Source: an uncultured delta proteobacterium
Lineage (GTDB): Bacteria > Desulfobacterota > Desulfobacteria > Desulfobacterales > B30-G6
Length of the DNA: 64,000 nucleotides
Reading direction: 5' to 3'
Assembly (NCBI GenBank): GCA_963823335.1
Contig: CAWGLD010000007.1
Coordinates: 64,001-128,000 of the forward strand
Part shown: positions 1-64,000 of the stretch, piece after piece
Numbering within the stretch: the stretch's first letter is position 1
How the letters are laid out: each line of letters begins with the position of its first letter
Program-made: the position numbers and the translations under genes
Notes under the pieces: generated by a model
Databases searched by the model: none
What the model saw: only the letters and a program-made list of their open reading frames with translations
What the model was told of the DNA's origin: nothing

Positions 1-1307
1 CCAGATCCGTAAGGTTTCAGCGGCATTATGCGGCGGGGTTTCCAACCATGCCTACGCGAGCGGATCATTTTACAGGACGCTGGACCATGTCCTTTATGGG
101 TTGGTCTCCACTGCCATCAAACGTAACCACCCTGGCTGAAATGCTTTCTGCAAAAGGGCTGCATACCGCAGCGGTTGTCGATACCCCTTTCTATCTCAGG
201 GACGGCATGAATTACGATCGCGGCTTCAAAAGCTTTTTTACAACTATCGGCCAGGAAGGTTCCGGAGCAAAAAAACTGAAAGACGGGCGGCACGAGTCAC
301 AGGATAGGCGTGCGGCATGGCGTTATGAATCAGATCACAATGCACCGCAGACCTTTACAACGGCGATGCGATGGCTTGAACGACACTATAAAGAAGACTT
401 TTTTCTTTATGTCGACACATGGGACCCCCATGAACCATGGGATGCCCCCCCCTACTATACCGAACGTTACTGGCCGGGTTATGACGGTGAAATTATCGAA
501 CCGATCTACGGATGTTGGAAAGACGTGCCGGGGTTCACACAAGAAAGGCTTGAAAAGGCCCATGCATGCTATTGCGGTGAGATCAGCATGGTGGACACCT
601 GGTTGGGATATCTCTTGCGAAGAATTGAAAACATGGGTCTCATGGAGAATACGGCCATCATTTTTACCTCGGACCACGGATTCTACTTTGGAGAACACGG
701 TGGGCTTTTCGGGAAAATGGTTTATGAAATGGGACAGGATGGGGAATATCCGAAGCTGGATGACTGGGATAAACAGGTCCAAGGCGGCATATGGGCCTAT
801 TCACCTCTTTACGAAGAGATCGTCAATATTCCGTTATTGATTTCCATTCCCGGCATCTCGGCGGGTGTCTATGGGCAGGTAACTTCAGCGGTGGACGTGA
901 TGCCCACGGTCCTGGAGCTCTTGTCGTGTGACATACCTGACTTTGTGGAGGGCAACTCCCTTCTGCCGAAAATAAACGATCCAGCTGCCAGCGGCCGCGA
1001 GTTTACGGTCAGCAGTATCCCATTTGCCAACCCGGGTGATCCGGTAAGATCGGTCGACAATTTTCTTCGCATGCTGAAAGTCCCGACAGTTACGACCATT
1101 ACCAGTGAGAATTATGCCCTCCTTTACAGCCCTGAAGCCGGCATGTCAAAGCTCTATGATCTCAACCTGGATCCCGGTCAGCAAAAAAATATTATCTCGG
1201 ATCAACCGCATGTCGGCAAAGGACTTCATCAATACCTGGTTAAGTTTATGCGGGATACCCACCTTGCGGACTATCTCTTACAGCCAAGACTTGAGTTAAT
1301 AATATGA
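1..1307 (+). CDS. Sulfatase-like hydrolase (alkaline phosphatase superfamily), 5'-truncated by the window edge
   Basis: Frame is open from base 3 (RSVRFQRHYAAGFPTMPTRADHFTGR); motifs WDPHEPW, SDHG and DVMPT; nucleophile motif reads T-M-P-T-R. Confidence 0.85.
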   Translation, partial: RSVRFQRHYAAGFPTMPTRADHFTGRWTMSFMGWSPLPSNVTTLAEMLSAKGLHTAAVVDTPFYLRDGMNYDRGFKSFFTTIGQEGSGAKKLKDGRHESQDRRAAWRYESDHNAPQTFTTAMRWLERHYKEDFFLYVDTWDPHEPWDAPPYYTERYWPGYDGEIIEPIYGCWKDVPGFTQERLEKAHACYCGEISMVDTWLGYLLRRIENMGLMENTAIIFTSDHGFYFGEHGGLFGKMVYEMGQDGEYPKLDDWDKQVQGGIWAYSPLYEEIVNIPLLISIPGISAGVYGQVTSAVDVMPTVLELLSCDIPDFVEGNSLLPKINDPAASGREFTVSSIPFANPGDPVRSVDNFLRMLKVPTVTTITSENYALLYSPEAGMSKLYDLNLDPGQQKNIISDQPHVGKGLHQYLVKFMRDTHLADYLLQPRLELII

Positions 1308-1470
1308 ACCTATCTCAAAAATGTCTTTTGCCCCAATCTCTGTGTTGCTCTCTCGTTTCAACTCCTCAAAATACAGAAGTATTCCTCCGGGTTGAAACTT
1401 GAGATCGCCTTGATTTGACGAAGATCCCGCGCTTTTTGCGGGGGAAAAAATCCTATTAAGGAGAGGATAA

Positions 1471-2880
1471 ATGGAAAACGTAATGACCCGAATGGGGGAT
1501 GGAAGCCGGATTGAAATGACTGCGGATGACGTCCGGAGGGATTTGGAAGCCGGTAGCCAGGAAGCTGCCGGACGCGCAAACGTACCTGCCCTGATCGATG
1601 ACGAGATAAATTACCTGATGGATCTCTTTCAATCCAAAGATCGTGTGGTGGGAGTTGAAATGGGCAAGGAAGTCTGTTTGAGCTATGACAACATGACGTC
1701 TAAAATCAAACGGGCTCACATCCCCATCAGTAAGATACAACAACTGCTGTTGTTCGAAAGAGGGCTGGGTGCCGACACGCTGGAACTGACCCATATTGAC
1801 TACAGTTTCAAGCAGTGTAAACACGTGGTGCAGTATGAAAAACCGAACATGGAACAGGCGGTACTGCAGACCATTGCCCCGATTTTCTATGGCGCCATGC
1901 CGAACCTCGGTCTGTACAGCGTACCCGACGGACCGGTGGTCAACCCTGGCGACCTGCTACCCGAAGGAAAGATTACCGAGGCCCAGCAAGCCTATGAAGA
2001 AATGGCGGAATACGCCATCAAAGACATGGTCTACGTGGGTAGTGAACTTTACGAGAAAGCCGGTGCGGACGGTATAAATTTCGACACTACCGCAGCTTCC
2101 GGAGATGCCGAATTTTATGCGACCTTGAAGGCTGTTGAAATCCTTCACAAAAAATATCCCGACATGGGTATAGAAATGGGAATGTCCGGTGAGTTTATAT
2201 TGGGCATGCACGGAGATATAGAATATAACGGTGTACGCTTGGCCGGGCTTTTCCCCCAGGATCAGGTTAAACTGGCCCAAAAAGCAGGGGTAACGATTTT
2301 CGGCCCGGCCATCAATATTCTCACCAATGACTCACTTCCGTATAACCTGGCTCGTTCACTGGTTTTTACCAAAGCCTGCTCTGAGGCCTCGGATATTCCG
2401 ATCCATGCCAACCTGGGCATGGGTGTCGGCGGTGTCCCCCTGACCCTCACGCCCCCTCTGGATGCCCTGTCGCGGGCATCCAAAGCACATGTCGAAATTT
2501 GCCGTTTGGACGGGTTGTAGGTGGGGGTCGGCGACCCGCTGGGAATGCATGCTGCACATGCAGTTGTCTCGGGAATGGGCGGATTACGAACTGCCGGAGA
2601 TCTGGTAGCGCGTATGCAACTGAACCGGGGTATGCGAATCGATGCAGCCAAAGCGTATGTGGCGGGAAAACTGGGTGTCACGGTCGCCGATCTGGCGGAC
2701 ACGGTTGTCATGAACGAGGTCCGGGAAGATCTGGATATCGGACGTGTCAACGAAACACCCGCTGTCGCCAAGGGGATCGATGCCAAATTCAGAATAGCGG
2801 AACGCCTTGACTTGGAAATCAACTGCGTCAATATGTTTATGAAAAGAGTGGGCATTGATTCTTACCACGCATTTAAGTAG
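1471..2880 (+). CDS. mtbB: Dimethylamine:corrinoid methyltransferase, pyrrolysine-containing (in-frame TAG at 2518-2520, codon 350; 469 aa)
   Basis: ORFs 1471-2520 and 2521-2880 are one frame joined by TAG; junction [38 protein letters not shown] matches the MtbB Pyl-site motif; RBS AAGGAG upstream. Confidence 0.93.
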
Positions 2881-2907
2881 AAGCCATCTCAAAAAAGTTT
2901 TTTGGCC

Positions 2908-3105
2908 ATGAAAACAATCCATGAAACAGTCGCTGTCGTTGTCGCCGGAGGCGGCACTGCCGGGCATGTGGCCGCAATTCAAGCTGCCAGAGCCGGTGTA
3001 AAGACCGCCGTGATCGAAGCGGGAAGCATGCTGGGGGGCACCATGACGGCCGGCGGTGTGTCGATGCCCAATCATTTTTTTTTCTTGGTTTTGGATCAGG
3101 TTTAA
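2908..3105 (+). pseudogene. N-terminal fragment of an FAD-dependent oxidoreductase
   Basis: VVVAGGGTAGHVAAIQAARAG...LGGTMTAGGVS Rossmann start, then a T-run and a stop after about 65 aa. Confidence 0.75.
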
Positions 3106-3177
3106 TATACAGGGGCACAAAGAATGTTCTTGAAATAGGTTATCCTTTGAAACACATGATAGTGAAAGGGATGGGAA

Positions 3178-4650
3178 ATGCCGATCGAAAGAACCGGTGT
3201 ATCTGTCTTTAACGGCCTGGGATTGAATTTTCTGACCCGTGACGAACTGGATACCATTCATTCGGGTGCCTGCCATATTCTTAAGCATACCGGCGTGCTG
3301 GTGGAGTTTGAAGACGCCGCCGATCGGTTGCACAGTGCCGGGGCTTTTGTGTCACGGTCGGGGAAAAACTGGCTCGTTAAAATCCCCGAGTGGCTCGTGA
3401 CCGAAAGCCTCGCAAGCACACCCAAAAGCGTCACGTATTTTGCCCGGGATCCGGAAAAGGATTTCCTGCTGGAAAACAACCGGGTCGGCTTCGGAACATT
3501 TGGAGAGCAGGTCAATATCATCGATCCCATTACCCGTAAATATCGCCCTTCCACAAAGCAAGACTGCTGCAACGTCTACCGCCTGATCGACGCACTCGAT
3601 GAACTTGCTTTCTGCCAGCGAACCCTCTGCCCGGGCGATCAGCTGCCTGCCGCCCAGGCGGTCCACAATTTTCAGGCCCTTATTACCCACAACAGCAAGC
3701 ACATCACCATCGGCATGGTTAACAGATCCTGCGTGGAAGTTATTGTACAAATGGCGGCAGCCGCCGTGGGCGGCATGGGCAAACTGCACCAAAGACCCAT
3801 CTGTACCTGCTCCTGCTGTGTCACCAGTCCCCTGACCCTAACCACCCAGTTCTGTGAGGCCCTTATAGCTGCTGTGGAAGCAGGTATCAATGTGGATGTC
3901 ATGACCATGGCCCTGGCAGGCGGCTCCGGTCCCGTCACCCTGGCAGGAACCATTGTTTTGACCATGGCCGAGCTTTTAAGCGGTCTGGTCCTGGCCCAGA
4001 TCACCTGCAAAGGGGTGAACGTCACCTTTGGTTCCTGCAGCACCATTATGGATTTGAAAACCGGCCTGGCATCAACGGGCGCACCGGAATGGGGTCTGGT
4101 GGGCGCCGCCATCGCGCAGATGGCGAACTATTATCACATCCCCTGCCGGGTGGGGTCAGGGGTCAGCGATTCCAAGCTGCCCGATGCGCAAGCCGCCTAC
4201 CAGTTCACCCTGAACGCTTTACCGCTGTCGCTCGCCGGCGCCAATATGATATTCGGGGCCGGCGGCATCGACAGCGGGCTTGCTTTTGACTACGCCAAGC
4301 TGATCATGGATCATGAATGCATTTGCCATATCCGGAAATTACTGGAAGGCGTGCGCGTGGACAACGAAACCATGGCGCTGGATCTTATCCATGACATCGG
4401 CCCCGGAGGTACGTTTCTGATTCACCGCCACACCCTCGAACGGACCAGATCCCAATCGGCCGTCCACTTGTTTGACCGAGGCACGCGGGAAGCCTGGATG
4501 GAAACCGCCGGTGGAAAGGATCTCACGGAAAGGGCCTACGGAAAGGCGCTGGAAATACTGGAGAGTCATCAGACCAAGGCGCTGCCGGACGGCGCCGCAG
4601 AAACGATCAATGGTCTGCTGGATGAATTTGAAGCCCAAATAAAATCCTAG
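3178..4650 (+). CDS. mttB: Trimethylamine methyltransferase (MttB) superfamily protein, non-pyrrolysine
   Basis: SPL, AGGSGPVTLAG, MDLKTG..STGAPE and SDSKLPDAQAA motifs; Val at the Pyl-equivalent position (GSGVSDSK). Confidence 0.9.
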   Translation: MPIERTGVSVFNGLGLNFLTRDELDTIHSGACHILKHTGVLVEFEDAADRLHSAGAFVSRSGKNWLVKIPEWLVTESLASTPKSVTYFARDPEKDFLLENNRVGFGTFGEQVNIIDPITRKYRPSTKQDCCNVYRLIDALDELAFCQRTLCPGDQLPAAQAVHNFQALITHNSKHITIGMVNRSCVEVIVQMAAAAVGGMGKLHQRPICTCSCCVTSPLTLTTQFCEALIAAVEAGINVDVMTMALAGGSGPVTLAGTIVLTMAELLSGLVLAQITCKGVNVTFGSCSTIMDLKTGLASTGAPEWGLVGAAIAQMANYYHIPCRVGSGVSDSKLPDAQAAYQFTLNALPLSLAGANMIFGAGGIDSGLAFDYAKLIMDHECICHIRKLLEGVRVDNETMALDLIHDIGPGGTFLIHRHTLERTRSQSAVHLFDRGTREAWMETAGGKDLTERAYGKALEILESHQTKALPDGAAETINGLLDEFEAQIKS

Positions 4651-4769
4651 AGCGATTTTATCGGACGTGACATTGTCGCTCCCTTAAATTTAAAAAAAGA
4701 GATGCGACAACACCCATGAGAACCTTAATATGACCATCACGACAGCTGTCATCAGACGCAGGGAATCAT

Positions 4770-6113
4770 ATGAAAGAAATTAGGGAAGCTGCCAGGAAAA
4801 TACCGGTTCTGGCAGAAACGGATGTGCTTGTCGTGGGTAGTGGACCCGGAGGCCTTGCGGCGGCACTTGCTGCCGAACGAGAAGGCGTCCGTACCATCCT
4901 GTTGGAGCGATACGGATGCTTCGGGGGCAATATCACCCAGGCAGGTGTTGAATCTCTCGCCTGGTACCGTCACGAGGGCACCATAGATGCTCAGGGCATC
5001 GGTACCGAATTGGAGCAACGCGCCCAACAAATGGGCGCAACCGATCCCGAGCCCCAGTCCCGGAGTGAAGCTTTCAACACGGAACTATTCAAGATCGTGG
5101 CCGACACCCTCGTTCAGGAGACTGACATTATCCCGATCCTTCACTGTATGGCAGTGGAAACGGTGATGGACGGTGATGTCATAAAAGGGATCATCACGGA
5201 GAGCAAATCGGGTCGACAGGCCATCCTCGCAAAACGGGTAATCGACGCCACCGGCGATGCTGACATCGCTCATCTGGCGGGGGCACCCTGGCGCAAGGCT
5301 CCCAAAAATGAATTGTTGGGCGTAACCGTGACGTTCGCCGTGACAGGTGTCGATCGAAAGCGTTTCCTGGCACACGTAAAAAAACATCCTTCCACCTATA
5401 AAGACTGGGGGGTTGAAACGTCAGGCAAAGAAGATAACATGTTCAGCCCGTATCTGCGTGTTCCGTTTCAATTGGCCAGAAACGCCGGTGAAATTCCAGA
5501 AAATGTGCAGATCGCGGGAACCTGGGGCCGGATCAGCGAACAGGGAGACGCCACGTATCTGAACGTTGTTTATATGCCGGGCTTTGACAGTACGGATGTT
5601 CGTGATCTTACCCGCGGAGAAATAGATGGACGCCGCCAAGCCATGTGGGCGGTCAATGCACTGAAGAAATATACGCCGGGTTTTGAGAACGCAGCGCTCA
5701 GGGCGTTCGGTTCATCCCTGGGAATACGGGAGTCGAGAAAAATCATCGGGAGATACAATCTGACCGGAAACGACGTTCGCAATCAGGGACGTTTCGACGA
5801 CGCTATGGGTATCTTTCCGGAATTTTTAGATGGGCATGGGATCCTGAGCCTACCCACGACCGGGCGTTACTTCCAGGTACCCTATGGCATCGTGATTCCC
5901 CAAAAGGTGGACAACCTGCTTGTGGCGGGCCGCTGCGTGGCAGGCGACCGTATTTCTCATTCAGCCACTCGCCAGATGATGTGCTGCACAGTTACCGGAC
6001 AGGGAGCCGGCGTAGCGGCGGCACGCTCTATCAAAGAGAAAGTGAAGTGCCGTCAAGTGGATATTGCCGCCCTGCAAAAAGCCCTGTCAAAGCAGGGGGT
6101 GCGAATAAATTGA
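4770..6113 (+). CDS. FAD-dependent oxidoreductase
   Basis: VVGSGPGGLAAA, IDATGDADIA, GIRESRKIIG and LLVAGRC motifs. Confidence 0.85.
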   Translation: MKEIREAARKIPVLAETDVLVVGSGPGGLAAALAAEREGVRTILLERYGCFGGNITQAGVESLAWYRHEGTIDAQGIGTELEQRAQQMGATDPEPQSRSEAFNTELFKIVADTLVQETDIIPILHCMAVETVMDGDVIKGIITESKSGRQAILAKRVIDATGDADIAHLAGAPWRKAPKNELLGVTVTFAVTGVDRKRFLAHVKKHPSTYKDWGVETSGKEDNMFSPYLRVPFQLARNAGEIPENVQIAGTWGRISEQGDATYLNVVYMPGFDSTDVRDLTRGEIDGRRQAMWAVNALKKYTPGFENAALRAFGSSLGIRESRKIIGRYNLTGNDVRNQGRFDDAMGIFPEFLDGHGILSLPTTGRYFQVPYGIVIPQKVDNLLVAGRCVAGDRISHSATRQMMCCTVTGQGAGVAAARSIKEKVKCRQVDIAALQKALSKQGVRIN

Positions 6114-6138
6114 CAGGCAAGACCAAGAAAGGAGCGCG

Positions 6139-6915
6139 ATGAGTATTCAGGATTTCACAATGGACTTTTTCTCGTTGAAAGGGAAAAATGCCATCGTCAC
6201 CGGCGGCAATACCGGACTTGGACAGGCATTCGCGTTGGCGCTGGCCAAGGCAGGTGCGAACCTGTTTGTACCCAGTATTCTGGATGATGACGGTGGTACC
6301 AAGGCGCTTGTTGAAGCGCAAGGTGTTGCGTATGAATTCATGCAGATCGACATTACCGATGACGGTGCGCCCAGGAAAATAATCGAAACCTGTGTCGCAA
6401 CATTCGGATCTGTCGATATCCTGGTAAACAGTGCCGGCATCTGCATTTCGGCAGAAGTCGAAAGCTTTGGCAGGGAACCGTGGGACAAGATGGTGCACAT
6501 CAATTTGACCGCCGCATTTGAACTCAGTTTTGAAGCGTCAAGGTTCATGATTTCTCAGAAAAGCGGTAAAATTATCAACATCTGTTCACTTTTCTCGTTT
6601 CTAGGGGGAAAATTGTCTTCGGCCTATGCCGCCACAAAGCATGGCCTGGCAGGTTTTACGAAAGCCTATTGTGATGAACTGGCTCAGCACAACATTCAGG
6701 TCAACGGGATTGCACCGGGGTATTATAAAACGGCTATTACGGAAAGGACAAGAAGCAACCCGGAAACGTGTCAACGGGTTTTGGATCACATCCCCGCCAA
6801 TCGCTGGGGTGAGACAATGGACCTGATGGGTACGACCATATTCCTGGCCAGCAAAGCTTCAGACTATGTAAACGGCCATATACTCGTGGTTGACGGAGGC
6901 TACCTGGTTCGTTAA
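6139..6915 (+). CDS. ygcW: SDR oxidoreductase (YgcW/KduD-like)
   Basis: TGGNTGLG, YAATK, DYVNGHILVVDGGYLVR; synteny with ygcE- and ygcU-like genes. Confidence 0.75.
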   Translation: MSIQDFTMDFFSLKGKNAIVTGGNTGLGQAFALALAKAGANLFVPSILDDDGGTKALVEAQGVAYEFMQIDITDDGAPRKIIETCVATFGSVDILVNSAGICISAEVESFGREPWDKMVHINLTAAFELSFEASRFMISQKSGKIINICSLFSFLGGKLSSAYAATKHGLAGFTKAYCDELAQHNIQVNGIAPGYYKTAITERTRSNPETCQRVLDHIPANRWGETMDLMGTTIFLASKASDYVNGHILVVDGGYLVR

Positions 6916-8351
6916 TGAAAAAACAATATGTCATAGGTCTTGATGGGGGAACGCAGAGTACGAAAGTGGTCATTTTCGATCTGGAGGGCAATCTTGTATG
7001 CCAGGGGAAAAGAGAACTTCAACCCATGCACATGCCCAGGCCCGGGGTAGCGGAGCACCCGGATGACGACTTGTGGGATACCATCGTGGCGGCAAGCCTA
7101 CAGGCAATGGCGTGCTTTTCGGGCGACATCAAATCCATATTGGGTATCGGCCTCTGCACCATTCGTTGCTGCAGGGCCTGTCTGAAAGAAGACGGCAGAC
7201 TGGCTTCACCGGTCTTGAGCTGGATGGATCTGCGCCTGGCCCGCCCCTATGAGCACGAGAATCCACTGGTCAGGTATGTGACGACAACTTCCGGATATAT
7301 CACCCACCGTTTTACAGGTCAGTTTAAGGATACGGCTGCCAATTACGAGGGGATGTGGCCCATCGATAAGGACACCTGGCAGTGGAGCAAAGATCCAGAC
7401 GTCTTAAAAACCTTTAATGTACCAAGAAACAAGCTCTTTAAACTCGAAATGCCCGGAACAATCCTCGGGTATGTAAGCAATGAAGCCTCGGAACAAACCG
7501 GAATCCCGGCTGGAATTCCGGTGGTTGCAACCGCAAATGACAAGGCGGTGGAAGCCCTGGGTGCCGGTCTAACGCCGGGCAAAACCGCTCTCGTTTCCTT
7601 GGGAACCTACATCGGCGCTATGGTATACGGCGAAAAGAATGTAACGGATCCAAACAGCTTTTTCACCAACCTGGCATCCATACCCAACGACTATCTCTAC
7701 GAAAGTGGCGGCATACGTCATGGAATGGGAACCGTCAGCTGGTTGAGAAATCTTTTCGGTGAAGACGTCCGCAGCATAGCGCAATCCCTCGGCATTTCCC
7801 CCGAAGAACTCCTGAACAGTGAAGCTCAAAAAGTTGCCCCGGGATGTGATGGGCTGATGACGGTTCCGGAATGGCTGGCACCGCCGGACAAACCTTTTAA
7901 AAAGGGCATCATGATCGGGTTTCACGGGCGCCATACCAGGGCGCATCTATACCGCTCCATGTTGGAAGCCATTGCATTGACCATGAAAAACCATGTCGAA
8001 GCCATGTGCCGGGAACTCGACATGGGACTGGACCAAATCATCGTATCCGGCGGGGGGGCACGAAGCGATGTGTTCATGCAGATTTTTGCAGACGTGTTCG
8101 GCGTCCCGGCCATCAGAAATGATATCACGGATGCCGCCGGTCTGGGTTCAGCCATTTGCGCCGCCGTGGCCGCGAAGGCTTATGACACTTTTGAGGCGGC
8201 CATTGAACAAATGGTCGGGATACGTGACAGGTTTTATTCCATTGCGAAGCATACCTCCCTATACGAGAAGCTGAACACGGATGTGTACAGACATATTACA
8301 GAATTTACGGATCCTGTTCTGGAGAAATCATATCCCATCTTCAAACAATAA
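6915..8351 (+). CDS. ygcE: FGGY-family carbohydrate kinase (YgcE-like)
   Basis: IGLDGGTQSTK, SLGT and VSGGGARS motifs. Confidence 0.8.
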   Translation: MKKQYVIGLDGGTQSTKVVIFDLEGNLVCQGKRELQPMHMPRPGVAEHPDDDLWDTIVAASLQAMACFSGDIKSILGIGLCTIRCCRACLKEDGRLASPVLSWMDLRLARPYEHENPLVRYVTTTSGYITHRFTGQFKDTAANYEGMWPIDKDTWQWSKDPDVLKTFNVPRNKLFKLEMPGTILGYVSNEASEQTGIPAGIPVVATANDKAVEALGAGLTPGKTALVSLGTYIGAMVYGEKNVTDPNSFFTNLASIPNDYLYESGGIRHGMGTVSWLRNLFGEDVRSIAQSLGISPEELLNSEAQKVAPGCDGLMTVPEWLAPPDKPFKKGIMIGFHGRHTRAHLYRSMLEAIALTMKNHVEAMCRELDMGLDQIIVSGGGARSDVFMQIFADVFGVPAIRNDITDAAGLGSAICAAVAAKAYDTFEAAIEQMVGIRDRFYSIAKHTSLYEKLNTDVYRHITEFTDPVLEKSYPIFKQ

Positions 8352-8382
8352 AAAAAATGAGTTTCCCAAAGGAGAAAGAAAC

Positions 8383-9828
8383 ATGTCCTTGAAAAGGGAT
8401 CAGATTGCAGAAGCGCTTGAAAATATCGTGGGAAAAGAACACGTCGTAACAGACGAACAGGTTTTAAAGGAGAGCAGTGTCGACCGTTTCAGAAGATTCG
8501 AAGCCTACCACGGCGTGTATCAACTGCCCTTGCCTGCCGCGGTCGTATATGTGAACAGCACCCAAGAGGTAGCCGCCGTAATTGAATTCGCCAACGAAAA
8601 CAAGATCAATGTCGTTCCACGAACCGGTCACTCGGCCACGGAAGGCGGTCTTGAAACCGCTTTGGAAAACTCCATTGTCGTTGATGGATCCGGTATGAAT
8701 CAGATCCTTGACATCGACACTTATAATATGCAGGCAACCGTGCAATGTGGCGCCTCTCTTCAAGAACTTGACGACCGTTTGAGAGAACAAGGTTACACAA
8801 CCGGCCACTCACCCCAATCAAAACCGCTGGCGCAGCTGGGGGGGCTGGTTGCCACCAGAAGTATCGGCCAATTTTCGACCCTATACGGCGGTATTGAAGA
8901 CATGGTGGTGGGGTTGGAAGCGGTTTTTCCGGGTAGCGGCATTACCCGTATAAAAAACGTACCTCGCAGGGCCGCCGGGCCTGATATCCGTCATGTCATC
9001 ATTGGCAATGAAGGCACGCTTTGCTTTATCACGGAAGTTACCGTTAAAATTTTTAGATATTTTCCTGAAAACAACAAATTCCTGGGGTATACCCTGGATA
9101 ATATGAAAACAGGTTTCGAAATTCTCCGGGAAGTCATGGTAAATGGTTACAGACCATCCGTCGCACGTCTGTATGATCCTGAAGACGGTTCCTACCACTT
9201 TTCTCATTTTGCTGAAGACAGGTGCGTATTGATTTTTGTGGCTGAAGGTGTAAAGCCTCTTGCGGACGCAACGGCCACGTCCATCGAGGATATCGTGGCC
9301 CGCTACGACGAATGTGTGAAAGTCGATCCAAAGCTGATCGAAAAATGGTTTGCCCACCTCAACTGGGACCCGGCCAATTTAGCGGCCGAAAAAGCCGAAA
9401 TTATGGAAACCAAGAACGTCTGCAATACCACTGAAATATCCGCAAATTGGGGGCTCATAAATAACATCTACGACGTGTGCATGCAACGGGTAAGAAACGA
9501 GATTCCCGACCTGACACTGTTGGGGGCCCATTCTTCTCACAGTTATCTCAACGGAACCAACCTCTACTTTGTATACTTTTATAATGTGGTTGACTGCAAA
9601 CCCGAAGAAGAACTCACAAAGTACCACCTGGCCATTAAAAAAATCATCGTTGAAGAGACGATCAAAGCCGGCGGCTCCATGTGCCATCACCACGGAGTCG
9701 GCAAGCATAGAACCCATTGGATCGAACAGGAATATGGATCCTCGTATTCCATCCTCAAGAAATTGAAAAGCGCTTTCGACCCCAACAACATCATGAATAT
9801 GGGGACCATCATACCGTTGGAAAAGTAA
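8383..9828 (+). CDS. ygcU: FAD-binding oxidoreductase, alkyl-DHAP-synthase-like (YgcU)
   Basis: TTGHSPQS, QFSTLYGGIED and HHHGVGK motifs; AAAGGAG RBS before ATG at 8383. Confidence 0.85.
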   Translation: MSLKRDQIAEALENIVGKEHVVTDEQVLKESSVDRFRRFEAYHGVYQLPLPAAVVYVNSTQEVAAVIEFANENKINVVPRTGHSATEGGLETALENSIVVDGSGMNQILDIDTYNMQATVQCGASLQELDDRLREQGYTTGHSPQSKPLAQLGGLVATRSIGQFSTLYGGIEDMVVGLEAVFPGSGITRIKNVPRRAAGPDIRHVIIGNEGTLCFITEVTVKIFRYFPENNKFLGYTLDNMKTGFEILREVMVNGYRPSVARLYDPEDGSYHFSHFAEDRCVLIFVAEGVKPLADATATSIEDIVARYDECVKVDPKLIEKWFAHLNWDPANLAAEKAEIMETKNVCNTTEISANWGLINNIYDVCMQRVRNEIPDLTLLGAHSSHSYLNGTNLYFVYFYNVVDCKPEEELTKYHLAIKKIIVEETIKAGGSMCHHHGVGKHRTHWIEQEYGSSYSILKKLKSAFDPNNIMNMGTIIPLEK

Positions 9829-10632
9829 ATGAATGTTCTGGTGTGTTTCATAACTGTTCCCGAGTTGGAGCTCCTTGACGGCCAGGATTGGGTCATCGAC
9901 AAAAACCTTCAAATCGATACCAGCTTCCTGAAACCCTCCCTGGATATCTATGACGAGAGCGCACTGGAAATCGCCTTGACTCTTTTAGATGCATCCGAAA
10001 AGACCAAGGTGCCCATGGAACTCACTGCCTTGACCATCGCCGGTCACGGAGCAACTCCCGTTCTGAAAACCCTGAATGCGCTGCGGTTTAAACGGGTCGT
10101 GCGCATCGACAACCAGGATGATCTCCGGTTCAGACCGAGGGCCATCGCTTCTGTCTTGACCCAATACGTTAGAAAACAGGGCCCCCAGGATGTGCTGCTG
10201 CTGGGTAGACAAACCAGTGTCGGTGAAAACGCGAAGACACATCTACTGACGGCGGAAATGCTGGGGTGGCCGTGCATCACCCAGGTTACCGGTATCGAAC
10301 TGGTCGACAGGAACCACTTGACGGTGACCAGCCAGGTAGATGAAGGCCAGCTCCGGCAGCAAATCCAGACGCCGTGTGTGCTTTCTGTGGGAGATGCGCC
10401 AAATACCTATATGCGGGTTCCCACACTAAAGGACCGGATGCATCTCGGCAATCGGCCCGTCGAGATCCTGTCCATCAGGGATTTTCACCTGCCGGAGGAG
10501 ACCGAGAAGCTAATAGACATGGAAATCATAAGCCATGCAAGACCCGGAATTCTCATCCAGGGGGAGACCCCCGAAAAAAAGGCCAGAGAGCTGTATGAAG
10601 TGTATTTGAAAGAAAGGCTGCAACTACTTTGA
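9829..10632 (+). CDS. etfB: Electron transfer flavoprotein beta subunit (YgcR-like)
   Basis: MNVLVC...YDESALEIAL and LLGRQTS ETF-beta motifs. Confidence 0.8.
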   Translation: MNVLVCFITVPELELLDGQDWVIDKNLQIDTSFLKPSLDIYDESALEIALTLLDASEKTKVPMELTALTIAGHGATPVLKTLNALRFKRVVRIDNQDDLRFRPRAIASVLTQYVRKQGPQDVLLLGRQTSVGENAKTHLLTAEMLGWPCITQVTGIELVDRNHLTVTSQVDEGQLRQQIQTPCVLSVGDAPNTYMRVPTLKDRMHLGNRPVEILSIRDFHLPEETEKLIDMEIISHARPGILIQGETPEKKARELYEVYLKERLQLL

Positions 10633-11627
10633 TATTCAAGGGAATACTCAATGGCTGCTCGATGAACATCGCTTCTCAGGCCGAGGAGTTGAATGGTTTT
10701 ATTGGCAAGCACTTGCGTTCAGTGGACACCATCGGCAGCACCATTCTTTTTTATTCCAGGGAAGAGCAGAAGGATGCGCTGCTTGGGTTGGTTCCCACCG
10801 CGTCCGCACAACTCATCCGTATCAGCCGCTATCAACCGGAAAATGTCCTCGAAGCGCTCGAAACCATTGAAAAGGGAGAGAGAACCCACCTGTACGTATT
10901 TCCCAGCGGGTTTGAAGGTTCGGAAATTGCCGTCCGATTAGCTTTCCGGCTGAAGGGCTCGTCTCTTGTGCAAGTGGAACAGATCGATTGTTCAAGCCAA
11001 AAGTTGATCGCAAAGAAAGCCGTCTATGCAAACCACGTTCTGGCTACTTTCAAGTTAACGAAAAAGCCCTATTGCATCTCCCTTGCCAAAGGAACCACCA
11101 ACCGTCAGCCCATAGCCAAACGCGACACTATGACAGTTACCGAGGTTGACATGACCCACCTGCATCAAGACCGGTTCATCAAGGCGTCACAATCGACCCC
11201 TTTTAAACCGGCCAGGGATCTGACCAAGGCCGCGTTCCTTGTCATTGGCGGCAACGGCATGGGCAGTCATGAAAACACAAAAAAACTCCAACAGGTTGCC
11301 GAAACGATTGGAGCCGATTTTGGTGTCAGCCGTCCTGCAGCAATGCGTGTCTGGGCGCCCATGCACCGTCTGGTTGGCGTTTCCGGGGCCATGACAAAAG
11401 CGGATGTCTGCCTTGTTGCAGGGGTTTCCGGGGCCGCCGCTTTTTATGCCGGCATCGAAAAAAGTAAATTTATTGTCGCCATCAACAAAGACATTCGGGC
11501 ACCCATCGTCAGGTCTGCCGACGTTGCCATCATTGATGACTACAAAGCGGTGATGGATGAGCTTGTCAAGATTATGACAACAAATATAACCGGGTCCAAA
11601 GGGCCAGGCTCTTTTTATACTCTGTAA
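10629..11627 (+). CDS. etfA: Electron transfer flavoprotein alpha subunit (YgcQ-like)
   Basis: GVSRPA, VGVSG, GVSGAAAF and IVAINKD motifs. Confidence 0.8.
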   Translation: MIFKGILNGCSMNIASQAEELNGFIGKHLRSVDTIGSTILFYSREEQKDALLGLVPTASAQLIRISRYQPENVLEALETIEKGERTHLYVFPSGFEGSEIAVRLAFRLKGSSLVQVEQIDCSSQKLIAKKAVYANHVLATFKLTKKPYCISLAKGTTNRQPIAKRDTMTVTEVDMTHLHQDRFIKASQSTPFKPARDLTKAAFLVIGGNGMGSHENTKKLQQVAETIGADFGVSRPAAMRVWAPMHRLVGVSGAMTKADVCLVAGVSGAAAFYAGIEKSKFIVAINKDIRAPIVRSADVAIIDDYKAVMDELVKIMTTNITGSKGPGSFYTL

Positions 11628-11698
11628 GAGATTGTTTAGCATTTAGCATTTCGTGCTTCGAATTTTAACCATTATTGAAATTGGCAAGGATACCCGTT

Positions 11699-13132
11699 TT
11701 GGAGAAGAAACTGATTCATCCCATGAGTGAAACCTTTCACGATTACCTGAAAGACGAATCAAATATGACGGGGTCGGCGGAAAGTATTTCTTTCCCGGAA
11801 AACGAAGCGGAAATCGCTCAAATCCTTCGGGAGATGCGAGGACACGGAACGGCCGTCACGATTCAGGGCGGCAAGACCGGTATCGTCGGCAGTGCAGTGC
11901 CCTTGCAGGGCCACATTATGAACCTCTCCCGCATGAAAAAAGTAAAATCCTTTGCCATTGCAAAAGATGGCCAAAGATCGGTGACGGTTGAACCGGGGAT
12001 CACCTTGCTTGAACTCCGAAAGGCGATTCAGCGGAACAAGACACATAGGGCGTTTTTCTGGCCACCGGATCCAACCGAACCAACAGCTAGCGTTGGCGGC
12101 ATTGCTTCCACCAATGCTGAAGGCACCTGTTTTTATCTTTATGGAAGATCTGCTTCATATATCTCGGGTATTCGCGTCATGAACGCCGACGGATCCATCC
12201 GTGACCTCAGGAAGGGACAAGACGCTATTGTCATCAATGGTGATTCCAAAGATCTTCTGGATGTTTATCTGAGTGGCGAAGGGATGTATGGCGTGATCAC
12301 GGAACTGACCCTGCGGTTGATACCCAAACCCAAAGAAATCTGGGGCATTGGTTTTTTCTTTGAAAACCCGGAAGAAGGGATGTCCTTTGCAGATCAGCTG
12401 AAAGCCGCCCCTTTTGACAGCCATGATGCAAATATTGCCGCCATGGAGTACCTGGATCAGACCATACTCAATGCCGTTGAAATGCATCCTTCCATGAAGA
12501 TCCAATTAAAAACGACACCTGACACGGCACTGCATATTACAGCCATGGTTTATGTGGAAATTCATGGGGATCATGAAGATGCCATCCAAGAACTTGCCCA
12601 TACGCTTTTAAAAATGAGTTCTACTTTTAACAGTGATATAGACAAGACATGGGCATTTTCCGGAGAGCCCGAGGTCGATAAGATGAGAAGCTTTCTGCAT
12701 GCCGCTGCTGAAACCGCCATCCTGCACGTTGAAAAAGCCCGCCGTGAAGACCATAGAATTACCAAAACAGGTATAGATATCAGCCTGGAGCGGGAGGGGC
12801 TGAAGGCCCTGGTTCACCGATTTGAAAAACAACTTCGAACGGAAAATTTAAAAGCCAGCTTTTGGGGGCACCTTGGCAGCGGCAGTCTGCACATCGATAT
12901 CCTGCCGGGAAATTACGAGGAGTTCGTTAAAGGCAAGACCTTGTTGGAAACATGGGCTGATAGCTTTCCAGCCCTTCTCGGGAAGGCCATCACATCGTAT
13001 GGCATTGGAAAACTGAAAAAATCGATTTTCCTCAAAACAGCCTCGAAGACACATGTCAACGATGTGCTAAAATTGAAAAAGCAATTGGACAAGAACAATC
13101 TGTGGAACCCGGGCAATATGATCGGGGACTGA
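11699..13132 (+). CDS. FAD-binding oxidoreductase (GlcD/D-lactate dehydrogenase family); start uncertain
   Basis: QGGKTG, PPDPTE..ASVGG, GEGMYGVITE and WNPG motifs. Confidence 0.8.
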   Translation: MEKKLIHPMSETFHDYLKDESNMTGSAESISFPENEAEIAQILREMRGHGTAVTIQGGKTGIVGSAVPLQGHIMNLSRMKKVKSFAIAKDGQRSVTVEPGITLLELRKAIQRNKTHRAFFWPPDPTEPTASVGGIASTNAEGTCFYLYGRSASYISGIRVMNADGSIRDLRKGQDAIVINGDSKDLLDVYLSGEGMYGVITELTLRLIPKPKEIWGIGFFFENPEEGMSFADQLKAAPFDSHDANIAAMEYLDQTILNAVEMHPSMKIQLKTTPDTALHITAMVYVEIHGDHEDAIQELAHTLLKMSSTFNSDIDKTWAFSGEPEVDKMRSFLHAAAETAILHVEKARREDHRITKTGIDISLEREGLKALVHRFEKQLRTENLKASFWGHLGSGSLHIDILPGNYEEFVKGKTLLETWADSFPALLGKAITSYGIGKLKKSIFLKTASKTHVNDVLKLKKQLDKNNLWNPGNMIGD

Positions 13133-13156
13133 GATCAACATAGGAAAGGAGACCCC

Positions 13157-14575
13157 GTGAAACAGTTTGACAAACTCTATATCAACGGCAAATGGGTACA
13201 GCCGAATAATACCGATATCATCGAGGTTGTTAACCCGGCCACCGAAAGTATCTGTGCATGCGTTCCAAACGGAAACCAGGAAGATGTGAACGCTGCCGTC
13301 GCTTCTGCGCGCCAGGCATTTGACGGCTGGGCACATACACCAGCGCAAAAGCGCGCCAAGATCATGCATGCCGTTGCAGATGAAATGCAGCGTCGTGCCG
13401 ACGAATTGATTGACGCACACGTCATCACCATGGGCTGCCCCCGTCACCTCACCGCCGGGCTGCACGTCGATGCTCCCATCGCCGCCATGCATAACTACGC
13501 AGAGCGTTCCGTACAGATGGACACCGTCGAAGAAAAAGACAACGTGTTGGTATACAAAGAACCTATCGGTGTTTGCGCCTTGATCAATCCCTGGAACTAT
13601 CCCCTTCATCAACTTATCGGCAAGGTCGCCCCCGCACTTGCCGCCGGCTGTACCATCATCGCCAAACCTGCTGCGCAAACACCGCTGCAGGATTTTATCA
13701 TGGCGGAAATTTTTGAAGCCGTGAGTCTGCCGGCAGGTGTGTTTAACCTGGTCAGCGGTTCAGGCAGCGTGATCGGCCCGGTCCTGAGCAGTCATCCCCA
13801 GGTGGATATGGTCTCTTTTACCGGTTCGACGTATGCGGGCATCAAGGTAGCCGAATCGGCAGCTCCGACGGTAAAACGTGTTTGTCAGGAACTCGGCGGA
13901 AAATCCCCATACATCATTACCGAAGACGCCGATCTTGAAACTGCCGTTCGCTACGGTGTCGAAGATGTGATGCTCAACACAGGTCAGACGTGCAATGCCC
14001 TGACCCGCATGTTCGTACCCCGGGGTTGCTATGAGAAAGCCGTCGGCATCGCCAAAAAGGCAGCGGAAGAACATATTGTCGGCGACCCAAACGATAGCAG
14101 CGTTACCATGGGCCCCATGGCATCGGCTGCACAAAAACAAACCGTACTCAATTATATCAAGACGGGCATTGCTGAAGGCGCAAGATTGGTCACCGGCGGT
14201 ATTGACATGCCGCAGGGCCTGCATGTGGGCGCCTATGTAAACCCCACTGTTTTTGCTGATGTTACCAACGACATGGTCATCGCCAGGGAAGAAATTTTCG
14301 GACCTGTTCTTTGCATGATTGCCTACGATGATATCGAAGAGGCCATTGAAATGGCAAATGACACGGTATATGGCTTAGCATCCGGAGTTTATGCCAAAGA
14401 CAAAGCGGGTGCACGAAAAATCGCCAGACGAATACGGGCAGGTCAGTGTTACATCCAGGGTGGCTATTTTAATCTGGAGGCGCCTTTTGGTGGTTTCAAA
14501 CAATCCGGAAACGGGCGTGAATGGGGAGACCAGGCCATGCACGAATACGTCGAAATAAAAGCCATCATTGCTTAG
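13157..14575 (+). CDS. Aldehyde dehydrogenase
   Basis: PWNYP, FTGS, ELGGKS, GQTC and EEIFGP motifs. Confidence 0.92.
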   Translation: MKQFDKLYINGKWVQPNNTDIIEVVNPATESICACVPNGNQEDVNAAVASARQAFDGWAHTPAQKRAKIMHAVADEMQRRADELIDAHVITMGCPRHLTAGLHVDAPIAAMHNYAERSVQMDTVEEKDNVLVYKEPIGVCALINPWNYPLHQLIGKVAPALAAGCTIIAKPAAQTPLQDFIMAEIFEAVSLPAGVFNLVSGSGSVIGPVLSSHPQVDMVSFTGSTYAGIKVAESAAPTVKRVCQELGGKSPYIITEDADLETAVRYGVEDVMLNTGQTCNALTRMFVPRGCYEKAVGIAKKAAEEHIVGDPNDSSVTMGPMASAAQKQTVLNYIKTGIAEGARLVTGGIDMPQGLHVGAYVNPTVFADVTNDMVIAREEIFGPVLCMIAYDDIEEAIEMANDTVYGLASGVYAKDKAGARKIARRIRAGQCYIQGGYFNLEAPFGGFKQSGNGREWGDQAMHEYVEIKAIIA

Positions 14576-14683
14576 CAGACTGCAGGTGATATAACCTTTG
14601 CCAAAATAACGTTCCTACTGTTCCGAAAAAAGCCGTGAGCTATATTCGGAACATATGTATTAGAAGCTATAAAGGAGATAACA

Positions 14684-15589
14684 ATGAAAATCGGATGGAT
14701 TGGACTGGGTAATATCGGAGGCATTATGGCATCGAACCTGATGAAAGCGGGGTATCACCTGATCGTACACGATCTTGAATACAAGGCCGCCGAAAAATTG
14801 ATTGCATCGGGTGCTGAATGGGCAGACACACCCCAGGCGCTGGCCGGCAAAGCGGACACGATCATTACCTCTTTGCCCGGTCCCCCGCAGGTGAGAGCCG
14901 TGATGGAGAGCGAACAAGGGGTATTTGCAGGCATCCGCCCGGGCTGTACCTGGATCGACATGTCCACGACCGATGCCGAAGAGGTGGAACGGCTCGGGGG
15001 GATTGCCGCCGAAAAAGGCGTGTCTGTTCTGGAAGCGCCCCTTACCGGTGGTGTGACCCTCGCCAAGGCAGGCGGAATTACCATGCTCGTGGGCGGGGAA
15101 AAAGACGTTTTTGAATCACAACTGCCCATGTTGCGCAAGATCGGCGGCAAGATACTCCTCATGGGACCGCTGGGAAGTGCGAGCATCGTCAAGGTCATCA
15201 CGAACCTGCTGGCGCTCGGCCACCTGATTATGGCCGGCGAGGCTTTCATGCTCGGAAACCAGGCCGGCATCGACCCGAAAGCGTTGCTTGAGGGTATCCA
15301 GGCCAGTTCCGGCAACAGTTATACCATCGAAAAAGAAATGCCGCTGGTGTACAATGGCAGCTATGACGTGGGGTTTTCAATGGCCCTGGCCTGTAAGGAC
15401 CTGGGGCTGACAATGAAACATGCTCGGAAATATGGGGTGCCGCTGGAATTGGGGGCATTGGTGGAGCAGATTTTCGTCCGGGCGAAAAGACAATACGGTG
15501 AAGCGGCCAATTCCACCCAGGCGGTGAAGCTGCTCGAAGACACAATGAATGTCTATCTGCGTGCAACCGGGTATGAGGATTTTCGGTAA
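14684..15589 (+). CDS. NAD(P)-dependent beta-hydroxyacid dehydrogenase (3-hydroxyisobutyrate dehydrogenase family)
   Basis: IGLGNIG, EAPLTGG and KDLGL motifs. Confidence 0.88.
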   Translation: MKIGWIGLGNIGGIMASNLMKAGYHLIVHDLEYKAAEKLIASGAEWADTPQALAGKADTIITSLPGPPQVRAVMESEQGVFAGIRPGCTWIDMSTTDAEEVERLGGIAAEKGVSVLEAPLTGGVTLAKAGGITMLVGGEKDVFESQLPMLRKIGGKILLMGPLGSASIVKVITNLLALGHLIMAGEAFMLGNQAGIDPKALLEGIQASSGNSYTIEKEMPLVYNGSYDVGFSMALACKDLGLTMKHARKYGVPLELGALVEQIFVRAKRQYGEAANSTQAVKLLEDTMNVYLRATGYEDFR

Positions 15590-15649
15590 ACATCCACACA
15601 AACGTTTTTCATAATAACATTCCGGTGACTCCGAAAAGGGGGTTTCAGA

Positions 15650-17038
15650 TTATCTGATCATGGTACGCCCTTCAAACCTGTTGACGCAATTAATTTTAAT
15701 ATCCAGGGCGCTGGCAATGTTGAATTTCGCTTCAATGCCTTTGGCGCATCCAGGCAGCGGTGTCATGATGCCCAGGTTCAAATCCTGCCGAACCTCACCC
15801 ATGATCACAGGATCGGTCAAATCGGAAATTGCCACCTTCAGTTTCTCCGCCACATAAGCCTTGGCCTGTTCAATTCGCATTCCCCGGGCCATTTGCACAC
15901 GAGCAACCAGATCTCCGGCTCCTCGCATTCCGCCCATTCCCGAGGCATGCGCGTGGGTGATCGCCATGGCAAAGGGATCACCCACGCCAACCTACAAACC
16001 GTCCAGGCGGCATATTTCTACAATTGCCTTGGATGAACGCGAAACAATATCCATGGGCGGGTGATCGTTTACCGTCACCCCTCCGACCCCCATGCCCATA
16101 TTGGGGTGAATGGGAATCTGTGCCACTTCGCCACATGCCTTGGTATAGGTAACCGTGCGGGCCAGGTTCCAGGGTGCCGATTCGTTGGTGTTTGTGTTGA
16201 TCACCGGCCCGAAAATGGTAGCCCCGGCGGCCTCGGCCATCTTTACCTGGCGATGGGGATACATCCCTGCCAGGCGTTCTCCCTTGTAGGTCAATTCGCT
16301 GTGCATCCCCAGAACGAACTCCCCGGCCATGCCTATTTGAATGCACATATCCGGATATTTGGCCCTGAGCTTCTCCGTGGCCAGTAAAGCCGCGAGAAAG
16401 TCGGCATCCCCGGCAGCCCCGGTGGTATCCAGGTTGATCCCGTCAGCACCCGATTCATACATGGCGCTTGCAGCTGAAACGATATCCGCCACCAGGTATT
16501 CCACCGAGGCTTCATAAGATTGTTGTGCCTCTTCGATCTTGCCCATAGGCATCAATTCGCCCGGGTTGGGGAAAGGTCCGTCAGGCTGGCTGTATAGCCC
16601 CAGGTTGGGCTGAGCACCGTAAAACAGCGGGATATGCGTGACAAGCAAGGCTTGTTCCAAGATGGGTTGTTCCATGGTGATGATGGGTTTGACGGGCTTA
16701 TAGGAATAATCCACATGGTTCAACTCCATGGTATCAGCCCCCATGATCTTCTCATAAATCTGCAAGGCCTGGATGCGGTCCACGTTGACGCCTACTCTGC
16801 GGATTTTCAACGTTCCGGCATCGTATGTGAGAATCACTTCATGGCCCGGTTCGACGCTCAAAAACCGAAATGGGCATTTAAATATATCCCGCAGGTGTTC
16901 GAGCTCCGACTGGGTCAGGGGATCTATTTGACCTCGTTGAGCAGCATCCTGGCTGCCACGCTGCAGGTCCTCCATTAATTCTTCTTCACTCAACGCAAGG
17001 ACGGTTCCGTCCCCGTAGCGGGTTATAATGTTACGCAT
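15650..17038 (-). CDS. mtbB: Second dimethylamine:corrinoid methyltransferase, pyrrolysine-containing (in-frame TAG at 15994-15992, codon 349; 462 aa)
   Basis: ORF 17038-15992 ends in TAG and continues in frame as VGVGDPFAMAITHAHASGMGGMRGAGDLVARVQ to TAA at 15650; AGGAGG RBS. Confidence 0.93.
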
Positions 17039-17053
17039 TAACTACCTCCTTTT

Positions 17054-17128
17054 ATTGAATAACCCCGCAGCCGCGAAGCACTGCCGAACGGCAGAATCTA
17101 CGGGGTTAGCGCTCGCTGTTTCGGTTCA
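17054..17128 (+). repeat. Palindromic REP/MITE-like element (copies at 22736-22788, 36073-36156 and 55611-55776)
   Basis: Shared ends ATTGAA...CCCCGCAG and CGGGG...GCTCGCT.TT.CGGTTCA, with internal CTGCCG..CGGCAG hairpins. Confidence 0.75.
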
Positions 17129-18255
17129 TCCAATGGCGGTGGAATCAAAACGAAATTGCCGAAATGCTTCTTCTCCAGAAACTCGCGCTGTGCGTCCACA
17201 ATCTGTTCCAGCGAAAACGTCTTGGCAAGAATCGGCCGCAACTCGCCGCACTCGATGTAGGAAATAAGGTTTGGAAAAACAGGTTCGTCCCACGCGGTAC
17301 AGCCGATCAGCGTCAGGTCTTTTAGATAGAAGGTGCGCATATCCAATTCAACGAGTGGGCCGGCAATCGCACCGGATGACACATACATCCCCCCTCTCTT
17401 AAGCACCTTCAGCATGCGGTCAAAGCCTGGCCCGGCAACGTTGTCAAAGACAACGTCCACAGAGTTTTCGCCGAGAATGGCAACGGTATCGTCGTTACGC
17501 TCAATGACACGATCTGGTCCTATGGACTGCACCTTCTCCATCTTCGCTTTCCCCGCAATTGCGGTCACAGAGGCACCACGCCGCTTCACCAGTTGCACGA
17601 CAGCCGAGCCAACGCCACCGGATGCTCCGGCTACCAGCACGTGCTGTCCCTCGCGCACCCTGGCGCGATGCACCATATTCTCCGCTGTCCCGTAAGCACA
17701 GGGAATCGTGCCGAGTTCGGCATCGCTCCAATCGCAGTCCACCGCGAAAACCTCCCCGGCCGGCACCTTCACGAACTGTGCGAAGGCACCGTCAAAGTCG
17801 GAGCCCATCCAGATATTTTCCATAGACTCAAAACCAAACGGGCGCATACAAGACCGTACCAGTGCACGCGCACCAATGGTGCTTTCATCCCCGCCAGGGG
17901 CAACAGCGACGACACGGCCGCAGCAATCCGTGCCCTGGATGAACGGAAAGGGGGTTGCCTCGTTCCACCCGCCATCCGTCTTTTCTGTGGCGGTCTGTTC
18001 TTCCGCACATGCCGCATCCTCGGTACCTGATGAGACCGTGGATGAGTACCAACCGACACGTGTATTAATTTCAGTATTGTTAACACCGGCGGCAAGCACC
18101 TGCAGCAGAACCTCACCTGCTTCAAGTGCTGGAATGGGGACCTCACGGTACGCGAGTTTGTCATATCCGCCGTTCCCCGTTGTAACAACGGCCTTCATCT
18201 TAATGTCACAGCCATTTGGATCAAATCGCTCTTTGCTTGGAACCCTTTCGACCAT
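17098..18255 (-). CDS. MDR-family (alcohol dehydrogenase/quinone reductase) oxidoreductase; start may be 18198
   Basis: MKAVV, AAGVNNTE, GTDCCG and GASGGVG motifs. Confidence 0.85.
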   Translation of the reverse strand: MVERVPSKERFDPNGCDIKMKAVVTTGNGGYDKLAYREVPIPALEAGEVLLQVLAAGVNNTEINTRVGWYSSTVSSGTEDAACAEEQTATEKTDGGWNEATPFPFIQGTDCCGRVVAVAPGGDESTIGARALVRSCMRPFGFESMENIWMGSDFDGAFAQFVKVPAGEVFAVDCDWSDAELGTIPCAYGTAENMVHRARVREGQHVLVAGASGGVGSAVVQLVKRRGASVTAIAGKAKMEKVQSIGPDRVIERNDDTVAILGENSVDVVFDNVAGPGFDRMLKVLKRGGMYVSSGAIAGPLVELDMRTFYLKDLTLIGCTAWDEPVFPNLISYIECGELRPILAKTFSLEQIVDAQREFLEKKHFGNFVLIPPPLDEPKQRALTP

Positions 18256-18599
18256 CGCAACCACCCTTTCGGTATTATCCTTTTGATGAATGTTATCGCA
18301 TTTGTCAAAGCAACATTCCGGTCACTCCGAAAAAGGGACTCCCTCGGCTGAGGGACCTGTTCGGAACATATGTATGACACCCCTTATAAACCATAGCCGG
18401 GGGCAACCGAAAACAACTGATGTCTGAGCATGTCCACGCGTAACATTTCTCCCGACGCCAATACAGATATCAATTTTATTAAAAAAAAGCAAAAAAAGCG
18501 TCATCCCTTTATAGCTTTGACCTTTGTCTCTTTTTGGTTTACAGCACTTAGGAAATTATTTTCCGGGTTCTCATTTAACAAGAACCAAGGGAGAAAGAA

Positions 18600-19376
18600 A
18601 TGGAAATATCATTAAATGATCTGGGAGTCATTATTACCGCCGGGGCCTCGGGTATTGGTCTGAGCATAGCGGAAAAATTTATTGCAAACGGCGCCAGCGT
18701 CCATGTGTGCGACGTCAACGACCGGTTTTTGACGGAATGTAAAGCAGCCCTGCCAGGCATCGGAACAAGCCTGTGTGATGTTTCTGACGTTTCACAAGTC
18801 AAACAGATGTTTAGCGAAGCCTTGGGCCACCTGGGGAAACTCCACGTCCTTGTCAATGGTGCCGGCATCACCGGCCCCACGGCAAGCATAGAAGATGTTT
18901 TACCTGAAGATTGGGACAAAACCATCGCCGTCAATTTAAACGGCCAGTTCTACTGTTCCAGGGAGGCCATTCCCCTGATCAAGGCTTCCGGGGGTGGCTC
19001 CATTGTAAACATATCCTCCTGTTCGGGACTGATGGGTTCTCCTTTCAGATCGCCCTATTGTGCAGCCAAGTGGGGGATCATCGGTATGACAAAGACGATG
19101 GCCATGGAACTGGGGGAGTTTGGCATACGGGTAAACGCCATTTGTCCTGGAATTGTGGAAGGCTCCCGTATGGACTGCGTCATTGCCACCGATGCAAGAC
19201 ATAAAGGCACCACCGAAGAAGAAATCAGAAAAACATATAAAGCGTGTGTTTCCATGAAGACCTTTGTGACACCCGAGGATGTGGCCGACATGATATTATT
19301 TTTATGTTCCAAGGCCGGCAGTAGAATTTCCGGCCAGGCCATCGGCATTGACGGGAACATCGAAATTCTTCGTTAG
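18600..19376 (+). CDS. SDR family oxidoreductase
   Basis: TAGASGIG, YCAAK and VNAICPG motifs. Confidence 0.9.
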   Translation: MEISLNDLGVIITAGASGIGLSIAEKFIANGASVHVCDVNDRFLTECKAALPGIGTSLCDVSDVSQVKQMFSEALGHLGKLHVLVNGAGITGPTASIEDVLPEDWDKTIAVNLNGQFYCSREAIPLIKASGGGSIVNISSCSGLMGSPFRSPYCAAKWGIIGMTKTMAMELGEFGIRVNAICPGIVEGSRMDCVIATDARHKGTTEEEIRKTYKACVSMKTFVTPEDVADMILFLCSKAGSRISGQAIGIDGNIEILR

Positions 19377-19490
19377 AATCCCTATGCTGAGCCTCCACCC
19401 GCGGAGCGGGTGGGCTCAAGAAGCCCCCTCGAAGGGGGCTAGAATATCCAATATCGAATATCGATTACATGAATTTCGAAAGGAATAAGC

Positions 19491-20936
19491 ATGCGTAAGG
19501 TACAACCCCGAATACAAATTCTATCCGAAGAGCAAAAGAAACTGTTTTATGAAAAAGCCCTGTGGATATTGGAAACGGTGGGCGTTAAAGTCGAGTGCCC
19601 GGAGGTGGTCCGGGAATTTGCCGACCAGCCCGGTGCAAGGTGTGAAAATGACGTGGTGAAACTTTCCGGAAAACTGGTTGAACGGGCATTGGAGAAAGCT
19701 CCCCGTCAAGTGGATATATACAATCGGCACGGTGAGCCGGCCTTCAGCCTCGGACCTGATTTTAATCACCATACCCGATTTTCCATCGGTTCACCAACGT
19801 TGAACTACCAACACCCGCAAACACGCGAAATTGAAGAATGGAAGCGATGCCATACCGGATTGATCGCGGGACTGGCCAATAGCCTGGATACCTTTGACGC
19901 CATTGCAACGCCCGGCACGATTCATGATTATGGCCCCGGGCAGGCAGACTATTTTTCAACCCTTGAATTGCTGGCCAACACCCATAAACCTGTAATTCTA
20001 TTGGTATCAAAAGACACGGCCTTTCCCGGTATTTTGAGCTTCATCGAGCACTTGTTTCATGGCATGCGCGAAAAACCGTTTGTAATCCCTTATGTCAATA
20101 ACATTACCCCCCTGGTCCTGAACAAAGGCACCACCGACAAAATGAGAACCGCTTATTCTATGGGGCTGCCGGTAATTTTCAATAATTTTGTCATGGCCGG
20201 GGCCAGCACCCCCATCACACCTGCCGGGTGCATGACCCTCGCCATTGCGGAACTGCTCATGGGCATTACCTGCAGCCAGATGATACAACCAGGGTCAAAA
20301 ATTATCGCCGGCAGCCTTGCCAATTCATTTAACATGTCCACCATGAATGCGTTTTACAGCCCCTCGAGCCTGCTTGTCAGCCACGGAGTTGCGGAAATGA
20401 TGGATTCTTTTGGCATCCCTCACAGCGGAACCTCAGGGAACAGCCTCGGATGGGAAGGGGACCTGATCGAAGCCGGGATCAAATGGCTGAATTATCTGCC
20501 GAGCATCATGGGCAAAGTCGGTCTGTGCCCTTTTGCCGGTCCGGTATTCCAGGCTACCACCCTCTCTGCAACAAGTATCGTACTGGCTTCCGAGGTAATC
20601 AGGGAAGCCCGCAAATATGCCCGGGGGTTTGAATTGGAAGACCATTTCCTGTTGGATGAGATTCAGGAAGTGGGTCACGGCGGTTCCTTTTTAGGCACCC
20701 AGTCAACATTCGAGCAGTTCAGAGACTACCAGCCACAAAGCGACATCTGGCCAAGTCTGACTCTCGAAAGCTGGAAGACTTCCGGCATGCCGACAAGCAC
20801 TCGCATTCTGAGAGAAAAAACACTGCATCTGCTGAACCATCCAACGTTGCCTGCAGATCGTCAAGATGTTCTTGAAAAAGGCCAGGATTATATCACCCGA
20901 CTGGACTTGTCGGGAAAATCAGGCAAGGGAAAATAA
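19491..20936 (+). CDS. mttB: Divergent MttB-superfamily methyltransferase, non-pyrrolysine
   Basis: ILETVGV, ITPLVL, MAGASTPITPAG and EIQEVGHGGSFL motifs; no internal TAG. Confidence 0.85.
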   Translation: MRKVQPRIQILSEEQKKLFYEKALWILETVGVKVECPEVVREFADQPGARCENDVVKLSGKLVERALEKAPRQVDIYNRHGEPAFSLGPDFNHHTRFSIGSPTLNYQHPQTREIEEWKRCHTGLIAGLANSLDTFDAIATPGTIHDYGPGQADYFSTLELLANTHKPVILLVSKDTAFPGILSFIEHLFHGMREKPFVIPYVNNITPLVLNKGTTDKMRTAYSMGLPVIFNNFVMAGASTPITPAGCMTLAIAELLMGITCSQMIQPGSKIIAGSLANSFNMSTMNAFYSPSSLLVSHGVAEMMDSFGIPHSGTSGNSLGWEGDLIEAGIKWLNYLPSIMGKVGLCPFAGPVFQATTLSATSIVLASEVIREARKYARGFELEDHFLLDEIQEVGHGGSFLGTQSTFEQFRDYQPQSDIWPSLTLESWKTSGMPTSTRILREKTLHLLNHPTLPADRQDVLEKGQDYITRLDLSGKSGKGK

Positions 20937-20943
20937 CATATGG

Positions 20944-20985
20944 GAAAAAAAAGGCCGCACACAAACGTGTCCGGCCTTTTTTTTC
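20944..20985. terminator. Bidirectional intrinsic terminator
   Basis: A8-GGCCG..ACAC/GTGT..CGGCC-T8 hairpin between convergent genes. Confidence 0.85.
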
Positions 20986-21000
20986 AAGATTTAGAAAATG

Positions 21001-22590
21001 TTATACAAACCACCATCGTTCACCGTTTCGCATGCCATCCAGTGCCATGTGACCTGAGATAGGTCCATGTGTCACCTTGCTTGAACTGGCTTCAACCATC
21101 TGATTGAACATGGGAACAACCGTTCCGCTGTCATTTCTACATATTTCCTGCATATCCTCGTACATCTGTCTACGTTTGCCTTCATCCAGTTCTGCTCTTG
21201 CGGCTACCAGCAGTTTGTTAAATCGCTCATTGCTCCAGTGGGTATCATTCCAGGGAGCCCCATCAGCATAGGCAACCGAGAACATCATATCTTCAACGGG
21301 ACGTCCGCCCCAGTAACACATACACCACTCTTTTTTGATCCAGACATTGCTCCAGTACCCGTCATCAGGCTCTCGAACGACATTGATGTTGATGCCCGCT
21401 TTTTTCGCCTGTTCCTTCATGAGCACGGCAGCATCGACGGCACCGGCAAAAGCGGCATCGGCAGCATGCAGATTAAAAACGTGATCCAGCATGCCTGCTT
21501 TTGTCATATAGAATTTTGCCTTGTCCGGGTCATATTTTCGTTGTTCCAGATTTTTTGCGTGGTATTTATTGACGGGTGCAATGGGATGATCGTTGCCGAC
21601 TTCGCCATAGCCGCGCAAAACTTGCTTCAATAATGCTTCACGGTCAACAGCCAGCTTCAATGCCATGCGAACATTATTGTCATTGTATGGTTGTTGATCG
21701 ACAAGCATGGGGATGGTGTAGTGGGCTGTTGCCGTTATACCGGTAACATTTATTCCCGGCATTTTTTTCATGAGATGGACGGTTTTCAGCTCAACACGAT
21801 CCATGTAGTGTATCTGGCCGGTCTTCAAGGCATTTGTCCTGGCATTCGTATCAACGATAGACAAGGTTTCGATCTCATCAAAATGGGCCCTCCCCTCTTT
21901 CCAGTAATTGGGGTTGCGTTTTGCAAAGGACCTGACGCCTGGTTCCCAGGCCTCCAGAATATATCCCCCGGTACCGATGCCCTTTTCGAATTCCGGGCCT
22001 GCAGTTCCGGCAGGGCACATGGTTAAGTGATAGTCACCCAGGATAAACGGAAAATCGGCACTACCCCCGGAAAGCGTAAAAACAACTTCATATTTTCCAT
22101 CGGCTTTAATGGACTCAATGCTTTTCAAGTACCCTTTGGCTGCAGACTTGGAATCTTCACCCAGATGGTGGTTTATGGAAAAGATTACATCTTCCGATGT
22201 CATGGTTTTGCCATTGTGAAATTCTACATCCTTGCGCAGCTTAAACGTCCAGACTTTTGCATCGGGCGTTGAATCCCAGGATTCAGCGAGTTCGGGAATG
22301 ACATTGAAATTGTGATCGATTTCCACAAGACTGTTTCTTATCTGCCAGTTGATGTTCTGGTTCATGTTGGAAGTCAGTGTTGCGGGATCCATGGAGTCGG
22401 TAGTTGACCCGCCGGTAATGCCAATGATGAAGCGTCCACCCTTTTTGGGGGCAGCAGCCTGGGCTGTACCTGCAAGCAGCGCCGGGGAAAGCGTCGCTGC
22501 AAGACCCAGGGCTGAAACCTGTGCCATGAACTGTCGTCTACTAATTTTGTTCTGGTTAAACATTTCAGTTAATTTTGATAGCTCTGACAT
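21001..22590 (-). CDS. ABC transporter substrate-binding protein (family 5) with Tat signal
   Basis: SRRQFM twin-arginine motif; PELAESW, VEFHNGK and GTGGY motifs. Confidence 0.9.
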   Translation of the reverse strand: MSELSKLTEMFNQNKISRRQFMAQVSALGLAATLSPALLAGTAQAAAPKKGGRFIIGITGGSTTDSMDPATLTSNMNQNINWQIRNSLVEIDHNFNVIPELAESWDSTPDAKVWTFKLRKDVEFHNGKTMTSEDVIFSINHHLGEDSKSAAKGYLKSIESIKADGKYEVVFTLSGGSADFPFILGDYHLTMCPAGTAGPEFEKGIGTGGYILEAWEPGVRSFAKRNPNYWKEGRAHFDEIETLSIVDTNARTNALKTGQIHYMDRVELKTVHLMKKMPGINVTGITATAHYTIPMLVDQQPYNDNNVRMALKLAVDREALLKQVLRGYGEVGNDHPIAPVNKYHAKNLEQRKYDPDKAKFYMTKAGMLDHVFNLHAADAAFAGAVDAAVLMKEQAKKAGININVVREPDDGYWSNVWIKKEWCMCYWGGRPVEDMMFSVAYADGAPWNDTHWSNERFNKLLVAARAELDEGKRRQMYEDMQEICRNDSGTVVPMFNQMVEASSSKVTHGPISGHMALDGMRNGERWWFV

Positions 22591-22943
22591 GTTGACCTCC
22601 TTTTCAATTGTTGATTAATAAAAAGATATGAAATGTTCATATGATTCTGCAGGTCCTGCAGACGTGTGATAATAGCTTTCAGCTGCGAGTCTATCCAAAA
22701 CAGACATCACCAGACAGGAACTTGCTTTTTCTAAATTGAACCGAAAAAGCGAACGTATTCCCCGCTGCTTGCAGCGGGAACTTTCAATATGTCAAAATGA
22801 TACCTACGCGTCAATACTTTATTTAATACAGTAAGTTGTGATCATAGCATTCCTCCCCGGGCATTCGATTTTAGTTTTTGCGCGCACAATTGCCGTTTCT
22901 ATCATCGATCGCCGACAACCCAATTCGCACCAGCCAGTGGCGA

Positions 22944-24056
22944 TCAGAAAAGTATCGCTTTCAGGGCAGTCAAAAGGCGGGAGACATTCTCCTGCCGCGC
23001 CGTGTGGCCCATGAGCCCGATACGCCAGATTTGTCCAGCCAAAGGCCCCAGACCGGCTCCGATTTCAATCTTGTACTGTGTAAGCAGCACGCTGCGCACG
23101 GCAGCTTCATCAACACCATCCGGGACTCTCACGGAGTTGAGCATGGGGAGACGATCCGCAGGTGCCACCAGCATGGAAAGCCCCATAGCCTCAAGCCCGT
23201 CCACCAGTTCTTCGTGATATGTCAGGTGCCGCTGATAAACGCTGTCAATCCCCTCCTCCATGATCAGTTGCAGTGCCTGATACAGACCATAATGCATGTT
23301 GATGGGGGCTGTGTGGTGATAGGCACGGGTGGCGCCTTTCCAATATTTCATGATCATGGAAAGATCCAGGTACCAGTTGGGCACCTTGGTTTTGCGGTTT
23401 TCTAAAGCGGCTACGGCCTTTTTCGAGAATGAAAGCGGCGCCAGGCCCGGGGGGCAGGAAAGGCATTTCTGGGTACCGCTGTATAGGGCATCGATTCCCC
23501 ATGCATCCATGGCAATCTCGATACCACCGAGACTGGTAACGGCATCCACCAGATAGATTGTTTCAGAATTCTTTAACAACGCGCCGATTTCCTGCACCGG
23601 GTTTTTCACACCCGTGGAGGTCTCTGCATGAACCACGGCAACAATCTTGTAGGACTTTTTCATAAGTGCTGACTGCACCTCGCCGGTCACCACCGGCGTG
23701 CCCCATTCAAATTCCAGGGTGTCGACACGTGCGCCTAAACGCTGGGCCACATCCTGCATGCGCATACCGAAAACACCATTGATGAGAATGAGCACGGGAT
23801 CATCTTTTTCGATCAGGTTCACAAAACAGGCTTCCATCCCGCAAGATCCGGTTCCCGACATGGGGATTGTCAGTGTGTTGTCCGTATTGAGCAAGGTTCG
23901 AAGGTTCTCTTTGATGGCATCCATGATGCGGATGAAGTAGGGGTCCAGGTGACCGAGGGACTTTTTGGATAGTGCCTCGTAAACCGCATCATGAACACAG
24001 GAAGGACCTGGGCCCATCAACAGAATTTCTTCAATGCCGTCAAGTAAATTGTCCAT
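22944..24056 (-). CDS. Class V aminotransferase (alanine-glyoxylate/serine-pyruvate)
   Basis: LMGPGPS, VHAETSTGV, SGTQKCL and YHHTAP motifs. Confidence 0.92.
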   Translation of the reverse strand: MDNLLDGIEEILLMGPGPSCVHDAVYEALSKKSLGHLDPYFIRIMDAIKENLRTLLNTDNTLTIPMSGTGSCGMEACFVNLIEKDDPVLILINGVFGMRMQDVAQRLGARVDTLEFEWGTPVVTGEVQSALMKKSYKIVAVVHAETSTGVKNPVQEIGALLKNSETIYLVDAVTSLGGIEIAMDAWGIDALYSGTQKCLSCPPGLAPLSFSKKAVAALENRKTKVPNWYLDLSMIMKYWKGATRAYHHTAPINMHYGLYQALQLIMEEGIDSVYQRHLTYHEELVDGLEAMGLSMLVAPADRLPMLNSVRVPDGVDEAAVRSVLLTQYKIEIGAGLGPLAGQIWRIGLMGHTARQENVSRLLTALKAILF

Positions 24057-24186
24057 TCTCAGTTTGATCCTTTCAATTTTCGTGTTTGCCAGTCATAGAT
24101 TTATTTGAAGATGGCTATCCCGTTTATTGAAGCGCGCCCCTCAGCACGATAGGGGGAATGTGCTCATCATTTCCGCTCACCAAAGA

Positions 24187-24930
24187 TTAGCGGGAAGTTC
24201 CCTGGGCGACTGGGCACGCAAACTCGCAATACCGGCAGGGCTTTGAGACCCTGCTGGCCTCTTCGATCCCCATGATCGATCCATCGATCATTTCCGCATC
24301 AGCATCTCGTTGGTCGTTCTCCTTTTTGCAGAACGATCTCGCGAAGGCCCCGCTTCGAAACGCGTCCCTCGGGCATGCTTTGTGGCAAGGCCTGTCACAG
24401 TCATTGCAGGGATGGAAGTCGATGGGACCGGTTGGCGTCAGCTCAGCCTCCATGAAAATGGCCCTCAGGCGAACACGTGTTCCAAACTCCGGTGTGACCA
24501 GGAGGTTGTTTTTCCCGATCACTCCCAGACCGGCCAGATGGGCGGAATCCTTGAGGAAGGCACCACCGTACTCGATCTGATACGGCAGGGAAAGGGCCTT
24601 GATGCCAAGTTCTTCGCCCAGCCATATCCGCAGCTTTCTCGATTGCATCCGCATGATACCATTGCCGGGGGTAAAACCCGGAACTTTCATGCTCCACCAA
24701 TCAAGTACCGGTTTGGATGCGGGGTGAACCAGCGCCCATACCAGCACTGATTTGTGGTTTTGGTTCCATTTCACCTCCTTGTATTCCTGGTAAAATGGTT
24801 TTTTGTCGTATATCGCATAGGAGCTGGACGCCTTCAGGGATTCGATGGTCGCGATTCCCGCCAATGATGCGCCCAGCGCTTTCGCCTTCTCGACGATGGT
24901 TTTCTCTATCCCATTGCCTTCATACTTCAT
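24187..24930 (-). CDS. QueG/reductive-dehalogenase-like 4Fe-4S protein
   Basis: AGLGVIGKNNLLVTPEFGTRVRL plus CxxCxxxCxxxCP and CxxCxxxCP motifs. Confidence 0.8.
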   Translation of the reverse strand: MKYEGNGIEKTIVEKAKALGASLAGIATIESLKASSSYAIYDKKPFYQEYKEVKWNQNHKSVLVWALVHPASKPVLDWWSMKVPGFTPGNGIMRMQSRKLRIWLGEELGIKALSLPYQIEYGGAFLKDSAHLAGLGVIGKNNLLVTPEFGTRVRLRAIFMEAELTPTGPIDFHPCNDCDRPCHKACPRDAFRSGAFARSFCKKENDQRDADAEMIDGSIMGIEEASRVSKPCRYCEFACPVAQGTSR

Positions 24931-26998
24931 GTGCTTGATTCCTTTTCCCCATGGATTTCGTGTTCAGGCTAATCAGGGCATCGGCCGCAACCACCCCCTG
25001 CCCTTCTGCCTTAAGCAGCAGCGGGTTGATGTCGAGTTCGATGATGGAAGACGGGTCTTTCTCCAGCATGCCGGCAACCGACAGGATAACATCGGTGGCA
25101 GCGTTCAGATCGGCAGGGGGCGCGCCCCGGAAACCGTTTAAAAGCGGCGCACACTTCAACCGGCCCAGGGCATGCAACACCTGCTCCCTGGTGGTCGGCA
25201 TCAAAAGTGAAATACTGTCTTTCATCATCTCCACCAGAATGCCCCCCGCCCCCACCAAAAGATACGGACCGAATTGTTCATCGCGCGCCACGCCGACAAT
25301 CAGCTCCGCCACGACATTGTCCACCATTTTCTCGATCAGAAAAGACTCGCTAAGATCCGATATCTCCTTCACCGCCGTGGACACATCGTCTGCACTGCCG
25401 AGATCGAGCCTGACACCTCCCATGTCGGTTTTGTGTGCAACACCTAGCGCTTTGACGACAACAGGATAGCCCAGCGATTCGGCTGCCGCAACCGCTTCCC
25501 CGGCACTGCGAACGACCCTCCCCTGTGGAATCCGGACACCATGCCGGGCAAGAAGGTTTTTGGATTCGACCTCGTCCAACGTCCTGACACAATTCTCCTG
25601 GTATTGGCTGAAACCCGTGAGCAAGGGTGGGCTGGGAGATCGACGCCAGGCTGATCCCACATTTACGGCCGCCTGGATGCCCGCGATTCCAGCATCGATC
25701 CCGGCTAGCATGGCAACACCCTCTTTCATCAGACGCGCCGCCACCGTTTCCGAGATGGTATCGGAAAAGGTCGCCATCACCGCGGCTTTGGTATTGGTTT
25801 GCTTTGCCGCCCGGACAAAACCCCTCTCGGCCCCGCCCCAGGTCGACTGGTCGCAAAGATCTTCCCTGGGGTAATCGAGCAGACAGAGCGCCAGGTCGAA
25901 ATTTTCCGCCAAAAAGGCGCTGAAATTATCGGCCATGTGCTCCTCGTTATCCCAGTCGAACATCTGGAAATCGAAGGGATTGGCGGCTACCATCAGCTCG
26001 TGTATGATCCCGCGAAGACCCTGGGCTGTCTTTTCAGACAGGGGGGGCATGGTCAATCCCGGGCCCATGGCGTCGGCCAGAAGCGTGAGATCCCCCCCCG
26101 AGGTGCTCATGGCCCCTATTCGGCCACCGCTTAACGGGCCGAGAACGTGCAACACTTTCAGCGCTTCCATGAGTGCTTCCAGAGAATCCACACGCGCCAC
26201 GCCAAGACGTTCGAACAGAGCGCTCACCAGGGAATCGGAACCAGCAAGCGACGCCGTATGCGATACGACTATTTTTTTGGCAGCCTCGGACCGACCGGTC
26301 TTGATAGCTACGATGGGTTTCCCCACTTCTCTGGCAGATTCGACTGCCTCCTGGAAAGCCTTCGGGTCAGACATGGACTCCACGTATATCCCAAGCGCTG
26401 TGACCCGATCCTGCCGGGCAAAGGTGTGGATTGCATCGTGGAGATCGAATTTCAGTTTATTTCCCAGGGATATCATATAAGCGATGGGGAGACCGCGCCT
26501 CTGCATGGTGAGGTTGAAGCCCACGTTGGACGACATGGTGATAATGGCCACGCCCCGGTCAACCCGTCGGCCACCCTGCTGGTCGGGCCAGAGCATGGCC
26601 CCGTCGAGATAGTTGAGGATCCCATAGCAATTCGGCCCCACCAGGGGCATGTCACCCGAAGCCTGCAAAAGTTTGTCCTGGAGTTCGGAACCCTCCTCAC
26701 CCGCCTCGATAAAGCCGGTGGCATAACAGACGGCACCGCCCGCACCCCTTGCAGCAAGATCCCTGACGATGCCGATGGTGAGGTGACGGTTGACCCCCAC
26801 ATAGGCAGCATCCGGGCTTCCGGGCAGGTCCGCCACCGAGCGGTAGACCCTGCGCCCCAGGATCTCTGTTTTCTTGGGGTGGACCGGCCAGATCTCTCCT
26901 TGATACCCCATGCGGTCACTCTGGCGAATCACTTCCTGGGCCTGGGCACCGCCGAAAACGGCAATGGAACGTGGTTTCAAAAGACGCTCAAACGACAT
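24920..26998 (-). CDS. NDP-forming acyl-CoA synthetase (acetate-CoA ligase family, fused alpha/beta)
   Basis: LLKPRSIAV, GPNCYG, SHTASLAG and ELDINPL motifs; GGAGG RBS before ATG at 26998. Confidence 0.88.
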   Translation of the reverse strand: MSFERLLKPRSIAVFGGAQAQEVIRQSDRMGYQGEIWPVHPKKTEILGRRVYRSVADLPGSPDAAYVGVNRHLTIGIVRDLAARGAGGAVCYATGFIEAGEEGSELQDKLLQASGDMPLVGPNCYGILNYLDGAMLWPDQQGGRRVDRGVAIITMSSNVGFNLTMQRRGLPIAYMISLGNKLKFDLHDAIHTFARQDRVTALGIYVESMSDPKAFQEAVESAREVGKPIVAIKTGRSEAAKKIVVSHTASLAGSDSLVSALFERLGVARVDSLEALMEALKVLHVLGPLSGGRIGAMSTSGGDLTLLADAMGPGLTMPPLSEKTAQGLRGIIHELMVAANPFDFQMFDWDNEEHMADNFSAFLAENFDLALCLLDYPREDLCDQSTWGGAERGFVRAAKQTNTKAAVMATFSDTISETVAARLMKEGVAMLAGIDAGIAGIQAAVNVGSAWRRSPSPPLLTGFSQYQENCVRTLDEVESKNLLARHGVRIPQGRVVRSAGEAVAAAESLGYPVVVKALGVAHKTDMGGVRLDLGSADDVSTAVKEISDLSESFLIEKMVDNVVAELIVGVARDEQFGPYLLVGAGGILVEMMKDSISLLMPTTREQVLHALGRLKCAPLLNGFRGAPPADLNAATDVILSVAGMLEKDPSSIIELDINPLLLKAEGQGVVAADALISLNTKSMGKRNQAHEV

Positions 26999-27035
26999 GT
27001 GGTGACCTCCAGGCATACGTTTCACCGTTTTTGAT

Positions 27036-27989
27036 TTACGGGGAATCGATGATAGAACGAATTTCGGCGATATGTACCGGCCGGGTACCACAGCACCCTC
27101 CCACGACCGTGGCACCGCTTTCAATCCACTCAGTTACGTGTAGACCATAACGCTGCGGGTCAAGATCCGGCCGAAAGGCCAGGGTCCCATCGGTTTCTTT
27201 TTCTCCATCGAGTTCCCAGTCCTGTGGGATTGGAGCAAAGGTATTTGCATAACCCCCGATCCATTCGGTACCGGTTGCAGCCAGTAAAGGCATGGCACGG
27301 GTAATGCTTTCCGGCGCACAGCAGTTCACCAGGAACCCATGCACAGGTAAATCCCGCAGCACATTGACGGCATCTGTAATGGATTCACCGCTTCTCAGAT
27401 TGCCGGATCGATCTTCGTGCAGTGTCCAGGCCACCCAGACCGGTTTACCGGTTTCACAGGCTGCTTTGGCTGCAGCGTGCCCTTCCGCAGTGCTGGACAT
27501 GGTTTCACACAACAACAGGTCCACGTGCGGGGCCAGCAGTTCCGCCTGCTCCCTATAGAGGGCCTCTATTTTATCGCCGGGCCCTACCAGATCCGGACGA
27601 AAGCTCCCTCCCAGAGGGGGCAGCGAACCGGCAATCAGGACCTCACGTGACGAGTTGTCACGCGCTTCAATCGCCAGGATACAGGCAAGTGTGTTGAGTT
27701 CGGCAAACCGGTCTTCGATTCCCTCTTTTGCAAGGTCATTTCGGATGACACCATACGTGTTGGTGGTAATGATATCGGCCCCGGCTGCAATGTAATCCAT
27801 ATGGACCTGACGTACCACCGCAGGATCGCTCATCAATGCCCCGGCAGACCAGATGGTCTTCGGCACAGCCACCCCCCTGAAGCGCAATTCGCGCCCTAAA
27901 CCGCCGTCAAGCAGAACCGGCTTGTCTGGAAATTGTAATAATCCCAAGGTTCGTTTCCTGATAAATGAGTTGTATTGCTTCAATCCCAA
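27036..27989 (-). CDS. Homocysteine S-methyltransferase family protein; start uncertain
   Basis: LLDGGLGREL, AGADIITTNTY, VNCC and GGCCGT Zn-ligand motifs. Confidence 0.9.
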   Translation of the reverse strand: MGLKQYNSFIRKRTLGLLQFPDKPVLLDGGLGRELRFRGVAVPKTIWSAGALMSDPAVVRQVHMDYIAAGADIITTNTYGVIRNDLAKEGIEDRFAELNTLACILAIEARDNSSREVLIAGSLPPLGGSFRPDLVGPGDKIEALYREQAELLAPHVDLLLCETMSSTAEGHAAAKAACETGKPVWVAWTLHEDRSGNLRSGESITDAVNVLRDLPVHGFLVNCCAPESITRAMPLLAATGTEWIGGYANTFAPIPQDWELDGEKETDGTLAFRPDLDPQRYGLHVTEWIESGATVVGGCCGTRPVHIAEIRSIIDSP

Positions 27990-28000
27990 AAGTTGAGTTA

Positions 28001-29470
28001 TTACTTCTTCGGTATGGATGGTTCATGAACATCATCAGGGATATCCATTATCTTTTTGGCATATTCGACATATTCTTCCATGGGCGTCGTAAACCTCACC
28101 ACCAGCTTGGCCCCGTCCGGTGATCCGCCGCCATGCATACAGCCCGGGACCCCCGCGCCGATACTCAACCACTCGGACAGACGGGCCGCTTTGAAACGGG
28201 ACTCTGCCGAGCAATCCCCGGCTTTCAGGCATTTTTTCAGAAACGGGCCGTATTCCGGGTGAGAGACATCTTCATACGAGGGCATGCAGCCGGTTTCAAC
28301 GATACCACCGCCGATTTCCTGGGTCAGACGTTTGACCTCGTAAGGCAGCGTTGCCACCATCACCTTGTTGGTGTGAGCCGTATGGGGATCTGCAAAAAAT
28401 GATCCTGAATCATGCTGGAAACCCAGGGCACAGGCACCGGCACCCAGTCCGAAGGTTATGGTGTTGTTGACACTCATGTCCACCAGCTTGTTCATGAATG
28501 TTTTGGCCTTCAAACCGTTGGCACGCGCCATCAGAATCGAAGCCCCGATCATGACATCCCCTTGACCGGTGACACAACCGCCGATGCAAGCCCGGTAGTT
28601 GGCGGTAAAATATTGAATCACTTTGCCCGAATATTTGGCTTCCCGGCACATGAATACACGCTCGTTGGGTACAAAGACATCATCAAAAAGCAGCCAGCCC
28701 TGGGTAATACCCGTATCCGGTACTTCCACGTCGGACGTTCTTTCAAATTCACGTTTATCGCTGGGATGCCGGGCTTCCACGATGGTCAACCCCTGGATGT
28801 CCCGCGGTACCACGCAAGCCAGCGCATAATCTTTGTCCGGATCTTTGTAGCCACTGCCCGGCAGCAGGAATATCTCCTGAGACGCCGCGGTGCCGCAGAT
28901 CATCAACTTGGCCCCGCGAATGACGATGCCGTCTTCGCGAACCTCTTTTACGTGCAGGTTGGTGTCCGTTTCGGCCTGCTGGGAAGGGGTCTTGCTCCGA
29001 TCCCCCTTGGCGTCGGTCAACGCGCCCGCAACCGTCAAACCCTCTTTTTCTGCATGCAGGATCCAGTTTTTCAAACGCGTTTTGTAATCCGTGCCGTATT
29101 CCGTATCCATCTCCTGGGTAACGGCCCACATGACGTTCATGGCATTCCAGCCCACACAGACCGCGCCTGTGCAGGTACCGGTGCGGCGGTAGTTCTGACG
29201 TTTGAACTTCATGTTGCTGATCAAAGCGCCTTCATCCTGCATCATGGAATTCCAGCGCAGTATCTTTTCACCCGTAAAAATCGATTTAGCCGTGTACATC
29301 TTTTCCAGTTCAGGGTCCCCAGCCGCATCGAAACACCGGGCGTGGCTTTCAACGGTCCGCTTGGTGGCCGGATGGGTCGTGACGTCCTGGATCAACTCCC
29401 CAAATTTATATATGTTCGGTCTCATTTTTCTAAGTGCTGCAAGATAGTCGTCGCGTGTTTTAATTGCCAT
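28001..29470 (-). CDS. 4-hydroxybutyryl-CoA dehydratase / 4-hydroxyphenylacetate 3-hydroxylase family protein
   Basis: ALTDAKGDRS, GIVIRGAK, FDDVFVPNERVF and MHGGGSP motifs, with AbfD-like Cys residues. Confidence 0.85.
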   Translation of the reverse strand: MAIKTRDDYLAALRKMRPNIYKFGELIQDVTTHPATKRTVESHARCFDAAGDPELEKMYTAKSIFTGEKILRWNSMMQDEGALISNMKFKRQNYRRTGTCTGAVCVGWNAMNVMWAVTQEMDTEYGTDYKTRLKNWILHAEKEGLTVAGALTDAKGDRSKTPSQQAETDTNLHVKEVREDGIVIRGAKLMICGTAASQEIFLLPGSGYKDPDKDYALACVVPRDIQGLTIVEARHPSDKREFERTSDVEVPDTGITQGWLLFDDVFVPNERVFMCREAKYSGKVIQYFTANYRACIGGCVTGQGDVMIGASILMARANGLKAKTFMNKLVDMSVNNTITFGLGAGACALGFQHDSGSFFADPHTAHTNKVMVATLPYEVKRLTQEIGGGIVETGCMPSYEDVSHPEYGPFLKKCLKAGDCSAESRFKAARLSEWLSIGAGVPGCMHGGGSPDGAKLVVRFTTPMEEYVEYAKKIMDIPDDVHEPSIPKK

Positions 29471-29489
29471 GGTTCCTTCCTCTTTCCTT

Positions 29490-30506
29490 TTATTGGCAGC
29501 TGACCTGCTGCTGCTTATACTCCCTGATTTTTTCCAATATCAGCGGCACAAACTCCCGGCAGTCATCCACAATTCCATAATCCACCTGATCGAATACCGG
29601 CGATTTTTTATCGCTGTTGATGGCGATCATGACTTTTGCACCGGTTACACCGACCATGTGCTGCTGTTCACCGGACAATCCGATACCGATATAGGTTTCC
29701 GGACTGACCATCTTACCGCTCTGACCGATCATGGTGTCCAGTTCCGCCCAGCCTTCATCCACAGCAGGGCGGGTGCATCCCAGCCCCGCATTCAATGCCG
29801 TTGCCAATTCGGCAATCCGGTTCCAGCCGTGGATGTCTCCGGCCCCGGCCCCACCCGCAAGAACACATGACGCCGTATCCAATGGAATGCCGTCCGGTTC
29901 CTCTACCACAACCTCCAGGGTTTGGATCCTGCCGGTGAAATGAAACGGGCCCTGGATCGACACGATTTCATGCTTTCGTCCCCCTTCCGGTAATGGATCT
30001 GGAAATACGCCCTGAGCCACGGTGGCCATCTGGGGCCTTTTCTCCGGACAGACAATGGTGATCTCACCACCATAGGCCGGAATTTTCTGTTCGAGGATGC
30101 CTTCCTGGTTGATGCAAAGATCGATGCAGTGGGCTGTCAGACCGGTTTCGAGTCGGGCCGCCACCAAGGGTGCAAGCTCCCGACCCGCAGAGGTGGATCC
30201 CATGAGCATGATCTGGGGCTGGTGTTCCCGGACCAGTTTGACAATGGCGTCCGTGTAAGTTTCCGGGTGATAGACATCCAGATCCGGGTGGTCGCCCACA
30301 TAAATGCGGTCCGCACCGGCGGCAAATATTTTTTCTACAAAAGTGTCGACCCCATGGCCCAACAGCACGACTTCCAGGGATGTTGCCAGCCCGTCGGCAA
30401 GTAGACGCGCCCGACCCACAAGCTGCGGCGTTACCGGCAAAAGATTACAGTTTTCCTGGTCGGCAATGACCCATATTGGGTCGTTATCATGATTCATTAT
30501 GTTCAC
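29490..30506 (-). CDS. etfA: Electron transfer flavoprotein alpha subunit
   Basis: GCTRPAVD, IGQSGK and GLSGEQQH motifs. Confidence 0.9.
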   Translation of the reverse strand: MNIMNHDNDPIWVIADQENCNLLPVTPQLVGRARLLADGLATSLEVVLLGHGVDTFVEKIFAAGADRIYVGDHPDLDVYHPETYTDAIVKLVREHQPQIMLMGSTSAGRELAPLVAARLETGLTAHCIDLCINQEGILEQKIPAYGGEITIVCPEKRPQMATVAQGVFPDPLPEGGRKHEIVSIQGPFHFTGRIQTLEVVVEEPDGIPLDTASCVLAGGAGAGDIHGWNRIAELATALNAGLGCTRPAVDEGWAELDTMIGQSGKMVSPETYIGIGLSGEQQHMVGVTGAKVMIAINSDKKSPVFDQVDYGIVDDCREFVPLILEKIREYKQQQVSCQ

Positions 30507-30613
30507 TCATTTACATTGGTCTTTTTCTTTAATACCCGGGTTCAAAGAGCCCGGCACTGGGTCGCCCCTATTACGGAATAAAACGCTTCATCACGTTTTG
30601 TTAAATATTCGGA

Positions 30614-31411
30614 TTAGAGCACGCCCCCTTCTATCAGTTTCTGTAAAAGCAGTTCTGCCTTCTCTTCCCGGGTTCCTTCCAGAAACGTGACCCTGCGTGT
30701 ATTTTCAACGGTGCGCATTTTCGTCACGATGGTGGGAGAGCCCTTGATGCCGACCGTTTCGGCCGGCACACCCAGATCCTCCAGACCCCAGTGGGTGATG
30801 ACCTTTTTCCTGGCCTTGATGATCCCCGAAAAGCTTAGCGCTCTGGGAACGTTTAGATCTCGGGTTACCGTCAGCAATGCCGGCAGTCTGACCCGTATCC
30901 GTCGGTACCCATTTTCCTGGGCCGATTTCACTTCCCATGCTTCACCATTGCACATGCTTATTTCCTTGACCCTGGTCACCACCGGCATATCCAGCATAAC
31001 CGCCATTTCCGGCCCCACCCATTCGGTAGCCCCGTCACTGCTGGCCATCCCGCAAAGCACGAGATCCACATTACCGATCTTCTGAATCCCCTTGACCAGT
31101 GTAAACGCCGTGGCATAGGCATCGGCGCCACCAAAACACGGATCGCAAAGCAGGAGACCCTTGTCGGCGCCCAGTGCCATGCACTCTTTAACGATACTGC
31201 CTGCTTCAGGAGGACCCATGCTCAGTACACAGATGTGGGCCTCCGTCTCCGTCTTGATCCGGAGCGCGGCCTCCAGGGCATGCTTGTCCAGCGGGTTCAG
31301 CACCATGGGCACATCGCATCGCAGCAATGTTTTGGCAACCGGATCGATTTTCAGGTTACAGGCCTGTTTGGGATCCGGCACCGCCTTGACACAGACGACG
31401 ATATTTAGCAT
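30614..31411 (-). CDS. etfB: Electron transfer flavoprotein beta subunit
   Basis: VCVKAVPD, NPLDKHALE, SMGP and GSPT motifs. Confidence 0.9.
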   Translation of the reverse strand: MLNIVVCVKAVPDPKQACNLKIDPVAKTLLRCDVPMVLNPLDKHALEAALRIKTETEAHICVLSMGPPEAGSIVKECMALGADKGLLLCDPCFGGADAYATAFTLVKGIQKIGNVDLVLCGMASSDGATEWVGPEMAVMLDMPVVTRVKEISMCNGEAWEVKSAQENGYRRIRVRLPALLTVTRDLNVPRALSFSGIIKARKKVITHWGLEDLGVPAETVGIKGSPTIVTKMRTVENTRRVTFLEGTREEKAELLLQKLIEGGVL

Positions 31412-31531
31412 TTACTAATTCCTGAATAATTCTAAGAATTTGCTTTATTTGATTTATTTCTAGATTAAATACACTGCATAATGGAAACGAACAGAATCTT
31501 TATCTGCGACTAACCCGGGCTGCCACTGAAT

Positions 31532-32668
31532 TTAGGACATGGCCCAACGGGCAATGATCACTTTCATGATGTCCGATGTACCGGCCGAGGGTCCCAGCAC
31601 GGCAGAATCCCGCCAGAAACGGGATACTGGATACTCTTCCATGCAACCATAGCCCCCGTGTATATCCACGGCCATTTTGGCCGCTTTTTGGGCCGCTTCC
31701 GTCGTGTAATATTTGGCTACGGCGAACTCGTTGCTGGAGCGGCCACCGGCATCCTGGAGGGCCGCCGCCCTGTACCCCAGCAGCCTTCCGGCTTCCAGAT
31801 CGATTTTCATCTGCGCTATTTTATTCTGTATGGTCTGCAGGGCACTGATGGGCTTGCCATAAAGAATGCGCTGGTTGGCGAACTTGATCGACTCCTCCAG
31901 GCAGGCGGCCTGAAGACCCAGAGCAGTACCGACCATGCCCCCCCGTCCCACATCACCGATGGCGGCCATGGTTACTCTCAGCCCTTTACCCTCTTCGCCC
32001 AGAAGCTGTTCCTGGCCGATTTTCAGGTCCTCAAAGGAAAGCTCGCCGGTGTTGCAGCCACGCATACCCACTTTGTGCTCCTTGTGGGTGGGTCTCCAGC
32101 CCGGCATGTCCCTGTCGATGACAAATGCGCAGAAAGCCTTGGGATTGTCGTCTGCCTTGGCCAGAATGGTAATCGTGTCGGCCAGATGTGAATTGGTGAT
32201 AAAACATTTACGGCCGTTGACGATAAAGGTCTCTCCATCCTTGGTGTAGGCTGATTTGATACCGGTGGGATCCGATCCACCGGTGGCTTCGGTCACAGCG
32301 GTAGTCGCCAGACGCTTTCCCGATGCCAGATCCGGCAGGTATTTACGTTTCTGCTCTTCAGAACCAAACTTGACGATGGGTTCGATACCCAGGGCAAAAA
32401 CCTGCAACATCATGGCGGTTGCCACGGAGACCCGGCTGATCTCTTCCAGGGCGATCAGACGCTCGCTATACCCCAGCCCCAGACCGCCGTATTCCTCCGG
32501 GATCGTAATGGCCATCATTTCAGCCTCAGCCAGGGCCGTGACCACCGCATCGCTGACTTCCCCGGTTTTCTCCATTTCATCTACCTGAGGGGCTATTTTA
32601 GTTTCGGCAAATTCCCTGGCCGCTTTTCTGAACATTTCCTGCTCCTCGGTGAAAGTAAAATCGATCAT
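31532..32668 (-). CDS. Acyl-CoA dehydrogenase
   Basis: TEATGGSD, NGRKCFIT, KVGMRG and HGGYG motifs. Confidence 0.92.
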   Translation of the reverse strand: MIDFTFTEEQEMFRKAAREFAETKIAPQVDEMEKTGEVSDAVVTALAEAEMMAITIPEEYGGLGLGYSERLIALEEISRVSVATAMMLQVFALGIEPIVKFGSEEQKRKYLPDLASGKRLATTAVTEATGGSDPTGIKSAYTKDGETFIVNGRKCFITNSHLADTITILAKADDNPKAFCAFVIDRDMPGWRPTHKEHKVGMRGCNTGELSFEDLKIGQEQLLGEEGKGLRVTMAAIGDVGRGGMVGTALGLQAACLEESIKFANQRILYGKPISALQTIQNKIAQMKIDLEAGRLLGYRAAALQDAGGRSSNEFAVAKYYTTEAAQKAAKMAVDIHGGYGCMEEYPVSRFWRDSAVLGPSAGTSDIMKVIIARWAMS

Positions 32669-32693
32669 TGTCGGTATTCCTCCTGTTCTTTGG

Positions 32694-33275
32694 CTATTTT
32701 AGTTTATCGAGATAATCAATCAGGGCGTTAATTGACTTGTCCAGGGCTCCTTGAGACTTGTCCACACTGTAACTCACGGAAGCCCCCAACATACCGTTAA
32801 ATATAATTTCTGTAATTGAATCGGTTTGTATCCCCTTGTATGCGGCTGCCGCCGGATGACCATTGTCCAACAGCCTTTTGAGCATTGCCTTCAGACCTGT
32901 AAAGCCTTTCTGGACTTCCCTGGACAAATGCGGACGAGCGTCACCAAGTTCAACCGCGAACATAATAAATATACATCCACCGGGAAAATTTTCAGCATCC
33001 AGCAGGTATCTGTTTTTATAATTTTCGAGTAGTCGTATTATTTTATCAATGGGGTCTTTTATATCATCTATTCCGTACAAATTTTTCTTGCGCCAGATTT
33101 TGCGGCCCTCATCCAGAACCTGAAAGAATAGATCCTCCTTGCTTGAAAAATGGTTGTAGAATCCACCTTTGGACGTTTTGGCAGCCGACAGGATATCTTG
33201 AATGGACGTACTCAAAAAACCATTCAAGGAAAAAAGTTTCATGGATTCGTGTACAATTGTTTCTTTCAGATTCAC
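32694..33275 (-). CDS. TetR/AcrR family transcriptional regulator
   Basis: HTH ...SKGGFYNHFSSKEDL; GAGGA RBS before GTG at 33275. Confidence 0.9.
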   Translation of the reverse strand: MNLKETIVHESMKLFSLNGFLSTSIQDILSAAKTSKGGFYNHFSSKEDLFFQVLDEGRKIWRKKNLYGIDDIKDPIDKIIRLLENYKNRYLLDAENFPGGCIFIMFAVELGDARPHLSREVQKGFTGLKAMLKRLLDNGHPAAAAYKGIQTDSITEIIFNGMLGASVSYSVDKSQGALDKSINALIDYLDKLK

Positions 33276-33305
33276 GTGTATCGTTTCCTCGCAAAGGGCA
33301 GAGAC

Positions 33306-33354
33306 AGACCGGTCGGTCTCACCCCCTATAGCCATCTTTGTATTCGCAAGTCAA
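33306..33354 (-). promoter_or_regulatory. Putative TetR operator (AGACCGGTCGGTCT) and sigma70-like promoter
   Basis: Near-perfect palindrome at 33306-33319, just downstream of TTGACT (33354-33349) and TATAGG on the minus strand. Confidence 0.6.
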
Positions 33355-33368
33355 GATATTTTTTAGAC

Positions 33369-34808
33369 TTATACAGACAAGCCGACCAGCTTGGTTTCCA
33401 GGTACTCGTTGATACCCTCTGAAGAACCTTCGCGTCCTATTCCACTTTCCTTCATCCCGCCAAACGGCGCTGCCGCCGACGTCGGATTGATGTCATTGAT
33501 CCCGATAATGCCAAAATGAAGACCTTCAAACAGCCGAAAGGCTTTTTTAAGATCCCGGGTGTATACATACGACGCCAGACCATAATGGGTGTCATTGGCC
33601 ATGGCCAGAAGATCGTCTTCGTTTTCGTATACAATGACGGGTGCCACCGGACCGAAGGTTTCCTCCCGGTAGATGGTCATATCTGAATTGACATCGGTCA
33701 GGATCGTAGGCGCATAAAAATGGCCCTTATCGAGACCGTTCTCCAGCAAACGTTGCCCGCCGGTAACGAGCTTGGCACCTTTTTTAATGGCATCCTGAAC
33801 CTGACGGTCTACTTTCTCAAGGGCTTTATCACTTACCAGCGGACCGATCCGGACCCCGGGATCGAATCCTGATCCGGATTTCATGACCGCCACCTTGCGA
33901 GTCAATTCTTCTATAAAAGGTTCCATGATATGCGCATGCACGAAGATGCGGTTGGGGCTGATGCAGGCCTGTCCTGTGTTCAGAAATTTAACGAGTGCAA
34001 GCCCTTTGGCAGCATGCACCGGGTCCGCATCAGGGCATACGATAAAGGGGGCATGACCGCCGAGCTCCAACGAAACACGTTTCAATTGGTCGGCTGCCCC
34101 CCGGGCCAGCATCTTTCCCACCTGTGTCGAGCCTGTAAACGTCAGTTTACAAACCCGGACATCGTTCAGGAACACTTCACCGATGGGTCCTGGATCCAAT
34201 GCCGTGACCAGGTTTACAACACCGGCTGGGATTGCGGCCTTTTCAAATATCTCGAAAACCGCTTTGGCACACAGGGGGGTGGCTTCAGCCGGTTTGAGAA
34301 CGATGGTACAACCGGCTGCCAGGGCCGGGGCAACTTTTCTTGTGATCATGGAAATGGGATAGTTCCAGGGGGTAATGGCACCTACGACACCCACGGGCTG
34401 GCGCAGAACAAGGAAGCGCTGATCCGCTCTGGCGGAGGGAATTGTCTGGCCGTAGACACGTTTGGCTTCCTCGGCATACCACAACAGAAAGTCGGCCGCG
34501 TATCTGACTTCATTGCGGGCCGCCTGAATGGGCTTGCCCTGCTCCTCGGTCATAACTTCGGCCAGTCGTTCCAGATCTGTCATCATCAGTGCATGGGCCC
34601 TGTACAGAAATTGAGCCCGCTGGTAAGCCGTTTGGGAAGACCATTCCTGAAAGGCCAGGTCCGCTGCATCGACGGCCTTGGTGGCATCGACACCCTCCCC
34701 GTCTGGAATCGTTCCCACGGTCTCACCGGTAGCAGGGTTGAACGATTGAAATTGACGACCGTTTTCAGCATCTCTCCATTTCCCACCAATAAACATTTTA
34801 TCCTCCAT
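33369..34808 (-). CDS. gabD: NAD(P)-dependent succinate-semialdehyde dehydrogenase family
   Basis: AEEAKRVYG, PWNYP, ELGGHAP, EETFGP and GREGS motifs. Confidence 0.85.
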   Translation of the reverse strand: MEDKMFIGGKWRDAENGRQFQSFNPATGETVGTIPDGEGVDATKAVDAADLAFQEWSSQTAYQRAQFLYRAHALMMTDLERLAEVMTEEQGKPIQAARNEVRYAADFLLWYAEEAKRVYGQTIPSARADQRFLVLRQPVGVVGAITPWNYPISMITRKVAPALAAGCTIVLKPAEATPLCAKAVFEIFEKAAIPAGVVNLVTALDPGPIGEVFLNDVRVCKLTFTGSTQVGKMLARGAADQLKRVSLELGGHAPFIVCPDADPVHAAKGLALVKFLNTGQACISPNRIFVHAHIMEPFIEELTRKVAVMKSGSGFDPGVRIGPLVSDKALEKVDRQVQDAIKKGAKLVTGGQRLLENGLDKGHFYAPTILTDVNSDMTIYREETFGPVAPVIVYENEDDLLAMANDTHYGLASYVYTRDLKKAFRLFEGLHFGIIGINDINPTSAAAPFGGMKESGIGREGSSEGINEYLETKLVGLSV

Positions 34809-34826
34809 GACCGTAATAAATTTGTC

Positions 34827-35840
34827 TCATTTGGAAGTGCCCGACCGTGCGGTTGAGGTAACATAATCCGCTCTGTCGACCTTGCCCCTGATGGCTTTGT
34901 CTTCAAGAAAGCGGCGAATATTCTGCGCGGCCATTTTTGTGGCGGCTGTCATTTCACCCGGCACGTCATCGGCGTTGTGGGGTGATCCAACCAGGTTGGG
35001 CAGATCGAAAAACGGGTAGTCCAATTTGAACCCCGATGGATCACCCGGTTCGGACCACCACGTGTCGATACCGGCAGCAAAGGACGGCGTGGTCTTTAAA
35101 TGGGTATACAGCGCCTCTTGTTCCACTACCTTCCCGCGGGCGACATTGATAAGGATGCCATCCGGTTTCATGATCTGAAGTTCGCGACGCCCTATCAGAT
35201 GAAGGGTTTGCCTGGTCAGGGGAACCGTCAACACGACAACATCAGACCCTCTCAGTACCGCATCCATATCGGCGGTTGATCCCATAAAATCGAGGGGAAA
35301 AGACGATGTGGCGGATCGATTGATCCCATGGACTTCCATGCCCACAGCTTTCATCAGGCGTGCAATGGCGACACCGTTACCACCCATGCCGATAATCCCG
35401 CATATGCCGCCTCTCAGTTGTTTGTTATAAACTGTCTGGTTGAAGTTTCCCTGCCCAAGCTGTAGATGACGCGGTATAATCGCTTTGGCCAGGCACAAGG
35501 TCATGGCCAATACGTGTTCAGCCAGAGGTTCTGCAAAAGCTCCCACATTGCTGGCCACGATTATGCTTTCAGGGATGGCCTCAAATGGTATCTTGTCTGC
35601 CCCGGCAAAAATCAATTGAATGAACCGGGCACGTTTCAACTGAGCGATTTCCTGCAGCTTGATCTCGGCTCTGGCAAAGCCTTTGGACAGAATGACATCC
35701 GCCTTCCTCAAGGCCTGCTCCCGGTCTAACGCGTTCAGATCGGATAGATACAGGATGTCTGAAATATCATCCAGTACGGCATGGATTACCCGTCTTTCAC
35801 GTTCATTTGCGGGAAATGTTATGGCGATTTGATATGTCAT
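34827..35840 (-). CDS. D-2-hydroxyacid dehydrogenase family
   Basis: IIGMGGNG, INVARG and SPHNA motifs. Confidence 0.88.
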   Translation of the reverse strand: MTYQIAITFPANERERRVIHAVLDDISDILYLSDLNALDREQALRKADVILSKGFARAEIKLQEIAQLKRARFIQLIFAGADKIPFEAIPESIIVASNVGAFAEPLAEHVLAMTLCLAKAIIPRHLQLGQGNFNQTVYNKQLRGGICGIIGMGGNGVAIARLMKAVGMEVHGINRSATSSFPLDFMGSTADMDAVLRGSDVVVLTVPLTRQTLHLIGRRELQIMKPDGILINVARGKVVEQEALYTHLKTTPSFAAGIDTWWSEPGDPSGFKLDYPFFDLPNLVGSPHNADDVPGEMTAATKMAAQNIRRFLEDKAIRGKVDRADYVTSTARSGTSK

Positions 35841-36353
35841 TGTGCCTGCCTATGCCACTATATTTTTTGACACCTTAACGTAATAGAAACAGCATTTTCC
35901 TTCAACGACAGCAATAGAGAAACCTAACATATGGATACCAACCTGTATATCAGATAATTGCATAAAGTTAATTGGCATAGGGTATACGCATCGGGCAATA
36001 AAGTCACTCTTGATTTAAAACATTACTTCATATATTATTTGCTCAACTTTCGGGCTCGATGAACCCAGAAAGTTGAACCGAAATAGCGAGCGCATTCCCC
36101 GTGGCTTCTGCCGTACGGCAGAACATTTCTCGCAGCTTGCTGCGAGGTTCTGCAATTATTCAGTCCAACTGAAAAGGTGAAAAAAACATCCATGCCGCAT
36201 CATTTCGTTTATCTCCCCTTCACATAATTTCGATTCCTGAAAAACGATTTAATACTTTCACAAAAATATCTTAAATCTAATTTTTTTGGTTCTTCTCCAA
36301 TTTAGTTGGAGGAAAGGGCTCCAAAATTCGGGTCAAGAGAAATACAGCTCGGG

Positions 36354-36785
36354 CTATATCTTATCGAAATCGCTATCGGGATCGGGATCGGGATCGAATT
36401 CAGTATAGCCGTATTCCCCGAACCCTTCCTTTACGCTATAACCCCTGCCGCCCAATCGACTAAGCATTGCAGCAATGCGGTCCAATTCACCTTTGCGCTG
36501 CCGGCTTTCTACTTTATCCAAACCTTTTCCGACTACCAAGACATCTTGGATTGCGGCACACTCCAATGCCGACCCACGCGCTATTTCGAAATATCGCCGC
36601 CGATCAGCCTTCGCTGTCTTACCGTTGCCTTCTGCAATATTAAGCGCAATCGACTGGCTGGCTCGAAGCCACTGGTCTCTTGCTGAACGATGGACGCCTC
36701 TCAGCCTGGCACACTTTTCATAAACCCATGCGACATAGCCGATTGAAAGGCGGTAAACGTCTAATTTTTCATGACCTAATACCAT
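36354..36785 (-). CDS. Four-helix-bundle protein (23S rRNA IVS protein/Avd-like family)
   Basis: HEKLDVY, RASQSIALNIAEG and FEIARGSALEC motifs; ATG at 36785. Confidence 0.9.
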   Translation of the reverse strand: MVLGHEKLDVYRLSIGYVAWVYEKCARLRGVHRSARDQWLRASQSIALNIAEGNGKTAKADRRRYFEIARGSALECAAIQDVLVVGKGLDKVESRQRKGELDRIAAMLSRLGGRGYSVKEGFGEYGYTEFDPDPDPDSDFDKI

Positions 36786-36826
36786 CTCGATCCCGATCCC
36801 GATCCCGATAGCGATCCCGATTTCGA
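36364..36826. repeat. Inverted hexamer tandem repeats framing the four-helix-bundle gene
   Basis: (ATCGGG)n array at 36364-36397 is the reverse complement of the (CCCGAT)n array at 36787-36826 apart from one extra unit. Confidence 0.9.
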
Positions 36827-36884
36827 CAAGGCTTCCACCAACAGCATTTCTACAACAAATCGAGAGAAAAGCCATTTTTTTAAG

Positions 36885-37244
36885 GTGAAATATTTTTTAC
36901 GTATCCTACAAGGGGGTATCAATCATATCGATACAGCTTTCTTTGGGGCTGGGTTTCAACTCGAAACCAACCCGCTTTCCGCAAAAAAAGTTTTCAGTTA
37001 CAGACTTCAGGTTGGGCTCGAAGCAAGGGAAATTGAGGATGACGATAACATGACCCTGGAGCTTGGCGGACTTGGAGTAGCCGGCGGTGCAAACTTTGGA
37101 GTTGGAAGCGGAAAAACGATTCTCACCACTACCATTGGCGTGAGGGTTTTTGGCTTTGCAGGCGAGTCAGAATGGTATGACGAGAAAGAGGATTTAGATG
37201 GCGGCACCACAGAGTTGTTCTTCTCTGTTGGAATCTTGTTTTGA
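36885..37244 (+). pseudogene. Possible C-terminal fragment of an outer-membrane beta-barrel protein
   Basis: Alternating beta-strand pattern ending FFSVGILF; no signal peptide. Confidence 0.4.
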
Positions 37245-37405
37245 ACTGATATTTGGTTATATGGCAAGATGAACGAAAGCGTAGTACCTTTCTCGTTCTT
37301 GAAGGAGGAAGTTTTATGACTGGATCATTATCGGTTAAAACCTGGAGGCCGCTTTCACTATTAATCGTTGCTGTAATGTTTGTTGGCTGCCCCGATCTTG
37401 TTTGA

Positions 37406-38059
37406 TCATGACATCCTTTTCCTTATGGGACCGGCTTGAGCCTTTTCAGACAGATAGTGATGCCACAGCATTCTGGCCGCAACCGACCGAAAAGGGCGCC
37501 AGGTATCGGTAATATCGGATAGCGTCGATGGCGATGGATTGATCTGAAGCGACTTCACCTTTCGAAGGGTATTCATCAGCGCGACATCCCCGGGCGGCCA
37601 GACATCCGGTCTGCGCAGCGCCATCAAGAGGTAGATACTCGCCGTCCAGGGGCCGATACCTTTTATCCGCGTCAGCGTGTCAAGAACGGCAAGGTCCTCC
37701 ATCCTGGAAAGGGCGTTTAGATTGAGTTGGTCTTCAAGAATCGCGTTGGCAACATGGATGCAGTAGGCTGCTTTCTGGCGTGTGATACCCAGGGACTGCA
37801 GAGAGGATGGACCTACCGCGACAAAATATTCGGGTGTAAATGGAACCAGGTTATCCATGAGCCGGCAATACATCGCCTTGGCTGAAGCAAGGGATACCTG
37901 CTGCTCTAGAATAATATGGACCAGGGTCGAAAAACAGGGCTTTCTGGCCCACAGGGGCGGTACACCATCCGCCTGGAAGAGACGGGCAAGATCGTTGTCA
38001 CGGGCGGCTAAATAGGCTGTAGCTTCCTTTAGACGCTTTTGTGTCAACAACGGTGTCAT
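37406..38059 (-). CDS. DNA-3-methyladenine glycosylase II (AlkA family)
   Basis: ILEQQVS, IKGIGPWTA (HhH) and WRPFRS motifs. Confidence 0.9.
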   Translation of the reverse strand: MTPLLTQKRLKEATAYLAARDNDLARLFQADGVPPLWARKPCFSTLVHIILEQQVSLASAKAMYCRLMDNLVPFTPEYFVAVGPSSLQSLGITRQKAAYCIHVANAILEDQLNLNALSRMEDLAVLDTLTRIKGIGPWTASIYLLMALRRPDVWPPGDVALMNTLRKVKSLQINPSPSTLSDITDTWRPFRSVAARMLWHHYLSEKAQAGPIRKRMS

Positions 38060-38080
38060 GGCTATTGAGGTGTTAGTTTA

Positions 38081-38851
38081 TCAACTGCTGGTGATTTCAG
38101 CGTAGGCACTGTGGTTGTGGATGGATTCGAAATTCTCGGCACTCACGGTAAACCAGGTGATATTGTCATCCTCCTTCAGCTTCATGGCGATATCACGGAC
38201 AATATCTTCGACAAATTTGGGATTTGCAAAGGCTTTTTCCGTGACATGCTTTTCATCGACACGCTTCAGGATGGAATAGACATCGCAGGATGCTGTACTC
38301 TCGATAAGCCCGATCATATCTTCCAGCCAGATAAATTTGTTAAACCGTGTACTGAGACGCACCTCACCCCGTTGATTGTGAGCACCGGCATCGCTGATCT
38401 CCTTGGAGCATGGGCAGACCGATGAGATGGGAACAATGACCTCGGATACGAGATCGATCTTGCCTTCCGAGTCACTGATACCGATAATTCGGCAGGTGTA
38501 GTCCATCAAACCCATTGATTCGCTTATCGGGGCTTTTTTTTCGATAAAATACGGGAACGTGACATCCACATGTGCCGATGCCGCGTTGAGGTGCCGCTTC
38601 ATTTCTTCCAGAATAACGGAAAAGTTTTTTAAGGAGACGGCCGGACGAAACAGGTGCAGCATCTCGACGAAGCGACTCATATGGGTGCCCCTGTCCCGGT
38701 GAGGCAGGCTGACATACATATTGATGGTGGCAACGGTCGGCTGATGGCCTTCGCGCTTGTCCCGGACAGTAATGGGGTATTTGAGGTTTTTGATCCCTAC
38801 CCGATCGATGGGAATGTTGCGATAATCACGCTGATTTTGAACGTCCTGCAT
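38081..38851 (-). CDS. folE2: GTP cyclohydrolase IB
   Basis: RGTHMSRF, CPCSK, GAHNQR and ESIHNHSA motifs. Confidence 0.95.
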   Translation of the reverse strand: MQDVQNQRDYRNIPIDRVGIKNLKYPITVRDKREGHQPTVATINMYVSLPHRDRGTHMSRFVEMLHLFRPAVSLKNFSVILEEMKRHLNAASAHVDVTFPYFIEKKAPISESMGLMDYTCRIIGISDSEGKIDLVSEVIVPISSVCPCSKEISDAGAHNQRGEVRLSTRFNKFIWLEDMIGLIESTASCDVYSILKRVDEKHVTEKAFANPKFVEDIVRDIAMKLKEDDNITWFTVSAENFESIHNHSAYAEITSS

Positions 38852-38951
38852 TTACCTAATCTCCACCGATCCAAATATCGAATGTTCAATGAATGAGACA
38901 TAGTGCGCCGGTATAGACATTGGAATACTCGTTTTGATCATTTGATAGTGT

Positions 38952-39686
38952 TTAAGGTTTCAACATATACGACGACCGTACATGACTCATAGACCTGAAT
39001 ATATTGCCTTTTATTTTTTTATTGCCGGCATAGAGCTGTTTTAATAAAGATTTGATCTCCTGCCGTTTGGATGTTTTTGCCGTGGGGCACGGGTTGATAA
39101 ATTCAGGGAAGGCCTGCTCCCTGGCAAACCGTCTGATGCTGTCCTCATCAGCAAAAGAAAGCGGTCTGATCAGTTGAAAACTGCCGCCAAAAAAAGATTG
39201 CGAGGGCAACATGGTGCTGATTTCACCCGCATAGCACATGTTGATGAACAGTGTTTCAATGATGTCATCCTTGTTGTGGCCCAGGGCAACCTTGGTACAA
39301 CGCAGTTCTTCGGCAATTTCAAACAAGCGCTTCCGTCGCAGCCGGGAACAGAGAAAACATGGGTTCTCAAGATTTTCAGGGCCGTGGCTGATCACACCAT
39401 AGTCCGTGTATGCGATCCGAACCGCGTATCCGGATTTTTCACCATGTTCCCGCAGAGCATCACTGAAGCCACCTGGAAACCCCAGGTCCACATAAACGGC
39501 AAACAGCTCATAGTCGATGGGAACCCGGGTTCGCCGCTCGTTGAGCAGCCACATGAGTGAAAGGCTGTCTTTCCCGCCGGACAGTCCCACCAGAATTCGA
39601 TCGCCATCCGATATCATCTCGTATCGATGCAGCGCCTTCCCAACAGCCCTGTTCAGAGCCTTGTATGTGTAGCTGTGCTTCGGCAA
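38952..39686 (-). CDS. ttcA: tRNA 2-thiocytidine biosynthesis protein TtcA
   Basis: SGGKDS PP-loop, CFLCSRLRR and GHNKDD motifs. Confidence 0.9.
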   Translation of the reverse strand: MPKHSYTYKALNRAVGKALHRYEMISDGDRILVGLSGGKDSLSLMWLLNERRTRVPIDYELFAVYVDLGFPGGFSDALREHGEKSGYAVRIAYTDYGVISHGPENLENPCFLCSRLRRKRLFEIAEELRCTKVALGHNKDDIIETLFINMCYAGEISTMLPSQSFFGGSFQLIRPLSFADEDSIRRFAREQAFPEFINPCPTAKTSKRQEIKSLLKQLYAGNKKIKGNIFRSMSHVRSSYMLKP

Positions 39687-39695
39687 AACGGTCGG

Positions 39696-39968
39696 TTACA
39701 CTTCTGTTTCTTCTCTTTCTTCTGTTTCCGGTTCTACCGGCGTCTCCGGTTTTTCGTTGTGTTCTTCAAGTTCTGCCCCGACTATTTTGGCTCTTACCTT
39801 GTCTGCTGCAATTTCACGAAGCGCAACAACAATATCTTCGTTTTTAGGTGAGCTCACGAGATATTCAGAACCCTCCCGGATCTGTCTCACTCTTTTGGCT
39901 GCCATGTGAACCAGCTGAAAACGACTGGGTACTTTTTCCAAGCAGTCTTCGATTGTAATTCGTGCCAC
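39696..39968 (-). CDS. rpoZ: RNA polymerase omega subunit
   Basis: (M)ARITIEDCL...ALREIA; GTG start with GGAGG RBS. Confidence 0.95.
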   Translation of the reverse strand: MARITIEDCLEKVPSRFQLVHMAAKRVRQIREGSEYLVSSPKNEDIVVALREIAADKVRAKIVGAELEEHNEKPETPVEPETEEREETEV

Positions 39969-40082
39969 TGTGTGCCTCCTGCAATTAACATGCATGTATA
40001 TTTTGTTTAAAAATGGTTGTTTAGGATGAAGACTGTTAGGCTTCGCTACAGCCTGCAGTCAAAAAACCTGTCTGTCTAAACA

Positions 40083-40550
40083 TTATTGTATTTCCACAAT
40101 CTCATAGGTGCGCTTTCCTGCCGGGGCTTGAACCAAGACTTCATCACCAACTTCCCTGCCGATGATGGCCAGTCCCAAAGGCGATTCAATGGAAATTCGT
40201 CCCTCCTCGATGTCTGATTCGTCCGGACCAACCAGCTGATATTCAACACTTTCCCCGGTGTCGACATTTTCCAATACAATATCACAACCGAAGACAGCCC
40301 GATCTTTGGGAAGATTATCCGGTTCAATTATATCGGCATTCCCCAGTTTGTATCCCAGCTCGCTGATACGGCCCTCGATGAAGGCCTGGCGTTCCTTTGC
40401 GGCATCAAACTCGGCATTTTCGCTGAGGTCACCATGCGCCCGGGCTTCTTCGATGGCTTTGATGTTTTGCGGTCGATCGACGGACTTGAGGTGTGTCAAC
40501 TCGCGTTTCAGCCTTTCGTATCCGTTTCTTGTTATCGGTATCCGTTCCAT
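40083..40550 (-). CDS. greA: Transcription elongation factor GreA
   Basis: ARAHGDLSENAE and ISIESPLG motifs. Confidence 0.95.
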   Translation of the reverse strand: MERIPITRNGYERLKRELTHLKSVDRPQNIKAIEEARAHGDLSENAEFDAAKERQAFIEGRISELGYKLGNADIIEPDNLPKDRAVFGCDIVLENVDTGESVEYQLVGPDESDIEEGRISIESPLGLAIIGREVGDEVLVQAPAGKRTYEIVEIQ

Positions 40551-40559
40551 GATCACCTT

Positions 40560-41582
40560 CTATAAATAGTCCCTGGCCAGAAGTTCGGCAATCTGGACCG
40601 CGTTGGTGGCAGCCCCCTTGCGAATATTATCGGCAACGATCCACATGTTGATCCCGTTGGGAATGGAGAAGTCGTCGCGAATTCTGCCAACATACGTCAG
40701 ATCCTGGCCGGCGGCCTGGATGGGCATGGGGTAAATGTTCTGTGATGGATCATCCAACACCTTGACACCCGGCGCTTCCGCTAACATGGATCTCACGTCT
40801 TCTGCCGATATGGGTGCCTCCGTCTCGATGTTCACCGCCTCTGAATGACCGTAGAATACCGGTACACGGACCGTTGTCGCGGTAACCTGAATACTGTCAT
40901 CTCCCATGATTTTACGGGTTTCGTTGACCATCTTCATCTCTTCTTTGGTATAACCGTTCTCCTGGAAAACATCGATATGCGGCAAGCAGTTGAAGGCGAT
41001 GCGATGTGGATAGACTTTTGACTCTGATTCCGAAAAATTCATGATCGCGCGGGTCTGGTCAGACAACTCGTCCATGGCTTTTATGCCTGTTCCGGATACC
41101 GCCTGATAGGTAGATACCACCACCCGCTTGATCCGATACTTCTGATGGATGGGGTTCAGGGCAACTACCATTTGAATGGTAGAACAGTTAGGGTTGGCAA
41201 TTATCCCTTTCTTTGTATATCCGGCTACGGCATGTGAATTGACCTCCGGCACCACCAGGGGGACCTCCGGATCCATTCGCCATGCACTTGAATTGTCCAC
41301 CACGACACAGCCCGCTTTGGCAGCATACGGTGCAAAATATTGACTGGTGCCGCCCCCTGCCGAAAACAGTGCGATGTCCATCCCTTTAAATGACGTTTCA
41401 GTCATTTCTTCAACCTTGATCGGCCGATCCCTGAAAGAAAGCTCCCGCCCTTTCGAACGGCTTGATGCCAGCAGTTTTATCTTGTCGATCGGAAAATTTC
41501 TTTCTTCCAGGCAGGTTATCATCTGGTTCCCCACCGCTCCTGTTGCGCCGGCCAGCGCAACATTGAACTTCTTGGATCTCAT
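40560..41582 (-). CDS. asd: Aspartate-semialdehyde dehydrogenase
   Basis: GATGAVG, ANPNCSTIQ and DNIRKGAATNA motifs. Confidence 0.96.
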   Translation of the reverse strand: MRSKKFNVALAGATGAVGNQMITCLEERNFPIDKIKLLASSRSKGRELSFRDRPIKVEEMTETSFKGMDIALFSAGGGTSQYFAPYAAKAGCVVVDNSSAWRMDPEVPLVVPEVNSHAVAGYTKKGIIANPNCSTIQMVVALNPIHQKYRIKRVVVSTYQAVSGTGIKAMDELSDQTRAIMNFSESESKVYPHRIAFNCLPHIDVFQENGYTKEEMKMVNETRKIMGDDSIQVTATTVRVPVFYGHSEAVNIETEAPISAEDVRSMLAEAPGVKVLDDPSQNIYPMPIQAAGQDLTYVGRIRDDFSIPNGINMWIVADNIRKGAATNAVQIAELLARDYL

Positions 41583-41772
41583 CCTCTGTTCCTCCTTTTA
41601 GCCGCCAATTCTTTTTACGAATTTACTAATAAAGCCGTTACTATTTTGACACGATCAGTTATGACCTTTAAGATCCTTCTCCCTACATCCCCGATCTTTT
41701 CCTTGACTATTTATAATTTCGAAGCATCCCACCCGGGCCCTTCTTTTGGTTCAACCCTTCCGGCGATGATCT

Positions 41773-41813
41773 AAAAATGTTTACCCGCCTGTTTGTGGCG
41801 GGTAAACATTTTT
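41773..41813. terminator. Intrinsic terminator downstream of pssA
   Basis: AAAAATGTTTACCCGCC-loop-GGCGGGTAAACATTTTT perfect hairpin. Confidence 0.75.
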
Positions 41814-41863
41814 GATTCTTTTCCCAAGACCCCCCGAACCTTTCATTATCCAAACACATATTG

Positions 41864-42646
41864 TCAGGTTCGATGCGAAGTGTTTTCTTTTCCCTTTATC
41901 TTCCCGGCTTCTTTCTGTCTGATATGCCTATAGCGCTTCAACATCACAACAGGCCCGGACAGAACGTAAATACTCCCACAAAGAAACAGCGCAATGGAAG
42001 GTTGGGAAGCAATAAAGATAAATATCAATATGGCAATTACCAACGAATTGAAATTCATCTTCCTGAACAGTTCCGGTTTTTTGAAGCTGTTGTACTTGAT
42101 GGAACTGACCATCAAAAAGGAAAGACTGTAGAGCATGATTAAAATAAGAATAGCGTTGGTATTCCCCACGATGTTCAATTTATGAAAGATCAGAACAGTG
42201 ACGGCATTCATGCCTGCACCCGCAGGTATCGGCAGACCGACGAAATGATCACTGTTGACCGTTTCAATCTGGGTGTTGAAACGAGCCAGGCGCAGGGCGC
42301 CGCATGCCATGAACAAAAAGGCCGCCAGCCAGCCGATTCTTCCCAAAGGTCTCAAGGCCCACAGATAAATCATCAAACCAGGGGCGATTCCAAAGGAAAT
42401 CAGATCAGCCAGAGAATCATATTCAATCCCGAATTTACTTGTAGTGCCTGTGGCCCGGGCGATTTTCCCATCGAGGTTGTCGAAGACGCCGGCAATGATA
42501 ATCGCTATGGCAGCGGCAACAAATTTACCGTCAATGGAGGCAATCACTGCATAGAAACCACAGAACAGGTTCATGGATGTAAACATGTTCGGTAAAATGT
42601 AGATGCCTCTGCGAAAGTTCTCTTTTCGAAATCGTCTATTTTTCAT
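41864..42646 (-). CDS. pssA: CDP-diacylglycerol-serine O-phosphatidyltransferase
   Basis: DNLDGKIAR, DSLADLISFG and ALRLARFN motifs. Confidence 0.93.
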   Translation of the reverse strand: MKNRRFRKENFRRGIYILPNMFTSMNLFCGFYAVIASIDGKFVAAAIAIIIAGVFDNLDGKIARATGTTSKFGIEYDSLADLISFGIAPGLMIYLWALRPLGRIGWLAAFLFMACGALRLARFNTQIETVNSDHFVGLPIPAGAGMNAVTVLIFHKLNIVGNTNAILILIMLYSLSFLMVSSIKYNSFKKPELFRKMNFNSLVIAILIFIFIASQPSIALFLCGSIYVLSGPVVMLKRYRHIRQKEAGKIKGKENTSHRT

Positions 42647-43314
42647 GTCAATTTCCCTATGAGAGAAGTTCCTGCTTTGACCACATCACCGACAGTTACG
42701 GTGATCTGTGTATCAACCGGCAGGTATACATCGAGCCGTGACCCGAAACAGATCAGTCCAAATCGTTGACCCCGGATCATTGTATCGCCCTCCTGTATTC
42801 TGCAGATAATCCTTCGAGCCACAAGACCGGCAATCTGAACAAAACAGATGGTCTGACCATTTCCTGTTTTCAGAAAAACAGCATTGTGTTCGTTGAACCG
42901 GGAGGCTTTGTCCAGATTGGCCGAAAAAAATTTCCCGGGATAATAGTCCATTTTCGCTATACGCCCATCAAAAGGTACCCGGTTCACATGAACATTAAAG
43001 ACCGACATGAAAATGCTGATCTTCTGGCATGGACCTTCCACAAAATGCGTGTTCTCCAGACGCTCCACCTTGATGACCTTTCCATCGGCAGGCGACACGA
43101 CACCACCATCCAGAACGGGTGTCACCCTGTCCGGATCACGAAAAAAATAACAGATAAAGAACGTCACCAGCAAGCTCGGCAACGCCAGTACGGCAATTCC
43201 CAACAGAGCAAAAACAGCGGTGGTAAACGCGGCAACCCCTATGAAAGGGATTCCTGCCCTGTCTATGGGGAATGCAGACTGGCTGGGGTCTTCTGTCCGT
43301 GAAAATTTATTCAT
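42643..43314 (-). CDS. psd: Phosphatidylserine decarboxylase proenzyme
   Basis: FFRDPDR, SPADG, HVNRVP and FGSR motifs. Confidence 0.93.
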   Translation of the reverse strand: MNKFSRTEDPSQSAFPIDRAGIPFIGVAAFTTAVFALLGIAVLALPSLLVTFFICYFFRDPDRVTPVLDGGVVSPADGKVIKVERLENTHFVEGPCQKISIFMSVFNVHVNRVPFDGRIAKMDYYPGKFFSANLDKASRFNEHNAVFLKTGNGQTICFVQIAGLVARRIICRIQEGDTMIRGQRFGLICFGSRLDVYLPVDTQITVTVGDVVKAGTSLIGKLT

Positions 43315-43398
43315 TATTTACACCCACGCTCATGGGTTGTTTCTTGAAACTTTTTTTAATATCATTGATTCGATATCATGTCAATAATACACGGTATA

Positions 43399-44127
43399 TT
43401 ATCTGCCGTCTTGCACCTGAGCTTCAGACGCCTTGCAGGCAGGTATGTTTCCAGCATGGCGTTCAGCATCCGATCTGCGAATATAATACGGCAGCACCCC
43501 AGGCAGCTTTTGTGCTCCATTTTTCTGAAACTGCTTCAGGGCAAGTCTGGAGATGGTCTCGGCACGAATGGTGTCCCGACATGAATGCGAAAACTGAAAT
43601 AGCGGCCCCAGTGCCGCCTCAAATGTTTCCCTATAAAGACGAGCACCATTTCCGATGAACTGGCAGGACTCGCAAATATTCTTGACCAGCTCCGAGGGCG
43701 GGGCCACGCGATGCACACCAATCTGAGCCAGTTCTCCCTGTGCAGATTCATAAAGACCATAGTATACTTCGCTTCTGCGTGCGTCTATCACCGGGCAAAC
43801 TAATTTTGAGGGCAGGTCTGCCTGGGCAGCCAGAGCTGCCAGGCTGGTAACACCGACAACAGGTCTGGACAATGCATAGGCCAGACCCTTGATCGTGCCG
43901 ATACCGATACGCAGCCCTGTAAAAGTGCCGGGACCCGTAACCACAGCGAACCCATCGATTTCCTGAATAGAAATTCCGGAAGCGGCGAGGGTGTCATGGA
44001 TCATCCCCATCAGATGCCGCACATGCGTCTGGCCGTTGGCGTCGACAGATTCCGCAAGAACCTTGTCACCGTTGGCAACCCCCACGGTACAAGTAGATGT
44101 AGAGGTGTCAACTGAGAGTATCTTCAT
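43399..44127 (-). CDS. tsaB: tRNA threonylcarbamoyladenosine biosynthesis protein TsaB
   Basis: MKILSVDTST, GPGTFTGLRIG and DARRSEVY motifs. Confidence 0.93.
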   Translation of the reverse strand: MKILSVDTSTSTCTVGVANGDKVLAESVDANGQTHVRHLMGMIHDTLAASGISIQEIDGFAVVTGPGTFTGLRIGIGTIKGLAYALSRPVVGVTSLAALAAQADLPSKLVCPVIDARRSEVYYGLYESAQGELAQIGVHRVAPPSELVKNICESCQFIGNGARLYRETFEAALGPLFQFSHSCRDTIRAETISRLALKQFQKNGAQKLPGVLPYYIRRSDAERHAGNIPACKASEAQVQDGR

Positions 44128-46504
44128 GCTTTCCAATGCCACATGCAATTTCGAGCACCTGCTCCATCTGACGTACCTGGACAAAACGGATCTTTCGTTT
44201 GACATTATTGGGAATATCCACCAGATCAATTTTGTTCTTTTCCGGTATAATGATGGTTTTAATGCCAGCCCGTAATGCGCCCAACGCTTTTTCTTTCAGA
44301 CCACCGATAGGCAGTACCCTTCCCCGAAGGGTAATCTCGCCGGTCATGGCAACATTCTTGTCCACCGGATTGCCCGATAAAGTCGAAATCAGAGCGGTTG
44401 CCATGGCAATGCCTGCCGATGGACCATCTTTTGGTATGGCACCTGCCGGTACGTGGATGTGAACATCCGTATTCTCCAACGCTTCTTCATCAATACCGAA
44501 ACGTTTGAGATTTGCCCTGGCATAACTCAACGCTGCACGTGCGGATTCCTGCATAACTTCTCCCAGTTGCCCGGTAACGATCAGTTCGCCTTTGCCACCG
44601 ATAAGCGATGCCTCCACATAAAGAACCTCTCCACCCACCTGAGTCCAGGCCAGACCTGTAGACAAACCCACCTGGCTTTCCTCCTGATCCATTTCAGGAT
44701 AAAACTTTCGCACCCCCAGGTATCTATGAAGGTTGCCTCGGGTGATATTGAAGGGCTTTTTCTCGCCCTCGGCTATCTTGCGGGCAACCTTTCGACAAAG
44801 TGTACCGAGTTCCCGCTCAAGATTCCGAAGCCCGGCCTCGGAAGTATAGCCCTTGATGATATCCTCCAGCGCCCCGGAGCTCAGGGACAGCTGTTTTTTT
44901 CGTAAACCGTTCTCCTTGATCTGACGCTGCAGCAGATGCTTTTCGGCGATAACCATTTTCTCCTCTTCCGTGTAACCGGAAAGGGTCAGAATCTCCATAC
45001 GGTCAAGCAGAGCCGATGGGATGGTATCCACCATATTGGCAGTCAGGATGAACATGACATTCGACAGATCAAACGGAAGATTGAGGTAGTGATCACTGAA
45101 AGCATTATTCTGCTCGGGGTCGAGTGCTTCCAGCAGAGCCGATGACGGATCACCTCTGAAGTCCGAACCGACCTTGTCGATCTCATCCAGAATAAAAACC
45201 GGGTTTCTGGAGCCACACTGCTTCAGGCCCTGGAGAATTCTTCCCGGTAGTGCGCCCACATAAGTTCGCCGGTGGCCACGTATCTCAGCTTCATCCCGGA
45301 TTCCCCCCAGAGAAATCCGTGTAAATTTCCGTTTCATGGCCTTGGCAATGGACTGACCCAGGGATGTCTTCCCCACACCCGGAGGCCCCACAAAACAGAG
45401 GATCGGCCCTTTTGTTTTCTTGTTGAGCTTGCGAACGCTCAAGTATTCCAGAATGCGGTCCTTTATTTTTTCGAGTCCGAAATGATCCTTGTCCAGGACC
45501 TCTTTGGCCTTCACAATATCGATCATGTCTTTGGTGGATTTCTGCCATGGCATTTCCACCAACCAGTCCAGATAAGATCTCACAACGCCGGACTCGGCAG
45601 AATCCGGATGCATCTGCTCGAGCCTTTTCAGCTGTTTGAAGGCCTCCTGTTCGGCTTCTCTGGACATTTTCGCTTTTTTGATCTTGGCCTTGTATTCCTG
45701 AACCTCTTTGCCCTTTTCATCCAACTCGCCCAGTTCCCGGTGTATGGCTCTGACCTGCTCTCGAAGAAAATAATCCCGTTGACTCTTGGAAATCTCGTCC
45801 TTGACATCGGACTGGATTTTAGCCTGCATCGCCGAGAGTTCAAGCTCCTTGGCAATCAGATCATTGACTTTCCGAAGCCGCTCAATGGGGTTAATCAGTT
45901 CAAGAAGCTGTTGAGCCTCATCAATTTTCAATTTCAAATTGGAGGCCACCAGATCGGCTAACTTCCCGGGATCGTCGATACTTTCGAGTATGGCGCTGAC
46001 ATCGCCTGTCAATTCACCCCGGAGTGCCAGAATCTTTTCTGAATGATCACGGATAATACGCATCAGCGCTTTGGTCTCCAGATCAGGCTGCTCCATGGAC
46101 TCCTCTTTGAGGATGTCGATATTGACCCGAAAAAGTGATCGTTTGCGAACATATTTCTTGATTTTTGCCTTGGCAATACCCTGAACCAGCGCTTTAACCC
46201 GTCCATCCGGCAGTTTCAGCATGCGCAAAATTTTACAGACGGTTCCGATGGTATAGATATCGCCCTCCTTGGGGTTCTCGATACCGGGTTCTGTCTGCGT
46301 CGCCACCAGCAGAAAGCGCGTTTTGGAAACCGCCTCCTCTACAGCGCGCACCGACTTTTCTCTGCCGACAAAAAGCGGCAGCAGCATATCGGTAAAAATG
46401 ACGACATCCCGTACCGGCATCAAAGGAAGTGTTTTGGGGATCTCTTCCTCCAGCCCGTCATCCTCAATAATACTGATTAAATCGTCTTTATCTGTTTCAG
46501 CCAT
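44108..46504 (-). CDS. lon: ATP-dependent protease La
   Basis: GPPGVGKTS and PKDGPSAG motifs. Confidence 0.97.
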   Translation of the reverse strand: MAETDKDDLISIIEDDGLEEEIPKTLPLMPVRDVVIFTDMLLPLFVGREKSVRAVEEAVSKTRFLLVATQTEPGIENPKEGDIYTIGTVCKILRMLKLPDGRVKALVQGIAKAKIKKYVRKRSLFRVNIDILKEESMEQPDLETKALMRIIRDHSEKILALRGELTGDVSAILESIDDPGKLADLVASNLKLKIDEAQQLLELINPIERLRKVNDLIAKELELSAMQAKIQSDVKDEISKSQRDYFLREQVRAIHRELGELDEKGKEVQEYKAKIKKAKMSREAEQEAFKQLKRLEQMHPDSAESGVVRSYLDWLVEMPWQKSTKDMIDIVKAKEVLDKDHFGLEKIKDRILEYLSVRKLNKKTKGPILCFVGPPGVGKTSLGQSIAKAMKRKFTRISLGGIRDEAEIRGHRRTYVGALPGRILQGLKQCGSRNPVFILDEIDKVGSDFRGDPSSALLEALDPEQNNAFSDHYLNLPFDLSNVMFILTANMVDTIPSALLDRMEILTLSGYTEEEKMVIAEKHLLQRQIKENGLRKKQLSLSSGALEDIIKGYTSEAGLRNLERELGTLCRKVARKIAEGEKKPFNITRGNLHRYLGVRKFYPEMDQEESQVGLSTGLAWTQVGGEVLYVEASLIGGKGELIVTGQLGEVMQESARAALSYARANLKRFGIDEEALENTDVHIHVPAGAIPKDGPSAGIAMATALISTLSGNPVDKNVAMTGEITLRGRVLPIGGLKEKALGALRAGIKTIIIPEKNKIDLVDIPNNVKRKIRFVQVRQMEQVLEIACGIGKHEDTLS

Positions 46505-46783
46505 CTGTGTTCCTGGTTCCTTTCTTCCAAGTTGAGCGCTTCAATTTTATACCGCTTGTCATAATACTGGTCCGAAAATAGGATGGCGGCATAAGGGGTT
46601 GTAGCAGAAAAAAGGTCCTCAATCGGAACGTTTTTCTGACAACCCCTATAAAGCAAATTAAACACACTACTATAAGACCGAAATCTTTTATTACAATACC
46701 CATCATAAAATCATCACAGGTATTGAGGGTCATACCATTATCATTTACAAAATTTGTAAATTATGGCATAGACACGCGGTAAT

Positions 46784-47545
46784 ATGATAGAATTTATTTT
46801 ATTCATTTTCGGAATTTGTGTCGGCAGTTTTCTAAATGTATGCATATACAGACTGCCCAATTCCAAATCGATCGTATATCCCCCGTCTGCCTGTCCCGGG
46901 TGCAATACCCCCATCCGCTTTTATGACAACATTCCCATCCTCAGCTTTCTTCTGCTCAGGGGGAAGTGCCGCACTTGTAAGGCGGTTATTTCAATTCGTT
47001 ATCCCCTGGTTGAATTGATGACCGGTCTGTTTGCCGTTTGTGCTTATCTTAAATTCGGCCTCACACTGGAAGCCCTGATCATGTATCTCTTTATTGCATC
47101 ACTGATCGTAATTACCTTCATTGATATCGATCACCGCATTATTCCCGATCTCATATCCCTGCCGGGCATCCCCATCGGTTTTGCCGCTTCCTTTTTTTCT
47201 CCGGCGATCACGTATATGGAATCCCTGCTCGGAATACTGGTGGGGGGCGGCAGTCTGCTGATCGTGGCGTGGGTTTACAAGCTGATCACACACAAAGAAG
47301 GCATGGGTGGCGGAGACATCAAACTTCTGGCCATGATCGGTGCATTTGTGGGGTGGCAGGGTGTGCTGCTGACGGTATTTCTTTCGTCGGCTATCGGAAC
47401 CCTCTGCGGCCTGCTGGTCATGGTCCGGTCAGGAAAAAACATGAAACTGGCAATTCCTTTCGGTCCATTTCTCGCCACGGGGACCATGATACATATTTTT
47501 TTTGGCAAGGAGTTGATTTTCTGGTATTTTTACACTTTGACCTAA
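46784..47545 (+). CDS. pilD: Prepilin peptidase
   Basis: GSFLNVCIYRLP, CxxC pairs, GMGGGDIK and PFGPFL motifs. Confidence 0.93.
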   Translation: MIEFILFIFGICVGSFLNVCIYRLPNSKSIVYPPSACPGCNTPIRFYDNIPILSFLLLRGKCRTCKAVISIRYPLVELMTGLFAVCAYLKFGLTLEALIMYLFIASLIVITFIDIDHRIIPDLISLPGIPIGFAASFFSPAITYMESLLGILVGGGSLLIVAWVYKLITHKEGMGGGDIKLLAMIGAFVGWQGVLLTVFLSSAIGTLCGLLVMVRSGKNMKLAIPFGPFLATGTMIHIFFGKELIFWYFYTLT

Positions 47546-47571
47546 ATTGAGCGCTTCCGGACCTGAATAAG

Positions 47572-48297
47572 ATGAGATTAGCAATCATATCCGATATCCA
47601 TGGCAATATGGACGCACTGGATGAAGTCTTTGCAGATATTGAAAAATCCAGTGTCGATGCCACCATATGCCTGGGTGATATGGTGGGATACGGCCCAGAA
47701 CCTGAAGCGGTGATCCAGGCAATCCGTGAACGGAACATTTCTACCCTGATGGGAAACCATGAACTATCCATTCTCGATCCAAAATACCTTGCCTGGTTCA
47801 ACCCCCTGGCCCGGCTATCGATACAGAAAACCATACCGATGCTCTCTGAAAAATCCCTTGACTTCATCGCCAGCCTGAAAACATTCGTCTCCCAAGGTCA
47901 GGCCAGGTTTGTGCATGGCTTCCCTCCGGATTCTGTCATTACGTATCTTTTCCAGATCGAAGAACCGGCCTTTTGCAGTGCTTTTGAATCCCTGTCGGAA
48001 AATTTGTGTTTTGTGGGCCACACGCACAAACTCGAATTCGTAAGCTACAAGGACGGTACTGTGATACGAGGCCCCTTGATTAAGGGCGTAATGCAATTGC
48101 GTAAAGAAAAAAAATATATTATCAATGTAGGCAGTGTGGGGCAGCCCAGAGATGGCAACAACACCGCCAAATACGCCATTTGGGATCAAACTGAAAACCT
48201 CATCCAGGTTAAATTTATACCGTATCATATCGCCAAGGTCACCAATAAAATCATTGAGGCGGGTCTGCCTGATGCCCATGCCGAGAGGTTGTGGTAA
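47572..48297 (+). CDS. Metallophosphoesterase
   Basis: SDIHGN, LGD, GNHE, GHTH and GSVGQPRD motifs. Confidence 0.92.
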   Translation: MRLAIISDIHGNMDALDEVFADIEKSSVDATICLGDMVGYGPEPEAVIQAIRERNISTLMGNHELSILDPKYLAWFNPLARLSIQKTIPMLSEKSLDFIASLKTFVSQGQARFVHGFPPDSVITYLFQIEEPAFCSAFESLSENLCFVGHTHKLEFVSYKDGTVIRGPLIKGVMQLRKEKKYIINVGSVGQPRDGNNTAKYAIWDQTENLIQVKFIPYHIAKVTNKIIEAGLPDAHAERLW

Positions 48298-48505
48298 TGA
48301 AATCGCTCTGCGATTTCATCTGGCGCGGCTTCGCCGCTTATTAGAAGCCATCTCAAAAGTAGGATTTAGGCCAAAAGACATTTTTTAGATAGCTTCTATA
48401 GACAAATGGCTGTAGGTTTTAACATAGAAAGCAATTAGCCCATATCTGGAAGCAATCAGTTCTGCTAACAGCCTATTGCTTACAGCTATCGAAGGAGTCA
48501 ATTGA

Positions 48506-49111
48506 ATGCAAAAAACAATCAAATCAATATATGTAATCATGATCCTGTCCATTGTCATGGCTGCTTCACCGGCCATGGCCAGATCTTATCATTTTGAGAT
48601 GTATGCCAATACCAATGATGTTGTACTGGGGCTTGAATCGGAAGCGCCCATAGCGGAGGAGGCCGTTCTCAATATCGGCGGCGGGCTCATCTTCAGCAAT
48701 GAGGACTACACTATCGGCAATCTACATTTTTCTCTGAAAGGAGAGGCCTTTAGGCCTGCCCTGACCCTTGGACTGGGTTTAAAAGGTGTTCTGGGAACGG
48801 CAGAGAATGGCAATGATGACTATGATCTGGCAGGCCTGGGATTTGTCGTTCTAGGCGAGTACGACTTCAGGAAAGTCTATTATAATTTCCCCGTCGTCGT
48901 GCTGAGCGATATCACTTTTGCACCCGCCACTTTGGCATTCGGGGATACGGACGACTACACCGAGTTCAATCTGCGTGCAAAGGGATATATTGTTCAATCT
49001 GCAGCCCTTGTTCTGGGTTATAAGAAAATCGTGGTCAATTTCGACAAAGGCTCCGATGATTACAAACTCTCAGATGATATGTTTTATTTTGGATTTGAAT
49101 TTGCGTTTTGA
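48506..49111 (+). CDS. YfaZ-like outer-membrane protein
   Basis: Signal peptide, beta-strand pattern and C-terminal Phe. Confidence 0.65.
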   Translation: MQKTIKSIYVIMILSIVMAASPAMARSYHFEMYANTNDVVLGLESEAPIAEEAVLNIGGGLIFSNEDYTIGNLHFSLKGEAFRPALTLGLGLKGVLGTAENGNDDYDLAGLGFVVLGEYDFRKVYYNFPVVVLSDITFAPATLAFGDTDDYTEFNLRAKGYIVQSAALVLGYKKIVVNFDKGSDDYKLSDDMFYFGFEFAF

Positions 49112-49118
49112 GGTGCCA

Positions 49119-49171
49119 TAAGCAGTAAGCAGTAAGCTCTAAACTGCTTACCGCTTACTGCTTACTGCTTA
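49119..49171. repeat. Inverted heptamer tandem-repeat hairpin
   Basis: (TAAGCAG)n facing (CTGCTTA)n between convergent genes; the last unit supplies the mrp stop codon. Confidence 0.85.
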
Positions 49172-50014
49172 TTGGATCAACCGCGCCACCTTGTCGGCGA
49201 TGCTGGATATTGCCTTTGCCGCCTCCGAGTCTGCATATTTCTCCTGGATGGAACAGCCATCATCACTGCAGGCCACGACTTTGGGATCCATGGGTATTCT
49301 TCCCAGAAAGGGTATACTGGCCGCCGCCGCTGTTCTCTCTCCACCACCCGACCCGAAAATATCCACTTTCTCACCGCAGTGCGGGCATACAAATCCGCTC
49401 ATGTTTTCGATCATTCCAAAAATCTCCATTTTCACGGTATTGCAGAAACTGATGGATTTGCGGACATCTGCCAGGGAAACCTCCTGGGGCGTCGTCACGA
49501 TGATGGCCTTGGCATCCTTGATGGTCTGAGCAATGGTGAGGGGTTCATCACCGGTACCTGGCGGTGAATCGATGATCAAAAAATCAAGATTGCCCCATTC
49601 CACATCACCGATAAACTGTTTGATGGCTGAATACTTGATGGGTCCCCGCCATATAATGGCGTCATCCTTGCTCGCGGTCAGTGATTCAATGGAGATAACC
49701 TTTAGATTTTCCATGCGGCGCATGGGTTCAAGTTTTTTACCGCTGCTCAAATCGAGCATGCCCTTGAGCCCAAGCATTCTGGGAACATCCGGTCCATGCA
49801 GATCGACATCCATGATACCCACCTGATAACCTTTGTTGGCCAGCGCAATGGCAAGGTTGATGGACGTGCTGGTTTTACCGACCCCGCCTTTGCCGCTCAT
49901 GACGATGAGTTTGTGCTTGATATTTTTCAATGTTTTTTCTACGGCGGCATCCTGTTCCGCCTGAGGATTTTTTTTCTGACTTGCTGAGTTCATGCTTTCG
50001 TGTATCTGGGCCAT
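49169..50014 (-). CDS. mrp: Mrp/NBP35 (ApbC) Fe-S carrier ATPase
   Basis: SGKGGVGK, DSPPGTGD and ENMSGFVCPHC motifs. Confidence 0.92.
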   Translation of the reverse strand: MAQIHESMNSASQKKNPQAEQDAAVEKTLKNIKHKLIVMSGKGGVGKTSTSINLAIALANKGYQVGIMDVDLHGPDVPRMLGLKGMLDLSSGKKLEPMRRMENLKVISIESLTASKDDAIIWRGPIKYSAIKQFIGDVEWGNLDFLIIDSPPGTGDEPLTIAQTIKDAKAIIVTTPQEVSLADVRKSISFCNTVKMEIFGMIENMSGFVCPHCGEKVDIFGSGGGERTAAAASIPFLGRIPMDPKVVACSDDGCSIQEKYADSEAAKAISSIADKVARLIQ

Positions 50015-50175
50015 GGTGACCTTCTCCTTTTTGATATGTCCCAAGCTGAGCAATTGCCGATCTACCGCATCTAGGGCATCAAATGCCACCCCATTGTTCA
50101 CTATAGCGGAACAGCATCTTCCTTGTAGCTACGGCAACCTCGACAATCCCTCAACTTAGGTTTGTCTTGGTGATT

Positions 50176-50598
50176 CTATTTCCGATTTTGAGTCGTTCGA
50201 TAAAAATCAATGCTCCTACATGACGGACAGTGATTCGGCCGCCCTGTGCCAAAGGGTTCTTTCCATTCATGGTGACAGGTCTGGCACTCAAATCGACGGA
50301 TGTCATCCATCATTTTATAAGAGCCGCCTTCCACCCGGACAGCTTTGCCGTTGATGATGGCATCGGCAATTGTTTTTCTGGCCCGCTGGACGATTCTGCC
50401 GAAAGTCGCCCTGGAAACGCCCATCTGACTGCCGGCCAATTCATGGGACATGTTTTCCAGGTCAGCCAGCCGAATGGACTCCCTTTCATCAACAGTAAGA
50501 CAGACCTCTTCCAAATCAAGTACCGGTATACCCCGTGGTTTGAAGTAATTGATTTTGGGGTTGAATCCAACCAGTCGATCCTTTTTTGGTCTTACCAT
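50176..50598 (-). CDS. DUF134 DNA-binding protein with C-terminal Zn ribbon
   Basis: YFKPRG, ESIRLAD and MGVSRATF motifs; CxxC...CPxC. Confidence 0.85.
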   Translation of the reverse strand: MVRPKKDRLVGFNPKINYFKPRGIPVLDLEEVCLTVDERESIRLADLENMSHELAGSQMGVSRATFGRIVQRARKTIADAIINGKAVRVEGGSYKMMDDIRRFECQTCHHEWKEPFGTGRPNHCPSCRSIDFYRTTQNRK

Positions 50599-50638
50599 GG
50601 CGTCTCCATTATAAGCAAATGCTCATTATAATCCTTTT

Positions 50639-51256
50639 TCATTCGAATGCAAATAAATAGTTGAGTCCGTCCCTCAGGAACAGCACCCCGAATCCGATCA
50701 GAACCAGTCCCAGTAATCTGATAATCATTTTATAGTGGCGACTTTTCAAAAGGTTTCGGGATCTTCCCGAAACAATTGCTATCACGATTTTGGATCCCAC
50801 CAGCAGCACATAAAAAGGAAAGATAAAGGCGGCAGCTGAAACAAGCGACGTGCTGGATGCTTTTAAAACAAGGGGTCCGCCGATGGATGTCCAAAACATA
50901 TAGGGACTAGGGTTCAGGAAATTGACCATCAGACCCTTTTTAAGGGATTTGGGATCGACATCTTCCTGGAGATTCACGGTCTTGAAACGGACACTGTTCA
51001 GGCCAAGATAAAACAGATACAGTCCTCCGAACATGGATATCACACCCAGGGCAGGTGCCATGTCTGAAAAAACGGATAGAAACAGTAGACATGCGATGAC
51101 AATCGGTGTGTCCGTCAACAAGGGGGCCAGAGCTACTTTGACCCCCTCCCGGATGCCATGTTTGAGGGTCTGGGAGATAACCAGGGTGAGCATGGGACCG
51201 GGGGACAATCCCGCACTCAGCCCCAATATCATTCCCGAAATAAACAGGGACTTCAT
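50639..51256 (-). CDS. LysE family translocator
   Basis: SPGP and NFLNP motifs; hydrophobic helices. Confidence 0.85.
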   Translation of the reverse strand: MKSLFISGMILGLSAGLSPGPMLTLVISQTLKHGIREGVKVALAPLLTDTPIVIACLLFLSVFSDMAPALGVISMFGGLYLFYLGLNSVRFKTVNLQEDVDPKSLKKGLMVNFLNPSPYMFWTSIGGPLVLKASSTSLVSAAAFIFPFYVLLVGSKIVIAIVSGRSRNLLKSRHYKMIIRLLGLVLIGFGVLFLRDGLNYLFAFE

Positions 51257-52062
51257 TCTTTGATACCCTGATTCATGCTGCCCTGAACATACCCTGCCAG
51301 ATCGACAGCAATAAAGGAGAATCCGATCTTTTTCATTTTTTCCACCAGATTTCGGCGCAGGGCACTATCCTGAAAGCGGGGGATATCTGCCTCCGAAACC
51401 TCGATGCGGGCGATGGTATCATGATACCTGACCCGGCAGGAGCGAAAACCTTCCCTATGGAGCACCGTTTCAGCGGCGTCCACCATTTCAAGCCGCCTCC
51501 CGGTCAATCGGGTGCCATAGGGTATGCGGGATGCCAGACAGGCCATGGCCGGTTTATCCCAGGTACTCAGGTTGAGTTGTTTGGAAAGAACCCGGATCTC
51601 CTGTTTTCCGAGACCCGCCTCCAGTAAGGGTGCCACGATTCCCAACTCGTCGGCAGCCCGAAAACCTGGCCGAAAATCCTGCAGATCATCTGCATTGGCA
51701 CCATGGGCCACATGGGCCAAACCCAATTCTTGTGCCATGGACAATAAATCCTGAAAAAGAAATCGCTTGCAGCGATAACACCTGTCACGATCGTTCTTGA
51801 CGAAAACGGTGTCCTCCAGCGCCCGGCCTTTGATGGTGACATGCTGTACACCCATAGCTCTGGCCTGTTCCATGGCAGCTTCTTTTTCATGGGCCGGCTG
51901 AAGAGCAGATATCGCCGTAACGGCAACGACCCGGTCTTTTAGCACATCGTGTGATATCTTCAGCAGGAGTGTGCTGTCAACGCCTCCGGAGAAAGCAACC
52001 AGAACCGATTTCAAGGCAGTGATTCTTCTCATGAGGGCTGTTTTCTTTTGTGCTAAATCCAA
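51253..52062 (-). CDS. larE: ATP-dependent sacrificial sulfur transferase LarE
   Basis: AFSGGVDS, RCYRCK and ACLASRIPYG motifs. Confidence 0.9.
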   Translation of the reverse strand: MDLAQKKTALMRRITALKSVLVAFSGGVDSTLLLKISHDVLKDRVVAVTAISALQPAHEKEAAMEQARAMGVQHVTIKGRALEDTVFVKNDRDRCYRCKRFLFQDLLSMAQELGLAHVAHGANADDLQDFRPGFRAADELGIVAPLLEAGLGKQEIRVLSKQLNLSTWDKPAMACLASRIPYGTRLTGRRLEMVDAAETVLHREGFRSCRVRYHDTIARIEVSEADIPRFQDSALRRNLVEKMKKIGFSFIAVDLAGYVQGSMNQGIKE

Positions 52063-52174
52063 TGCCTGACTCTCATTAAAAAAATGTTTACAAAAAGGTC
52101 TTGATAATTTATAGTTTTTAACAATTCGAAACGTTCTTATACGTCAATTTCATTGTATTTTAAAGGGGTTTTTC

Positions 52175-53161
52175 ATGGGAAAAAACAGCTTGATCAAGTC
52201 CACCACCAAAAAGAAGCCTGCCACTGAAAAAGAAGACACCACCAATAAGGCCCAAAAGGACTCTGCCGCAGCAAAAAAAACGGCCAACCCAAAATCAGAT
52301 GTCAAGCCCGCAAAAAAGACAACCAAGGCCAAAGAAACCGCCAAGAAACAGCCGGCCGTAAAGGCGAAAGCCACCACCACCGATATAAAGAAAGCAGCAC
52401 CCGAGGCGAAAGCCCAGGCCCCGGCCAAACAGCCGCCCAAGGCCCGCATCGAGAAAAAAACCCTGCCGACGGAAAAGACATCCCCTTCGAGCGCACCGGC
52501 TTCCACCGACCACATGCCGCCCTCTGCAGCAAAACCGGCCGATCCAGCCGACAAGATGCTGTGTTACGGTGGGGCTGGATTTGTTCTTCTGGTACTGATC
52601 GTGGTGATTGCCAGCTGGATGAACACCCACAACTATTATGTCAAGTCCGGTAACGATGTCGTTGATATCTGGCAAGGTAAATTTTCACCCAAAGGAGCCA
52701 GACATCTCATCAGCTTTCCTGGATTGCAGCTGGCCGAACCCATCAAAGACACCTATACCGCCAAGGAAGTCTTTCCCATTATCTACCAGTACTATCTCGA
52801 CAAGGCCGATATGCTCCTCGATGTACCCGGGGTGCCCGATTTCGACGGCGTAAAAGGGAATCTCCACAAAGCCCAGGAATATGCCAGCACCCGGGAGATG
52901 AAAGCGGTCATCCAGAGCCGTCTCGACGCCATCAACCTCATGGTGCTGCTGTACAAGGCCGATGTCGCCGCCAGCAAAAACACCCCGGAGGATCTGAAAG
53001 CAGCCAGGGACTATCTCAAGGAGGCCCTTTCTTATCGGGTGGATGAACTGGAATCCACACGGATCAAACAGAAAGCCGATGCTGTCAAGATAAAACTGGA
53101 AGGTCTAAATTCCACGGCTGCCGGAACAGCTGCGGGTAAAGAAGATAAAAAGCAGCCCTAA
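52175..53161 (+). CDS. Hypothetical membrane protein (Lys/Ala-rich N-terminus, one TM helix, helical C-domain)
   Basis: Long ORF with low-complexity N-terminus and a hydrophobic segment. Confidence 0.7.
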   Translation: MGKNSLIKSTTKKKPATEKEDTTNKAQKDSAAAKKTANPKSDVKPAKKTTKAKETAKKQPAVKAKATTTDIKKAAPEAKAQAPAKQPPKARIEKKTLPTEKTSPSSAPASTDHMPPSAAKPADPADKMLCYGGAGFVLLVLIVVIASWMNTHNYYVKSGNDVVDIWQGKFSPKGARHLISFPGLQLAEPIKDTYTAKEVFPIIYQYYLDKADMLLDVPGVPDFDGVKGNLHKAQEYASTREMKAVIQSRLDAINLMVLLYKADVAASKNTPEDLKAARDYLKEALSYRVDELESTRIKQKADAVKIKLEGLNSTAAGTAAGKEDKKQP

Positions 53162-53191
53162 CGACCCTGTCGTGCTGAGATCGTTTCCACC

Positions 53192-54989
53192 ATGAAATAC
53201 AAGCAAGTCATCAGCGCATATATCCGCCTTTGGATGTGTGTTCCCATTGCGTTACTGATTCTGACCCCGATGATTGCCCGGGGTATGGAGTCTTTTCCCA
53301 AGCCGGGATGGCAGGATCGCCCGAATCCCATTGCCGGCAGCGATGCTGTTGTGGGAGGGGAGATCGCCATTTTCGCCGGGCAATACCCCAAAAGCCTCAA
53401 CTACTATCTCGACAACAACAGCTTTACAGTGGAAGTCTTTGGTGCCATGTTCGAGACACTGCTCTCCATGAATCCCATCACCCTTGAATACGAGCCCGGC
53501 CTGGCAGAAACATGGCGTATCTCCGATGATAAGAAAACATTCATTTTCTCGATTCACAAGAGCGCGCGCTGGAGTGACGGCCGCCCCATCACCGCCCATG
53601 ATGTCAAGTGGACCTTTGACACGATTCTGGATCCGAAAAACCTGACCGGCCCTCACAAGGTCAGTCTCGAGCGGTTTTCATCCCCCACGGTATTGGACGA
53701 GCACACCATTCGTTTCCAGGCCGAAGATGTGCACTGGATGAATCTGGGCGCCGTGGGTGGTTTTAATATCTTACCCAAACATGTGTTTGAAGGAAAAGAT
53801 TTCAACAAAATCAATTTTGAGTTCCCTGTGGTCTCCGGTCCCTATGAAATCGGTCTCATCGACGAAGGAATCTTTCTGACCCTGGAGCGCCGTGAAAACT
53901 GGTGGAACATCCATGCCCAGCGTTCACGGAACACCGCCAACTTTCAAACAATGAAATTCAGGTTTTATGCCGAGAGAGAGAATGCCTTCGAAGCCTTTAA
54001 AAAAGGACAGTTCGACCTGTTTCCCATCTACACCTCCCGGCTGTGGGTCAATGAAACCAAAGGTGAAAAATTTTCCAAAGACTGGATCGTAAAACAAAAA
54101 ATATTCAACCTGAATCCCATCGGTTTCCAGGGCTTTGCCATGAATATGCGCAAACCGCCCTTTGATGATATCCGGGTTCGAATTGCCATGGCCCATCTTC
54201 TGGACCGACCCAAGATGAACAGCACCCTCATGTACAGTCAGTATTTTCTGCATCGTTCCTACTTTGAAGATCTTTATGATAAAAACCACCCCTGCCCAAA
54301 CCGCCTGGTTGAATTTGACAAGGCCAGAGCCAGAGACCTGCTGAAACAGGCCGGCTGGGCGGTCAACCCGGCCACGGGAATTCTGGAGAAAGACAACCAG
54401 ACGTTCTCCTTTAAATTCCTGACCCGGCAAGCATCCACGGACACCTTTCTGGCCATCTATGCCGAAGATTTAAAAGACGTGGGCATCGAGTTGATCATCG
54501 ACAGGAAGGACTGGGCTGCCTGGGCCAAAGACATGGATGAGTTCAACTATGAAATGACGTGGGCCGCCTGGGGATCAGGGGTCTTCAAGAACCCGGAAAG
54601 CATGTGGTCCTCCAAAGAAGCCGAGAGAAAAAGCGGCAACAACATCACGGGATTCAAAAACACTGACCGTGGACACCCTCATTGAAAAGCAGAAAAGCAT
54701 TTTCGATGTTCAGGAGCGCAACGCCATTTACAGGGAAATAGACCGGATGATCTACGATGCGCACCCCTATGTACTGTTGTGGAATATCAACTATACGCGG
54801 CTCCTGTACTGGAATAAATTCGGTACACCCCAAACGGTTCTCTCCAAATACGGTGATGAAACCAGCGCGTACTGGTATTGGTGGATCGACAAGGATTCGG
54901 AGGCGGATCTGACCGATGCCATGCGCCAGGGATTGTCCCTGCCCCCCAAAGAACCCAACATTTTTTTTGATGAGATGTTTTCAGAATGA
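53192..54989 (+). pseudogene. YejA/OppA-type ABC substrate-binding protein, frameshifted near 54660-54668
   Basis: Frame 1 ends ...ITGFKNTD and the homologous sequence continues in the +1 frame as VDTLIEKQK...LLYWNKFG; pseudogene or sequence error. Confidence 0.75.
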
Positions 54990-55111
54990 CAGTATTCTCG
55001 TATCACAGGTTTGGGAGACTGTCGAAAAAGTCCAAAAACAGTGGTTTAAGTAGTTTAATATTAAAATTTAAAATAGACGGGTTTCATGTGGATTTTAGTG
55101 CTTATCCGTAT

Positions 55112-55330
55112 TTACGGATAATTTTTCGAGTCTGAATCTCCAACGACAGATGTCTGATCTTCAACCCAGCGGATATCGCCCGTTTTTGTTAAAAAGCGAT
55201 ACTCCTGTGTGTATTCTTCAACATCCTCGAGATGTTTCTGCAAAGATTCTACTTCTGTGGATCGAATCCTCAGTGACTGCAACTCTTTTATAAGTTCTCT
55301 TTTTGATTTCTGCAGATCTGCTTTTATCAT
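55112..55330 (-). pseudogene. PAS/PAC sensor-protein remnant
   Basis: KSKRELIKEL coiled N-terminus joined directly to the PAC motif EYRFLTKTGDIRWVEDQ, then a stop. Confidence 0.55.
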
Positions 55331-55420
55331 AGATCTCCTCCGAATCTAACATGACGTCCTATTTTGATTATACGCTTTCTCAAAAAAATTTGGCCCAATT
55401 TCTGTGTTGGCCCCTTGCTT

Positions 55421-55474
55421 CAACTACATATTGTATTTTTATTTCTTGACATACAACATATAGTATACTATGAT
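55421..55474 (+). promoter_or_regulatory. Sigma70 promoter with tandem NrdR-box-like operators
   Basis: TTGACA (55446-55451), 17 bp spacer, TATGAT (55469-55474); CAACTACATATTGTAT (55421) and ATACAACATATAGTAT (55451) match acaCwAtATaTwGtg. Confidence 0.65.
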
Positions 55475-55557
55475 ACGAAAAAATATTTTAAATATTCAGC
55501 AAGCCTACCTCTGAACCGTGACAATATCATGATTATAGAGGTTCTAAAATATTATTT

Positions 55558-55600
55558 GAAACCTCCCAAAGAGATTCCTGGTCTCTCAAGAGGTTTTTTT
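55558..55600 (+). terminator. Intrinsic terminator-like hairpin in the parA leader
   Basis: AAACCTC..AGAGA-loop-TCTCT..GAGGTTT followed by a T-run. Confidence 0.55.
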
Positions 55601-55834
55601 ATTCTGGTATATTGAAGAACCTCATAGCAAGCAACGAGAAATGTTCTGCCGTGCGCATTGCTTCCCAGCGACACTAAGGAATTCTGTCAGATTTTGATTC
55701 GTTGGCTAACCTCGCGACATGTGAAGCACTGCCACAGGCAGAACCCACGGGGAATACGCTCGCTGTTGCGGTTCAAGTTTGAACCATTTTTTTTCCGATT
55801 TTTCAAATCAAACAAAGTAGGAGGATTGGAGAAA

Positions 55835-56911
55835 ATGAGAACAATTTCGATTGCCAATCAAAAAGGTGGCTGTGGTAAGACGACCACCGCAATCAATCTA
55901 TCCGCCTGTCTTGCCCATAGGGGTAAAAGAGTACTTCTAATCGATATGGATCCTCAAGGTCACGTTGCGTTGGGGTTGAATATTGACAGCAACGATAAAG
56001 AGAATACAGTCTTTAGTGTCCTGGAGCCTTCCAACGGCAGCCGACTGTCGCTTGCCGATATTTCCGAAAACGTTGCAGAAAACTTCGATGCCGTGCCCGC
56101 AGATATTTCACTCAGCACCCTGGATCAGCACCTTTCAATGGTTGAGGGCAGAGAGACCCGCTTGAAACACGCAGTCAGCCGGCTTTATTCATTGTATGAC
56201 ATCATTATCATAGATTGCCCGCCGAGTCTTGGATTACTGACATTCAACGCCCTTATTGCCTCATCAGAAGTGATCGTGCCCATAGAGATGAGCTTGTTTT
56301 CTTTGCACGGGATCGGCAGACTCATGGAAATCATAGCGTCCATCAAGAAGAAAACCGGCCATGAAATCCATACAAGAGTTTTTGGAACAATGGTTGATAA
56401 GCGCACAAGAATCGCGAGGGAAGTGCTGGAAAATATTAGAAACCATTTTGGTGACACCATGTTTGAAGCGGTCATTCGTTCCAATGTCACCTTGAAGGAG
56501 GCCGCCGGGTTTGGGAAATCGATAATAGATTACTCAAAAAAGGCGAGCGGGTTCAAAGATTATATGATGCTTGCCGACGAAGTTCTTTTAGAGAAAGGAA
56601 CGGAGCATAGTCTGAACGTCGAGGATGACGAATCAATGTTCTTGGAATCGAATCTGGAAAAGCGCTTTTCCTATTATGGACCTGAAGCAAACTCCGTAAA
56701 GATCGGAGGAAGTTTTAACAATTGGAACCCATCCGATGAGTTTCGTATGGAACGTGATGAATATGGCACATGGACAAAGAAGATCTCTCTCAGACCGGGC
56801 ACCTATCAATACAGATTTATTGTCGATGGTGAATGGGTCGAAGATCACAATAATTCGAATTATATACATAATGCCTATGGTGGCCACAATTCGGTTTTGG
56901 AAATTCGGTAA
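55835..56911 (+). CDS. ParA/Soj family ATPase fused to a C-terminal CBM48/AMPK-beta-type glycogen-binding domain
   Basis: NQKGGCGKTT, DMDPQG and DCPPSLG motifs; C-terminus EANSVKIGGSFNNW...W...PGTYQYRFIVDGEW..D..N...N.YGGHNS; AGGAGG upstream. Confidence 0.88.
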   Translation: MRTISIANQKGGCGKTTTAINLSACLAHRGKRVLLIDMDPQGHVALGLNIDSNDKENTVFSVLEPSNGSRLSLADISENVAENFDAVPADISLSTLDQHLSMVEGRETRLKHAVSRLYSLYDIIIIDCPPSLGLLTFNALIASSEVIVPIEMSLFSLHGIGRLMEIIASIKKKTGHEIHTRVFGTMVDKRTRIAREVLENIRNHFGDTMFEAVIRSNVTLKEAAGFGKSIIDYSKKASGFKDYMMLADEVLLEKGTEHSLNVEDDESMFLESNLEKRFSYYGPEANSVKIGGSFNNWNPSDEFRMERDEYGTWTKKISLRPGTYQYRFIVDGEWVEDHNNSNYIHNAYGGHNSVLEIR

Positions 56912-56924
56912 AAGGACATCCTAA

Positions 56925-57473
56925 ATGGAAAAAAAGAGTCTTGGCAGGGGTCTTGAGGACATTGCGGATATTTTTATATCACAGAACAAGCAAAATATTC
57001 CTACGGCTGATTCAACATCGGAAAACATGAGAAAGGTGGTCAATGAATCCTCTCCCGGACATTCTTTTGCAGCGTCGGAGGAAAGCGTGTCTTTTTCTGA
57101 AGACGATATTATAACGGTAATAAATGAAAGACTCAGGGTGAATAGGAATTGCCTCAACACCGAGCGGCCTTTGGAACATGATCGCTCAGAAAAGGATGAT
57201 AAGCTCCGGACCAGGAATATGGAAAAAACCCCGTCAGATGACCCGGACGTCTGTGAAGTCACGGAACATGTTACCAGCAAAAAGAAAATGGGTTACGTAA
57301 ATACCCCCGATGTTCAAAAAAACATCGTAAAATCGCTTTTCCAGCATCTTCGTCGGAACTACAACATAAAGAATATTGAGTTGGTAAAAGAGAACGAGGT
57401 GTCCCGTCCAGGAATGAAAATTACAATTGAAAAGAATATTTTGATTTATGTCAAGGAGCAAGAAAACCATTAA
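56925..57473 (+). CDS. Hypothetical protein with ParB-like N-terminal motif
   Basis: MEKKSLGRGLEDI N-terminus; AAGGA RBS; 13 bp downstream of the ParA fusion. Confidence 0.7.
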   Translation: MEKKSLGRGLEDIADIFISQNKQNIPTADSTSENMRKVVNESSPGHSFAASEESVSFSEDDIITVINERLRVNRNCLNTERPLEHDRSEKDDKLRTRNMEKTPSDDPDVCEVTEHVTSKKKMGYVNTPDVQKNIVKSLFQHLRRNYNIKNIELVKENEVSRPGMKITIEKNILIYVKEQENH

Positions 57474-57480
57474 TTAATTT

Positions 57481-57797
57481 GGATCATCTCCCAAAGAGTT
57501 GATCCAAATTAAGGATTCAAGGATTCCAGGGGTCCAGGGTTCGAGTGAGATGAAGTAAGGCATCAGATAAATGCTTAAGCATTATAAAGAGTTAAAAGTT
57601 GTGAATTGGAAACGCAGCCTATGATATCCGGTGATTTGGATTATATGAAAAAGGAAAAGCTTCAGGAATTAAGAGATGAGATTGGGGATGTAAAGAGAAT
57701 GCTAAAAGCGATGATCAAATCCCTGGAAAACAAACACTTGAATCCTTGAATCCTGGACTCCTTGAACCCTTTCTCCCAACTTATTGGGAGAAGATCC
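57481..57797 (+). mobile_element. Small inverted-repeat element carrying a deleted four-helix-bundle pseudogene (57571-57749)
   Basis: Outer IRs GGATCATCTCCCAAAGAGTTG / CAACTTATTGGGAGAAGATCC; inner inverted octamer arrays; MLKHYKELKV + CELETQ...VKRMLKAMIKSLENKHLNP*. Confidence 0.7.
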
Positions 57798-57805
57798 ATT
57801 ATATT

Positions 57806-58777
57806 TCAGGTGAAGAGGTGACAACTCACGCTATGACCTGCCTTGTCCGTTTCTCTTGGGGCCTCTTTGCGGCAGACCTCCATAACGTCCGGGCATCGGG
57901 GATGGAAGCAGCACCCTTCCAGGGGGACGGATAGAGAGGGGGGGCCCTCCTCAATCGATGGCCATTGCGCCCTGTGTGATCCCGGACGCGGGACGGCTGA
58001 TATGAGCGCTTTTGTGTAGGGGTGCCTGGGGTGAAAAACGATGTCACCTGTCTTTCCAAACTCTACAATTCGTCCCAGATACATCACCGCAATCCGGTTG
58101 GAGATGTGACTGACAACACTCACATCGTGCGAGATAAACAGATAGGACAGGTGGTACTTCTCCCGGAGATCCAGAAGCAGATTGATAATCTGGGCCTGTA
58201 TGGACACATCCAGGGCACTGACCGGCTCATCGCAGACAATAAAATCAGGCTTCAGCGATATGGCCCGGGCGATGTTGATGCGCTGGCGCTGACCGCCCGA
58301 GAATTCATGGGGGTAGCGGTATAATGCATCGGCATCCAGACCCACATCTTTCAGGATGCCCCTGGCCGCTTCCTCACGGTCGCCACGGATCAATTTAAAT
58401 TCGGATATCCCTTCCGTAATGATGTCCAGAACATTCATGCGCGGGTTCAGGGACGACAGCGGGTCCTGAAAAATGATCTGAATTTTGCGCCGCAAGGCTC
58501 GCAGTTCTTTGCGGGACAGACCGGCCAGATCCCTGCCCTGGAACTTTATATGACCCGCATGAATCTTTTCCAGCCCCACCAGGGTCCTGCCGAGAGTCGT
58601 CTTGCCGCAGCCGGATTCCCCCACCAGACCGATGGTTTCCCCTTTCTGCAGCACAAAGGAGATACCGTCCACCGCCCGGACATGACCGATGGTCCGGGAC
58701 AGAATGCCCCTGCGAACAGGAAACCAGGTCTTGAGGCGGTCTACTTCAATCAGCGGGTAATGGTTTATTGAGTTCAT
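57806..58777 (-). CDS. Oligopeptide ABC transporter ATP-binding protein (OppF-like)
   Basis: [16 protein letters not shown] and DEPVSALD motifs. Confidence 0.93.
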
Positions 58778-58898
58778 TGCGTTTGTTGGGGTTACAATGC
58801 CAGGAAGCTGGGAGGCTGGGAAGCTATGATATTGCTATCAGCTACCCTTCAAACCTCCAACCCTTGTATCCCCCTTCAACCCTTTCTCGTCTGTTAGT

Positions 58899-59876
58899 TT
58901 ACTGGAATTTCCCCGCAATAAAACATGCCGCCCTGTGGTTGTCTGATACAGGAACCAATTCCGGCATCTCAGTTCTGCATTTTTCGAACGCAAAGGGGCA
59001 TCGATCACGAAACCGGCACCCAGACGGATAATGCTCCGGAGAGGGAACACTGCCGGGTATTACAGCCAGCCGATTTCCCTTGCCATCAGACAAACTGGGA
59101 ATCGATTTTAAAAGACTGTAGGTATAGGGATGCGACGGCGCCGAAAATATGTCCTCCATCCGCCCCTCTTCAACGATTCTGGATGCATACATCACCAGGA
59201 CCCGATCACACATTTCCCATACCACGCCCATGTCGTGCGTAATCAAAAGAATGGAAGTATGTTCCGTCTTCATCTCACGAATCAGTTGAAACACCTGGGC
59301 CTGTATGGTCACATCCAGGGCTGTTGTGGGCTCATCGGCAATGATCAGCTCCGGATTCATCATCAAGGCCATGGCGATCATGATGCGCTGCTGCATTCCC
59401 CCTGACAACTGGTATGGATAAGCATGCATCTTTTCCTCAGCATCGGGTATCTTTACCTTTCCAAGCCATTCAAGCGACATGTTCCAGGCCCTTTCTTTTG
59501 GTGTAGACTGGTGAATCTGGATCGTCTCCACCATCTGCTGACCGATTCTCTGCAAGGGGGACAGGGCTGATAATGGCTCCTGGAATATCATGCTGATTTC
59601 TCTGCCGCGTATCTTACGAACCGCCTCTATGTCGGCCATCAGAATATCGTTGTCTTTGAACAGAACCTGACCGCTCTCGATATTTCCCGGTGGAGAGGGG
59701 ATCAGACGCAGCAGGCTCAAAGCACTCACCGATTTCCCACATCCGGACTCCCCAACAAGACCGACGACCTCCCCGCGCTGAATGTCAAAGGACACATTGT
59801 CCACCGCGGTAAAATAAGCGTCATCGGTTTTGAATGACACCTTCAGATTCGATACGGAAAGAAGTGTCTGCTGCAT
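58899..59876 (-). CDS. Oligopeptide ABC transporter ATP-binding protein (OppD-like)
   Basis: [16 protein letters not shown] and DEPTTALD motifs. Confidence 0.93.
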
Positions 59877-61510
59877 CAGATCAGCCTCGTGTATCGCCTG
59901 GGATCATACGCATTGCGGACACCTTCACCCACAAACACACCCAGTAGCATGACAGTAAACAGAGCAAGGGATGGATAGAGAATCAGCCACCATGCCCATC
60001 GATACTGCTGGGCCTGATAAAGCAATTCCCCCCAGCTCGGCGTCGGGGACGGCAAACCGAAACCGAGATAGTCCAGCGCAGCCAGTGATCCGATAGCGCC
60101 CACCAGTGAAAAGGGGAAAAAGGTAATCACCGGAACCATGCCGTTGGGTAAAATATGCTTGAATATTATCTTAAAGGATGAGCCTCCCATGCATTTGGCA
60201 GCCTCCACAAAAGGAAGTTTTCGCAGACGCAGAAATTCCGCCCGAATGTAGTAGGATATCCCGATCCAGTTAAAGAGCCCGTAGCAGAACAACAGCAGGG
60301 AAAAACTCCGTCCGTAGATGGACCCCATGAGTATCATGATGTACAAAAACGGCAGGGCGCTCCAGATTTCAATGAACCGTTGACCTGATATGTCCAGTAG
60401 GCCGCCATAATAGCCTTGAAGTGCTCCGGCGGCAATACCCAGCGCCATGGACCCCACAACAAGCAGCAATCCAAAAGACATGGATGTTCTCAGCCCGTAA
60501 AGAATACGTGACAGAACATCGCGCCCGGCTGCGTCAATACCCATGAGGTGTCCCTTGACCGGTCGAAAAGGGAATCTGACGTCCTCCTTTAGAAATTCAA
60601 CGCGGTGCTTTCGACTGCCCATGGAAATCGTGAGGTTGTCCACGGGGCCATAATATCGATTCTGGACATTTTCTTTAATGACCGTCTGCTGAGCATCAGA
60701 GAGCGAGTCCCAGACATTTTTCGTCCCGGCCGTGGATACCTCCCCGAGCAGGGCCAGGTTTTCATCAAACCGAAGCTCGAAGGCATGTCCCTCGCCATCA
60801 ACACCCGGTGCTATCCCTTCCCTGAACGTAATTCTGACTGTTTTCGGCTTGCGCGCTTTTTGCGCGTGGGTCGACAGGGAGGCCTTGATATTGATGCCCT
60901 GGGGTCCTGTGGTCTCCATGGAAAGAAACGGTGCTTCTTTACCGTCAAACCTGAGCGCCATGGCAGCCCTGAGCTCCAATGGAATCTTTACATAATCGGT
61001 GATCGGCTTGTTCTGGAGGTCCTTGTCTGCCAAACCCACAAATGGGCCAAACCTGAAAGATTTCGCAATGGATAAATCATCTCGGATATCGGCTGTCCCC
61101 ACCATGGGAAGCAGTTTAAATGCGGCAATGACTTGATCGGATACATCGATAAGCGCCGGGTCGAGGCTTTGAAACGGGCCGTAGGGAATCGGTGGAAAAA
61201 CCATGAAATTCTCAGCTTTGTTCAAAAATTCAGAATTTGTATTCATCTGGTGGTAATCAGGCCGTGTATGCTTGCCGTTTCCCAAAAAGGTGTCTTCAGG
61301 ATAAAATTTGAGCACAGGAAAATAAGACTTGCCCTGAAACTTTACATAGAGGGGAACATTGTTGCAGATGATCTCGGAGCCCAGACTGAACAGATACAGA
61401 AGCGCAAGAATCCATAACGAAATATAGGCGCGCCTCATCTCCTTGAAGCGTGTAATTCGCCTGCGGGTCATAGGATTTTTAACAAGACGCGTTATCATCG
61501 GGATCTTCAA
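59876..61510 (-). CDS. ABC transporter permease (YejE-like) with large soluble insertion
   Basis: GRDVLSRILYG, FVEAAKCMG and PSWGELL motifs. Confidence 0.9.
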   Translation of the reverse strand: MKIPMITRLVKNPMTRRRITRFKEMRRAYISLWILALLYLFSLGSEIICNNVPLYVKFQGKSYFPVLKFYPEDTFLGNGKHTRPDYHQMNTNSEFLNKAENFMVFPPIPYGPFQSLDPALIDVSDQVIAAFKLLPMVGTADIRDDLSIAKSFRFGPFVGLADKDLQNKPITDYVKIPLELRAAMALRFDGKEAPFLSMETTGPQGINIKASLSTHAQKARKPKTVRITFREGIAPGVDGEGHAFELRFDENLALLGEVSTAGTKNVWDSLSDAQQTVIKENVQNRYYGPVDNLTISMGSRKHRVEFLKEDVRFPFRPVKGHLMGIDAAGRDVLSRILYGLRTSMSFGLLLVVGSMALGIAAGALQGYYGGLLDISGQRFIEIWSALPFLYIMILMGSIYGRSFSLLLFCYGLFNWIGISYYIRAEFLRLRKLPFVEAAKCMGGSSFKIIFKHILPNGMVPVITFFPFSLVGAIGSLAALDYLGFGLPSPTPSWGELLYQAQQYRWAWWLILYPSLALFTVMLLGVFVGEGVRNAYDPRRYTRLI

Positions 61511-62553
61511 TTCTCTTGAAAATTAATTCTCGGATCGATGAGAACATAACAAAAATCTGACAGGATATTGCCGATGAGCCCCAATATGGCGGTAATGGAA
61601 AGGATCCCCATGAAAACCGGATAATCTCTCCCCACAATGGCTTCGAGACTCAAGCGACCCATTCCGGGGATTTCAAAGACCTGCTCGATGATCACGGAAC
61701 CGGCAAACATGACCGTGAGGATGGATCCGAAACCGGTTGCAATGGGAACCAGGGAATTCCTCAGGGCATGTCCCCAGATGGCCCGGGAAAAACTGCCGCC
61801 CTTGGCCAGTACCGTACGGATATAATCTTTCCCGATCTGCTCAATGAGAGAATTTTTCATTAGCAGTGTCAGCACGGCGAAATTGCCGATCACATAGCAC
61901 AGGATCGGCAAGAACATGTGCTGGAAAATATCCTTTGTTTTGCCCCAATACGTGAGTTGGCCAAACTGGTCCGAATGAAAGCCTGAAATCGGAAATATAT
62001 CCCACAACCCTTCCACCGTACCGGCAAGAAGCATTTTGAGCACCATGCCAAAGGCAAAAGGCGGAATAGCATATCCCACAAAAACGACGATGCTCGAAAC
62101 AATGTCAAAAGATCGGTCGTGGTGTAAGGCCTTGAAAATGCCCAGAGGGATACAGACCAGATAAGATAGAATAAAACCGGTGATCCCAAAAACCAGGGAC
62201 ACCTTGAATCGTTCCTGGATCAACTGCCACGATGTTTTGTTGGGAAATCGATAGGATTCCATCTTCATACCCATACGATCCGTTACAAGCCACTTCCAGT
62301 ATCTTTTATAGAACGGCTGATCGAACCCGAAATGCGCTTCAATGGCTTTGCGCTGATCCGCTGAAATACTTGTGGCTGCCCCGGCACCTCCACCGGATTC
62401 CGAGGCACCGATACCACCACGCATCTGCATGATGGCCTGCTCCACAGGACCCCCGGGAACAAACTGAATGACGGCAAAACAGAGCAGCGTAATCCCCAGG
62501 AAAGTGGGAATCACGAGTAGAAACCGCCGGATGAAATAATCGATTCTTTCCAT
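61507..62553 (-). CDS. ABC transporter permease (YejB-like)
   Basis: QFVPGGPVEQ, HALRNSL and RDYPV motifs. Confidence 0.9.
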   Translation of the reverse strand: MERIDYFIRRFLLVIPTFLGITLLCFAVIQFVPGGPVEQAIMQMRGGIGASESGGGAGAATSISADQRKAIEAHFGFDQPFYKRYWKWLVTDRMGMKMESYRFPNKTSWQLIQERFKVSLVFGITGFILSYLVCIPLGIFKALHHDRSFDIVSSIVVFVGYAIPPFAFGMVLKMLLAGTVEGLWDIFPISGFHSDQFGQLTYWGKTKDIFQHMFLPILCYVIGNFAVLTLLMKNSLIEQIGKDYIRTVLAKGGSFSRAIWGHALRNSLVPIATGFGSILTVMFAGSVIIEQVFEIPGMGRLSLEAIVGRDYPVFMGILSITAILGLIGNILSDFCYVLIDPRINFQEN

Positions 62554-62705
62554 GCCTTGCTTATAGCACTAGGCGACTGACATTTTCAATAGGCTGTTAG
62601 GTTGTAGACTATTAGACTGTCTATCTATACTTGCCGCTTGCTTTTTTTCCTCAAAATCGAATAGACTCTTGTCACTATTTTATGAAACCAGCCTGAAAGG
62701 AAACC

Positions 62706-63935
62706 ATGACCGCTCCAGACCCTGCAACGCAGTTTCAGACCGATGATAACGTTCCAGCTATAGAACTGAAAACCCGTATTGCCGCACTGCAAAAGCGCCT
62801 TTCCCGCAACAAAGTGGATGCCGCGCTGATTCTTCAAAGCAGTGACCTTTACTACTTTTCCGGCACCACCCAGCAGGGCCACCTCTATGTACCGGTTGAC
62901 GCCCCGCCGATTCTGATGGTGCGCAAGAGTATCCATCGGGCCACAGCGGAGTCGAATCTGGATAGGATCCTTCCCATATCCGGTCTTTCCCGGCTTCGAT
63001 CCATTTTAAAAGACAATGGCTGCAAGGCGCCCCGGACCCTGGGCATGGAACTGGATGTGCTCCCTGTCAACCTGTATCACAAATACCGGGATCTTTTTGG
63101 TCAAGCCCGAATCGTCGATGTATCCCACGACATCCGGATGGTCAGATCCGTCAAATCCCTGTTTGAGATAGATCGCATAACCCAGGCTGCCGCGTTCTCA
63201 GATCAGGTGGCCTCTTTTGTAAAAGAAGAACTTCGGGAAGGGATCACCGAAATTGAACTGGCAGGCAAAGTCGAAGCCAGGGCCAGGAAACTAGGCCACC
63301 AGGGCATGGTGCGTATGCGCTTGTGGGGCAGCGAAATGTTTTACGGACACCTCATGTGCGGTGCATCGGCAGCCGTTCCCAGCGCCCTCGCCTCCCCCAC
63401 CGGCGGCATGGCCACGAGCCCGGCATTTTCCCAGGGCCCCGGTTTCAAAAAAATCCAGCGTCATGAACCCATTCTTTTCGACTATGTCTTTGCCTACAAG
63501 GGCTATCTGGCAGACCACACACGGATCTTTTCATTGGGCAGTCTTCCCGATGAGATGCTGAATGCGCATCAGGCCATGCTGGACCTGCAATCTCTGCTGA
63601 TAAAAAAGATGCTGCCGGGTGTCCCTGCCGGTCATGTCTACGACATGGCCATGGCCTTCGTCGACAAGTCCGGTCATGGTCGTTTTTTTATGGGTGCTGA
63701 AAAACAACGCATCCGTTTCATCGGACATGGTCTAGGGCTGGAGCTGGATGAATATCCATTCTTAGCCCAGGGGCAGCAACTCCGTCTCCAGGAAAACATG
63801 GTCATCGCCCTGGAACCGAAACTCGTCATTCCCGGAAAAGGGGTGGTGGGGGTGGAAAACACCCATGTGGTCACACCCGATGGATTGCGGTCCTTGACCA
63901 CCTATCCCGAGGAGATAGAAATTCTTCGATGGTAA
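62706..63935 (+). CDS. Xaa-Pro peptidase (M24 family)
   Basis: DHTR, GHGLGLE, EPK and GVENT motifs. Confidence 0.92.
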   Translation: MTAPDPATQFQTDDNVPAIELKTRIAALQKRLSRNKVDAALILQSSDLYYFSGTTQQGHLYVPVDAPPILMVRKSIHRATAESNLDRILPISGLSRLRSILKDNGCKAPRTLGMELDVLPVNLYHKYRDLFGQARIVDVSHDIRMVRSVKSLFEIDRITQAAAFSDQVASFVKEELREGITEIELAGKVEARARKLGHQGMVRMRLWGSEMFYGHLMCGASAAVPSALASPTGGMATSPAFSQGPGFKKIQRHEPILFDYVFAYKGYLADHTRIFSLGSLPDEMLNAHQAMLDLQSLLIKKMLPGVPAGHVYDMAMAFVDKSGHGRFFMGAEKQRIRFIGHGLGLELDEYPFLAQGQQLRLQENMVIALEPKLVIPGKGVVGVENTHVVTPDGLRSLTTYPEEIEILRW

Positions 63936-64000
63936 CAACAGCTCAATAAATCTGACGAGTCTCATATGAACCTTCCCTGAAAAACGGCTTGTTTTAATAC

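Follow-up and report, generated by a model that had tools for sequence, protein, structure and literature searches.

A conserved mRNA hairpin follows the amber codon of a predicted pyrrolysine-encoding mtbB gene in a sulfate-reducing Desulfobacterales bacterium

The window analysed here, a stretch of 64,000 nucleotides from a sediment sulfate-reducing Desulfobacterales bacterium, contains near its start a gene (mtbB #1; 1471–2880, forward strand) for a 469-residue protein of the pyrrolysine (Pyl)-containing dimethylamine:corrinoid methyltransferase family. A purine-rich stretch upstream of the start codon (1459–1466, forward strand) is of the type that would bind the ribosome. From the ATG at 1471, the frame runs to a single in-frame TAG (2518–2520, forward strand; codon 350); another 119 sense codons lie between this TAG and the terminal TAA at 2878–2880. 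A first-pass annotation had reported this split of the open reading frame, the 119 further codons and the joined length, all of which can be read directly off the sequence. It had also proposed aligning the joined protein to the MtbB profile. The read-through product, with the junction [14 protein letters not shown] across the TAG, covers positions 3–462 of the 463 in PF09505 (profile search; E 9.8e-192; 638 bits against a cut-off of 25) and lies above the curated cut-off of TIGR02368 (504 versus 369 bits). The part after the TAG matches PF09505 positions 355–462 on its own. The motif given for this region, DGx-O-xGVGDP, holds at D347, G348, L349, O350, G352, G354 and D355, which are near-invariant, but not at positions 353 and 356, which vary.

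In an AlphaFold2 model of the protein (Pyl entered as Lys; pLDDT 93.4), eight barrel strands are seen, with residue 350 in the last of them (residues 348–351). The best structural matches of the model are to the homocysteine domain of MetH (1q7m; Z 18.9, rmsd 3.1, 249 aligned) and to MtaA (4ay7; Z 18.1, rmsd 3.6, 250 aligned). The model thus predicts a cobalamin-dependent methyltransferase TIM barrel with the catalytic residue inside the barrel. A 349-residue product would be an unfinished barrel, because truncation at the TAG cuts strand 8 and drops the helix that follows it in the model. A sequence search of the PDB gave 0 MtbB structures, and the structures of MttB and MtmB are not among the fold matches listed, which is uninformative either way.

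Downstream of mtbB #1 are the 5′ stub of a gene for an FAD-dependent oxidoreductase (2908–3105, forward strand), which matches only the N-terminus of PF12831 and is 88% identical to L015:11367-11539, and a non-amber gene of the MttB family (3178–4650, forward strand), which has a Val codon at the Pyl column and a true TAG stop. A second amber mtbB (mtbB #2; 15650–17038, reverse strand; TAG at 15992–15994) encodes a paralogue 56% identical to mtbB #1. Between the two amber mtbB genes, at 4770–15589, are genes for an FAD oxidoreductase, an SDR, an FGGY kinase, two FAD-linked oxidases, an ETF pair, an aldehyde dehydrogenase and a hydroxyacid dehydrogenase. A further mtbB paralogue (58% identical) lies ∼9 kb upstream of mtbB #1, behind an amber mttB. 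Repeated elements border the gene on both sides. A palindromic intergenic element at 1307–1450, with 54 genome matches of at least 80 nt, is found at the same place in L013 and not in L014, L015 or L017, and a 30-nt piece with dozens of genome copies (2877–2906) sits right at the stop of mtbB #1, at the edge of a variable cassette site. A scan for promoters and terminators gave results at chance level.

Codon 350 is TAG in 36 of 36 alignments covering this column; these come from 28 of 29 related loci, whose titles mostly read Desulfobacterales or delta proteobacterium. In a wider mtbB set it is TAG in 103 of 104 alignments and TCG in the other, and Bacillota mtbB genes have TAG in the same column without exception (57/57). 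The same is true of archaeal mtbB (63/63 loci, fetched with a Methanomethylophilaceae MtbB query and assigned to this taxon from their 72–97% identity to it). A Methanomethylophilaceae MtbB (P0276) is 44% identical to mtbB #1 over 355 columns, and its record stops exactly at column 350. The amber codon therefore falls at the Pyl column of methanogen MtbB, the alignment on which the first-pass annotation had rested its choice between a recoded gene and a nonsense pseudogene.

That the TAG arose by nonsense mutation or faulty assembly, with the gene then being a pseudogene or the source of a 349-residue protein, we consider highly improbable. Public protein sets do stop these MtbB proteins at the TAG (0 of 120 best matches cover >74% of the query), and the locus has lost a former neighbour gene; however, truncation at TAG is the normal behaviour of gene callers, and the amber column is common to two bacterial phyla and the archaea. 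Among 11 ungapped orthologues, synonymous and non-synonymous codon differences stand at 373:137 after the TAG and 1370:444 before it; the two parts are under the same purifying selection. A nonsense mutation also sits poorly with the complete set of pyl genes described below and with the TAG itself, which contigs from two DNA runs, X4 and X1 (the latter possibly the source sample), reproduce unchanged, all their differences lying elsewhere. Contigs from RNA runs, which cannot show transcription, also contain mtbB #1, and one from X16 spans the TAG with four differences. One consequence of the database truncation is that the C-terminal quarter of MtbB, and the diversity of its paralogues in sulfate reducers, are under-annotated.

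Two homologues depart from the pattern. The TCG noted above belongs to a full-length mtbB (L042:2157-3545; G014:C365), which has Ser at the Pyl column along with substitutions at two nearby conserved residues (D347V, P356L); the gene could be an unusual MtbB that does without Pyl, a copy in decay or an artefact of assembly. P0124, a singleton, is a full-length homologue of 463 residues (41% identity) with no stop at the Pyl column and a changed motif, and is possibly a natural non-Pyl MtbB. The codon preceding the TAG is also constrained. Leu349 is encoded by TTG in mtbB #1 (2515–2517, forward strand), and TTG or TTA occupies this position in 146 of 148 bacterial mtbB genes, other conserved Leu columns being mostly CTG. 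The same two codons precede the TAG in 12 of 12 amber mtmB genes of Bacillota (L255-L265, L282, L283).

The host genome (4.37 Mb, 94% complete) encodes tRNA-Pyl, with a CUA anticodon, at C2:80111-80184, followed on C2 by pylSc, pylC, pylD and pylSn. This cluster adjoins a corrinoid protein gene and a divergent pair of amber genes, mttB and mtbB. Near it is a gene resembling REP-associated tyrosine transposases (L001:5871-7091), which scores below the cut-off. The pylB gene, in the region L044:2356-7488 (G000:C1), lies apart from the other pyl genes and ends in TAG; upstream of it are genes for a methyl-THF:corrinoid methyltransferase, an aminotransferase and an aldehyde oxidoreductase. PylSc, PylSn, PylB, PylC and PylD each exceed their curated cut-offs in profile searches, and the full set is present and intact. 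The earlier suggestion that this bacterium uses the 22nd amino acid is thereby supported. Judging from these genes, Pyl is almost certainly made by PylB, PylC and PylD, charged onto tRNA-Pyl by PylSc and PylSn, and inserted at codon 350 of mtbB #1, in the last strand of the predicted TIM barrel. UAG carries two meanings here, stop and pyrrolysine, because it also ends 378 of 1811 long ORFs in the genome. A codon-model scan for further read-through returned 70 TAG, 86 TAA and 121 TGA cases, and inspection of these showed no convincing new Pyl protein.

There are five mtbB genes in the genome, all amber, the other four being 47–59% identical to mtbB #1. Of 26 matches to the MttB family, six full-length genes and one fragment have a TAG. 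The single MtmB-like gene has none, so the genome contains no amber mtmB. This gene (L043:12549-13931; G000:C7:374550-375932, reverse strand) has Val opposite the Pyl of the solved MtmB and adjoins genes for a corrinoid protein and an MtaA-like protein; non-amber MtmB homologues are common in Bacillota too. Four corrinoid proteins, two of them over the cut-off, and four RACo-type activators are encoded in the genome, and the best score against the MtbC family NF041607 is 219 bits (cut-off, 350). A corrinoid protein is encoded at G000:C2:80275-81114. The host also has dsrA and acsB. A search of 41 genomes found mtbB in 17, among them 14 of 14 other members of the family, with up to 12 matches per genome. 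All but one of these 17 also have pylSc, the exception being 74% complete; pylSc in the absence of mtbB is seen in one genome. In random genome samples, additional mtbB genes were found in 2 of 400 genomes from the phylum of the host and in none of 150 further genomes from the order of G042.

In the reaction that we envisage, the Pyl imine would bind a secondary methylamine, as the family suggests, with the chemistry taken from the MttB structure (PMC9842639). A corrinoid protein acting in trans would take up the methyl group and hand it on to tetrahydrofolate, and oxidation would follow by the Wood-Ljungdahl pathway with sulfate as acceptor, a route in line with PMC8318568. Like methanogen MtbB (PF09505, TIGR02368), mtbB #1 encodes a full-length member of the family with the amber codon in the same column. 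It differs in its host, a sulfate reducer in which the methyl group presumably goes to folate rather than coenzyme M; in having no adjacent corrinoid gene; and in being one of five divergent paralogues. The host belongs to the same group as the Olavius delta-1 symbiont (PMC1976440) and the marine Deltaproteobacteria of PMC8318568. As described there, these organisms share with it a split pylSn and pylSc, several amber mtbB and mttB genes per genome (six MtbB and two MttB in delta-1), many non-Pyl MttB proteins, the Wood-Ljungdahl pathway and tRNA-Sec. Multiple amber mtbB genes with a full pyl set were reported for a deltaproteobacterium in PMC1976440, and more widely in PMC8318568. Pyrrolysine in Desulfobacterales is thus already published, and mtbB #1 by itself is an ordinary member of its family.

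We asked what the substrate might be. Family membership makes dimethylamine the most likely one, and the score of mtbB #1 exceeds the cut-off of the TIGR02368 equivalog. In a quick tree, mtbB #1 falls in a clade of 20 rows (SH-aLRT 98) with 15 clade-specific residue columns. In 16 of these 20 members, a co-oriented gene for a DAO-GcvT fusion, whose closest solved relatives are dimethylglycine dehydrogenase and dimethylglycine oxidase, lies within 600 bp on either side, compared to 7 of 65 other mtbB genes (six of the seven flank the same gene as a clade member). A corrinoid gene is found within the same distance in 7 of the 20, and there is none beside mtbB #1. The association with the fusion, together with the low identity among mtbB paralogues and their number per genome, is what would be expected if the subfamily acted on another secondary amine, such as sarcosine, alongside a dimethylglycine-dehydrogenase-like flavoenzyme, in the stepwise demethylation of N-methyl amino acids. 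We think this rather unlikely. The flavoenzyme gene, which in close relatives occupies the site of the stub at 2908–3105, is missing at the mtbB #1 locus, and the X4 contig joins 2889 to 3076 without even the stub. Moreover, the flavoenzyme could equally process the monomethylamine product of a dimethylamine-specific enzyme, given that the genome has no amber mtmB. The link between the clade and a dimethylglycine-dehydrogenase-like gene was not found in the available text of PMC1976440 and PMC8318568. Elsewhere in the genome, an amber mttB fragment (G000:C5:310832-313494, reverse strand), which has the hairpin described below, directly precedes another gene of this type.

Within the part of mtbB that follows the amber codon, synonymous sites show an unusual pattern. 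In eight clades taken separately, the 20-codon window with the lowest amino-acid-matched synonymous divergence starts at codon 359–375. The low divergence of codons 363–385, a fixed window chosen after an initial look, was matched by 0–30 of 1000 permutations per clade; the any-window test, which is stricter, gave 0–69 of 1000. At the centre of this region, Gly376 is GGA in 85 of 85 Desulfobacterota sequences, Asp377 is GAT in 82 and Leu378 is CTG in 78; at 24 other conserved Gly columns, the commonest codon accounts for 28–82%. A tree of 148 bacterial mtbB genes, built without the region concerned, shows a single change of the Gly376 codon, versus 34–73 changes at 20 other Gly columns.

These codons form the loop and inner stem of a potential mRNA hairpin (2584–2613, forward strand; codons 372–381) that spans 66–95 nt after the UAG and presents its loop, AGAU (2598–2601), 80 nt from the U of the UAG. 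Covariation supports the pairs 2595/2604, 2592/2607 and 2589/2610, and, less robustly, 2586/2613. Third positions were paired in 84 of the 85 sequences for codons 375/378 (72.9 expected), 70 for 374/379 (42.8 expected), 61 for 373/380 (37.6 expected) and 65 for 372/381 (36.2 expected). With some 92,000 other third-position pairs as background, the nested triplet comes first of 81,072 (0.93; the next, 0.54), and it keeps this rank when the set is thinned to 68 sequences. Bacillota, which are out of sample, show the same features: GGA in 54 of 57, pairing of 373/380 in 49 of 57 (22.9 expected), and the triplet first of 82,269. In a tree-aware test on the 148 sequences, pairing at the three inner pairs survives double changes on 6 of 6, 10 of 15 and 15 of 24 branches. 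The outer pair, 372/381, fails this test (2 of 6 branches) and is unsupported in Bacillota. The local 39-nt fold of the hairpin has a z-score of −2.86; longer windows of 60–103 nt, folded around the UAG or beyond it, show no signal (z +0.66, −0.72, +0.08). In archaeal mtbB the amino acids at this site are the same, and yet GGA is used in 26 of 63 and there is no covariation or codon constraint among these 63 genes, all of the Methanomassiliicoccales type.

From this comparison, we infer with little doubt that the mtbB mRNA contains a selected, sense-strand hairpin whose loop is fixed at synonymous sites. Causes other than RNA structure could in principle freeze codons, namely an overlapping frame, an internal restart of translation, a DNA palindrome or gene conversion among paralogues. 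A GGAG lies 14 nt before codon 382 (Met382), this codon is ATG, GTG or TTG in 134 of 148 sequences, and there is a six-base palindrome within the loop region. However, codon 382 is not a start codon in the other 14 sequences, and no alternative frame is open in more than 64 of the 148; tested on this set, both an overlapping frame and an internal restart are unsupported. The flanks vary freely, yet in compensating pairs, and they tolerate G-U in the sense strand, which fits RNA rather than gene conversion or a DNA site. Such non-RNA causes are accordingly improbable.

The mtbB stem itself is a prior prediction, made in the Rfam family PYLIS_2 (RF02509), which matches mtbB #1 at 2518–2617 (forward strand) with 72 bits (gathering threshold, 36); its five matches in the genome are the five mtbB genes. 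The 3′ stem of PYLIS_2 coincides with the hairpin seen here in register and loop, and covariation supports it. The 5′ stem is unsupported: among 85 sequences, each of its 12 pairs is formed in at most 4 more than expected. PYLIS_3 (RF02510), which represents mttB, does not include the mttB hairpin described below. We did not take an Rfam match alone as evidence, since PYLIS_3 is also above threshold on the non-amber mttB (window 4164–4261), and such a match is largely coding conservation.

Published views of such elements vary. In PMC1976440, a hand search after the UAG is reported to have found no common structure. Theil Have et al. (2013; PMC3639795) give mtbB a consensus structure and mttB none; overall they report several distinct structures, with none shared. 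According to PMC2933860, nothing like the mtmB element occurs in mtbB and that element is not essential, and both this paper and PMC13663744 state that Pyl insertion requires no element. The latter adds that no targeted mechanism is known and none required; PMC12626013 (2025) likewise describes the mechanism of targeted Pyl insertion as not known in archaea or bacteria. The term PYLIS does not occur in the available text of PMC8318568. Nor did we find a description of a hairpin common to mtbB and mttB in the literature covered, which comprised titles and the openings of abstracts, mostly outside subscription journals. What is new here, on the basis of sequence comparison, is a conserved hairpin with compensating changes that is tied to amber codons in two families.

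We quantified the hairpin in each gene set with a single descriptor, comprising an AG(A/G)N loop and at least 4 contiguous closing pairs, after collapsing identical segments. At +80 of mtbB, it was found in 100 of 101 Desulfobacterota sequences, 65 of 69 from Bacillota and 4 of 62 from archaea. One caveat here is that the descriptor was derived from the Desulfobacterota set, which makes the counts for that phylum circular in part; another is the lack of independence among related rows. The hairpin of mtbB #2 lies at the same position, and the TAG-less mtbB of L042 retains it as well. MttB is unrelated to MtbB in sequence (PMC9842639). Amber mttB genes nevertheless carry a stem with an AGGN loop at +74, in the same codon phase as in mtbB. 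At this distance the descriptor finds the hairpin in 35 of 43 Desulfobacterota and 19 of 41 Bacillota amber mttB sequences (54 of 84 bacterial genes), compared to 1 of 36 and 0 of 8 non-amber mttB genes (1 of 44) and 4 of 30 archaeal ones. The non-amber genes, of which the mttB at 3178–4650 is a hairpin-less example, are an imperfect control, as their amino acids mostly differ at the site, the motif being present in just 6 of 35. The mttB stem shows weak covariation (one pair in 36 of 41 versus 28.3 expected, rank 152 of 21,123; no top triplet).

Within the host genome, the hairpin follows the TAG in 11 of 600 long ORFs ending in this codon, ten of which are amber methyltransferases. For the other stops, the counts are 1 of 589 for TAG, 2 of 1171 for TAA and 0 of 981 for TGA. 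The one non-Pyl TAG with a hairpin (C1:1909109) is followed by a stop two codons later and was taken as chance. Thus, in this genome, the hairpin marks recoded codons and not true stops. Ten of the 11 intact amber genes have it. The exception (G000:C6:92898-94310, reverse strand), alone among the six intact amber mttB genes, is divergent after the TAG. The hairpin is not universal in bacteria either, being absent at +74/+80 from 30 of 84 bacterial amber mttB and from 12 of 12 Bacillota amber mtmB (0/12 with it). In 5 of these 12 mtmB genes, an AG(A/G)N hairpin with 7 pairs occurs at +116.

What might the hairpin do? We propose that, at its own UAG, it shifts the balance from release towards Pyl insertion, a role that the comparative data make, on balance, probable. 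A ribosome decoding the UAG does not extend as far as the hairpin, so that any effect would probably depend on a factor that binds the loop. Because some bacterial Pyl genes are without it, the hairpin would be an enhancer rather than an obligatory SECIS-like signal. A competing view, which we hold to be a lesser though real possibility, accepts a genuine Pyl-containing MtbB and assigns the hairpin to the fate of the message, for example in protecting the tail that termination at the UAG leaves untranslated against Rho or nucleases, or in binding a regulator of methylamine genes. This would suit the location of the element beyond the decoding ribosome, the variation of its distance by family (+80, +74, perhaps +116), the many Pyl genes without it, and its retention in L042. 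It accounts less well for the recurrence of the same loop type and codon phase in two unrelated protein families, at distances from the UAG that agree to within 6 nt, or for the near-absence of the hairpin from non-amber mttB and true stops.

Returning to the role in decoding, we find the best explanation overall very probably to be that mtbB #1 encodes a full-length Pyl methyltransferase of the MtbB family, in a sulfate reducer where UAG has a dual meaning, and has a selected hairpin that may favour Pyl insertion. A broader proposition, to which we give slightly less than an even chance, is that Pyl-using bacteria own a codon-targeting insertion signal, made of a short stem and an AG(A/G)N tetraloop 74–80 nt past the UAG. 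Such a signal would have arisen in at least two unrelated gene families, been kept across two phyla, be absent from Methanomassiliicoccales-type archaea, and be read by a loop-binding factor. As speculation, the separate PylSn of bacteria is one candidate reader. If the proposition is true, a genome can use TAG as the stop of a fifth of its genes and yet recode chosen ones, and the hairpin is a candidate for how bacteria distinguish Pyl codons from true stops. The question is experimentally approachable because the 30-nt element has synonymous compensating changes, an archaeal control without the hairpin, and a near-zero background at true stops. Should the hairpin raise read-through, it would provide a site-specific enhancer for Pyl-based expansion of the genetic code.

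A known parallel is the bacterial SECIS, which, like this hairpin, lies inside the coding sequence, 3′ of a stop codon with a dual meaning, and has a fixed loop. The two differ in codon and in spacing, SECIS being adjacent to the UGA (PMC8318568) and the hairpin well removed from the UAG. SECIS is also obligatory and has a dedicated factor (PMC13663744), whereas the hairpin is not found in all Pyl genes and has no known reader. The host genome also has a tRNA-Sec gene (G000:C6:16589-16686), and the organism thus has both expansions of the genetic code.

Follow-up and report, generated by a model that had tools for sequence, protein, structure and literature searches.

A ParA-type ATPase fused to a predicted AMPK-type glucan-binding domain, and its LGRGL partner, as a candidate glycogen-linked module

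ATPases of the ParA/MinD family are known to act on DNA, carboxysomes, chemoreceptor arrays, flagella and the divisome. The N-terminal LG(R/K)GL peptide of ParB/Spo0J interacts with ParA and stimulates it; in McdA–McdB and other orphan ParA–adaptor pairs, the adaptor binds the cargo and the ParA protein binds the nucleoid. Bacterial glycogen is present mostly as small dispersed particles, for which active partition is perhaps not needed, and our literature search returned neither a system known to place or partition glycogen in bacteria nor a glycogen-positioning ParA. Non-catalytic CBM48 domains bring regulatory proteins to glucan particles in AMPK β and, reportedly, in plant PTST, but these proteins are eukaryotic, have a kinase or a coiled-coil partner, and lack an ATPase switch. 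A recent preprint named a 'ParA-CBM system', in which a ParA protein carries a C-terminal AMPK1_CBM domain and which occurs sporadically across phyla, and took the rapid divergence of its CBM as the ground for predicting that this system has an immune role (Li, Burroughs and Aravind, bioRxiv, 22 October 2026, 10.64898/2026.10.19.760177).

We analyzed a gene pair of this type in a 64 000-nucleotide stretch of DNA from an uncultured delta proteobacterium (hereafter, the window). The pair may be best explained as a ParA-type ATP switch that operates on α-glucan, namely glycogen, and that would likely tether, spread or partition glycogen particles; we put the probability of this reading at roughly 0.45. 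A sequence-only reading of the same DNA had described a ParA/Soj ATPase with the deviant Walker A motif KGGCGKTT fused to a C-terminal CBM48/AMPK-β domain and followed, 13 bp downstream, by a 182-residue protein starting with MEKKSLGRGL, and this description proved to be exact (Table 1). Residues 1–178 of the fusion matched the Pfam family AAA_31 (186.1 bits versus a cut-off of 27), and the protein also matched CbiA (76.3 bits versus 25.4). An HMM search of the C-terminal domain, set beforehand as a check, placed both AMPK1_CBM (residues 284–358, 53.7 bits versus 26.8) and CBM_48 (residues 277–342, 32.3 bits versus 22.4) above their cut-offs.

Table 1. Positions of the two genes, their domains and the flanking elements, counted from the first nucleotide of the window
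Feature	Position	Strand	Basis
Sigma-70-type promoter-like site (TTGACA, 17 nt, TATGAT)	55446..55474	+	11/12 consensus positions
Leader hairpin, ACCTCT ... AGAGGT stem with near-invariant 24-nt loop	55507..55543	+	In 8/8 orthologous loci
Terminator-like hairpin and T-run (TTTTTTT) in leader	55558..55604	+	Stem kept in 8/8 sequences
167-bp leader insertion, specific to this genome, partly a repeated element	55616..55782	+	Comparison of orthologous loci
ParA-CBM fusion gene	55835-56911	+	Stop-free translation, 358 aa, start MRTISIANQKGGCGKTT
ATPase domain, ParA/Soj-type, residues 1–255	55835..56599	+	AAA_31 and CbiA; ParA/Soj structures best matches
Linker, variable, residues 256–275	56600..56659	+	Poorly conserved alignment columns
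AMPK-beta-type CBM48 glucan-binding domain (predicted), residues 276–358, with stop codon	56660..56911	+	AMPK1_CBM and CBM_48
Partner gene, 182 aa, start MEKKSLGRGL	56925-57473	+	ORF; ATG at 56925, 13 bases past the fusion stop at 56911
Partner N-terminal ParB-like peptide, residues 1–22, MEKKSLGRGLEDIADIFISQNK	56925..56990	+	Best-conserved part of partner family
Partner middle, residues 23–108, fast-evolving, probably disordered	56991..57248	+	50% identity within the genus; pLDDT 42–58 in the structure model
Partner C-terminal domain, residues 109–182 (one helix and a long beta-hairpin), with stop codon	57249..57473	+	pLDDT 89–97
17-nt inverted repeat just past partner stop	57474..57512	+	Arms 57474–57490 and 57496–57512, 94% complementary

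The ATPase part resembles the ATPases of ParABS systems. Its closest solved structures were ParA 8ray (E = 8.6e-49) and Thermus Soj 1wcv, together with 6iub. The Walker A motif occupies residues 10–17 and includes the signature lysine; K10 and K15 of this motif, D37 and D39 of Walker A′ (DxD) and D127 of Walker B were intact in all 30 members of a set of fusions drawn from several phyla. Judged from these residues, the 358-residue protein is a Soj-like ATPase with an intact core that looks active. However, the fusion scored 117.2 bits against the NCBIfam ParA_partition equivalog threshold of 180, it bears a predicted glucan-binding domain that is not known from any ParABS ParA, and no parS was identified. 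The positions aligned with the NVR/SRG arginines of Bacillaceae Soj, which we take to be R189 and R218 of B. subtilis Soj and to be needed for DNA binding, were T or K and S, N, K, R, P or T, respectively, in the fusions; one ordinary Soj in the alignment lacks them too. Because these presumed DNA-binding arginines do not appear to be kept in the fusion family, a ratchet based on the nucleoid is not assured.

The second half of the argument concerns the glucan-binding domain, which aligned with the AMPK β1 and β2 CBM structures (1z0n and 4y0g) and with the CBM of a GH13 pullulanase. In the alignment to 1z0n, W297, R327 and W334 of the fusion correspond to W100, K126 and W133 of AMPK β1. Across the 30 fusions, W297 was found in 30, K or R at position 327 in 27 (with K in many relatives) and W334 in 29. 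Mutants of the three AMPK β1 residues, according to PMC6274970, had abolished or weakened glycogen binding. The fusion shares with AMPK β both the CBM48 subfamily and the binding residues, as it probably does with PTST, and we infer from the alignment that it binds glucan.

We computed dN/dS values from eight congeneric orthologues and obtained 0.13 for the ParA part, 0.33 for the linker (mean identity inside the genus, 48%) and 0.20 for the CBM. The mean pairwise identity across phyla (435 pairs) was 41% for the CBM versus 46% for ParA. The CBM is under purifying selection and is not fast-evolving. These values bear directly on the immune role predicted in section 29 of the preprint (10.64898/2026.10.19.760177), according to which infection would produce or deplete a carbohydrate, the CBM would act as its sensor and trigger the multimerisation of ParA, and the multimers would block the invader. 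The rapid CBM divergence from which that section derives its prediction was absent from the sets tested here, in which the residues for AMPK-type glycogen binding are also conserved. We consider it unlikely that the module is an immune or conflict system, although several features of the distribution described below agree with it. As regards the searches, scan patterns taken from the P-loop drew mostly ordinary ParA genes and the cross-phylum CBM alignment was too diverse, and a closer alignment was used as the seed.

At least 120 relatives of the fusion were found (58–99% identity, 354–389 aa), and because PF16561 was common to all those listed, the joining of ParA and CBM is beyond chance. 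The conservation of the gene pair, which the sequence-only reading had presented as a two-gene unit, was likewise evident: of 41 related genomes, the same 8 carried fusion and partner side by side, and the other 33 had neither gene. At metagenome loci, 55 of 63 genes, a count that comprises fusions and genes cut at the 5′ end, were followed by an ORF whose product starts with an LG[RK]G-type sequence. Contigs from four metatranscriptome libraries covered both genes with 0–7 differences per 150–280 nt, coverage that does not by itself prove transcription, and no meaning attaches to the parts of the window that lack such contigs. A canonical Soj–ParB pair lies elsewhere in the same genome (C1:1316586-1318312); because of this separate pair, the fusion and its partner constitute an extra, orphan system.

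Among relatives, the module was confined to 1 of the 29 genera sampled and was absent from two of nine congeners. Similarity between congeners was limited to the module and its leader, with differing flanks, and the GC content of the module was 0.44 versus about 0.50–0.52 in neighbouring windows. On account of this patchiness, the differing flanks and the lower GC content, the module is accessory and non-syntenic and looks mobile. The same properties, together with the sporadic occurrence of the fusion family across phyla, would suit an immune system. So would the degenerate ParA-like and nuclease-like partners, or the membrane partner, of other lineages, and a sister ParA without a CBM (L113) that adjoins a pair of P-loop proteins. 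The variants described in section 29 of the preprint, namely a membrane CBM protein and an inactive ParA with an inactive nuclease, correspond to those that we observed in Omnitrophota as well as in L102, L104 and L105; however, that section does not appear to name a variant like the partner in the window, with its LGRGL peptide, probably disordered middle and small α/β domain. Furthermore, PADLOC gave no model match beyond the P-loop level for either protein, and no effector is present. Among 207 neighbour proteins from 45 loci, few domains pointed to mobile elements or a possible conflict function: DUF4411, a resolvase, Bro-N and an M78 peptidase appeared once each, and two glycosyltransferases gave secondary GT4-conflict matches. 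Finally, in the clade with ∼60% identity, the locus has a housekeeping neighbourhood, with ClpB on one side and ATP synthase on the other.

The partner was characterized in the same manner. Neither Pfam nor NCBIfam searches returned anything better than E = 0.037, in agreement with the earlier view that the partner lacks a recognizable ParB CTPase (ParB_N) or HTH domain, which sets the pair further apart from ParABS. Its start, MEKKSLGRGLEDI, is a basic LG(R/K)GL peptide that is near-invariant across the partner family and is similar to the start of the ParB encoded elsewhere in this genome, which is likewise K-rich (...KKLALGKGLGALI). Residues 1–22 showed 92% identity inside the genus, and residues 11–21 were predicted to be helical with low confidence in the structure model. 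The middle had a within-genus dN/dS of 0.55; it is missing from forms of 115–125 aa and is replaced by a Cys-x2-Cys module in forms of 177–193 aa. The C-terminal domain had a dN/dS of 0.22 within the genus, and residues ∼111–178 were modelled with confidence from a 67-row alignment, versus a pLDDT of 42 for the fold obtained with 18 rows only. For this C-terminal model, the best Foldseek match in the PDB (E = 0.54) and the best match in a wide VIA-align search (Z = 2.8) were not convincing, from which it does not follow that the fold is new, and ESM Atlas gave no usable match for the partner. The searches yielded 67 partner relatives and 91 representative clusters; a profile search recovered proteins of 45–215 aa and one weak match (E = 8.3e-4) that forms part of an 801-aa protein. 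Partner bodies differ widely among lineages.

Upstream of the pair, the −35 box of the promoter-like site and its flanks were conserved in all eight species of the genus, and short repeats are found on both sides of this box. The first leader hairpin was unique in the genome (one match at up to 6 mismatches) and showed little covariation, its sequences barely varying. One pair of the terminator-like hairpin, which a simple scan did not pick up, was changed on both sides; this element may act as an attenuator, or a small RNA may end there. For the two hairpins, compensatory changes were seen in only 1 of 26 pairs, there being too little variation for a covariation test, and Rfam gave no match within positions 54900–58000. 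The two conserved leader blocks are joined by far less sequence in orthologous loci (12 bp in L115) than in the window; positions 55611–55720, which overlap the insertion, matched elsewhere in L116, and positions 55705–55785 had very high summed depth in two RNA-library runs. A leader peptide was considered and dropped, as the frame is broken by indels between species. The inverted repeat behind the partner gene is a possible transcript end.

The repeats flanking the −35 box raise the question of ordinary DNA partition, in which the pair would segregate a mobile element or secondary replicon through a small partner that binds the centromere, like the type Ib ParF/ParG systems, with the CBM as an accessory. 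The layout of the partner, i.e. a flexible N-terminal activating peptide followed by a small C-terminal domain, is that of small centromere-binding proteins, and the module changes location between species. However, no replication, conjugation or integrase genes adjoin the pair in the window or in three congeners, the contig that contains the window is large and chromosomal (C7:64001-128000), the partner domain matches no DNA-binding family or fold, and the CBM is constrained like the ATPase. We accordingly regard DNA partition as highly improbable.

We compared the gene content around the fusion with that around ordinary ParA/Soj genes using tblastn, and found that α-glucan enzyme genes were present at 7 of 76 fusion loci (612 kb) versus 0 of 66 ordinary loci (715 kb). 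These seven matches are not independent, as they include close kin within L008/L013 and within L122/L126/L128, and four of the seven queries were themselves taken from fusion loci. GH57 genes lie upstream of the fusion in L008 and L013, a gene for a glycogen-synthase/phosphorylase fusion immediately upstream in L104, and GlgB next to the fusion in L106; a starch-synthase-domain gene immediately follows the partner in L128 and has relatives in L122 and L126. The phosphoglucomutase that adjoins the fusion in L002 is a weak glycogen link and was left out of the count because its family includes the housekeeping GlmM. No glycogen gene or enzyme neighbour was found next to the pair within the window. 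The glycogen genes of this genome (phosphorylase, synthase and branching enzyme) lie on another contig (C3:54549-61111), and because of them the genome can, as judged from gene content, make glycogen. Taken together, the kept CBM residues, the purifying selection and the recurrent α-glucan neighbours support the link to glycogen.

These observations are also consistent with a glycogen-linked regulator or scaffold, in which the CBM would place an ATP-dependent switch on glycogen to recruit or control enzymes or to report the state of the store, with no movement. The domain and residue evidence serves this explanation equally, the neighbours are enzymes, the arginines we take to bind DNA in Soj do not appear to be kept, and AMPK provides a precedent for CBM48 as a glycogen sensor (PMC6274970 and PMC2642990). 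However, the ATPase is closest to the partition proteins ParA and Soj, the partner carries a ParB-type peptide typical of positioning systems, no enzyme is fused or constantly linked to the module, and the pair in the window has no enzyme neighbour. A purely regulatory role seems to us rather unlikely, though less so than immunity.

Under the preferred reading of an ATP switch on glycogen, each ParA subunit would contribute one C-terminal CBM48, so that the ATP-bound dimer would present two glucan modules and could bind glycogen particles multivalently. By analogy with ParB/Spo0J and McdB, the LGRGL peptide and short helix of the partner would most likely stimulate ATP hydrolysis and thereby release or reset the ATPase, and the small C-terminal domain may supply a second attachment, to itself, to DNA or to a further glycogen-associated component. 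In the cell, such a switch would most likely tether glycogen particles, spread them out or partition them, and may thereby position them. The module resembles McdAB in that an orphan ParA lies next to a small, partly disordered, lineage-specific adaptor with an N-terminal activating segment, the cargo of McdAB being non-DNA. However, similarity to McdA itself was weak (E = 6e-14 over the first 173 residues only; structures 6non and 6noo), and the predicted cargo-binding module is here on the ATPase itself. A more specific and more doubtful version is a dedicated glycogen-particle ParA machine with an inverted geometry, in which the ATPase rides its cargo or uses glycogen instead of the nucleoid as its matrix, and a lineage-specific partner with the shared N-terminal peptide forms the second anchor. 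In the window, a small domain that oligomerises or binds DNA would serve as this anchor; in Omnitrophota its place would be taken by a membrane protein, and in other lineages by a dead ParA together with a dead nuclease. Because partner bodies differ so widely among lineages, the family perhaps does not share one cargo.

The architecture is already described, as a predicted immune system, in section 29 of the preprint (10.64898/2026.10.19.760177), and the claim in the sequence-only reading that no system with this architecture was known is therefore outdated. What differs is the interpretation: a link to glycogen disagrees with the immune role proposed for the same family in that recent comparative-genomics work, so far as that section sets it out. 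For the organism, the module would probably couple its glycogen store to a switch driven by ATP. For the family, a predicted cargo-binding module built into the ATPase offers an unusually direct and testable hypothesis, and a glycogen-particle machine, if true, would represent a new class of cargo for ParA.

Pfam assigned residues 1-178 of the fusion to AAA_31 (186 bits; CbiA, 76 bits) and its C-terminus to AMPK1_CBM (residues 284-358, 53.7 bits against a cut-off of 26.8) and CBM_48 (residues 277-342, 32.3 bits against 22.4). The nearest solved proteins to residues 2-251 were partition ATPases, including ParA 8ray (E = 8.6e-49), Thermus Soj (1wcv/2bek) and H. pylori Soj (6iub), and the tail matched carbohydrate-binding module (CBM) structures of AMPK beta1, AMPK beta2 and a pullulanase. 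Judged from these matches, the protein is a Soj-like ParA domain followed by an AMPK-beta-type CBM. Translation, Pfam and NCBIfam showed that the sequence-only reading, which had described this fusion and an LGRGL-type partner 13 bp downstream, was right in every particular (see the table). The ATPase residues K10, K15, D37, D39 and D127 were conserved in 30/30 fusions from all lineages sampled. Within the genus, dN/dS was 0.13 for the ParA part, 0.20 for the CBM and 0.33 for the linker, and both domains are under purifying selection.

The partner had no family match in Pfam, NCBIfam or PADLOC, and its alignments resolved three parts. The N-terminal peptide is near-invariant (M-E-K-K-x-L-G-R-G-L-E/D-x-I-S/A-x-I-F-L/I-S); the middle, which takes a long and variable form in the window's clade, is missing from forms of 115-125 aa, and a Cys-x2-Cys ... 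Cys ... Cys module takes its place in forms of 177-193 aa; and the C-terminal domain of about 70 residues is conserved. AlphaFold2 (67 rows) modelled this domain as one helix against a long beta-hairpin (pLDDT 89-97) and the peptide, with low confidence, as a short helix; the C-terminal domain had no meaningful fold match (best Foldseek E 0.54; best Z 2.8 by exhaustive structural alignment). Within the genus, dN/dS was 0.17 for the peptide (92% identity), 0.22 for the C-terminal domain and 0.55 for the middle (50% identity); the two ends are under purifying selection, and the middle evolves faster, as does the fusion linker. ParB-type N-terminal peptides stimulate ParA, and because the genome's own ParB begins ...KKRKKLALGKGLGALI, the likeness of the partner peptide to that of ParB is directly visible. 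In the partner's first 22 codons (56925-56990), dS was 0.19, far below the 0.56-0.70 across the rest of both genes, which hints at an RNA-level constraint such as translational coupling or structure.

Features of the ParA-CBM module, its surroundings and selected comparison loci (window positions unless a contig or locus is named)
Feature	Position	Strand	Remark
Apparently split peptide-type ABC substrate-binding protein	53192-54685; 54669-54989		two overlapping ORFs (497 aa; 106 aa)
Strong promoter-like site	55446-55474		upstream of ParA-CBM gene; 8/8 congeners
Hairpin with near-invariant 24-nt loop	55507-55543		8/8 congeners
Terminator-like hairpin and T-run	55558-55604		8/8 congeners
167-bp insertion	55616-55782		between terminator-like hairpin and ribosome-binding region; window only, not orthologous loci
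Conserved ribosome-binding region			upstream of ParA-CBM gene; 8/8 congeners
ParA-CBM fusion gene	55835-56911	+	358 codons, no interruption
Partner gene	56925-57473	+	13 bases past fusion stop; 182 aa, begins MEKKSLGRGLEDIADIFIS
Tandem 8-nt repeats, AAGGATTC x2	57511-57526
Tandem 8-nt repeats, CTTGAATC-like x3	57737-57768		opposite sense
Canonical Soj-ParB pair	C1:1316586-1318312		another contig of the same genome
CBM-less ParA and Cys-module partner	L113:3148-4756		genome G034
Third conserved gene	L131:3455-4138		226-245 aa, directly after partner, same strand; ~60% clade
MerR-family genes	L101:5182-5658; L107:5189-5665; L016:5146-5598		directly upstream of ParA-CBM gene; by Pfam (L101, L016) or sequence likeness only (L107)

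We found PF16561 in all of at least 120 fusion relatives among the matches listed (58-99% identity, 354-389 aa), which were mostly from Desulfobacterales and, where named, were called 'AAA family ATPase' or 'chromosome partitioning protein'. A word search gave 67 partner relatives and a profile search 91 representative clusters; the profile matches were all of 45-215 aa, except for a weak one (E = 8.3e-4) forming part of an 801-aa protein. Both genes were present and adjacent in the same 8/41 related genomes, namely the window's and 7/9 congeners; the remaining 33, made up of 2 congeners, 5 members of two other genera in the family and 26 genomes from other families in the order, yielded neither. 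Metagenome contigs were scanned with a CBM-only alignment, and the 80 loci kept comprised 50 complete ParA-CBM genes, 13 cut at the 5' end and 17 other CBM proteins. An LG[RK]G-type ORF came next in 55 of the 63 fusion or 5'-cut loci, a different ORF in 4 and no downstream ORF in 4, and conservation of the pair was thus borne out.

Even sampling of 300 other genomes across the phylum gave full-length fusions with 38-45% identity in at least 13 of them. A separate contig scan, from which 80 loci were likewise retained, gave fusions at 14 loci, assigned to Phycisphaerae, Sedimentisphaerales, Omnitrophota, Vicinamibacterales, Margulisiibacteriota and a Thiogranum. Across lineages the fusion is constant and the neighbouring partner differs. 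In the window's clade and its ~60% identical relatives it is the small protein. L102, L104, L105 and also L016 encode a partner of 277-298 aa in which the same peptide precedes a degenerate ParA-like body, and a nuclease-like protein of ~190 aa comes next. The partner is a 248-aa protein joining the peptide to a nuclease-like body in L004, and a 470-575-aa protein with a related ...IAHLFLS N-terminus in Phycisphaerae. Omnitrophota instead have a single-pass membrane protein upstream of the fusion; its N-terminus, which is cytoplasmic (…DHLAKVYLGK), is similar to the helical half of the peptide. In a sister clade of ParA, ~50% identical in the ATPase, an acidic tail stands in place of the CBM; since its L113 member pairs with a Cys-module protein of this partner family, ParA-partner pairing extends beyond the CBM fusion. 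Downstream of that pair lie genes for a P-loop protein of 441 aa and for a protein of 194 aa. In the ~60% clade, whose locus lies between ClpB and the ATP synthase operon, the third conserved gene recurred at 11 metagenome loci besides L131, and had no Pfam family and, by tblastn, no relative in the window's genome. The MerR-family gene may be the module's regulator in the distant lineages that carry it.

In the CBM, W297, R327 and W334 align with the W of FNNW, K of YKF and W of GQW in AMPK beta1 (1z0n), that is, W100, K126 and W133 in the numbering of that construct, mutation of which abolishes or weakens glycogen binding and removes AMPK inhibition by glycogen (PMC6274970). Position 297 was W in 30/30 fusions, 327 was K or R in 27/30 and 334 was W in 29/30, and over 435 pairs of the 30 fusions the CBM had a mean identity of 41% and the ParA domain one of 46%. 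Together these values read as the signature of one stable ligand, and glycogen binding is predicted. The genome has a glycogen cluster on another contig, C3 (alpha-glucan phosphorylase, glycogen synthase and branching enzyme), and three more small AMPK1_CBM-like ORFs. Beside fusions elsewhere we found GH57 (L008, L013), GlgB (L106) and phosphoglucomutase (L002) genes, a 1236-aa glycogen-synthase/phosphorylase fusion gene directly upstream on the same strand (L104) and a starch-synthase-domain gene 39 bases past the partner (L128). With seven alpha-glucan enzyme queries, four of them drawn from fusion loci, tblastn placed such a gene in 7/76 fusion loci (612 kb) versus 0/66 ordinary ParA/Soj loci from the separate contig scan (715 kb); L122 and L126, both kin of L128, were new in this test, and the seven matches represent about four independent lineages. 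The window's own pair has no alpha-glucan enzyme neighbour and is flanked by peptide-type ABC transporter genes; the apparent split of the substrate-binding protein there could reflect a frameshift or an error in sequencing. The main rival to a positioning role is a glycogen-bound regulator or scaffold that positions nothing, which we consider rather unlikely; our literature searches on ParA with CBM48 or glycogen yielded nothing on positioning.

The architecture had been thought undescribed, a claim that fails: section 29 of Li, Burroughs and Aravind (bioRxiv 10.64898/2026.10.19.760177, 22 Oct 2026) describes a 'CBM-containing system' in which ParA carries a fused AMPK1_CBM and which occurs sporadically in several phyla, with variants that have an upstream membrane CBM protein, or an inactive ParA and an inactive restriction-endonuclease-like protein. 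These variants were also found among our loci; however, we found no mention of the small LGRGL partner in the text passages on this system, and the rapid CBM divergence from which the preprint argues for immunity was not reproduced here (dN/dS 0.20 versus 0.13; identity 41% versus 46%). Similarity between congeners is confined to the promoter and leader (55421-55615) and to 55783-57472; it amounts to 75-85%, with two of the three congeners at 82-85%. Different genes flank the module, and GC is 0.44 over 54-58 kb versus 0.50-0.52 on either side. It follows that the module is an accessory one that has relocated, which fits a conflict system or any dispensable function. Pfam was run on 85 of 120 neighbouring ORFs from 17 loci (omitting partners already scanned, the nine from L015, which nearly duplicates L010, and some that were short or overlapping) and on 122 of 128 from 28 metagenome loci with duplicates dropped. 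Among these 207 neighbours, mobile-element or possible conflict domains were rare: DUF4411 (L003), resolvase (L005), Bro-N (L008) and M78 peptidase (L123), with GT4-conflict as a secondary match on two neighbouring glycosyltransferases. An immune role is, in our view, less probable still than a regulator or scaffold.

All 8 congeneric loci have four upstream elements in common: the promoter-like site, two hairpins and the ribosome-binding region. The leader element (55446-55604) is unique in the genome and had no Rfam match. The first hairpin could pair through its 3' arm with the 5' arm of the terminator, so an attenuator is possible; a riboswitch-like leader or a small RNA are other candidate roles. 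Covariation among the congeners is scarce. The 167-bp insertion, part of which recurs elsewhere in congener L116, looks like a small repeated element, and in two metatranscriptome runs the summed depth over 55705-55785 was very high. The tandem repeats lie on either side of a short ORF located between the partner gene and an ABC-transporter ATPase gene; RNA-library contigs were deep at 57487-57567, which suggests a repeat common to other organisms. Contigs from four metatranscriptome libraries align to both genes with few differences and are compatible with, not proof of, their expression.

The genome has its canonical Soj-ParB pair and other deviant-Walker-A proteins, and the ParA-CBM/partner module is an extra system. 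We rate plain DNA partition as very improbable. Among the fusions, the residues aligned with the presumed DNA-binding arginines of Soj vary, although one ordinary Soj in the alignment also lacks these arginines; the nucleoid may therefore not be the matrix. This leaves room for an inverted geometry, in which the ATPase itself sits on the cargo, or glycogen rather than the nucleoid is the binding matrix. We tentatively favor, at a probability of roughly 45%, an ATP switch on glycogen: the ATPase would ride on glycogen through two CBMs per dimer, the ParB-like peptide of the partner would reset the switch, and the partner's C-terminal domain would form a second anchor. Such a switch would serve to tether, spread or partition glycogen particles.
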